The notes under the pieces were generated by a model that ran no database searches, was not told where the DNA came from, and saw only the letters and a program-made list of their open reading frames with translations. Shown piece after piece: positions 1-64,000 of a DNA stretch of 64,000 nucleotides. Within the stretch, counting starts at the first letter, position 1. The number at the start of each line of letters is the position of its first letter. Position numbers and translations under genes: made by a program. The stretch is from Octopus bimaculoides (Eukaryota): assembly GCF_001194135.2 (NCBI RefSeq), contig NC_068985.1, positions 39,058,588-39,122,587 on the forward strand, in the 5' to 3' direction.

Positions 1-13676: not shown

Positions 13677-14119
13677 TTAGCAAGATAAAGAACACGGTAT
13701 CAATCGAAAAGACAATAACTGAATGAAACAAAAAGGGAAAGAGAAGTGAATATACCGCGTTAAACACAAGTACGGGAACAACTTATTCGAGAGAAGTGAG
13801 AAAACTTTCGGCTCAAAATACTGTGCAACATAAACCAGCTCGTGATCAGCTTACATATGGTTTCGAGAATGTATGCTGACGTAAAATTCTGGTCAGCGTA
13901 GTCCAGGAAATCATAAATTTTCTCCAGAACATAAACAGATTTTGAACCGAAACGCTGAGCAGTATTGTCGAACACAACAGTTATTTTCCAATGACAAAGA
14001 TAGCAACTGACAGCTAAGAACAGAATTGATGGTCAAAACAGACAGACGGAGATGTTGAATGTCATACGCGCAATGCTGGTAGTAGCTGTCAAAACAGCTT
14101 GTTATAGTAGTGTTGTGTG

Positions 14120-14410
14120 AAGGCGCGTAGCTAAGTAGTTAAAGCATTCGATTCACGATCGAAAGATCGTGAGTTCAACTCTCGGAGATCTGTTGTGTCC
14201 TTGAGCATGACACTTTATTTCACGTTGCTGCAGTCCACTCAACTGGCAAAAATGAGCAGTAGCTGTATTTCAAAGCGCCAGTCTTGTCACACTCTTCACA
14301 CTCTGTATCACGCTGAATCACCCTGAGAACTACGTTAAGGGTACACATATCTATGGAGTTCTCAGCCACTTACACGTTAATTTCGTGAGAAGACTGTTCC
14401 GTTGATCGGA
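14120..14410 (+). mobile_element. SINE family C, near full length
   Basis: Head GGCGCGTAGCTAAGTAGTTAAAGC...GAGTTCAACTC, then TGTGTCCTTGAGCA.GACACTTTATTTCACGTTGCT.CAGTCCACTCA.CTGGCAAAAATGAG, and tail ending GTTCCGTTGATCGGA. Confidence 0.85.
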
Positions 14411-15139
14411 CGCCATTATTTTAATGTGCTAATTTTCAACGGAGAAACATTGGCTGCATTCAAGAAGTGCTAGAATTGCTTCAACTAGATGAAGTTTTCA
14501 AAACTGATTCACCAGAAGGAAAATATTTCGAAGGTTCAACAGTACTAAGAACATGTGCTGCATGAAAGGAAGCGATGCTAAAGTTGCTAGTTGCCTTTTC
14601 ATTACAGAATTCATGAAATTAAAGGTAGATCTTTTAGAGCACCAAGAAATGTTGTAAATGATGAGCCATCTTCTCTGCATAAATACTTTCATAATTCTGA
14701 TGAACAAGTTTCTCACGATATCAGATAGGTGGCTTTAGATTAATATATGTAACTATTGTTGGAATATCAGTGAAATATATGAATATCGGCGAGAAAAGCA
14801 ATAAACAGTTATTTCGAACGAGAATACCTTAGGATATATGTTCCGCCAGTTTTCAGACAATCTTTTGTTACTTTCGTAATTGTAAATGCATTGAATCACT
14901 AACTGCCTTCTGGGATCCCATAACCAATAACATTAGTTTTCATGGCTGGTTGCTGACAAATTATTCTGCTTTGTAAGAGTAATTTACTCAGTATTTCTGC
15001 TACATTCGAAAAAATATCGTCTAATTTGTATCGTTCAATACACATTTCGACCCTCATAAAAACAAAATTTTGGTTTCTTTATAATTATACACGTAATTAT
15101 TTTTCATAATTATGTGATATAAAATAATAATAATATCAT

Positions 15140-15351
15140 GGGTTTCAAATTCTAGCACAATACCAGCAAGTTCGGGGAAGTGGGTAAGTCAATTACATTG
15201 ATCCTAGTGCTCAACTCGTATTTAGTTTATCAACCTCAAAAGGTTCAAAGTAAAGAGTCGACCACCTGCGGAATTTGAACTCAAAACGTATAGACGGACG
15301 AATTGCCGCTAAGCATTTTGCGTGGAGTCGTAACGATTCTGCCAGCTCACC
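15140..15351 (-). mobile_element. SINE family A copy, diverged
   Basis: GGAATTTGAACTCAAAACGTA...CCGCTAAGCATTT...ACGATTCTGCCAGCTCACC is the reverse complement of the family A head. Confidence 0.8.
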
Positions 15352-15984
15352 AATAATTGCTTGTATATGAAAAATAGTACTGTTTCAACCATGATCTGAC
15401 TTAGTCTCAATCAGTCATATTATAGACTTATAATGAAACGAGTTTCAACCGTTTCGAACGTTTTCTTTTCTTTTTTCGCCAAGTATATCAGGGACAAAAT
15501 ATCCCAAGTGTCTTCTTTTGTTAATTAAAAAAATATTTTCATTTGGCTGCTATTTCTATTTTGTCAGCTCACCTGAAACATCAACGCACTGTCGGTAGTA
15601 GGGATTACCTAAAGTTCATTTGCACTAAACTGCCAGTACTAATTATAAGCTCGCCTATAAATGCACACTTACGAAGGTCGATCTTATACCAGTAAACCTT
15701 TGGTAATAATCTTTGCAGTTCTTGCCATACTATCTTTTCTTTTCTCCAAGATTCATTACACAATGTGTCCTCCCATTGTTAATATAATAGCATATGACTT
15801 GAGTAAAAGTTCGCTGCTAAGCAGGATGTATGCACACGTGGAGGCTCCTTCGTTGTACTACGGTGGAAATTGAAATCAAAACCGAAAGGATGAAATGCTG
15901 TTTGTGTGTTAGTTACCATTAAATTTTCTATCACTCTCTCACCTCCTTATATATTAATGAATGATAAAGGAGCTGAATGCTTGA

Positions 15985-16300
15985 TTTACAGGAAATAGCA
16001 GCCAAACATATCTCAAATAATATATTCCATGTTTTTATAAAAGAAAAAGTAAGAGAGAATAATATACACTGAATGAACGAAGTTATGGCTTTGGTCATCA
16101 GCCTCCCACATGTGATCTGTCGTGGTACTAAACAAAACCAACACTAATAACACAGGCAAGGAATCTCAATATCGTTACACCACTGCTAGAAACGGTAGCC
16201 AAATATGTCACAGGATTACATTGACAGTCACCTGAAATTTGAATGGGTACCTTTGATAATGCAAATTTAGAAAACTGGTTTAAAATACATGTTATTCATA
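15985..16300 (+). repeat. Old dispersed repeat family F fragments (motif CTGCTAGAAATAGCAGCCAAA)
   Basis: The motif recurs at about 15990 and 16190 (+), 47580 (+), and inverted at about 2640, 15545 and 59745. Confidence 0.5.
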
Positions 16301-17974
16301 ACTATAATGTCATTGATCATAGTCTACTCAGTAATGGTTAGCCTGCGGCTAAATAATAGCAACACTATATCTTGTAAATAAAAGTGTCTGCCGTTAATAA
16401 TATCAGTATTTGATATCGGTTGTGACTAAAGAAACCTATATAAATTTTACACAACATAATTCTGAAACTAAGTTTAATGATGCATGAATGTATCCTATCA
16501 CGTTTTTTAACATGGTTCGCCGAATTGAACAAATTAAGATTGCATCTACAAGTTCGTTGATGGATTTTAAAATAAGACTGTTACTGGTAAGGTTTCGCCT
16601 AAATACAACATAATGCATCATTAATAGAATATTTTTTGTTATTTTAAGTAAAATGTGCTTTCTACTCCACATATCTTTATGTGTCTTTCTCTCTTTCTCA
16701 TTTTTTCTCTTCACATCTCTGTCTTTCACTCTCGCTTATTCAATATATATGTATACACAGAAGCGCCTGGTCTCGCTCCAGTGCCTAAAGTTGGCACTTC
16801 ATTCGTTAGGGATAAAAGAGAACCAGTCAAGTTGTAAACCCATGCCTAAAGGTTAAAGGTTGACATTAATTTTTCTTCTTGCAAAGGGCTTATGATTCTT
16901 GTATCAACTCAGAACATTTAAAAAGAAAATCAGTTTTGTGGGGAGTACGCGCGTATATGTGTATGCCTGTGTGTATGAGCCTGTGCGTGTATGTAAATGT
17001 ATGTATGTTCTAAGTTCTTTAAGCCACACGTTTCCATCTACATGCCCCTTCCCTCATTTAGAGCAAAGCGGGAAATTATGTTGCTATATAGAAAACTACT
17101 AACGAAAAATTTGTTGCCTTGCGCTGAAGCTTTTCATACTGGATTTAATTCAAGATAAGTATGGAAGCACCAAAAGTCAAATTAATGGAATATGCATTTA
17201 TTTAGTTTATTATCTTTTTGCTGGTTCCTGCAGAGTAGAATATTAATTGTATTCACTGCGTGCAGGAGTCTAACAACAGCAAACAACATTTAAAATAACT
17301 ATCACTGAAGAGGCAAAATTAAGTCGAATGACTATGACCTAAATTGCCCTGATGATGCATAAAGCTTGCGTTTTTACGCTCCAAGACTACAGGGGGGGAA
17401 TTTTGTATCTAGATTGCGAAAGTTGCGAATGTTATTGAAGTTCTATACAACGGGAGCGCCGTAAAACTAAATGCACATATTATTATTATAGTCTACGCTA
17501 CTTCGTTAACTTATAGTAACTTTGTATGAGAATATCTGTGAGTGTACTTGAGCGTAGTGTGCCTATATACGTCCGGATGGATGTGAGGAATTGTTGAGAT
17601 GTTTGGTGAGACAAGCAGGTGAAACAGAAGTCAACAGCATTTGTCCTTGTTTGTCCCCTCTATGTTTAGCCCCTTGTGGGCAATAAAGAAATAAGAAGTC
17701 AAAAGTATATGGGTATAAATACATTTTCATTGGTTGCAAACTTGGGTAACTGACTAACGGGCTAAGAGTTTGGGGCATAGAAATTACCAAACATAAATTA
17801 GAATATTTCATTAAATCCTCACCTCCCTTGAGCCACATAGAACTTATACAGTCGATTAAAATGTATGTGTTTGTGTGTGTATGTGTGTGTAGTCGTAGAT
17901 GTGAACGATATTTGTATGAGTGAAATGTTATGGACAGAACAATTTCAGGATATATATATATATGTATATATGTT

Positions 17975-18004
17975 TAGACAGACAGACAGATAGACAGATA
18001 GCTT

Positions 18005-18063
<59 letters not shown>

Positions 18064-18237
18064 GTGGGTGTTAGTTCCCCTGTACCATGCACTCGCCCTA
18101 AATACAATCAATATTTTACCTTTATGTATTCTCTTTGAACACTGTGCTTAAGAAAACACGCCGCAAGCCTTATATATGCATAACAGATCAAAGGTATACA
18201 TCGCAATGCAGACGGGATAACTAATATTCATACGTGG

Positions 18238-18325
<88 letters not shown>
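17975..18325. repeat. Two (GACA)n/(GATA)n tetranucleotide arrays
   Basis: Directly visible at about 17975-18063 and 18240-18325. Confidence 0.95.
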
Positions 18326-19093
18326 CACACACACAGATAAATAGATAGATGTGATGTGAGTATGTGTGCATATGTGTGTTTCTATGTATATGTGTATACG
18401 GCTGTGCGTGAATGTATGTCAGCTTATACATTTGTGTATATCTCATCAAGTATATGTAAATGTTACGTAAGTTGCAATAAATCAAACACCCATGCGGCCA
18501 CATCGTTGTGAGTGGTCCTCGGTCTGAATGTCTGTGTGTTGGGGAATTTGTGTTAGCATATGTATGCGACTATATTTGAGATGGCGACAGGCTCTTTCAA
18601 TAATCTGTTTTATATAGCATAATCTATTTAGTTAAATATCAGTAACGTATCTGACGGTAATCTACGTCTGCAATTATTTCTATGGAATCTCTTCCTCAGT
18701 TTAAGATATATATATATATATATATATATATACGTGCACACACATACACACATACGTATATATATATATATGTATATATNNNNNNNNNNNNNNNNNNNNN
18801 NNNNNNNNNNNNNNNNNNNNNNNNNNNNNNNNNNNNNNNNNNNNNNNNNNNNNNNNNNNNNNNNNNNNNNNNNNNNNNNNNNNNNNNNNNNNNNNNNNNN
18901 NNNNNNNNNNNNNNNNNNNNNNNNNNNNNNNNNNNNNNNNNNNNNNNNNNNNNNNNNNNNNNNNNNNNNNNNNNNNNNNNNNNNNNNNNNNNNNNNNNNN
19001 NNNNNNNNNNNNNNNNNNNNNNNNNNNNNNNNNNNNNNNNNNNNNNNNNNNNNNNNNNNNNNNNNNNNNNNNNNNNNNNNNATGATAGATCGC

Positions 19094-19304
19094 TAGCCAC
19101 TACACATTCTTTTTTTCTCTCCTTCTTTTCTCTCCTTGTTTCTCTCTTTGTTTCTTTCCATGTTCCTTTCTCTGGAACAGCGTAGGCTCGAAACGTTAAA
19201 GACTTTTTCACTTCCCGAGCGTTATACTAATACATCTGTTTGTTTTCTACACCACCTGTCTTCGTCTTTTGTTTTTTTGTTTTTTGTGTTTTGTGAATTC
19301 TCCC
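19094..19304 (+). mobile_element. Short repeat family E (pyrimidine tract plus hammerhead-like motif; possibly Penelope-like pLTR), copy 1
   Basis: Starts TAGCCACTA, has a pyrimidine tract, AGCGTAGGCTCGAAACGTT, CCCGAGCGTT and TGTCTTCGTCTT, and ends GTGAATTCTCCC followed by (TA)n. Homologous to 25700-25913 and 54997-55166. Confidence 0.7.
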
Positions 19305-19325
19305 TATATATATATTTATTTATAT

Positions 19326-19692
19326 AGGCGCAGGCGTCGCTGTATGGCAAGTAGCTTGCTTACCAATCACATGGTTCCGGGTTCAAACTCACTGCGTGGC
19401 ACCTCAGGCAGGTGTTTTCTGCTATAGCTTCCGACTGACCAAAATCTTGTTAGTGGACTGGAAGAATAGACGAAAATTGAAAGAAGCCTGTCGCATATAT
19501 ATGTATATGTATGTGCGTGCGTGTGTGTGTGTGTGTTTGTGTGTGTGTTTGTACTCTCAGCATCGCTTGACAAAAGAGAACGATAGAATAAGTACTAGGC
19601 TTCCAAAGAATAAGTCCTGCGGTCGAGTTGTTCGACTAACGGCGGTGTTCCAGCATGGCCGCAGTCAAATTACAGAAACAAATAAAAGAATA
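19326..19692 (+). mobile_element. SINE family B, full length with internal (TG)n
   Basis: GGCGCAGG head, CORE-like GCGTGGCACCT..GGCA.GTGT, internal microsatellite, and tail GATAGAATAAGTACTAGGCTT...CCAGCATGGCCGCAGTC...GAAACAAATAAAAGA. Confidence 0.9.
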
Positions 19693-20261
19693 AAAGAACT
19701 AAAGAAGATATATATACATAATATAAATAATATCTATGTATCTATCTACCTATCTATCTATCTACCTATCTATCTATCTATCTATCNNNNNNNNNNNNNN
19801 NNNNNNNNNNNNNNNNNNNNNNNNNNNNNNNNNNNNNNNNNNNNNNNNNNNNNNNNNNNNNNNNNNNNNNNNNNNNNNNNNNNNNNCATAATCAGTAAGC
19901 AGGATTCTACCACATATGTCTATTACGTTTGCACATTTTTCTGTGTATTTACATACACACACAGATATATATATATATATATATATATATGTATACATAC
20001 GGTCTACATAAATGGATTGATATTCGTATACTCATATTTATAAACTCATATGTATGAACTCAAATGTATGAACGCATACATTTGCCTTCATACATTTGTA
20101 GTGTGTGCTTTTGTTTCTGTACCTAAAAGGATCCATATTATTTTCGTTGTTTTGACTTTTTCATTATAGCAACTGACATATGCTTTTGGCATCCATATTT
20201 CCTATTTTAGACTTTCATTTCCATTTCAATATGCATTTATCTACAACGTCTCTAAGTGTAT

Positions 20262-20307
<46 letters not shown>

Positions 20308-20745
20308 NNNNNNNNNNNNNNNNNNNNNNNNNNNNNNNNNNNNNNNNNNNNNNNNNNNNNNNNNNNNNNNNNNNNNNNNNNNNNNNNNNNNNNNNNNNNN
20401 NNNNNNNNNNNNNNNNNNNNNNNNNNNNNNNNNNNNNNNNNNNNNNNNNNNNNNNNNNNNNNNNNNNNNNNNNNNNNNNNNNNNNNNNNNNNNNNNNNNN
20501 NNNNNNNNNNNNNNNNNNNNNNNNNNNNNNNNNNNNNNNNNNNNNNNNNNNNNNNNNNNNNNNNNNNNNNNNNNNNNNNNNNNNNNNNNNNNNNNNNNNN
20601 NNNNNNNNNNNNNNNNNNNNNNNNNNNNNNNNNNNNNNNNNNNNNNNNNNNNNNNNNNNNNNNNNNNNNNNNNNNNNNNNNNNNNNNNNNNNNNNNNNNN
20701 NNNNNNNNNNNNNNNNNNNNNNNNNNNNNNNNNNNNNNNNNNNNN

Positions 20746-20827
<82 letters not shown>

Positions 20828-23239
20828 AATACATGTACGCACTACCACACGCATACACACGCGCACATTTTGTGTGTGTAGCATCCGTGTTTTTCCATTT
20901 ATGTATTTCAATTTATGTTTACTAATCTTCATCTTTCTTTCTGTATCTCTTTGGCTAGACACGCGTGCTAACACACATTGTTATATATTTATATATGTGG
21001 TGCACGAAACAACAAGGCAAGATTTTGTTTCTATAATATTTCAATTAATCTCTATCAATATCTTAGTTTCTTTCTCTGCGAACAACTACCATTTACGCTA
21101 AGGATAACCTCCTGTGGCCTGTCTGAAAGGGTTTACGTTCGAAGTTTAAAATTTTTTTATTTCTTTCATGTTAAGCAAAAACTAAATCAGAAATACTTTT
21201 ATTCTTTACCTACCATAAAACTACTAGAAATTTTCCTATGAAAATTTATGAATGAGTATAAGGAGATGAATTCCTGTGGAAATATTCCTGTAAATAAATT
21301 TATTTCTAATGCATTCCTTTAGTTCTTGTGTAGTCTCTTCTTTAGCCGCTTCTATATAACCTGTTTCAGTAGCAAGAAAATATTATCGATACGCAACCGA
21401 GTCTCAATGACATACCTGAACTTGATAGAATTAGCAGTTAAGTAACCGTAAAATCAGCTCTTAACGCATGCGAAACAAAAACAGGGACACAGTGAATAAT
21501 GTAATCTGACATTTAACATTCATGAAAACGAAATAATGTGCAAATGATTAGTCAGCATTTAAGCGCGTATCTGACCATTCAAAGACAATAACAGCGTAAC
21601 AGCCTTGGAATATGTTCTCTTTTCATTATACCAACAACTAAAACCCATACTGATGTTAGACTTTATAATCTCTGGGTAAATAACCCACTGTTGTTATGAA
21701 TGTAATTTATTCCTGGAGCAACTATTATCAAGCAGACCTTCAATTAAATGTATTCCATTCTGGCTATTATATAATTTTATAAGTATGTTGGTGTACATAT
21801 TTACATGTAGCCTGTGTTCTAATAAAACTATAGAACTTGATTTATCGTCAAATGTATAAAATGTATATAACATTAAGAAATTTGCATTCGAAAGGTTAAG
21901 ATTCATCTTGGCGTTCAGAAAATAATTCAGTTTCATTGTGTTACCATCAACCTCGAAAGTTGGTTGCTTCAGACGCAAGTATCATTGATGTTATCCGCAA
22001 CTTTGTTTTGTTTTCTTTTGGGGAATGAAGAAAAAACAACTGAAGGTAAACCATTATGAAGTCACTTCAAGATACATTGGTCGTTAAATGTGTAAAACAT
22101 ATCTGAGATGTACAAAAATGTTTACTGTACAGAAACATATTCAAGTTTGGATCCCAACTAATTTTGCCCCGAATTTTTATTTTTATTTTACAAATTTAAC
22201 AAAAGAAATTATACCAAAACAGCCATTTCTTCCGCTTTAATATCGCAATATATTGACTTTGTTCTCTTGGTGTGTGCATTCTGTAATTTATTTGCTTTCA
22301 TGAATAGATTAACTCTTGGATATATAACCATACTAATGCAAAATTCAAATCCAGAATTTTACGTTTACTGAATAGTTTTAAGTATCTGTCAGACACCAAT
22401 ATACTGCGACACAACTTACAATGATGTCCCACCTCCTTGTCTCTTCTTCAACTGATACAATTTAATTTTTCTACTACTCTAGCAAGCATACTATTTAGTA
22501 TCTCTATTTTAAGAAATCTCATCTTTCCCTGACCTTGTACCTCACGTATCTAAAACTTCCCACGTTTGAGACTAAATATGTTGCCCTCTCGATGATAGTA
22601 TAGTTATGTTCATGTATCTGAGACAACTCACATGCAAGAGCACATTCAGGCACGTTCTTATACACTATGGATATAAGTAAAACATTTTATGAAGTTGCTC
22701 AACAGCAAATATAGCTGAAAATATTAGCTCATAAAATATTGGATAAAACACATTACCTTCGAAAAAAATAATCCGAGTGATCCAACTCCATGCAGCTAAT
22801 TGCAGCGCTACTATTATACCAGTGAAATATGCCGGCTTCTCTAATGCAATCAGAAGTAATAAACATTAACGTGACGAATGGATATTGCTTTTGTTTCCTA
22901 TCATATTTTTGAAGTTTTGGGAAGTAGGCAAAATTGGACTACTGCTATGAATCTCATAACATATAAGGTAAAAGAAACAAAAAAACCGAGACAGGAACAA
23001 TTTCTATAAAAATTAATACTATAGAGAATGGATTGAGAAAAGGAAGCATATAAATTTTATTTGTGTGAAATTGTTCCGTTGTGCATTTTAGAGTTGTTGA
23101 TGTTAATTTTAATTAGAGTAGTTATCATTTGTATCAATCTGAATGTGCTTCGCAGGTTTTGAAATATGAGTATGTTCGGCCGATTTTTTTTTATATCAGT
23201 GTTGAAAATNNNNNNNNNNTATATCAGTGTTGAAAATTC

Positions 23240-23283
<44 letters not shown>

Positions 23284-24893
23284 TGCAACAGACTCAGGTC
23301 TACAGTTTTACATCCAGGACAGAATTAAAATTAACTTTAGTCAAGAAGTTAATTTTCATTTACAAACTAGTCACGAAGCTCTCTGTGGTCCATCTGTCAA
23401 CGCCAGTGTAAAACCTCATTCTTCCAAATTGTGTCCAATTCTTACAACCTTCTCTACCCAGCATATCTATTGTGTTTCTTTCTTCGGTCACTCTACCAGA
23501 CATTCGTCACTACCTGGATTCTTATCACAGAAAAGAAAAACATAATACAAAAATATAACATACAGCATATTCGTTTGTTTTGATGATGAATGATTTTTTG
23601 TTGGTTGGATATAATAGATTATTTGAGAGGCCTCACGAAATCTAAGTGTTTTTCAAGCTTTTGCCTGTTACATTAATGCTGTAAGGGCGTTTAAGTATCT
23701 TTAACTGGAAGTCGAACCAGATCATGATCTCACCGAGTCGTTCCGAGTTATTTACCACTAACACTCCGCTACTTCCGACCCTGTTTCATTCAACCATCCT
23801 TTTAAATCAATTTTCTGTGAACTCTTTGATCTATTCATTAGTAATGGCACGCTTGTTTTGTTAAAAACAAAATCAAACTACAAGAACGAGGGGGCAATAC
23901 GTCTTGTTATAATAGCAACACATTGCATTTATAATCATTATAAAGGAAACTTTGAAATGCCACAACTCCTGCAAGCTACATAATTGCCACAAAAATCTGA
24001 GAAATTATATATTTTATTTTAACTATTTATTCGTTATTATTTATTTTATATTTATTTATGTGTTTGTTATGTATTTCTGCAGCTGATTATAAATCAAAGT
24101 AATGAGCAGAAAATAACTTACTATTTAATAAAAAGACAAACACGAAATGAAAACCAATTATACACAGATCTTAATCGAAGGAACTGATGTATGTACGTTC
24201 ATATATATATANNNNNNNNNNNNNNNNNNNNNNNNNNNNNNNNNNNNNNNNNNNNNNNNNNNNNNNNNNNNNNNNNNNNNNNNNNNNNNNNNNNNNNNNN
24301 NNNNNNNNNNNNNNNNNNNNNNNNNNNNNNNNNNNNNNNNNNNNNNNNNNNNNNNNNNNNNNNNNNNNNNNNNNNNNNNNNNNNNNNNNNNNNNNNNNNN
24401 NNNNNNNNNNNNNNNNNNNNNNNNNNNNNNNNNNNNNNNNNNNNNNNNNNNNNNNNNNNNNNNNNNNNNNNNNNNNNNNNNNNNNNNNNNNNNNNNNNNN
24501 NNNNNNNNNNNNNNNNNNNNNNNNNNNNNNNNNNNNNNNNNNNNNNNNNNNNNNNNNNNNNNNNNNNNNNNNNNNNNNNNNNNNNNNNNNNNNNNNNNNN
24601 NNNNNNNNNNNNNNNNNNNNNNNNNNNNNNNNNNNNNNNNNNNNNNNNNNNNNNNNNNNNNNNNNNNNNNNNNNNNNNNNNNNNNNNNNNNNNNNNNNNN
24701 NNNNNNNNNNNNNNNNNNNNNNNNNNNNNNNNNNNNNNNNNNNNNNNNNNNNNNNNNNNNNNNNNNNNNNNNNNNNNNNNNNNNNNNNNNNNNNNNNNTG
24801 AATATTATATCAAGTTAAATAACAAAGCTTTGCTTAAACCTTAATTTAAAAATAAGTTGAAGTTATTTACTAAAAGTACATTTTGATTTTAAC

Positions 24894-25295
24894 AAACGTT
24901 CGCACGGCGGGGAAAACATGCTTCGCGGCATTTCGTCCGTCTCTGCGTTCTGAGTTCGAAAAGCGCCGGAGATGGCTTTGCCTTTCATCCCTTCGGGGTC
25001 AATAAAAGAAGAACCAGCAGAGCACTGGTATCTATGTAATTGACTAAACTCACCCCGGCCTTGTGCCAAAATTTGAAATGAATATGTATCTGTAAGGCGG
25101 TGAGCTGTCAGAATCGTTAGCACGCCAGGCAAACTGCTACGCGGGATTTCTCCGAATTTACGTTCTGAGTTTAAATACCACCGGGCTTGAATTCTTCTTT
25201 AATCCTTTCGGGGTCTATAAAATATGTACTAGAGGAGCACTGAAGTCGATGTAATAGACCTAACATCCGCTATTGCTGGCCTTCTGCTAAAATTT
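24894..25295 (+). mobile_element. Two tandem diverged SINE family A copies (about 24894-25080 and 25093-25295)
   Basis: Both carry TTCTGAGTT, CTTTCATCC/AATCCTTTCGGGGTC.ATAAAA and the downstream GTCGATGTAAT-like motif. Confidence 0.8.
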
Positions 25296-25699
25296 TAAAC
25301 CAATGTTATGTTTGTAATTTTGTGTATTATGTATGTATAACTGTATGCATGAGTTTGTGTTCTACATTCTCATCAATAATAATTCATCATCTCGCCATTG
25401 ATGATAAATAGCGTGATAGGCGTCGAAGACAGTAAAATAATGAAACCTTGAATAAACAAAAACTTAAAACGCTACTGGAATTTCGTTTCAATACGCTTGT
25501 TAACCCATTATTTTAACCTAAATTCCTTATATCAACACCTCTCCTAATCTATTGTCTTGTTTATTCTAAGGAGATTGTATCCTGCAAATTTGTACTTCTC
25601 TGGTAAACGTTGCACGTAATTCCCTGGGGTTGTTTTGTGTTCGTGCTTTTGTCTTCTCTCCTGTGTGCTCTTTCAGTTGCCTTATTTCTGTTATAATTT

Positions 25700-25913
25700 T
25701 ACTTAATATTCCCTTCCTACCCTTCCTCTACCCTGTCTTTTGTTCCTTTTTCCATTCTCTCTCCATTTTTCCTCTCATTTATTTCTGTCGAAGAGCGTAG
25801 GCTCGAAATGTAAAATACTTCTCCATTTTTCCCGAGCGTCAAAATAATACACCTGCTCGTTGTTCCCATAGTTGTCTTCGTCTTTAGCTGCTTTGTCTTT
25901 GTAAATTTGAACC
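25700..25913 (+). mobile_element. Short repeat family E, copy 2
   Basis: CTGTCGAAGAGCGTAGGCTCGAAA at 25785-25808, CCCGAGCGTC, TGTCTTCGTCTTT, and an end GTAAATTTGAACC followed by (TA)n and a gap. Confidence 0.7.
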
Positions 25914-28900
25914 ATATATATATATATATANNNNNNNNNNNNNNNNNNNNNNNNNNNNNNNNNNNNNNNNNNNNNNNNNNNNNNNNNNNNNNNNNNNNNN
26001 NNNNNNNNNNNNNNNNNNNNNNNNNNNNNNNNNNNNNNNNNNNNNNNNNNNNNNNNNNNNNNNNNNNNNNNNNNNNNNNNNNNNNNNNNNNNNNNNNNNN
26101 NNNNNNNNNNNNNNNNNNNNNNNNNNNNNNNNNNNNNNNNNNNNNNNNNNNNNNNNNNNNNNNNNNNNNNNNNNNNNNNNNNNNNNNNNNNNNNNNNNNN
26201 NNNNNNNNNNNNNNNNNNNNNNNNNNNNNNNNNNNNNNNNNNNNNNNNNNNNNNNNNNNNNNNNNNNNNNNNNNNNNNNNNNNNNNNNNNNNNNNNNNNN
26301 NNNNNNNNNNNNNNNNNNNNNNNNNNNNNNNNNNNNNNNNNNNNNNNNNNNNNNNNNNNNNNNNNNNNNNNNNNNNNNNNNNNNNNNNNNNNNNNNNNNN
26401 NNNNNNNNNNNNNNNNNNNNNNNNNNNNNNNNNNNNNNNNNNNNNNNNNNNNNNNNNNNNNNNNNNNNNNNNNNNNNNNNNNNNNNNNNNNNNNNNNNNN
26501 NNNNNNNNNNNNNNNNNNNNNNNNNNNNNNNNNNNNNNNNNNNNNNNNNNNNNNNNNNNNNNNNNNNNNNNNNNNNNNNNNNNNNNNNNNNNNNNNNNNN
26601 NNNNNNNNNNNNNNNNNNNNNNNNNNNNATGAAATATCTTTTTTTCTTTTCCCATAGGGGTCATTGTCTCTGTTGTCTTTACTCTCCCCAGTATACCGCC
26701 TTCTGTCCCGTCGCGTCGTGTCAACAGTGAGGTGAAGAGCTGAAAATTTGGATAAGGGAAATTAAGTCAAACCTTTAACAAATACTCTCGGGTGTGTAGT
26801 GTTTGTAATTCGCATTGCAACGGACTGAACGGTTGAGAATTCGTAATGGTTTGGTTTCACCTGTTTCAGACCGTATGACTAGAGATTCACCTGCCTGAGA
26901 TGGATCGGCCTATCCTGGGTGAACGCTAACACAAGTACAAGAAACTTCTATAAATGACATTGCAAAAAACATTGCTTCTCTTCACTTTCGGTTTTATGTA
27001 TGATATTTCTTTAGTCAAGTTTTATACAGCAAATTATCATGTTAATGAGGGTATAAGTAGGTATATCCATTGCGTCCCCGCCGCAAGTGGTAAGATATGC
27101 AATTAGTATACTGTCATCTACATTATGATGACGGTATATGAATTAGATATTGAGAAAATTCATTAATTGCGAGTTCATTCAATTTTAGGTTGTTACCATG
27201 GGATCATATATTCCATGTGGAATAACTTTTGTGCTGTGACAACAAAAAGAGGTCAGACGCACTGAATACATAGGTCGCTGAAAACATATGAAATTTCTAC
27301 TACACAAGAATAATTTAAAATAAAATTTTATCATTGTTAACATTTTATCGGTGACGAATGCGTTGCCCACGAAATCACAGAGATTGAAGAAGCTGAAGAA
27401 GAGAATGACGATGATAGCAAGAAACTAAAGAGTAAATGAAATAAAATTATAGATACAAGACACCAGAATTTCATTTTATCCATCATTATAGATTTTTGAT
27501 GCGCAGTGGCGTGAAATTACGACAAACAGGAATCGAAAATGATTCACGAACTCAACCTGACGGAAGTTCGGTTATACTCAGCAGCGCTCAGTGGAAAGAA
27601 ATGGATATTATTACTTTAAATTTCTGTTCAAAATCCCTATGTAGGTCGAATGTTTCTTTTCTACGAATGTTGTTAAAAATAAACTCCAGTAATATGATTG
27701 TGATTGATTCTATCAACAACTGTACATATTTTCTTCATTGCAGAATCTAATATTACAATCCAAAAAATCACATATTTTGACAAGATATACTTGATAGTTG
27801 AGGTCAGAAGGGAAACGAATTGTGTACATTATAGCATTCAAATTTGCCAACATTATTCTTCATATACAAATCTTTTTGAGGTCGACATTGCAGTGCAAGC
27901 TATTCAACTGAATATACTTGTTGTCATTACAAGAATGTTTTCCACAAAAGGATGAAGAAAATATTATTCTTATTATTGAGGCTGTTATTATTTACTTTCA
28001 CATTTCTACCATTCATTTTTCTCTCATAGATCGAAGTTACTGATGCAGTTATAGTTGTAGTCACCATTACCTTCTAGTCATCCCCCACACACACACACAC
28101 ACACATTCATTTTTACCTTATATTTATTTTTATATTTATCATTTCTTTCTTTTTCCCCTTCTTTGACATTTTATTCGATCACATCATATTAGCTTTCATT
28201 TTGAATACCTTAGATTTTTCCTTTTTCATTTCCAGTTTGATTTCCTGTTCTTCTATCGCATTTTTTTTCCTCTCAGCCATTCCTATCACTTTTATCTGTT
28301 GCCTGTCTATCTGTTTGTCTCTGTCTGTCGTGTTCTCTCTCTCCCTCTCCCTCTTTCTTTCTCTTTTTTTCTTCTTTCTCTTCCACATGTTCTTTTAAAG
28401 AAGACCGACATAAGCCATGTTTAATTCACATAATGTTAACTTACACACGTTCTGCATGTATGTTGCATTAAAGATAGCAAGAAGGAAAAATACAGACAGA
28501 GACAGCTAGCCCGAAAGAGAAAGAAAGAGCAGACGAGAGAAAGAGAGTAAGAGAACTATAATGAGAAACAGAGAGTGAAAGAGGATACAAGCTTAGTACG
28601 GGGAGGGGCAGACAAAGATTAGCTAAACAAGCAGAGGTCGGACAGACCCACAACAGGGATGCATCGATAAAGATGGAGTGCTGTCTAACGCTGTTAAAAC
28701 ATGCTGACACATGCGCAAGTCCACATTTAGATACATAAGCACAAACACGTGCAGAAACACACATACATATATGTATGTACACAAGTAGACAGCACATAAC
28801 GATAGTGAACGACAACGCTTTGTCAGATTCCGTTGTGAGTTGTCACTTGTTGGATAGATGAGATAATGGAGATTCACTCACTTCATAATCTCTAGTCGCA

Positions 28901-29650
28901 AACCAAGCAATCATGCTCTTCCACCACTAAGAATTACCGACAGATTATAAGAATGTGCTTGAGAAAGAGAGACGGAGAGAATGAGGGAGAGAGAGAGAGT
29001 TTTAGACCGAGAGAGGGAGAGAGCAAGAGAACGAAAGAGGGAGAGAAACTGTGTGAATAGATGCACACACACACACACACANNNNNNNNNNNNNNNNNNN
29101 NNNNNNNNNNNNNNNNNNNNNNNNNNNNNNNNNNNNNNNNNNNNNNNNNNNNNNNNNNNNNNNNNNNNNNNNNNNNNNNNNNNNNNNNNNNNNNNNNNNN
29201 NNNNNNNNNNNNNNNNNNNNNNNNNNNNNNNNNNNNNNNNNNNNNNNNNNNNNNNNNNNNNNNNNNNNNNNNNNNNNNNNNNNNNNNNNNNNNNNNNNNN
29301 NNNNNNNNNNNNNNNNNNNNNNNNNNNNNNNNNNNNNNNNNNNNNNNNNNNNNNNNNNNNNNNNNNNNNNNNNNNNNNNNNNNNNNNNNNNNNNNNNNNN
29401 NNNNNNNNNNNNNNNNNNNNNNNNNNNNNNNNNNNNNNNNNNNNNNNNNNNNNNNNNNNNNNNNNNNNNNNNNNNNNNNNNNNNNNNNNNNNNNNNNNNN
29501 NNNNNNNNNNNNNNNNNNNNNNNNNNNNNNNNNNNNNNNNNNNNNNNNNNNNNNNNNNNNNNNNNNNNNNNNNNNNNNNNNNNNNNNNNNNNNNNNNNNN
29601 NNNNNNNNNNNNNNNNNNNNNNNNNNNNNNNNNNNNNNNNNNNNNNNNNN

Positions 29651-29714
<64 letters not shown>

Positions 29715-29879
29715 GCAGTTCGCTTGTAGAATAGTAATATTGAAGAAGGTAAAAAGAGGGAAAAATAGAAATCTTCTGACAGTGCAAAATGTTAGTAAAA
29801 CCTTTATATTTCAGGCACAAAGCCCCACCTTCAGAAAAAAAGAAGTCTGTGAAAAGTCCAAGTTTCTCTCTTTTTACCT

Positions 29880-29957
29880 TCTATATATATCTGATATCCA
29901 TAAAATTGATGTTTTGTATGTGAGTTTGTGTGTGTGTAAGTGTGTGTATGTGTGTGT

Positions 29958-29992
<35 letters not shown>

Positions 29993-31384
29993 GCGCGTGT
30001 GTACAAAAATTTAATGTACCTCAATAACTTTCATCTGATTGCTTTAAATTCTTATGCACAGCTGCTTCATATCACAGACCCCGAACATAGGCTACTTAGA
30101 TTTTAAAAATATCGCTATTGGGGACTCTAGAGCGATAGAAAACCAACAATAGATGATTCCTATTCACTTGTATTAATCCGCTGTTTTATAATCTGTAGTG
30201 TGTTCCATACTTTTTTAATCTTTTTATAAATGTGAAAGAATTTGGTCTGTTTATTTATTTCCACTGTCCACCAGCGACGGTGATTAAACTGACTAGAAAC
30301 AGTGAATGCATACATTGCCATAATTTTCAATTGATTTCCACCAAACTTTACACACACATTACTCATTTCCCAAGGATGGGCATGCATTAAACATCTTGCC
30401 CAGAGCTCCTGCGTAAATGGACCCAAATGGACACTGTTTTGTTTTTGTATGTCGGGTCTTCCATACTTTTTTAATCTTTATATAAAAGTGAAAGGATTTT
30501 GTTTATTTATTTCGACTGTCCACCTGCCATGTTGATTAAATTGACTTGGAACACTGTACGCGATGAATATCCAATACCAAACAATATTAATCTCCATATT
30601 TCAGCTGCATTAAACTTTGGCAAGCTTACCTTTACCTATACTGAGTTACTTGAAGGGTGATGTTTCCTTTCCACTCTTCTATTTGTCGATACCTTTATTT
30701 ACCTACCAATGCGTTGTTTCACTTTAAGGATGCTTATTCACCCATCCATTGTGATATTTTGACAGTTGTCCGTTGTTTCAAATACGTTTTAGCATTGTCA
30801 TTTTAGCTTTTTTTAAATATTCCCGTATGATTCGTCCCAAAGAATCAACCTTTAAATAAGAGTTTTACTTCCACTAGTAAAAGCTATACGTATCTTTCAG
30901 AAAACTTCATACCAATTTTGCTTATAGTTTATGCGCAGGCTATGTGGGAAGACAGAATAAAGGAGCTCTTGTTAGCTTATCTCTCCGAAAAAAATAACTC
31001 CTTTTGCTGATGAAATAATTAAACTCGCAGAGGGTAAGTTTCAACGTCTTCCTTCAATTTCATTACACCATTTATGTGGCTGTTTCTGACAAGAAATTTC
31101 GCTTTCAAGTAAAGCAACTATCTTTTGTAGTCATTATTCGTAATCTACTCCCAAAACACTTCAGTAGTTCTACTTCGCATCGCTTGCAAACTTATATGTT
31201 TTATGATTACTAAAGTGCAACGACCTTCACAATAACCAGCCTTCAATTTGGTTTTCCATTCCTAGGTTAATCGGAAGCATAGATTGCCGTGCTACTCATA
31301 AACCATTTCGGTAGTTCAATTATTTAGTGAAAAACATACTACCAAAGCAAGTTAAACCGTCCAAATGACGGGTGCATTTGCTAG
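29880..31384 (+). mobile_element. Non-autonomous Helitron (Lep1-like architecture)
   Basis: 5' TC-TATATATAT start followed by (TG)n. The 3' end is canonical: hairpin CCGTC-CAAAT-GACGG (31357-31371), then 9 nt, then CTAG|T (31381-31385). The minus strand has an AAGTAGCCTATGT motif recalled from Lep1-type Helitrons. The 5' boundary is uncertain by about 20 nt. Confidence 0.65.
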
Positions 31385-31689
31385 TATATATATNNNNNNN
31401 NNNNNNNNNNNNNNNNNNNNNNNNNNNNNNNNNNNNNNNNNTGTTTTTAAGGGGCTAGCTTTCTGAGTTGCATTTTCTCGCGTTCGGTAAAAATGTGTTT
31501 ATTATGGTACTTTGGTCTTAGAGTCCCTCTTGCCGTGAGGTATTCTTATATGGTAATGCCCTTACATAAATAAATACATTTGGGGAATGAATGATGGATT
31601 TTTTCCCCTATGAGGCTTTTTTCACGCTAGCTACTTGAATTTATTATTATTGAATTTATTATTATTATTGAATTTATATATATATAAAA

Positions 31690-32400
31690 TGTTCACCTTA
31701 CCACTACAGGATGCAGTGCTCGGTCACACCGTCATTCTGCTCACAGTGCCGATCACCTCTTCTCAGCCATCTAAATCACCTCTTCTTAGCCATTATGTTG
31801 TTGCTATTCTTCAGCACATTTTTGCAATGCCACAAACATATGCTTACTCAGGATACAATTTGTGAAACCATTCGGAGATAAAGGTTGTTGTCAACTTCTA
31901 ATGGCGAACACTTCGTTCTCCACACTATTTTGCGACTGTCCACCAACCCTTGCTATTTATTTGCTGCTGTTTCTTGTTGCGCAGTTAATTCTAATATGAC
32001 TAGCTGCTCTCTGTTGCTTTGAAAACCAAGATAATATCTGATCTTAACAAAGTCTGGATGATATGCGCTGTAAACATTAGCTGCTTCTCCAAGTCAGCTA
32101 CCATCATCCAGTATGTGCTGCGGGAATTAATGAATTGGAGCTGTTACTGAGTCTTTTGGCTGACTCTCCCTGTCCTTCATAAAGGATATTTTTTTTCTGG
32201 CTATACTACTTGCATTTTTGCTGTCGTTAGTCTCCTTTTCGATTGCCTTAGCTTTAATATGTAGGGCCTGATCGTGTCTCCAGCGATACCGTTCTTCTCA
32301 CAGCACCTTCGGGCAGATGCTTAAAATGAATTCAAGCATGCTGGTCTCATAACAAAGGGGTCAAGCGGGAATTTTCCCTAAACTCTGTGTGAAAAGATGA
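31690..32400 (-). pseudogene. Degenerate 3' end of an RLE non-LTR retrotransposon, HERO-clade-like (zinc knuckle plus restriction-like endonuclease)
   Basis: Minus-strand translation across stops and frameshifts gives PA*PLC..SMLEFILSICP (decayed CCHC), ERYRWRHDQAL (32262-32294), YWMMVADLEKQLMF..HIIQTLLRSDIIL, LELT and RWLRRG. These match recalled HERO-type motifs LEHILSCCP, GRYRWRHDQVL, W..VDL..QL.FP.HI..T.LRPDIVL and RWLW..R. Confidence 0.8.
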
Positions 32401-32424
32401 GACTGTCATGGGAAGATATATGAA

Positions 32425-32610
32425 GAGAGGGAGAGAGAAAGTATGAGAGAAAGAGAGAGAGAGAGAGAGACAGACAGAGAGAGAGAGAGACAGAGAGACA
32501 GAGAGACAGAGACACAGAGAGAGACAGACAGAGAGACAGACAGAGAGACAGACAGAGAGACAGACAGAGAGACAGAGAGGGAGGGAGAAAGAAAGAGAGA
32601 GAGATATATA
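32425..32610. repeat. (GA)n/(GACA)-type compound microsatellite
   Basis: Directly visible. Confidence 0.95.
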
Positions 32611-33094
32611 TTAGCAGAAATGTTAGTAAAATGTTAGTATTTAAAAAGATCAGTAAAATATGGAAAACCTATATTATATATAATTTCTTTTTAAATGTGT
32701 AAAGTATTTTAGTAGAAATCGCGGTTTTCTTTTACAATACGATTACTTTTTTAAAACTAATGAAATTCTAGGGTCTTCATAACAGAGAATCTATCTCTAC
32801 AATTTCACTCGCGACGCTTTCGTAGATAACGCTTGCTTAGAGTAGAGGAAGACGTTATTGGTATCCGAACTTGTTAAGGTTACTAACTATTTTTTGCCGA
32901 CATACTTGGTATTTGACGTAAATAACTGACAAAACGCACTACGTTGACACGACTGTAAAATCTTTAATATACTTGCAATATAGGTACTAAATAACCTACA
33001 TATATTGCTGACAAAATGACACCAGTAAATATATTAACACATATTAGTAGGGTATTTGATTAATGACTTTATGGAGTACAACAACAACAATAAT

Positions 33095-33755
33095 AATAGT
33101 CCTTCCTATTACAGGCACAATGCCTGAAATTTGGGAAGAAGGGGTCAAGTCGATTACATAGACACTAGTGTTTCACTGATACTTAATATATCGGCCCCGG
33201 AAGGGCTAAAGACGATGTCGACTTCGACGGAATTTGAAGTCAGAATGTAAAGATGAGCGAATTACCGCTAAGCATTTTTGGTCGACATTCTAACGATTCA
33301 ACTAGTTCACCATCTTAACAAGAATAATATTAATGGTTTCGAATTTTTAGCACAAGACCACCAATTTCGGGGGAGGGGAGAAGTCGATTACATCGACCTC
33401 AGTGCGTAACTGCTGCTTAGTTTATCGACCCCCAAAAGGTTGGCAAAGTCATCCCTGGCAGCAAAGAACGTGATAACAGACGAAGTACCGCTAAACATTT
33501 CGGCCGCCAGCTTACGATTCTGCCAGCTCACCGCCTTAACAGCAACAATAATAATTCTTTCTACTACAGACACATGGCTTGACACTTTTGGAGAGGGGAT
33601 CAATCGATTATATCGACTGGTACTTAATTTATCGACCCCGAAAGGATGACTGGTAAAGTCGACCTGGGTGGAATTCAAACTCAGAACAAGCGACGGGCGA
33701 AATACCACTAAGCATTTCGGCCGGTATGCTAACGATTCTACCAGCTCGGCGCCTT
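33095..33755 (-). mobile_element. Three head-to-tail SINE family A copies (about 33095-33315, 33335-33538, 33560-33755)
   Basis: Each has the reverse-complemented head (…GATTCT.CCAGCTC.CCGCCTTA), CCGCTAA.CATTT and the core, separated by AAC/AAT-rich spacers. Confidence 0.85.
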
Positions 33756-34459
33756 AGCAACAACAACAACAATAATAATGAGAACATTGTTCGCATCTGA
33801 TTCATCTTCAACGTCGTCATCTTCATTGTTAATATATTTGCTTTTCATGATGTAATGATGAAGATTATGAATATATATATATATATAACGCTTGCTTAGA
33901 GTAAAATACACTTGCTGGCTTCCGGTATGCGGAATTCTTGACTGGTAGCACTTGCATGTGCAAGTTGTTTGCAAGACACATATACTTAATGATATCGAAG
34001 GGAAATGGAAATTAATAAAAATTTTCACTTCCAAAGACTATGAATTACTCATAAGGTACAGTGTATATTTAAATACATAAGAGGAATCCACTCATGGGTT
34101 TCCTTACGCTAGAAAGAACAGCTAGGTTCTAGACCCACAAAATTGGGGCTAAAGTCCCGAAAGGAATGAAATGGGAAAATAAACACTTTTACAATCTAGN
34201 NNNNNNNNNNNNNNNNNNNNNNNNNNNNNNNNNNNNNNNNNNNNNNNNNNNNNNNNNNNNNNNNNNNNNNNNNNNNNNNNNNNNNNNNNNNNNNNNNNNN
34301 NNNNNNNNNNNNNNNNNNNNNNNNNNNNNNNNNNNNNNNNNNNNNNNNNNNNNNNNNNNNNNNNNNNNNNNNNNNNNNNNNNNNNNNNNNNNNNNNNNNN
34401 NNNNNNNNNNNNNNNNNNNNNNNNNNNNNNNNNNNNNNNNNNNNNNNNNNNNATATATA

Positions 34460-34780
34460 AGGAGCATTCCGTCGTTTACGACGATGAGGGTCCCAACGGA
34501 CACGATGAGCTGAACATCCTGCTCGTGAAATTAACATGCAAGTGGTTGAGTATTCCACAGACACATGTACCGTTAGTTCTGAGGGAGATTCAGCGTGACA
34601 CACAGTGTGACAAGGCTGGCCCTTTGAAATACAAGTGCTACTCATTTTTGCTAGCTGAGTGGACAGGAGCAACAGGAAAATTAAATATGTCTTGCGCAAG
34701 GACACAACGCGTCGCCGGAAATTGAACCCACGATCTTACGATCGTGAGACGATTATCCCAATCACTGAGCCACGCGTCTT
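34460..34780 (-). mobile_element. SINE family C, full length
   Basis: Reverse complement of 14120-14410. The 3' end GAGCATTCCGTCG.TTACGACGA abuts (TA)n and a gap. Confidence 0.85.
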
Positions 34781-35327
34781 CACACACACATACATATATC
34801 TATCTCTCTCTCTCTATATATATATGTATATATACACCGACACACACATTTGTATGTACGTATCTATGTATGTATGAATGCATGTATGGATGTCATTTGT
34901 TCTTTTTATTTGTTATCTCCGTCAGCACTAGTAGTAGCCTTGTAAGTAACAATTATATTATCCATTTATCCATTTGACAACATTGTCATCGTAATAACCA
35001 TACAAGATATAACGTTCGTCTCCCGTCTTCTTTTTTCCACCCGTTTTACTCCAGTCACGAATCGCCCCTGCTTTTCTCTGACTCCCCTCAGTGTGCTTCA
35101 ACACACGTACATTCCAGATAAGTTCTCAAGTAGCAAAAAAAAAAAAAAAAGTAAAAGAAAAGCCAAAACGAAATGACAGAAGAGAAGAAAATGGAAAAAA
35201 ATAAATATGATGAAAAAAGATAGCAATAATCTAAAACAGTTGTCATTTTGCAAACCCCTTCAACATCACCACCACTAACAACCCCCCACCACCACTACCA
35301 CGATCACCACCACATTATCATCATCAC

Positions 35328-35366
<39 letters not shown>

Positions 35367-35689
35367 ATTCATCATCACCGCCGTCATTGTCATTTCTTAT
35401 AATATCTTTATTATTCTTATTGTCGCTGTTGCTCTTGAATTCTTTTGTAGGTTTTCTTCTTTTTATCTTCTTTATTTTTATTATCAATTCTGTTGTCGAG
35501 TTTTTTTCTTTTTTTGTGTAGTTTTGTTTCTTTTAGCATTGGATGTCTCCATAACGTCAAGTAGACCGATCAATTATCTACTGCCGTCTTACAGACACCA
35601 TGATGAGATTTGAACTCAGATTTTCGTCTGTTAGGGTTAAGTGGATGCTGTTAGTACTGAGACGTCGGCTTTGAAATATATTTCACCAG

Positions 35690-36122
35690 GAGGCGGCGAG
35701 CTGGCAGAAACGTTAGCATGCCGGACGAAATGCTTAGCGGTATTTCGTCTGCCGTTACGTTCTGAGTTCAAATTCCACTGAGGTCGACTTTGCCTTTCAT
35801 CCTTTCGAGGTCGATAAATTAAGTACTAGTTACGCACTGGGGTTGACGTGATCGACTTAATCCCTTTGTGTGTCCTTGTTTTTCCCCTCTATGTTTAGCC
35901 CCTTGTGGGCAATAAAGAAATAAGAAACGTTAGCACGCAGGGCGAAATGCTTAGCGTTATTTCGTCTGCCTATAGGTTCTGAGTTCAAATTCCGTCGAGG
36001 TTGACTTTGCCTTTCATCCTTTCAGGGTCGATAAATTAAGAACCAGTTGCGTACTGGGGTTGATCTAATCGGTTGTCCCCCTCCCCCAACATTTCGGGCC
36101 TTGTGCCTGGAGAAGAAAAGAA
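35690..36122 (+). mobile_element. Dimeric SINE family A (head-core-tail1 fused to headless core-tail2)
   Basis: Tail 1 ...GGGCAATAAAGAAATAAG runs directly into AAACGTTAGCACGC.GGGCGAAATGCTTAGCG at about 35923; the second unit ends with the type-2 tail. Confidence 0.85.
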
Positions 36123-36698
36123 TATATTTCCCCAGGAAAATGCAAAAGGAAAAAACATTTTGCTACAAAGGAATAAAAAAGCCCTACCTCTATGATGAAG
36201 CAACTTCAGGGTAGTGTGGGGATTGCATGAGTGTTGAATATTGAAATATCTAGCGAGATATGGTGTTAGTAGCGGTGGTGGTGGAAGTTGTGATGGTCGT
36301 TCTGTGGTGGTTATGGTAGCAGTAGGAAATCCTTCAAGAAAACTTGCAGGGTTTTATATATCTATTATGTCATCTACTTTTGTCTTATCTCAGAACTGTA
36401 AGCCGAATGGTATGTATGGAAGGGGAATGGAGTTTACTTAACACGTCCGCAGTTATATCACCTCTCCCCCCGACGCACACACACACGAACATGAATACAT
36501 ATACGTCTGTTATGCACACTCACACACCCGTATATGCATACGAGTACACACATGCGTCATACATTGTGTACATACATTCAACGTTGGCATATAAAAGACC
36601 TAGTAAAATATACATGCATGCATGCTTATGTGCGAGCATGGGCATTATTACATATGTGTATCTACAAGTTTTCATGTGTCTATGCATACGCAGACACA

Positions 36699-36756
<58 letters not shown>

Positions 36757-36809
36757 CACACACAAACACAAACATACACATACACACACAATAACACACA
36801 TTTTTGTCT

Positions 36810-37068
36810 TCTTTTGCTTGTTTCAGTCACTAGATTGCGGCCATGCATGGGCAACGACTTCAATTTTAATCGAACGACCCGACCCCGCTACTTAGTATTT
36901 TTGTTTGAGCGTGGTACTTATTCTCTCGGTTGTCTATGCCGAACCGCTAAGTTATGAGAATGTAAATGCGCAAAACTAACTTACGGGAGCGTAAATGACA
37001 CGCTTTCGAACTGAACCTAGAACTATGAGGTTGGAAACCAAGTGCGTTACCACACGCCCAGCTTGCGC
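36810..37068 (-). mobile_element. SINE family B copy with internal deletion
   Basis: TTGTTTCAGTCA...TGCGGCCATGC, GTACTTATTCT.TCGGT and GCCGAACCGCTAAGTTA (reverse tail), plus head CTGAACC...CCATG/TGAGGTTGG.AA.CAAG..C.TTACCACAC. Confidence 0.8.
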
Positions 37069-37734
37069 GTATATATATGTATGTACATGGTATGTGTGCG
37101 TGTGTGTTTGTGTTTGCGTATGTGTGAGTATGTATGTAGGCGTGTGTACATACATATATACACACTTGTTATTACAAGCTAAGTACCTCGGCTGTTTTAT
37201 ATATTTTCATAGTTTCATTAAAAGCTTGTTAGTATAATATCCTAAATATCCATGTTCTTTCTGGGATAAGAAATTCTGTAGGTAGATACATATCCAAGAG
37301 AACAAAGAATCAAATTTTTAAATCTAAAGTTTTAGTCTAGATATTTCATTTGTAGAATTCTCTGTGATTCTTAACAGACTCTTTTTTCACTCGTGTATCA
37401 TATCATGATGACATCTACTGGACAACCTATTTCCACAACTCTGCACACATTGTTCTCCTCAGATAATTATATTTGATCTTTTATATTTACATTTTGATAA
37501 CTTCATGAGTAGGACAGGTTTACTCGTATAGTTTCACGTTATGAATACATATGACTTGATCAACGGCAACTTGTATCTTTATATATCTTCAAGACTATTG
37601 TTTCTACAGAGTGCGATGTCTAACTTTGACCACATCCTGCTTCATACGTCAATAATATCGGGACTATCTTTTCAGACAAAGGATATTAATCGGGGTGGAA
37701 ATAGAGGTAAAATTTAAGGTAACCTTCTCGGATC

Positions 37735-37962
37735 ATACCGCCTCATAAGGGCCGATTTCCCGGTTTCATGGCCTGTATATTCCCAGCCTTGACGGGACGC
37801 CGATCCTTCGCAGGGTTATTCATTTTTGCCTGCTGAGTGGACTGGAGCAACGTGAAATGAAGTGTTTTGCTCAAGAAGATAATGCGTCACCTGGTCCAGG
37901 AATCGAAAGCACAATCTTACGATCATGAGTCCAACACCCTAATCACTAAGCCACGCGCTTCC
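37735..37962 (-). mobile_element. SINE family C variant
   Basis: CTCATTTTTGCC.GCTGAGTGGACTGGAGCAACGTGAAATGAAGTGTTTTGCTCAAGAA...CCAGGAATCGAA.C.ACAATCTTACGATCATGAGTCCAACACCCTAA.CACTAAGCCACGCGC. Confidence 0.85.
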
Positions 37963-39020
37963 ACTAAAGTTTACTTCTCGAGTCATGCCGACACACAAAG
38001 GTCGGTTTCCTTAGCGTATATAATACCCACGCGCCTCCACAATCTGGGCGGGAATGGACATCATTGTTGTAAGCTTTCACAGTCTGCAACGAGTTGTCAA
38101 ATCTAGATCTGTTTCCGACATGCTTGTTCCTTCTGGACATAGTTTCCAAAGCGAATTATAAAATAGATTTCGTTGTCCAAAGTTTACTCCAACTTTTAAT
38201 GTCTCGTATGTCAGTGAACTAGGTATACATATTTTAGATCTTATATATCCAACTTTCGATTACATTATTATATAGATTAATTGCTGGTTGGGACACTGTA
38301 TTTCGTCTTGCAACTATACTTTAATACCAAGTATATTACAGGTATACAAGTCAATACTGCGCCCTAGTTTGGGTTAGCAAATTTTCTATAGAACTTAGAG
38401 TCATTACCTATTTTCTATCTTCGATCGTATTGTTGACATCGATGTATTTGTATACATAACTTCGCAATTTTCAGTGATAGCTCTAAATTATATAGAAAAT
38501 CTATAGAGATACCCATTAAAAAGATAATTATAAAGATTACATTATATGCTAAATATTATATAGATTATATTACATACCAAAATCATATTTCAGTCAAAAT
38601 GCACACTTAAATTATCATAAACACGGATTTCGAAAGAGATCAGAATCAACACATTTGGAATTCTGTTGTGCAACTAACAATTGCTTCGTATTAAAAATGA
38701 GTCCAGCTGTGGATAAATCTGATTATATAATGCTAATTGCAACACATCCATTTCTAAACGTATGCTCAAACTTTCAGAATATTGAAAAGCATACACCATA
38801 AGAACTGATATCGCTCTGAATGTTATAACGAATGAAAGAAAGTCAGTTTTATTTTATTACAATTCTTTCTAGGTTATGAAACACGGAAAAGGATTTTTCA
38901 ATGGACTTATGAGTCGTTACAATAAATCAAAAAATTCGCATTTGTTCAGAGTATGCATCATACATAGAAAAATATTCACCAAAAAACAAACAAAACACAC
39001 ACACATACACACACACACGT

Positions 39021-39066
<46 letters not shown>

Positions 39067-39397
39067 CACACACACACTCAACACACAGACGCGCGTAACA
39101 CACGAAATACACAGACATATTATATATCAATATATGTGTGAATGCTTGTATATCATTCTTTGGGTTTTCGTTTGTCTTACACATAGAACCGATGTTTGTT
39201 TGATCATATCCTCACAATTTAGAGGTTCTGAGAATAAGCACCAGCCCGATTTCTCCGAAAAAGATTCTTCGTAACGGTACACTATTTTGGCCAGAGACCA
39301 ACGAGTGAAAAGTTAGGAATAAGAGATATACACACGTATGTTTGTCTGCGTACGTACATACATATATACATTCATATAAGCATACATACTCAAACGC

Positions 39398-39473
<76 letters not shown>

Positions 39474-39499
39474 GTGTGTGTATGTGTGTGTGTGTGAAA

Positions 39500-39735
39500 G
39501 CGCATGGCTCAGGGGTTAGAGCGTCGAGCTTACGATCGTGACGTCAATTCGAATCCCGGACAAGAAACTTTATTTCACGTTACTCTACTTCACTCAGCTG
39601 TAGAAATGAGTTGCGGTGTCACTAGTGCCAAGCTGTATCAGCCATTGCTTTTCTCTTGGATAACATCGATGGTGATAAAAGGGGAGGCAGGTATGCATGG
39701 GCAACTGCTGGTCTTCCATAAACAACCTTACGGCT
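39500..39735 (+). mobile_element. SINE family C variant
   Basis: GCGCATGGCTCAG.GGTTAGAGCGTCGAGCTTACGATCGTGA...TTCGAATCCCGGAC, then TTTATTTCACGTT.CTC...TCACTCAGCTGTAGAAATGAG. Confidence 0.8.
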
Positions 39736-41523
39736 GTAATACACTGATACCTTAACATCGTTGTTACTTATTTGCTTTTTATTCACCTTACTTCGAACTG
39801 TGCGGATAATTCCGGACTGACATAGTGACTCAACGTAAATGCCTACTGAATCATAATGCTGTGTGTGTGTGTGTGTGCGTGTGTCATGTGTCGTGTGTTG
39901 TGTGCGCATGTGTTGTATGTATATGCGTGTGCATAGATGTATATGTGCATTTCTGTAGTATATATATATATACATACATATATATACATATATATAAATA
40001 TATATATATATATATANNNNNNNNNNNNNNNNNNNNNNNNNNNNNNNNNNNNNNNNNNNNNNNNNNNNNNNNNNNNNNNNNNNNNNNNNNNNNNNTTTAC
40101 AGAAAAAGCACAAAGCACAACAAATGCAAATACGCTCTACACCTCAGCAGTTGTCGACAAAATATCTTCTAAAATAAATGTGTATGTATGCATATGCGCA
40201 TGCGTGTATGCATTCAGGTGTATATGTATGTACTTTAAATTAGTCTTGTATTAGAGATTTTGTCTAATAAATTTCTTAAACTCTTCTAGTGGATCAAGTT
40301 CATTCAGAGAATGCTACATAAGGTTTTAACATTTTTTAAACACCAACTTAAGTATATGCATGCTTCTTTGCCTGTGAATTTGTGTCCGTATGCATGTGTT
40401 TGTATGTGTCTAATACTTTAAAATGCAAAATAATGCAAATCCTATCTAATCCGTTGGTGCATTTCAGCATAGTGATAGAATATCCAAAACTGTTGAAATA
40501 AACTTCATTCATAGTTATGTTCCTTTTCTCTGGTATGTCTAAAAATGTATATACATATGCCTATATCTGTGTGTGAATATGACTGTATTCATATGTGTGT
40601 GTGTGTGTGTATGTGTGTGTGTGTGTGTGTATAAATATGTATAAATATNNNNNNNNNNNNNNNNNNNNNNNNNNNNNNNNNNNNNNNNNNNNNNNNNNNN
40701 NNNNNNNNNNNNNNNNNNNNNNNNNNNNNNNNNNNNNNNNNNNNNNNNNNNNNNNNNNNNNNNNNNNNNNNNNNNNNNNNNNNNNNNNNNNNNNNNNNNN
40801 NNNNNNNNNNNNNNNNNNNNNNNNNNNNNNNNNNNNNNNNNNNNNNNNNNNNNNNNNNNNNNNNNNNNNNNNNNNNNNNGGAAAATGTGGAGGTATGTAT
40901 AGTACTTCATATTCTCACTGTAACACATCCAAAAGAAAGCGTTTCTAAGCAGCCATATTAATATTAGCAACACACCTATATTGAAACAACTATCTGCATT
41001 CCTGGAACATCCGTTCGTTGTAATCCTTTTCAAATTTATTATTCCACCGAACTTTATCATGTTTCATATATTTTATTTGTCTATTCTTTAATCACTTCTA
41101 CTAAATAGAAAAAAGTTCAATGACGATGCTATCTCCACAAAGATAAAACCTTTTTGCATGAAGCATAAGAGGTCGTTTTGGATTGTTTTTGTTTGTATTT
41201 TGTTTTGTTTTTTCAAAACGTTTAATGATTAAAAAAAATTTTTTTTTTGTATGACCTTATTCGTGCCTTAAAATGTATGATGTCGTATGCTGAAATATTC
41301 AATTTACATACATAAATTCCAGAAAAGTTGTAGGTTTTGTTTATAAGTGTACGTATATACATATAAATTCGTACATACATATACTGAAGCTCACATAAGC
41401 ACATACTTTCTGTGTGTCTCTCCCTTTTTTCTTTCTGTCTCTAACTCCATCCCTTCCCCCCCCACACACACACACANNNNNNNNNNCTAACTCCATCCCT
41501 TCCCCCCCCACACACACACACAA

Positions 41524-41562
<39 letters not shown>

Positions 41563-42084
41563 ATCATACATACCTGTTTAATTATTTCACACATCCCATC
41601 ACGACGGTCTCCACATTGTGTTACATGCGTTATTTTTCCTGATCTGAATTTTGCCTTTGTTAAGAGTCCTTTAAGATCTTGAGATTAACTTTGGCGGTTA
41701 AAAATTTATGATTCTTTACTTTTCTGAGATTTCATAATCGCTGTAGATCCGGAAGGTAGCGTTTGACCGAATAGGATTATCAGCAAATAAAACTGGAACA
41801 TTTATGTTTGTATTATTGTCGTCATTATCATTGTGAAGTCTTCTCTGTAAGTCAGATATTCAAGGACTTTTGCCTTAGTTATAGCATAATGTACTAACGT
41901 TTTGATTATTTTTGCTGCTGGAAGAATATTTTAGTTCTACAAATCGTCTCTCCAGACTACTCGCGCCCTTATGTATTGAACACGAACAGCTTAACATATT
42001 ACATGCAATATAATATGGCGGTTAATTAGCATAGTTGTTAGCCTTCAATGTCGAAAGCAACATAGATTTACCAGCATTTCCTTC

Positions 42085-42235
42085 AGATCTCCATGTTCTG
42101 ATTTCAAATTATACCGAGGCAGATTTGACTTTTCTCAGATTTGGGGTCGATAAAACAAGTTACAGTAGATTACTGGCGTTCATGTTATCAACTTACTCTT
42201 TCTGCAATAACTTTACCAAACTGGAAGCCATATTA
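42085..42235 (+). mobile_element. Highly diverged SINE family A fragment
   Basis: ATGTTCTGA.TTCAAATT..ACCGAGG.AGA.TT.ACTTT.CTC...TTTGGGGTCGATAAAA.AAGT. Confidence 0.6.
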
Positions 42236-42384
42236 AATGGATCTTCCTTTCATATAGTAAGCTTGGTAAAAATCTAAATTCTATATATTGGTGCGTTTCC
42301 GTCTTCTTGCATTAGAGATCAGCTGTTTAAAAATCCCATTCTTCAAACATGTACATATGCCCATGGCAAATATCGAAATAATCG

Positions 42385-42497
42385 CAGATCAGCGTGAAAT
42401 GAAGTGCTTTGCTCAAGAACACAACGCAACGCCCGGTCTGGGAATTAAACCCACCATCCCGCAATCGTGAGTGCAACACTTTAGCCACTAAGCCATG
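42385..42497 (-). mobile_element. SINE family C, 5' fragment
   Basis: GCGTGAAATGAAGTG.TTTGCTCAAGAACACAACGCA.CGCCCGGTC.GGGAAT..AA.CCAC.ATC...CAATCGTGAGT.CAACAC..TAGCCACTAAGCCATG. Confidence 0.8.
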
Positions 42498-42531
42498 TAT
42501 ACACGAATACATACAGGCATGCATGCGCACG

Positions 42532-42616
<85 letters not shown>

Positions 42617-42703
42617 NNNNNNNNNNNNNNNNNNNNNNNNNNNNNNNNNNNNNNNNNNNNNNNNNNNNNNNNNNNNNNNNNNNNNNNNNNNNNNNNNNNN
42701 NNN

Positions 42704-42774
<71 letters not shown>

Positions 42775-43310
42775 TTCTCTTATATATATATATGTATATA
42801 TTGGAATTTATAGAAGTGAATTTCTATAGATATATTAGTATGCATGTACGTTGCAACTTGCCAGTCGCATAGTTAAACTTATGTTATAGGAATTTTGCAT
42901 AGAATCGCATGTTTCTAAGGTGTAACATCTTTACTTAGCATCTTCAGTGTCTTTAATGGAGTTCATTTTGTAGCGAGCATTTAGCCCAGGGATCGGTTTA
43001 ACGATATCTTCCTCTCTCCGTTCCTCCCACCATTTAGGAAAACTCTGTAAAGGGCCATTTTTTTGCCTAAATATATAGAAATTACTATCGAACTTACGGT
43101 CGGCTGATTAACTACTTAATCGATTTATTGGACGATTTTTCAGTAAGAGATTGGTAAAAAAAATATCATTCGTCTAGTTTGTCAGAATCATTTCATCTCT
43201 ATCTGACGTGTCCTCGTTCTTACTTTTCTGTCAACGAAACACCCTAACAGGAGATACTGTGTTTTGTAAGTGCATTTAAACTTTCAAGAGATAAGTGTAT
43301 TTGAGACTGA

Positions 43311-43348
<38 letters not shown>

Positions 43349-43832
43349 NNNNNNNNNNNNNNNNNNNNNNNNNNNNNNNNNNNNNNNNNNNNNNNNNNNN
43401 NNNNNNNNNNNNNNNNNNNNNNNNNNNNNNNNNNNNNNNNNNNNNNNNNNNNNNNNNNNNNNNNNNNNNNNNNNNNNNNNNNNNNNNNNNNNNNNNNNNN
43501 NNNNNNNNNNNNNNNNNNNNNNNNNNNNNNNNNNNNNNNNNNNNNNNNNNNNNNNNNNNNNNNNNNNNNNNNNNNNNNNNNNNNNNNNNNNNNNNNNNNN
43601 NNNNNNNNNNNNNNNNNNNNNNNNNNNNNNNNNNNNNNNNNNNNNNNNNNNNNNNNNNNNNNNNNNNNNNNNNNNNNNNNNNNNNNNNNNNNNNNNNNNN
43701 NNNNNNNNNNNNNNNNNNNNNNNNNNNNNNNNNNNNNNNNNNNNNNNNNNNNNNNNNNNNNNNNNNNNNNNNNNNNNNNNNNNNNNNNNNNNNNNNNNNN
43801 NNNNNNNNNNNNNNNNNNNNNNNNNNNNNNNN

Positions 43833-43896
<64 letters not shown>

Positions 43897-43924
43897 GTTT
43901 GTGTGGATGCGCTTATGTGATATG

Positions 43925-44130
43925 TGTGTATGTGTGTCCGGGTTTGTACCCCGCCAACGCTTGATAACCATTGTTGGTTTCGTTACTCCTATGTACCTAC
44001 CAGTTAGGCAGAAGCCACCAATATAGCAAGTATCAAACATTAAAATAAGTAATGATGTCAATGTTTCTGACAAAAGCCCTTCAAGACAAAACTCCTGCAT
44101 GGCCGCAGTCCAATAATTGAAGCAAGTAAA
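43925..44130 (+). mobile_element. SINE family B, 3' half
   Basis: TTTGT.CCCC.CCA.CGCTTGA.AACC.TTGTTGGT...CAGAAG..ACC.ATA...AAGTA and GCATGGCCGCAGTCCAAT.A.TGAAGCAAGTAAAA. Confidence 0.75.
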
Positions 44131-44309
44131 AAAGAAAAACTTAGATTCATACCATCCGAAAGACCCTTAGCATTCGTAGGTTCAGTGAAACATCACTAAA
44201 TTGTGAAACTGCTAGCAATCATTAGCGAAAAATTAGCTTCTATAATTAGATATCGCGAGGTCCAATCATTTCCATATTAATAAAGTGTCACAAAGTGCCT
44301 TCATGCATT

Positions 44310-44348
44310 TCTATTATTATTATTATTTTTATTATTATTATCATTATT

Positions 44349-44420
<72 letters not shown>
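44310..44420. repeat. (ATT)n microsatellite
   Basis: Directly visible. Confidence 0.95.
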
Positions 44421-44796
44421 GTTAACTGTTTTCTTCTTTAGCTTTACTATCAAACTTAGTCCTGTGGAGAGATAAGCTGGATGTAAGGCAAGACGAGAAA
44501 AAGCGTTGCTAATTTGAATTGTGTGAATAAGTACATAGGAAGTAAAGTGACATATTTTGTCACCTTATCAATTTTTTATTGCTATTTGAATGCATGTATA
44601 GATTTATATGTGTGGGAATGTGTGATTGTGTGTACACATTCCCCAAACACACACCCACACATACAGACACATATACATCCGCATGCATACACATGTGCAG
44701 AGACTGACATAGATAAATGTATGTGCGTAAGTGTCAGTGAATGCGTGTTTGTGTATGTATGAATATTGTATACTATAAGCACATACTTAAATGTAC

Positions 44797-44834
<38 letters not shown>

Positions 44835-46039
44835 NNNNNNNNNNNNNNNNNNNNNNNNNNNNNNNNNNNNNNNNNNNNNNNNNNNNNNNNNNNNNNNNNN
44901 NNNNNNNNNNNNNNNNNNNNNNNNNNNNNNNNNNNNNNNNNNNNNNNNNCTGTGATTAGTTATAATAAAAACAATTATATATTAATCTGGGGGATTATTC
45001 TATACTTTTGTTGTATACAAGTTAATTCTTTAAACAAGAATGCTGTTGACAGTGACTTCGAAGCTTCGCCCATTTAATCCATCTTCAGATTTCGTATTAC
45101 TTACATATGTATTTATCTGAGGAGTACGGGTCCGTCTCCCGTAGCCGTCTGCTGGCAACTTATTTCACTCTAATAAGGATAATATAGTCAATGTTTCTGC
45201 TCTGTAATATGTGTGTGTGTGTGTGTGTTTTTGTGTGTGTGTGTGTGTGTGTGTTTGTGTGTGTGTGTGACTCTGTATATGTGTGTGTGTGACTCTATAT
45301 GTGTGTGTGTGTGTGTGTGTGTATACATATATATGTATAACGAATGTTTCAGAAGGTCACTTTTCAATCAAGTGTTACTGGGTTCGATCTCACAGACTGG
45401 TACCCTAGCCTGACATCTTTTAGCGCTCTCTCGTGTCACATTTCGTCTTGTGAAGGAAACTAAGCAGACAGAAAATGTGTAGAATCTCATCAGATGGACT
45501 GCACTTGTAATTAAAGCTTAAGCTTTGTAATATAGTGTATGACACTGATTCTACCTGAGGATTAGATTAATGGTCCCCGTTGTCTCTAAATTGTTTGGCT
45601 ACTTGCGCGCTAGTTATTTGAAATGGTAAATTCAGTTGTTTGAACAGTAGAATGGTCACGATCGAAAGCAACATAGAACCGAATGTTCTTTCACCGGTTT
45701 CAAAATTTGCATATTTATTGCACGTCCATCAAAGGATTTTAGGCGATTACAGGACACAGAATACACATGTCATTTCGTCATTTATTTCATTGATCTCTAT
45801 ACAGAGTAAGGGTCAGTTAGATTTTAGGCACAGCACGAGTTTTACGTCGTCAAATATAAATAGAGAAAGGGCAAAAACACATATACATGACATAAACACG
45901 TACACACATCTACATACATACACACTTATGCATACTTCTAAGTATAGATAAATATATAAACACTGTATTTTCCTGAAAATGTATCCACACTTCAATAGCA
46001 GACAGCTCGATATATACTTCGTTTAGGGTTAAACCATTA

Positions 46040-46945
46040 GAAATAATGAAGGTACCAGACAAAGCTTTCTGCTAAAGTAATCATGAGTATTTGAAAGTAC
46101 AGTCGAAGTACAAAGATATTTTAGGAGAAGGAGTTTTAAACAGATCGACCTACTCAATTTTGTAGTATACATACATACATACATACATACATACTTACAT
46201 ACATATATACATACATACATACATACATACATACATACAACCTCATTCGAATTAGAAATAAATTTGAAGCAGATGGAACTCTTCAGAATGTTTACAAGAA
46301 ACGGCACTGAAGACCGCAGACATCGCTGCGCACCACAAGGCAAGAAAGTTCACAACAGACATGTTACCAGAGTTCGCGAGCTCGGAATTTCAAAATCAAA
46401 TGCTCATCGCATTTTGAAGTTGTATCATCTGGTAAGTTACATTCCGAGAATAATTAATATTTCCAATGAAGATAATCCAGAGAGAAGGACTCTTTGAGGG
46501 GTACTTGGATAGATGTGTAGAAGATGCGGGCTTTCCAATTAATTTTCTTTGGAGTGATGAGGCTACATTTTAAAAAAATTCCTCGCTTAACCACTGCAAT
46601 TGCACTTACATGAAATCTGAAAATCCGCATATAACGGGAGAACATCAAGCTTTTCACCAAAAGGATTAACTAGACCGCCATTTTTTTTGTTTTGTTTTGG
46701 AAGGGTCTGTACTGTGACCTAATTACTAGAACTAGGTGCAACGTTCTGTCAAGTCAAGCATTTAAGAGGACTTTGAAGAGCTGGGGTGTATTTCCAACAA
46801 GACAGTGCACGCCCACATTACCATAGAAATGTAAGGGACTATCTTGATGAGATATTGTCCAACAAGACGATTAGACGAAGTGGATCAGTAGACTAGTCTC
46901 TGCTTGCCCCGGACCTCACACCACGAGACACTTTTACTGATACAT
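46040..46945 (+). pseudogene. Degenerate Tc1/mariner transposase, DD41D (rosa/Visitor-type) spacing
   Basis: HTH-like VQSKYKDILGEG..NRST / RIRNKFEADGTLQNV, RELGISKSNAHRILK, LWSDEATF (46547-46570), and YFQQDSARPHY.RNVRDYLDE...RRSG...*...PDLTPRD. There are exactly 41 codons between the second D (46801) and the third D (46927). The conserved W is mutated to TAG, with several frameshifts. Confidence 0.9.
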
Positions 46946-47411
46946 AAAAAATAATAAGCCCCTAAAATATAAATAAGTCAAAGCTAAGCTCGACAAGATT
47001 TGAACTCAAAGTACGGTGACGCGGATCGACTAGAGTAAGGCATTTTGACTCGCGCTGTAATGATCCCGTCATTTCAAACACCAGGTGATTCTTAATATAT
47101 TATTCTATACGTAATACGATGCATCATACATTATTCACTAATATCTTATCCGTGTATTTATGTGGCTATGACCTCAAGTGTATTTTAAATCAACGCTGAA
47201 TACATATACACGCATATGGATATACATATACTGTGTGTACGCATCTTCGTATACACGAATTCATTTACTCAATAGTTGTTAGTGTAAACTTTCTTGAAAG
47301 TCCTATACCACCTGACGATTTATTTTACATATTTATAACCCTGGATCATTTATAATGGATATCTACAACATTCGATGATTTATTCTGAATAGTTATACCT
47401 CTGGATAATAC

Positions 47412-47453
<42 letters not shown>

Positions 47454-47976
47454 TAAACACACACGCACACAAACACACACGCACACAAACACACACGCAC
47501 ACAAACACACACAGACAGACTCACACACACAACAATGGATAATTTATGAGCCAACGAGGATATAACTACTCGGCCGCTCTACACTGCTAGAATTAGCAGT
47601 TGAATCTTCTTCGAATCGCATCCCACTATGTGAGAGGAAAATGACACATTATATAATGCAGTCTTGGATAGACATTTCATGAACAAAAAGAAAGGAAAAA
47701 GCCAGGGTGTTAATGGTAATGCCAGCAACAACTCACACTGGATAATTTATTGAAGATACCGACCCGAATTGATATCACAATTCTTCAGTTGTCATACAGA
47801 GGGATTGCGATATTATATATCTCAAGTGGTTGTAACTATAAATTATTTTGGAGCATGACTAAATATTAAATATATAATACACACACACACACACATGTAT
47901 TTATACATACATACACAAGCACACATACATACATACATATATGCGTATATGTATCAACACATAGATAAATAAATAA

Positions 47977-48038
<62 letters not shown>

Positions 48039-48358
48039 TGACATAGAGAGAGAGCGGGGAGTGATAACAGTTAGAGTATATTCATCGTTCATTCGTGATT
48101 TTATGTGGTCTAGTATTTCCTGTACATATAAATGCTTAGAATCAATTGTTTCATATTTCTCTTTCATATGAAATATCCTGCAACTAGAACCTTATCGCTA
48201 ATGAATCAGTGGTTTGGGGGCCAAAGGTTTTCGTTAGTAAATGAAATAGCTGCGAATGTAAGCAATCACGAATACATATTTAGATCAATGCGTGTTTATC
48301 ACATACAAGCAGAATCATGAATTTATTGGCGTATAGATTGTTAAATTGATATGTATAT

Positions 48359-48399
<41 letters not shown>

Positions 48400-48781
48400 N
48401 NNNNNNNNNNNNNNNNNNNNNNNNNNNNNNNNNNNNNNNNNNNNNNNNNNNNNNNNNNNNNNNNNNNNNNNNNNNNNNNNNNNNNNNNNNNNNNNNNNNN
48501 NNNNNNNNNNNNNNNNNNNNNNNNNNNNNNNNNNNNNNNNNNNNNNNNNNNNNNNNNNNNNNNNNNNNNNNNNNNNNNNNNNNNNNNNNNNNNNNNNNNN
48601 NNNNNNNNNNNNNNNNNNNNNNNNNNNNNNNNNNNNNNNNNNNNNNNNNNNNNNNNNNNNNNNNNNNNNNNNNNNNNNNNNNNNNNNNNNNNNNNNNNNN
48701 NNNNNNNNNNNNNNNNNNNNNNNNNNNNNNNNNNNNNNNNNNNNNNNNNNNNNNNNNNNNNNNNNNNNNNNNNNNNNNNNN

Positions 48782-48837
<56 letters not shown>

Positions 48838-48838
<1 letters not shown>

Positions 48839-48912
48839 GAATTCACTTGCCCAAGGTGCCACGCAGTGGGACTGAACCCGAAACCATATGGTTAAGAAGG
48901 AAGCTTATTACT
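48838..48912 (-). mobile_element. SINE family B head fragment
   Basis: CACTTGCCCAAGGTGCCACGCAGTGGGACTGAACCCG.AACCAT.TGGTT is the reverse complement of the family B head. Confidence 0.85.
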
Positions 48913-48914
48913 AC

Positions 48915-49108
48915 ATACATACATGCATACATGAACACATACATACGTGCATGCATGCATTCACACATACATACATACATGCATACATGCATATATACAT
49001 ACATAAATACATACATACATACATGCATGCATACATGCATGCATGCATGCATACATACATACATACATACATACATACATACATACATACATACATACAT
49101 ACATACAT
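48915..49108. repeat. (TACA)n/(TGCA)n microsatellite
   Basis: Directly visible. Confidence 0.95.
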
Positions 49109-49242
49109 GGCGCCTTGAACATCAGACGTTCAGGCGTTGAGGACTATTTAAAATTTCTTTTCGAACGTTTTTTTCTACCTCTACACTTATGCCGACTCCT
49201 CTAGCCTAAAATAGTAATTGGTTTATTTCTTTAATCATAAAT

Positions 49243-49351
49243 AAATGGTGACATTGTTTCCCTTATCTACATTCCAACGATAGAGTTTTGTATCCCTGTT
49301 AGAAACCAGCTCCTTCCTCAGCGGAAGAATTTAAATAATTAGAAACAGAAG
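49243..49351 (+). mobile_element. 3' UTR-only copy of the R4/Dong-like element
   Basis: TGACATTG...AC.TTCCAACGAT.GAG.TTTGTATC..T.TTAGAAACCA.CT.CTTC.TCAG.G.AAGAATTTAAATAATT.GAA..CAGAAG is shared with 50383-50492. Confidence 0.8.
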
Positions 49352-49380
49352 AAGTTTTACGTACATATAAGCATACACGC

Positions 49381-50492
49381 ATGATATCAACTGGCTCTAC
49401 CGTGATACCAACAGGCTCTACTTAAGAAGAGATAAAGGAAGTAGGAGCTTCATATCAGTGCAGACAGCCTGTCTCCCTCAGACAACACTTGCTAAACAAC
49501 ATCAGCAAAAATAAATACATTAACTCAGTGCTGAAAAGTGAAGAAATGAGCTCCTCGGGAGACCCTTTTTTTCCTGATGAACTCCCATACAATCGCAAAT
49601 CAACCAACGGGACGAGCATACCTCAAAGAAGACCTGGATGTGAAACTGTTGTGTCGACGCCCCCAAGCGAAGAAGTAGGATCTCCCAAGACATATAAATA
49701 GACGTAGTTTGACCGTGGTAGAGAGTTGAGTAGCTGACGAGGAGCAGTCTAGGAGTGGTTGAGTAGAGATCATCCGAAGGTGCTAGATAGCAGTAGCGTT
49801 GAGACATAACAGAAACGCTCAGCATACCAAATAAAGACGTGTATGTTTCCTGAAACTTTGAAGAAGACAGTACTTTTGACATGAAGCGAAGCCTCTCTTG
49901 GACTCGTGATCGCTGCATCACACTTTGAAGGTTATACATTTGCATTCCAAGAAGAAGAGATCGCTACTAATACCCAATAAAGAGACAGTGAATCCCTTAG
50001 AGTTCCATGATGGATGATTCCACAGACAAAATATATGTCAAGGTAACCGTAACAGGCCGGACATTGTTGTTTGGGACAAATACGGTAAAGTATGTACCGT
50101 CATAGAGGTTACCTGTCCTATTGATGTGAATATCATTTTGAAGATATAAGAGAAAGAAGATAACTATGAAGAACTGCTTCGAAACCACCATCTTTTATAT
50201 CCAGATTACAAATTTACATTTATACCAATAATAACTAGTGTACTTGGTTTTCTAAGTAAATGCCTAACTGTCAGTTTCGATATGCCTGGATTCTTAGGAA
50301 AAAAATCAACCATTTGATTCGCACATTACAAATACAATCTGTAAGCGGAACAGTAAGACAACGCAAGACTTTTCTCGGGTTTAAAATGTGACATTGTGTT
50401 CGTAATTTACGTTCCAACGATGGAGCTTTGTATCTTTATTAGAAACCAACTGCTTCTTCAGAGAAAGAATTTAAATAATTGAACACAGAAGA
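49381..50492 (+). pseudogene. 5'-truncated, decayed RLE non-LTR retrotransposon (R4/Dong-clade-like): RT thumb, post-RT region, RLE endonuclease and 3' UTR
   Basis: Translations NRLYLRRDKGSRSFISV (cf. RLYL.RKEGGRGL), QHLLNNISKNKYI, DMKRSLSWTRDR..HFEGYTFAFQEEEIAT, NRPDIVVWDKYGKVCTVIEVTCPIDVN (50051-50131), EKEDNY..L...LLYPDYKF.FIPII..VLGF and LQIQSVSGTVR..KTFLGFKM* (stop 50389-50391). The CCHC knuckle appears deleted. Confidence 0.85.
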
Positions 50493-51414
50493 GACATACA
50501 TACATACATATGAAGATTTCGCTTAAATGGAGTTATACTAATAACCTAAGGATCTTTTGGATGGTATGTTTCTAAGCCCCAGTACGATTATCAGCTACCA
50601 TATGCCATCATACAGTGGAATATTATTTTTACTGGAAATATAAAAGAGCAAATCCGTTTAGTCTCCGAAGAATCCATGCAAAAGAAAAGAAGATGAAATG
50701 AACAGGCTTCAATCCAAACCACAATTGTTTCTGTGCGTTACTAACAGTATTTAGTTGGTGAGTTTTCTATATTCTACATATTGTTATATTAAAATCATAT
50801 AAATATGATCCGGCAATTGCAATGTACTCTCACCTCCTCAGTCGAGTTGTTTTGAGAGCACTCTGAGAGCACTGCTTTGTTCGCAATGACATCCCCCTGA
50901 TGACGTGCGAGTGCACAGCCATGGTATTTATTTAATGATATGTATAATATGCAAAATTCAGTACCTAAGAACCCCTACTAATGCACAGAAACAATTATTA
51001 TCATTTGGATTAAATCATATTCATTCTATTTTCTTCCAATTAATCTCTATATCGTGACACGTTAAGAAGCGTTGAACTGCACCAGCATTTTGCCTCGAAT
51101 CAAGTATGAGAATCGACTCAGAATCGTTGTTACTGTCCCCATCAGTAAAGTTAAGACCGATGAATTTTTACTGGTATTGTGTCGTATTTGTTGTAATAAT
51201 GCATTAAAGTTAACTACTGATATTTTGAAATCATTCAATACGTAAGACTCGGTATTCGCGACATATAATGGAAAACGCATCAATTACATATATGTTATTT
51301 TTGAAATGCATTAACGTAATGGATGCATTTCCTGTTCTATATTATGCCAACCTGATGAGTACGTATTAAATTATTTCAAAATATCACTTCATTATTGTAA
51401 CTTTGTATACAGAT

Positions 51415-51568
51415 ATATGTGGCTGCGTGGTAAGATGTTTGCTTCGCAACCAAATGGTTCCGGGTTCAGTCCCATTGCATGGCACATTCGGCAGCTGCTT
51501 TCTACTATAGCCTCTGGTGGACTAAAGCCTTGAGAGTGGATTTGGTAGACTGAGACAGAAAGACGTCC
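51415..51568 (+). mobile_element. SINE family B, 5' half
   Basis: GTGGCTGCGTGGTAAGATGTTTGCTTC.CAACCA.ATGGTTCCGGGTTCAGTCCCA.TGC.TGGCAC...CTACTATAGCCTC.GG..GAC.AAAGCCTTG.GAGTGGATTTGGTAGAC. Confidence 0.9.
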
Positions 51569-51718
51569 GGACAATACATATAACTTTTATTAACCAAATT
51601 GTCATCTTCTATTGAAAGAACTTACCAGCTGTATAGATATATATACATACATACATACATACATATACCAATAGCCCCTCAGTCATGATATTTAAATGCC
51701 TGCATTTATATGCCCATA

Positions 51719-52030
51719 TTTTTACCTCCGCCTTAGCGAAGGCGGAGGTATTGTTTCAGTCGTGTTTGTTTGTTTGTTTGGCCTCGTGGCTGGTACGAAG
51801 TGATTAGATGTTAGGATCGATTCCGTACCGGACAAGGATTCTGGATTTTTTTCCTGTTTTTTTTCTTTTTAAGTTTTGAGAGCGGTCGCGTTCATTTTTA
51901 GTATTCTCGTTTATGAGAGCAGTCGAGTTTATTTCAGATTCTCTCATTTTAAAAACCATCTCCGGCTAATCGTTGAGAGAACGTTGGTGTTGCCTTGGCA
52001 GAAGTTTGTGCTCTTTGAGTGTTCTTGGTT
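51719..52030 (+). mobile_element. Helentron-associated interspersed element (HINE / DINE-1-like)
   Basis: Perfect 10-bp 5' inverted repeat TACCTCCGCC (51723-51732) / GGCGGAGGTA (51741-51750), a (TGTT)n tract, a 3' sub-terminal copy GGCAGAAGT (51997-52005), a short 3' hairpin GCTC-TTT-GAGT, and T-rich flanks at both ends. Confidence 0.7.
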
Positions 52031-52748
52031 ATATATATATGTTATATGCAAGTATATTTACACATGTGTAAATATGAATCTATGTATACATGCAATCATG
52101 TATTTATCCTTATGTATGTCATAAAACAATATCCAAAGGCTACAAATATATCCGCATTACATTCGTTTCCATATACATATACATCGAGAGAGAGAGAGAG
52201 AAAAAGAGAAAGCTAGATAGATGTGTGTGTGTGTGTACGAGTGTTTGTGACAGAGAAAGAATATAATCATCACACTCACATGGATACACACAGAGGCAAA
52301 GACACACACAAGCACAAGTATATGTACATATAACCACATATTTCCAAGTCAGCAAAGCATATATGAATGCATGGTGTTTTCTTGCTTTCTCTCGTGTATG
52401 TGGATATGTGTGTGTGACCTTCAGTTAATACGTCTGTGTGTCTTTTTTTACCTTCTATACATATGCATTGTTGTGTATGTATCATTATGCTTAAATTACG
52501 TTCAGAAAGTTACGTTGGGAAAACGTCCTGTTTTCATCAGCTGTCTCTTTGACACAGCCACAAACAACTGTGTTTACCAATAACTTGCACATCAAAGCCC
52601 ATACGGACTCACTGGACAAGCGGAATAGGTAAATTAAGGAACATCAAAGTGGGATGCCAGACGTAATTTACATCCAATTAAATATATCGGTGCGTGTGTT
52701 TGTATGTGTTTGTATGTTTGTGTATGTGTGTGTACGTATGCATGCATG

Positions 52749-52793
<45 letters not shown>

Positions 52794-52961
52794 NNNNNNN
52801 NNNNNNNNNNNNNNNNNNNNNNNNNNNNNNNNNNNNNNNNNNNNNNNNNNNNNNNNNNNNNNNNNNNNNNNNNNNNNNNNNNNNNNNNNNNNNNNNNNNN
52901 NNNNNNNNNNNNNNNNNNNNNNNNNNNNNNNNNNNNNNNNNNNNNNNNNNNNNNNTATATA

Positions 52962-53135
52962 TGGCACTCCATCGGTTACGACGACGCGGGTTTCAGTTGA
53001 TCCGATCAACGGAACAGTATGCTCGTGAATTTAACGTGCAAGTGGTTGAGCACACCACAGACAGACGTACCATTAAAGTAGTTCTAGGAGAGATTCAGCA
53101 TGACACAGATTGTGATGAGGCTGGACTTTTGAAAT
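52962..53135 (-). mobile_element. SINE family C, 3' half
   Basis: GGCACTCC.TCGGTTACGACGAC..GGGTT.CAGTTGATCCGATCAACGGAACAG...CTCGTGAA.TTAACGTGCAAGTGG.TGAG, abutting (TA)n and a gap. Confidence 0.85.
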
Positions 53136-53139
53136 AGGT

Positions 53140-53272
53140 ATACGAACAGAAAAAAGAAGAAAGCGTGAGAGAAAGTTGCAGTAGAAGAGTACAGCAGGGT
53201 TCGCCACCCCCAACACCAGCCGGAACCCCTGCGATCCTACGACCGCGAATCCACTACCCTAACCACTGGGCC
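53140..53272 (-). mobile_element. Fragment of a further tRNA-headed SINE (family D)
   Basis: GCGATCCTACGACCGCGA.TCC.CT.CCCTAACCACTGGGCC (reverse tRNA-like head), plus GAGTACAGCAGGGTTCGCCACC. Confidence 0.55.
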
Positions 53273-54063
53273 ATATATATATATAGATAAGTCAACACAT
53301 ACATATCGACTAGTGAATCCCACGCAAACAAAACATCTTTCTATTTTCTTTCTAATACGAGAACTGAGAATCATGATATACGCAAATTACATGCATGAAA
53401 CACTTTACAATCACATGTAAAAACGATTTTCATCATATCTATGCATGTGTAATATAAACGTTACGTGTCTGATAATAAACATCATTAATGAATGTCAGTA
53501 AAATTATTTAGTATGGCATAAGTTTCCTGTGTACATAGAATGAAAATTAGGAAGATTATGCGATTTAGACATCAGAGACCAAACAAAATATCAGATCTCT
53601 AATCCCTGCGTGCATTATTGGTTTCTGTTTATGTGCAAAGTTACTTTTTTCAGATGTAAGTTACAGACAATTGTATTGACAAAGGTACATTTCTTTGATT
53701 GTCGCTATGAATAAAAGAAATTTGATTCTAGTAGGAATCGAAGTAAAATCAATCAAGAATTATTGGAAGAAAATATAATTCTGCTTTCTATGGATAGATA
53801 TAAATCAATAAAAAGGGGACTAAACAGACTTAAAGCAATCAGTTGTTTTTTTTTTTTATTATTTGCATAAGCGATATATATATTATTTATGAATAGTCAC
53901 ACACAATATCCATACATACTAGAGAATCTGTGTGAAAGCGTGTATAATTTTTTTATCTTATTTTGAATTATTAAGAACTGTGATAATTTTTTTATACGAC
54001 ATTACTTAACTACCAATGAGTATTCGTAGGCACATTTCCTTTCGACAACTTCCTTCAACCCTT

Positions 54064-54124
<61 letters not shown>

Positions 54125-54996
54125 TAAATTACCATTCGGCTCCAATATGCGAGGTTCTGACAGCCCATATAGCTGTTAGNNNNNNNNNNNNNNNNNNNNN
54201 NNNNNNNNNNNNNNNNNNNNNNNNNNNNNNNNNNNNNNNNNNNNNNNNNNNNNNNNNNNNNNNNNNNNNNNNNNNNNNNNNNNNNNNNNNNNNNNNNNNN
54301 NNNNNNNNNNNNNNNNNNNNNNNNNNNNNNNNNNNNNNNNNNNNNNNNNNNNNNNNNNNNNNNNNNNNNNNNNNNNNNNNNNNNNNNNNNNNNNNNNNNN
54401 NNNNNNNNNNNNNNNNNNNNNNNNNNNNNNNNNNNNNNNNNNNNNNNNNNNNNNNNNNNNNNNNNNNNNNNNNNNNNNNNNNNNNNNNNNNNNNNNNNNN
54501 NNNNNNNNNNNNNNNNNNNNNNNNNNNNNNNNNNNNNNNNNNNNNNNNNNNNNNNNNNNNNNNNNNNNNNNNNNNNNNNNNNNNNNNNNNNNNNNNNNNN
54601 NNNNNNNNNNNNNNNNNNNNNNNNNNNNNNNNNNNNNNNNNNNNNNNNNNNNNNNNNNNNNNNNNNNNNNNNNNNNNNNNNNNNNNNNNNNNNNNNNNNN
54701 NNNNNNNNNNNNNNNNNNNNNNNNNNNNNNNNNNNNNNNNNNNNNNNNNNNNNNNNNNNNNNNNNNNNNNNNNNNNNNNNNNNNNNNNNNNNNNNNNNNN
54801 NNNNNNNNNNNNNNNNNNNNNNNNNNNNNNNNNNNNNNNNNNNNNNNNNNNNNNNNNNNNNNNNNNNNNNNNNNNNNNNNNNNNNNNNNNNNNNNNNNNN
54901 NNNNNNNNNNNNNNNNNNNNNNNNNNNNNNNNNNNNNNNNNNNNNNNNNNNNNNNNNNNNNNNNNNNNNNNNNNNNATATATATATATATATATAT

Positions 54997-55166
54997 ACAG
55001 TGAGAATTTACAAAAAAGAAACAAAAGACGAAGACGAACAACAAACTAATGTATTAGTTTAACGCTTAGGGAGTGAGAAAGTCTTTTATGTTTCGAGCCT
55101 ACGCTCTTCGACAGAAAGGAACACAGAAATAAACAGGGAGAGAAAATAGAAAAAGGTTAGTGGCTA
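54997..55166 (-). mobile_element. Short repeat family E, copy 3
   Basis: Reverse complement reads TAGCCACTA, a pyrimidine tract, CTGTCGAAGAGCGTAGGCTCGAAAC, TCTTCGTCTT, then GTAAATTCTCAC followed by (TA)n and a gap. Confidence 0.7.
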
Positions 55167-55906
55167 TGTACGTACGTATATACATGACCACATATACATG
55201 CATGTATGTAATTATGCACGTGTCTATGTGTGTATGTATGTATGTGCATACTCATGTATTTCTAGATATTTATATATATTTGTCTTTATCTGTATAAGTG
55301 CTTATATGTGATCATCTTTATATTTATCCACAGCTGTAAAGCTTTTAACGTTCATCGGCTTCCTCTCATTCTCCTTCTTCTCGTCATTATTTTCCAGTCT
55401 ATTTATTCAGCTACTCTTCTCACACAATAAACTTTTCTTTTCGTCCAAACTATTTAACTATCAATAAACATAGGTATTTATATAAGCAAAAATACGTCAT
55501 TACTCCATTTCTACTCTCCAGCCACATTGCTGCTTCAACAAGAGGAATCAAAGTGTGTACATACATATATACATACATACACACATACATATGTGTGCGT
55601 ATGTATAGACAATGCATGATGCAGAATTATTTCAAACAAAACGTAATGTATATATATTTTGTACGACTCTTAATCTATCTTTTAGTTCCCCTCATACTTC
55701 CTTCCCCTTTTCTTTTTCTCGTTCCCTCTCTCTCCCTCACATTTCTTAGCGCTCTCTTTCTTTACCTCCCACCCTTTTACCCTCGTTTATCTCCCTTGAA
55801 TCTTTCACTTTGTCTCTGATATTTGTTTTCTAATCCTTCAATCCTACTGCCCGCTAACCCTCTCTCCTCCTTCCACGTGACCGTGGAAAAGAATAAAACA
55901 CAAGAC

Positions 55907-56302
55907 CTGCCATGTTGACTTGGCTATAACTATTAATATCCAGTACCGCTGTCGTAGTCTCCTTTAGAGAGACTTAGAAATATTAATATCTCTATTTCTG
56001 AAAACCAGTGGATGTATTCCACTGAAATTAGATAAATAACCTTCGTACAGACAGTCAGCAGCGACGCCTGGTGGGTTCGGCTGCTCTGCATTGACATGGG
56101 GCAATACCCCGAAACTAGTCTAGTCTGCAGATACCAATCCAGCAAGGGGAAGCTGCTGACCTCCCCTGTTCGAAGGTTATAAAAGACACAGGTTCGTGTG
56201 CCACATAGCTAGCTAGAGGCGATGGCCTCTTGGAGCTAATCAACGGGAGCATTCGTCCTATTTTTTGGACTGCCATGTTGACTTGGCGATAACTATTAAT
56301 AT
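55907..56302 (+). mobile_element. Retrozyme-like / Penelope pLTR-like unit (363-bp period, 33-bp terminal direct repeats) with a decayed hammerhead ribozyme
   Basis: CTGCCATGTTGACTTGGC(T/G)ATAACTATTAATAT occurs at 55907-55939 and 56270-56302 (32/33 identical). There is a hammerhead-like fold at 56086-56130 and long enclosing stems. It ends in (TA)n. Confidence 0.65.
56086..56130 (+). ncRNA. Degenerate minimal type I hammerhead ribozyme motif (probably inactive copy)
   Basis: Stem I CTGCA/TGCAG; core TTGACAT (cf. CUGANGA); stem II GGGG-CAATA-CCCC; GAAA; palindromic CTAG loop; GUC cleavage triplet; extra TAGTC duplication after the site. Confidence 0.6.
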
Positions 56303-56377
56303 ATATATATATATATATATTCTAGTAAAGGGATGCGTGGCGTTCGATCATATATTGATATAACTAATATATAAATA

Positions 56378-56825
56378 TACAGTGGTTGTGTGGTAAGTAG
56401 CTTGCTTACCAACCACATGGTTCCGGGTTCAGTCCCACTGCGTGGCACCTTGGGCAAGTGTCTCCTGNNNNNNNNNNNNNNNNNNNNNNNNNNNNNNNNN
56501 NNNNNNNNNNNNNNNNNNNNNNNNNNNNCTATAGCCTCGGGCCGACCAAAGCCTTGTGAGTGGATTTGGTAGACGGAAACTGAAAGAAGCCCGTCATATA
56601 TATGTATATATATGTATGTGTGTGTATATGTTTGTGTGTCTGTGTTTGTCCCCCCAACATCGCTTGAAAAACCGATGCTAGTGTGTTTACGCTCCCGTAA
56701 CCTAGCGGTTCGGCAAAAGAGGCCGATAGAATAAGTACTAGGCTTACAAAGAATACGTCGATTTTCTCGACTAACGGTGGTGCTCCAGCATGGCCTAAGT
56801 CAAATAACTGAAACAAGTAAAAGAG
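56378..56825 (+). mobile_element. SINE family B, full length (interrupted by a gap)
   Basis: Head GTGGTAAGTAGCTTGCTTACCAACCACATGGTTCCGGGTTCAGTCCCACTGCGTGGCACCTTGGGCAAGTG, internal (TA/TG)n, and tail ending GAAACAAGTAAAAGA. Confidence 0.9.
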
Positions 56826-56997
56826 TAAAAAAATTTAAAAGAGTATATGCATATATGTACATACCTACATATATATGATATATGTATATATACCTGCATA
56901 CATGTGTACAGGACATTAAAAAAAACGTAGACAGAATGAGAAACGAGAACATGAAAAACAAAAACATAGAAATATTTATATATTATTTATGTTATAT

Positions 56998-57041
<44 letters not shown>

Positions 57042-57361
57042 TAGAACTTCGAGGTTGTAGACGACTGAGCAAGGAAACAGAAAATGAAAAAACAGAGGGA
57101 AAATTATTATTCAGAGTTGTTAAAGGAAAATTACAAGAATCGAACTGTGAATCATTTGATCAAAATGATAATTGCCACACACAGAAAAATGACAAAGAGA
57201 ATCGAAGAGACAATCTAATATAGTCACACAGTTTAACGATATGTGTGTGTGTGTGTGTGTGAATAAATGCGTGCGTGTGCACGCGTGTGTATTTATATGT
57301 GCGTTTATGTGTATTTTTATATGTGTTTATATTTATACGAGTATATATATGTAAGTGTACA

Positions 57362-57404
<43 letters not shown>

Positions 57405-57759
57405 ACGCATGTATATGCGTGTGAGTATGTGTCTATTTTAGTATATGTGCGTGTTTACATGTACTTATATCTACGTGTATACTTATATCTGTATATGTTG
57501 GTATAAATATATGTGTTTTTGTTCCTGCGTGTGTATTTATGTACAAGATCCATTTAGAGCGGAAATTTTGAGTCGCTATTCAGAATTTTCTATATTCACT
57601 CTATATTTCGCATAATTTCATATATATTTGCTAAGTACTCATTTATTATGCTTACATATAAAAGGGTATTTGTGTGGGATTTATATGTATATCTACACAT
57701 TTGCATACGGACATAGACGCTCTCCCATATACGTATATATACATACATACATACATACA

Positions 57760-57795
<36 letters not shown>

Positions 57796-57809
57796 TATAN
57801 NNNNNNNNN

Positions 57810-57868
<59 letters not shown>

Positions 57869-58445
57869 AAGACAGAGTAATAGATATATAGATACTGGAG
57901 TCTGTCAATACCAACATCATTTCTTCTACACTTCTACTTGCTTGGACGAATAGCAATAATACTTATGTTTGTGTGTGTGTGTGTGTGAGTGTGTGTGTAT
58001 GTCTGTGCATGTATGTATGTATAAATATACATGTATATATTTGCATGTATATATATGTATTTATATTTATGTATATTTATATATACGTAGGTATATGTGC
58101 GTGATGTGTGTGTGCATATGCATACGTATATACGTAAGAGAAATATGTATATAGCTGATGATGATGATGATGAGCATCATGATCATCATCATATTGATGG
58201 TTGTGATGATTCTTCTTTTGTTCCTGCTTACATATGAATATCATTTCTCTAGTCGTAGGCAAAATTTTCCGAAGTTCTAACGAGCTTAAAATTCATAGAA
58301 TAAACTTCAGTAAACATAAATCAACCGTCGTATTATTTTGGATTAGTGAGGACGCACGAAGGAGGTGTTGTTTGTGCGAGTTCCTCGGTGATTAAGACAG
58401 AAGTAAGATGGATAGATAGTTAGGTAGATACATAGATAGATAGAC

Positions 58446-58503
<58 letters not shown>

Positions 58504-58794
58504 GCAGATAGATAGATAATTAGAGAGGAAGTGGAATTAAGAGATTAAGATGATGAAAAGATGAGCAACATATTTATATATACATGTATATATGTATGTA
58601 TGTATGTATGTGTATATATGTATATATATATATATANNNNNNNNNNNNNNNNNNNNNNNNNNNNNNNNNNNNNNNNNNNNNNNNNNNNNNNNNNNNNNNN
58701 NNNNNNNNNNNNNNNATATATATGTGTATATATGTATATATATATATGTACATATATATATATATGTATTTATGTATATATTTATATAAATATA

Positions 58795-58837
<43 letters not shown>

Positions 58838-59828
58838 ATACATTTATTATGTATGTGCGCATACTACATAGATACACATTCATACACACAAATACACACA
58901 CACACACAAACACATGCACGCAGAGTCTGAAATAAAGGGGAGAGTGCAGGAATGAAAGCGTAAATATGAGAGCAAAACAGGAAAATACAAAACACAAAAT
59001 GGAGAGGATTCTGAGAAAATTAATCCGCTTTTTATATTGATCGAAGGTTCATAGAAAGAGCATGGAGCAAGAAGAGATAAAGTGAGATAGTGAGAGGGAG
59101 AAAGGGAGTGAGTATGAGCGTGTGTATATATGCGTGTTGCCTGTAGAATAATGAAAGTCAATTGGGCGATTCTAGTTAACTTTTATCAAATAACTAATCT
59201 CGAGGCATTTATTCGATGTATTTAAATCGTTTTTTTTTTGTTTTGTCTTCGTTTTTGGATTGCTTTTTTAAATACTTCTGAGTCAATCCTTAAACAAATT
59301 CCTAGTAAAAAATCATCAATCTCATCAACAGTTCTTTCAAAACACGAATATTTAATTGCCTACTAACTAGGAAAGGAAGGAACATTCCAAAAGTAGTCTT
59401 TCTCACTGGTTACTAATCCATTCAGTCTTTTCTTTTCCATGATTCTTTGCATTTCCGCTCTTATTTTAAAAATCTTTCCGCTCTGAATTTTAGTCTTTTA
59501 TTTGTTGTTGTTGTTATTGTTGTTGTTCATTTTGTTATGTAGACCATGTTATTCTTATAGTATTTTCTTTTATTTTTCGTTATTTTGTTCATTCTTCTTT
59601 CAATAAATTAGTAGAAATCTTTGGAAATGATGAAACTAAGTGCTTTACAATAGTTATATCAGACTGTATGCCAAAGAATACGTTATCTAATATATCCATT
59701 CCTTTTCATGTGAGACCATAGGCGGTAATTTGAGGAAGACTCGGCTGATATTTCTAGCAAACAGAGCTCCTACACAACTGCCCCTTCAGTTTGTGTTTAC
59801 TAATAACAATTCAATATTAAGTTTTCAT

Positions 59829-60040
59829 AAGGCAGCAAGCTGGCAGAATTGTTAGCACGCCGGGCGAAATGCTTATCGGTATTGCTTCTGTCTTTACGTT
59901 CTGAGTTCAAATTTCGCTGAGGCCGACTTTACCTTTCATCCTTTCGGAGTCATTAAATTAAGTACCAGTTGCGTACTGGGGTCAATCTAATCGACTAGCC
60001 CCTTCCCCCGAAATTTCGTGCCTAAAGTAGAAAAGAATAT
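59829..60040 (+). mobile_element. SINE family A copy (type-2 tail)
   Basis: TAAGGCAGCAAGCTGGCAGAATTGTTAGCACGCCGGGCGAAATGC...TTCTGAGTTCAAATT...AAGTACCAGTTGCGTACTGGGGTC...AGTAGAAAAGAAT. Confidence 0.9.
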
Positions 60041-60301
60041 TTTGTTTTTTTCTTCGAATAGTCAGTATTCAAATGCTGTTTAAATTAATTTTCTTCCTCC
60101 ACATTCATCGAAAGTAAAGTCGGTGAAATGGTTCATAGTGTTATGAATATCGGTGCATTGTGACTACTGAAAAATGCTGGACTATCAGTCGACCAAGTAG
60201 TAACTATGGTACTTTTGTTGTTCAGAATCTAGCGGATTGTAATCAAAGAGGCAAATAATCAAAAATACCCTGTGGGTTTATTCTTGTTGTTTCACTTATA
60301 G

Positions 60302-60511
60302 TATATCTCAGAATACGTTACTCTTTTCCGTGCGATAGGCATCATTTCAAAATTTAAAATATCTCTTGGCCTACAAGTTAACAATAAGAATGACCAAAGA
60401 CATCCAAATGCTGACAGACCTACCATTGCTTCTCCTGATTTAGAAATTAATAATCAGAAAGACCCACGAGATCCGAATAGTGACAAACCTATCACTGATG
60501 CAAAAACATGA
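60302..60511 (+). CDS. Probable terminal coding exon of an unidentified gene (C-terminal tail with a 23-aa internal repeat)
   Basis: Acceptor TTATTCTTGTTGTTTCACTTATAG| (alternative acceptor before 60339), 69 open codons to TGA 60509-60511, encoding ...LGLQVNNKNDQRHPNADRPTIAS PDLEINNQKDPRDPNSDKPITDAKT*. The two 69-nt units differ largely by synonymous or conservative changes. AATAAA at about 60843. Confidence 0.55.
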   Translation, partial: YISEYVTLFRAIGIISKFKISLGLQVNNKNDQRHPNADRPTIASPDLEINNQKDPRDPNSDKPITDAKT

Positions 60512-62049
60512 AACAAAAAGCAAAGTCTCTATGCTTTTTATTATTATTAATATTAATATGCACTCCAGACAACTTTTACTGTTCAGCAAAGAGAACATGG
60601 AATTACCGATCGGAAGATTTCACGAAGTGACTAATAACTATCTAACGTCTCTGACTATATTTAGACGTTAGATACTAATCGTTGTGGTTAACCGTTAACT
60701 GGAACTTAACCGAGAGCTAATACAGTATCCCTCCCACCTCAGTTATATATATCATGTATTTGGAGGCTGATTTACACTATAAAGGGCAGCTGAACTCTAA
60801 GCTACTTAAAATTGTAGAAGAGTTCGTTTATTTTAAGTGAGAAATAAAGTAATATTTCGGTTCTTTATCCTTCGTCTCTGAGTGACGAAGAAAGAGAGAC
60901 AGAGACAGAGAGAGACACAGACAGACAGACAGACAGACAGACAGATATGTGTGGGTGCGCGCGTGTGTGCATGTGTGTGAGGCAAGGAGAGAGAAAGAGA
61001 AATAAGGAAAGAGAGAGAATATAGTGATGTCGATTTCTTCAGCTGATAGCTTTTAGTTTAGCATTTCGTGAGTGCTTGAACCCTGGACGATGATTCTACT
61101 TTCAACTCTTAATATTGCTTCAAGAGTGCTCAATACATCAAGACGTTACTTTTTACCGTGATTTTTTTTTGATTTTCTTTCAAAATATTTTGTCCTCTTC
61201 TTTCAATTTTCCTTCTTTTCCATTTCCTTTTCCTAGCTATTCTCTTTTCTTTTCTTTTCTTTCTTTTCCCTTATATTTCTAGCATCTCTTCTCTCACTCT
61301 CCTTTGTATAATTTTTTTTTACTAACTATTTTTCACGTTTCCTATCATTCTTTCTCTCTGATGCAATTTAATTTCAGTTATATCTACCACTCTCACTCTT
61401 TCCAGTACCTTCAAAACTTTTTTTTCGGTATCACATTCACCTTTTCCTTTCTCTTTCTTATTTTATTATTTTCTTCCCCATTTCCTCTATATTTCCCAGC
61501 ACCCATTTTCTCTTCCCTTTTCTCCATTTCCTCCTATTTTTTTAATGCCTACCTCTCCCTTCATCTCTTTACATGATTATTAGAACATAAGAGTTTTCGT
61601 CTCCTAATTCTCTTCCATGTCTTCCAATTCGCCCCCTCTCTCACTTTCTTGCTCACGCACCCTCTCTTTAACGTTTTTCTTTTGAGGAATTCTCACTCCC
61701 CCACCATCTTTCTATTTTTAAACTCCCCTGGTTTTTCAACTTTGAAATCGAGTCATTTACTTGTCAACAATATCTAAAGATTACCAATCCAGAAATGTCA
61801 GGATAGCAACTATTTTAATGCCACATCACTGGATCGATATCAAAGATAACAAAAATAGCAACAACATCCCTTAACATCTGTAGGAGTTGATTATTTTATC
61901 ATAATAATGGTGCGCTTACTTTTTAGTCTCAGATACACCACGATAAAGCAGATAAACGATGAGCGGCGTGATGTGCACAGCTAAAGTGTCTTACAAACAA
62001 ACTCTAGCCGTGCATGATACAGCTTCTAGTATATATTGTTTTCTAAATT

Positions 62050-62102
62050 TATTCTTTTATGAGCTTCAGCTCAAAAGCTTTGGCCATGCTGGGGTACCGC
62101 CA
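62050..62102 (-). mobile_element. SINE family B 3' tail fragment
   Basis: GGCCATGCTGGGGTACCGCC is the reverse complement of the family B tail GGCGGTG.TCCAGCATGGCC. Confidence 0.6.
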
Positions 62103-62104
62103 GT

Positions 62105-62345
62105 ATATCATCTTTTGAATGGCCTTTGTCTTGTAATTGACTTTTGGTGAAGGAAAGTGTTTGATTTTGCTCCACTTTTTGAGCTTCTTTCCATGGTGAA
62201 GGTTCATCTGAGGTCATGGACAGTTGAAAATATCAAGTTGTGTCTTGAAAGCAACTTCCACCACTCAATATATATCTCTCAGATTTTCTGGCATCATGAT
62301 ATTAAAGGATTATTGAAGTATCTGGACCTTACTCTACACGGGATG
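62105..62345 (-). pseudogene. Degenerate 3' end of a CR1/L2-group LINE ORF2
   Basis: Minus-strand FNIM.PENLRDIY*V.EVAFKTQLDIF...DEPSPWKEAQK...AKSNTFLHQK, with frameshifts, resembles the recalled CR1-type C-terminus (FN.LP..LR....V..FK..LD.FL..VPDEP....RAA.SNSL..Q). Confidence 0.5.
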
Positions 62346-63262
62346 GGTAATACCATGGGTGCAGTGCAGTGACGAGGTGCCAACCGTATATATATATATA
62401 TNNNNNNNNNNNNNNNNNNNNNNNNNNNNNNNNNNNNNNNNNNNNNNNNNNNNNNNNNNNNNNNNNNNNNNNNNNNNNNNNNNNNNNNNNNNNNNNNNNN
62501 NNNNNNNNNNNNNNNNNNNNNNNNNNNNNNNNNNNNNNNNNNNNNNNNNNNNNNNNNNNNNNNNNNNNNNNNNNNNNNNNNNNNNNNNNNNNNNNNNNNN
62601 NNNNNNNNNNNNNNNNNNNNNNNNNNNNNNNNNNNNNNNNNNNNNNNNNNNNNNNNNNNNNNNNNNNNNNNNNNNNNNNNNNNNNNNNNNNNNNNNNNNN
62701 NNNNNNNNNNNNNNNNNNNNNNNNNNNNNNNNNNNNNNNNNNNNNNNNNNNNNNNNNNNNNNNNNNNNNNNNNNNNNNNNNNNNNNNNNNNNNNNNNNNN
62801 NNNNNNNNNNNNNNNNNNNNNNNNNNNNNNNNNNNNNNNNNNNNNNNNNNNNNNNNNNNNNNNNNNNNNNNNNNNNNNNNNNNNNNNNNNNNNNNNNNNN
62901 NNNNNNNNNNNNNNNNNNNNNNNNNNNNNNNNNNNNNNNNNNNNNNNNNNNNNNNNNNNNNNNNNNNNNNNNNNNNNNNNNNNNNNNNNNNNNNNNNNNN
63001 NNNNNNNNNNNNNNNNNNNNNNNNNNNNNNNNNNNNNNNNNNNNNNNNNNNNNNNNNNNNNNNNNNNNNNNNNNNNNNNNNNNNNNNNNNNNNNNNNNNN
63101 NNNNNNNNNNNNNNNNNNNNNNNNNNNNNNNNNNNNNNNNNNNNNNNNNNNNNNNNNNNNNNNNNNNNNNNNNNNNNNNNNNNNNNNNNNNNNNNNNNNN
63201 NNNNNNNNNNNNNNNNNNNNNNNNNNNNNNNNNNNNNNNNNNNNNNNNNNNNNNNNNNNNNN

Positions 63263-63334
<72 letters not shown>

Positions 63335-63777
63335 ACATAGATCGTTAGATAGATAGATAGAGAAAGAGAGAGAGAAAGAGACACGAGAAAGAGAGAGAAT
63401 CACACAGTTATACATATAAGGACACTATGTTTCATGTGTCTTTTCGTCCTTTCATTTTCCGATATAATTATGCGTAATTTAAGGGAAGATTAACTGTTGT
63501 TCCTAACTTGAAAAGCAACTACATTGTTGTAAATGCATGCTAGTGATGCTGTAGGAGTGGTTAATGATAATGCAGTGATGATGTGGTTAGTGTGGATGTT
63601 ATTCTTATGGTTGTTGCTCTAAAGATACTTAACGATGTTTACTTGTTTACCTGCTTGCTAATGATGTACTGCTGTCGTAATACCTTTTACTGTTGTTATG
63701 GCATTTTTCTTGACATTTTTTTTTCGATCAGTGAAATTGATAGATTTAGATGCGGCGTTAAGAATTATACGAGCATT

Positions 63778-63811
<34 letters not shown>

Positions 63812-63935
63812 GGGCAGAAATCTTTGTTGTTATTGATGCTATTGTTGTTGGTGTTGCTGATGTCGCTGCTACTGCTGCTGTTCTTGCTGCAGCTACGGCA
63901 ACAATGCCATACCACCACATATTTTGTGCGTAACA

Positions 63936-63977
<42 letters not shown>

Positions 63978-64000
63978 TATATATATATATATATATATAT

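What the first reader, a model, noticed from the sequence alone, without database searches (positions are those of the whole stretch)
55871..56302. Retrozyme-like 363-nt unit: hammerhead fold, rod-like structure and terminal redundancy suggestive of a circular RNA template
Seen: (i) 33-bp direct repeats 363 bp apart (32/33 identical), then (TA)n. (ii) A type I hammerhead layout at 56086-56130: CTGCA-TTGACAT-GGGG CAATA CCCC-GAAA-CTAG-TC|TAGTC-TGCAG. Restoring CUGANGA (3 substitutions) and deleting the duplicated TAGTC gives a textbook minimal hammerhead with a palindromic tetraloop and a GUC site. (iii) The motif is enclosed by GTCAGCAGC 56054-56062 / GCTGCTGAC 56152-56160 (9/9) and ATAACCTTCGTACAG 56036-56050 / CTGTTCGAAGGTTAT 56166-56180 (14/15). 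(iv) Further hairpins: GTCTC/GAGAC, CAGTGGA/TCCACTG, GAGGC/GCCTC, GCCA/TGGC, and TTCCACG/CGTGGAA just upstream. No coding capacity is evident. Known: Penelope-like pLTRs carry minimal dimer-forming hammerheads, and metazoan non-LTR retrozymes of a few hundred nt give circular RNAs. Inference: one monomer plus a short redundancy is what reverse transcription around a circle would leave. This copy is probably catalytically dead but may mark an undescribed cephalopod retrozyme family.
Basis: partly seen in the sequence, partly recalled or inferred. Interest (0 to 1): 0.85.

Follow-up and report, generated by a model that had tools for sequence, protein, structure and literature searches.

The report
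Decayed hammerhead retrozyme copy, abundant family
This 396-base stretch is one worn-out copy of a very abundant short repeat whose family consensus encodes a complete self-cleaving hammerhead ribozyme, so it belongs to the known class of animal "retrozymes", here in a lineage where I found no published description.

Summary
The unit occurs once in the window but roughly 10^3-10^4 times per genome in DNA runs of at least six coded organisms. Head-to-tail unit junctions are present in DNA.

Putting the family's majority letters into the window creates the only full hammerhead in 64 kb (56085-56131: helix I 6 bp, II 4 bp, III 4 bp, cut after C56125). This motif appeared in 0 of 300 window shuffles and 0 of 30,000 unit shuffles.

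- T56097 is private to this copy. The family has A9 at over 99%, so this copy is probably dead.
- U3 and A8 are family-wide. They are the known U3-A8 covariant of the C3-G8 pair, not damage.
- The "duplicated TAGTC" builds a 4-bp helix III. Relatives without it have the minimal 1-bp helix III with a palindromic CUAG or CAUG loop.

Helix I variants fit as complementary pairs, and only N7 varies in the core. Family RNA exists and crosses the unit junction, but neither cleavage nor circles are shown. Verdict: a new member of the non-LTR retrozyme kind, of moderate interest.

The parts
55907..56269 (+). One full 363-nt monomer of the repeat family. It differs from the organism-A majority sequence at about 21 positions (about 6%).
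   Evidence: Depth jumps from 63.5 to 1e5-1e6 at about 55907.
56270..56302 (+). 33-nt terminal redundancy: the start of a second unit, or a Penelope-type tail. It repeats 55907-55939.
   Evidence: 32/33 identical. Both copies carry the same private A (55918 and 56281) where the family has G at about 99%, so both were copied from the same template or from near-identical ones.
56085..56131 (+). Type I hammerhead motif. Helix I is 56085-90 with 56126-31. The core is U3 U4 G5 A6 C7 A8 at 56091-96, with A9 at 56097 (T in this copy). Helix II is 56098-101 with 56107-110, loop 56102-106. G12 A13 A14 are 56111-113. Helix III is 56114-117 with 56121-124, loop GUC 56118-120. C17 is 56125.
   Evidence: The descriptor scan finds this as the only hit in the window once majority letters are inserted. 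It appeared in 0/300 and 0/30,000 shuffles.
56125..56126 (+). Predicted self-cleavage site (GUC|U, between C56125 and U56126).
   Evidence: This follows from the hammerhead numbering applied. No pile-up of RNA read ends is seen here, so cleavage is inferred, not shown.
56097..56097 (+). Private T in this copy, at core position A9. It probably inactivates the ribozyme.
   Evidence: A is read in 99.5-100% of family depth in X1, X6, X14, X16, X17 and X18, and in 100% of RNA reads.
56116..56120 (+). One copy of the 5-nt duplication (TAGTC twice, at 56116-56125) that lengthens helix III from 1 bp to 4 bp.
   Evidence: It is the dominant form in organism A, where depth stays flat across it. It is absent in organism D, where depth falls to 0 after 56116. 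Forms without the duplication, GAAA-CTAG-TC-TGYAG, appear as loose-end consensi, and a 'left out 5' at 56115 is reported.
56036..56180 (+). Long imperfect stem that encloses the hammerhead (56036-50 with 56166-80; 56054-62 with 56152-60).
   Evidence: (I19). The family majority letter A at 56046 makes the outer stem 15/15.
56299..56321 (.). (TA)n microsatellite that abuts the 3' end of the element.
   Evidence: Many other copies end in (AT)n at unit position 55995 (loose ends). (TA)n is a reported preferred target of Penelope-like elements (PMC8557442).

Best explanation
Positions 55907-56302 are a decayed 1.09-unit insertion of a 363-nt non-autonomous retroelement of the animal non-LTR retrozyme type.

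Shown here: the family carries a complete type I hammerhead on the + strand with a U3-A8 core. It is present in thousands of copies in several related genomes. It occurs head to tail in DNA. It is transcribed, and it often ends against (TA)n.

Inferred life cycle, by analogy with published retrozymes:
1. Multimeric transcripts are cut after C17 (window C56125). In the form with the 5-nt duplication and its 4-bp helix III the ribozyme could act as a monomer. In the minimal form, with a 1-bp helix III and a palindromic loop, it would act as a dimer.
2. The 363-nt monomers are ligated into highly base-paired circles.
3. A Penelope-like element's reverse transcriptase copies them by target-primed synthesis at (TA)n nicks, running more than once round the template.

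This would leave one unit plus a 33-nt redundancy. The window copy itself has A9 changed to U, lies about 6% from the consensus, and is most likely inactive.
For: (1) Inserting the family majority letters gives the only full hammerhead in the window. Chance gave 0/300 window shuffles and 0/30,000 unit shuffles.

(2) Variation follows the pattern expected of a hammerhead.
- U3, U4, G5, A6, A8, A9, GAAA and UC show no listed variant (at 25% or more in four organisms, 45% or more in two, 8% or more in RNA).
- N7 is seen as C, U or A.
- Helix I strands occur as CUGCA/UGCAG, CUACA/UGUAG and CCACA/UGUGG.
- Helix II changes are G-C to G-U, or A-U.
- Loop III is CUAG or CAUG, both palindromic.

(3) The U3-A8 core is a published natural covariant in Penelope-element hammerheads (PMC4209133). 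C3-G8 is an established Watson-Crick pair (PMC3884650).

(4) Summed depth is about 1e6 against about 60 in the flank. 'Goes back about 359' joints with 60 nt or more on each side show tandem units in DNA.

(5) The consensus circle folds at -142 kcal/mol, z -8.4, better than the window copy. GC is 46-47%.

(6) There is no coding capacity: the longest stop-free frame is 91 aa with no homologue, there are no Pfam domains, and there is no tRNA.

(7) RNA reads and high-depth RNA contigs cross the unit junction.

(8) The 33-nt tail and the (TA)n target match the published Penelope insertion signature.

(9) The architecture (helix I 6 bp, helix II 4 bp, short palindromic helix III, tandem repeats of about 300 bp) matches the published definition.
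Against: - No Rfam hammerhead model hits the window copy, even at E up to 10.
- Depth across 56125/56126 is flat in three RNA-seq runs, with no pile-up of read ends. Both orientations are equally covered, so neither cleavage nor a defined RNA strand is shown.
- Junction-crossing RNA is not diagnostic of circles, because DNA tandems exist.
- Linkage of the two helix I strands in single molecules is direct only for CUGCA/UGCAG. It rests on an 11-nt overlap for CUACA/UGUAG and is inferred for CCACA/UGUGG.
- No individual additional copies could be retrieved, so no formal covariation statistic was possible.
- My descriptor allowed U3-A8 only after I had seen the sequence.
- Activity of this U3-A8 ribozyme is untested.
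Confidence: 0.75

Rival explanations
1. The unit is a pseudo-LTR (terminal repeat) of an autonomous Penelope-like element, or a solo pseudo-LTR, not a separate non-autonomous family.
For: Hammerheads, including U3-A8 cores, sit in Penelope pseudo-LTRs. The 30-40 bp tail and the (TA)n target bias are Penelope traits. A 2026 preprint finds retrozymes to be sister to pseudo-LTRs.
Against: DNA contigs join unit end directly to unit start with a 363-nt period in three organisms. No RT or GIY-YIG ORF or Pfam domain is found in the window. However, 27 N gaps hide 8 kb of it.
Confidence: 0.13
2. It is an ordinary satellite or tandem repeat that carries a fossil hammerhead with no present function. The transcripts are read-through noise, and the 33-nt redundancy is a truncated array.
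For: Both RNA orientations are equally covered, there are no cleavage ends, and overall expression is modest at about 400 reads per 12 million. Tandem junctions exist in DNA.
Against: The core is invariant and the helices stay paired across at least six organisms and several subfamilies. The consensus folds better than the decayed copy. The RNA pool is enriched for one subfamily: 56241, 56242 and 56251 are at about 65% in RNA but below 45% in DNA. One variant reaches contig depth 735-1153. Many copies end at different unit positions against (TA)n, which suggests insertion rather than array decay.
Confidence: 0.1
3. The hammerhead-like layout is a chance resemblance inside some other transposon (SINE or MITE).
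For: Rfam finds nothing. The window copy fails even a relaxed descriptor.
Against: Shuffles gave 0/30,000. The independently derived family majority repairs the motif. There is no tRNA-like part, and the repeat finder reports no terminal inverted repeat for the unit.
Confidence: 0.02

Closest known systems
Metazoan non-LTR retrozymes (Cervera & de la Pena 2020, PMC7229834), for example the mussel, coral and axolotl Rtz_331/353 repeats, and newt satellite 2
   Same: Type I hammerhead with a 6-bp helix I and a 4-bp helix II. Short or palindromic helix III in the form without the duplication. Tandem monomers of a few hundred bp (363 here). Low GC, no ORF, LTR, PBS or PPT. Strongly self-paired RNA. 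Thousands of copies.
   Different: The core is U3-A8 instead of C3-G8. In organisms A, C and F a 5-nt duplication gives a stable 4-bp helix III. Circular RNA and self-cleavage are not shown here. The papers I read name no cephalopod.
Minimal hammerheads in Penelope-like element pseudo-LTRs (Cervera & de la Pena 2014, PMC4209133), including the Schistosoma U3-A8 variants
   Same: The U3-A8 core covariation. Dimer-type minimal helix III in some subfamilies. A link to Penelope-style insertion (tail, microsatellite target).
   Different: Those motifs have a long helix II (7-8 bp) and a short helix I (4-5 bp), and they flank an RT/GIY-YIG ORF about 3 kb apart. Here the helices have the canonical sizes and units abut every 363 nt with no ORF.
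Plant LTR retrozymes (Cervera et al. 2016, PMC4918200)
   Same: Non-autonomous retroelements that use hammerheads to make circular RNA intermediates.
   Different: The plant elements have type III hammerheads inside LTRs, PBS and PPT, 4-bp target duplications, a size of 600-1000 nt and high GC.

Membership tests
Hammerhead ribozyme, type I | Conserved core: C3/U3, U4, G5, A6, N7, G8/A8, A9 ... G12, A13, A14 ... A15.1-U16.1, H17, with position 3 pairing with position 8. | tested here: met
   Met by the family majority sequence. The window copy itself fails at A9, which is T56097.
Hammerhead ribozyme, type I | Three helices around the core. Helices II and III are capped, and helix I is open and starts right after the cleavage site. 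| tested here: met
   Helix I has 6 bp, II 4 bp and III 4 bp. Found in 0/300 and 0/30,000 shuffles.
Hammerhead ribozyme, type I | Helices are kept through compensatory changes among relatives. | tested here: inconclusive
   The complementary helix I variant sets and the palindromic loop III variants come from loose-end consensi. Linkage within single molecules is only partly shown.
Hammerhead ribozyme, type I | Score above the Rfam gathering threshold for a hammerhead model. | tested here: not met
   No hammerhead hit at the gathering threshold or at E up to 10 for the window copy. The consensus could not be submitted to that tool.
Hammerhead ribozyme, type I | Site-specific self-cleavage. | not testable with these tools
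   RNA reads show no pile-up of ends at 56125/56126, which neither proves nor excludes cleavage.
Metazoan non-LTR retrozyme | Hammerhead inside short tandem repeats of 150-450 bp, from dimers to multimers. | tested here: met
   The period is 363. Unit-end to unit-start joints have 60 nt or more on each side in DNA contigs. Array lengths are unknown.
Metazoan non-LTR retrozyme | Low GC and no LTR, PBS, PPT or coding capacity. | tested here: met
   GC is 45.7-46.8%, which is below 50% but just above the 45% also quoted in the paper. No ORF homologues or domains were found.
Metazoan non-LTR retrozyme | Highly self-paired monomer RNA. | tested here: met
   The circular fold of the consensus is -142 kcal/mol, z -8.4, with 62% of bases paired.
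Metazoan non-LTR retrozyme | Expressed as small circular RNAs. | tested here: inconclusive
   Junction-crossing reads and contigs exist in RNA, but the same joint exists in DNA.
Penelope-like element pseudo-LTR | Flanks an RT plus GIY-YIG ORF. | tested here: not met
   No such ORF or domain is found in the window. N gaps limit this test.
Penelope-like element pseudo-LTR | A 30-40 bp tail at one end and insertion into microsatellites such as (TA)n. | tested here: met
   The 33-nt redundancy abuts (TA)n. The criterion is taken from PMC8557442.

The most novel reading that the evidence does not exclude
In some species a 5-nt duplication has switched the ribozyme from the dimer-dependent minimal helix III to a monomer-competent 4-bp helix III. 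That would be a natural experiment on how these elements tune self-cleavage against circle stability.
Probability: 0.45. Interest if true: 0.6.

Novelty: new member of a known kind. Interest (0 to 1): 0.5.

Why it matters
The family would add a large animal group to the range of hammerhead retrozymes. It also shows why standard searches miss such families: the U3-A8 core falls below the Rfam models. Its abundant natural ribozymes have the non-canonical core pair, and two helix III designs occur in sister species. That makes the monomer-versus-dimer cleavage question directly testable with natural sequences. For annotating this genome, it names a repeat of about 10^4 copies and explains structured, junction-crossing transcripts that could otherwise be mistaken for back-spliced circular RNAs.

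Tried and rejected
- Rfam at the gathering threshold on the whole window, and at E up to 10 on 55700-56460, gave no hammerhead.
- I could not retrieve other copies as readable loci. Two metagenome scans and one viral-contig scan with conserved patterns gave 0 hits. A protein search with the 91-aa stop-free frame of the consensus gave 0 hits. A covariance model or a formal pair count was therefore not possible.
- A blastn of the unit against the window found only itself, the 33-nt repeat and (TA)n noise.
- A very narrow read layout (56072-56145) listed few variants, because differences near contig ends are filtered out.
- A search for ribo-depleted ('Inverse') RNA libraries found none.
- tRNA-derived SINE was rejected: no tRNA.
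- MITE was rejected: the repeat finder reports no terminal inverted repeat for the unit.
- The 33-bp repeat as a target-site duplication was rejected, because it is the start of the next unit in other copies.
- The upstream hairpin 55871-55888 was rejected as part of the element, because it has single-copy depth.
- Literature searches for hammerhead or retrozyme together with octopus gave no description of such a family.

Full report
**1. The observation**

The sequence is as described.
- CTGCCATGTTGACTTGGC[T/G]ATAACTATTAATAT occurs at 55907-55939 and 56270-56302. The two copies are 32/33 identical and 363 nt apart, and none were expected in shuffles.
- The string at 56086-56130, the 9/9 and 14/15 stems around it, the small hairpins and the (AT)n run at 56299-56320 are all at the stated coordinates.
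- The unit folds much better than dinucleotide shuffles on both strands: z -5.5 and -6.9.
- No Rfam family, hammerheads included, matches this copy even at E up to 10.

**2. A high-copy family, found in tandem**

Within the window the unit is unique. When contigs of public DNA runs are laid on it, summed depth rises from 63.5 in the left flank to 1e5-1e6 from about 55907 onward. This is seen in organisms A, B and C and, for the central region, in D, E and F. That suggests about 1e4 copies for the best-covered parts and a few thousand for the central part. The estimate is rough, because contig word depth is a flat average.

The element therefore starts at 55907. DNA contigs also contain joints that go back about 359 nt (56264/5, then CTGGA, then 55907) with 60 nt or more on the shorter side. 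So units do lie head to tail beyond the 33 nt seen here.

**3. The family majority sequence contains a complete hammerhead**

The majority letters of organism A differ from the window at about 21 of 363 positions. I put them into the window and scanned both strands with a hammerhead descriptor:
- core [C/U]UGAN[G/A]A, with position 3 able to pair with position 8;
- helix II closed directly after the core, then GAA;
- helix III from A15.1 to U16.1, then H17;
- helix I starting at the next base.

The real window gave no hit at any stringency. The window with majority letters gave exactly one hit, at 56085-56131, with helix I 6 bp, II 4 bp and III 4 bp. At that stringency there were 0 hits in 300 dinucleotide shuffles of the whole window and 0 in 30,000 shuffles of the unit.

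The motif reads UCUGCA-UUGACAA-GGGG(CAACA)CCCU-GAA-ACUA(GUC)UAGU-C|UGCAGA, with the cut after C56125.

**4.

(a) T56097 is private to this copy. A is read in 99.5-100% of family depth in six organisms and in all RNA reads.

(b) U3 (56091) and A8 (56096) are not damage. No listed variant occurs there in any run. C3-G8 is a Watson-Crick pair in the active fold (PMC3884650). U3-A8 is a published natural covariant in Penelope-element hammerheads (PMC4209133).

(c) The 'duplicated TAGTC' does not need deleting. It makes helix III ACUA/UAGU with a GUC loop and puts the GUC| site directly against helix I.

**5. Comparative evidence**

Loose-end consensi from other organisms reveal sister forms.
- CTACA-TTGATAA-GGGG-CAAATA-CCCT-GAAA-CTAG-TC-TGTAG occurs in organisms D, E and F. 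The two halves overlap by 11 nt.
- A second form has CCACA-TTGAAAA-GGGG on the 5' side, and ...GAAA-CTAG-TC-TGTGG is seen on the 3' side.
- A third form has loop III CATG.

These forms lack the duplication. In organism D depth drops to 0 after 56116, so the duplication is absent there. In organism A depth stays flat, so the duplicated form dominates.

Across all forms U3, U4, G5, A6, A8, A9, GAAA and UC stay fixed, while N7 is C, U or A. The helix I strands fit as Watson-Crick partners. G56088A and C56128U also occur at comparable frequencies. Helix II changes keep pairing (G-C, G-U, A-U).

In raw RNA reads the 46-nt motif has one polymorphic site at 8% or more (56128, which keeps G-U pairing). 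The next 34 nt have nine.

This is the pattern expected of a real ribozyme. The limit is that I had consensi, not individual copies. Linkage of helix I strands in single molecules is direct only for the main form.

**6. Structure and coding**

The consensus monomer, folded as a circle, reaches -142.2 kcal/mol with z -8.4 and 62% of bases paired. That is better than the window copy. The majority A at 56046 makes the outer stem 15/15. The fold is a long arm carrying the hammerhead plus a branched half, not a plain rod.

GC is 46-47%. The longest stop-free frame (91 aa) has no homologue. No Pfam domain, RT or GIY-YIG is found in any long frame of the window, and there is no tRNA-like part.

**7. 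RNA**

Three raw RNA-seq runs of organism A give about 400 family reads per 12 million, in both orientations equally. There are 23-49 reads per run across the unit junction (56288 to 55926). No pile-up of ends appears at 56125/56126, and depth across the site is flat.

In RNA contigs one variant reaches depth 735-1153 and also crosses the junction. The RNA pool is enriched for one subfamily: letters at 56241, 56242 and 56251 are at about 65% in RNA but below 45% in DNA.

So the family is transcribed, but neither cleavage nor circles are shown. Junction reads can come from DNA tandems, and spanning reads fit both uncleaved precursors and religated circles.

**8. How this copy arose**

The copy is 1.09 units long and ends inside TTAATAT against (TA)n. 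Many other copies end at unit position 55995 against (AT)n. Penelope-like elements are reported to prefer (TA)n targets and to leave a 30-40 bp tail at one end (PMC8557442).

Both copies of the 33 nt share a private A (55918 and 56281) where the family has G at about 99%. They were therefore copied from one template or from near-identical neighbouring units.

It fits a Penelope-type tail equally well. A truncated array is not excluded.

**9. Comparison with known elements, and novelty**

Animal non-LTR retrozymes are defined by type I hammerheads in tandem repeats of 150-450 bp with low GC, no LTR, PBS or PPT, and strongly paired circular RNAs of 170-400 nt (PMC7229834). A 2026 preprint derives them from Penelope pseudo-LTRs. 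This family meets every feature that could be tested, except that circular RNA is inconclusive and self-cleavage is untestable here.

It differs in the U3-A8 core and in the helix III duplication. The papers I could search or read describe no such family in octopus or other cephalopods. One genome paper only reports 235 Rfam Hammerhead_1 hits in giant squid.

Verdict: a real feature and a new member of a known kind, of moderate interest.

Noticed in passing
window 56381-56467 and 56529-56595 (split by an N gap): An extremely abundant repeat directly downstream, with summed depth 1e7-6e7 in all four DNA runs, about 50 times the retrozyme. Its sharp 5' ends lie at 56381-56387, usually preceded by A/T-rich sequence and AGGCGCAGG. 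It looks like the genome's dominant SINE-type element.
   Followed up: no
window 56327-56370: Another repeat of about 1e5-2.6e5 summed depth starts at about 56327, between the (TA)n run and the SINE-like element. The shared upstream consensus in other copies is ...AAAACTTACTTGG. Its identity is unknown.
   Followed up: no
window 55629-55870: A CT-rich low-complexity stretch upstream, with moderately raised depth (1e3-1e4) and many family-level variants. It is a separate, lower-copy repeat or simple sequence, not part of the 363-nt unit.
   Followed up: partly
window 14128-14183 (+): The only Rfam hit at the gathering threshold in the window is a tRNA match (37.4 bits) that covers model positions 8-63 only. 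It may be a tRNA-derived repeat or a pseudogene.
   Followed up: no
RNA runs X27 and X40-X42, laid on 55926-56288: One sequence variant of the unit dominates the RNA pool. It carries 56014A, 56015G, 56227T, 56241T, 56242C, 56251T and 56266G, and CTAAGGCTTGGCTACT in place of 56071-56085. It reaches contig depth of about 1000 in X27, which suggests one strongly expressed locus or a young subfamily.
   Followed up: partly
whole window: There are 27 runs of N totalling 8025 bases, and very many (TA)n and (CA)n microsatellites. This is a gap-rich short-read scaffold, so elements next to gaps may be incomplete.
   Followed up: no
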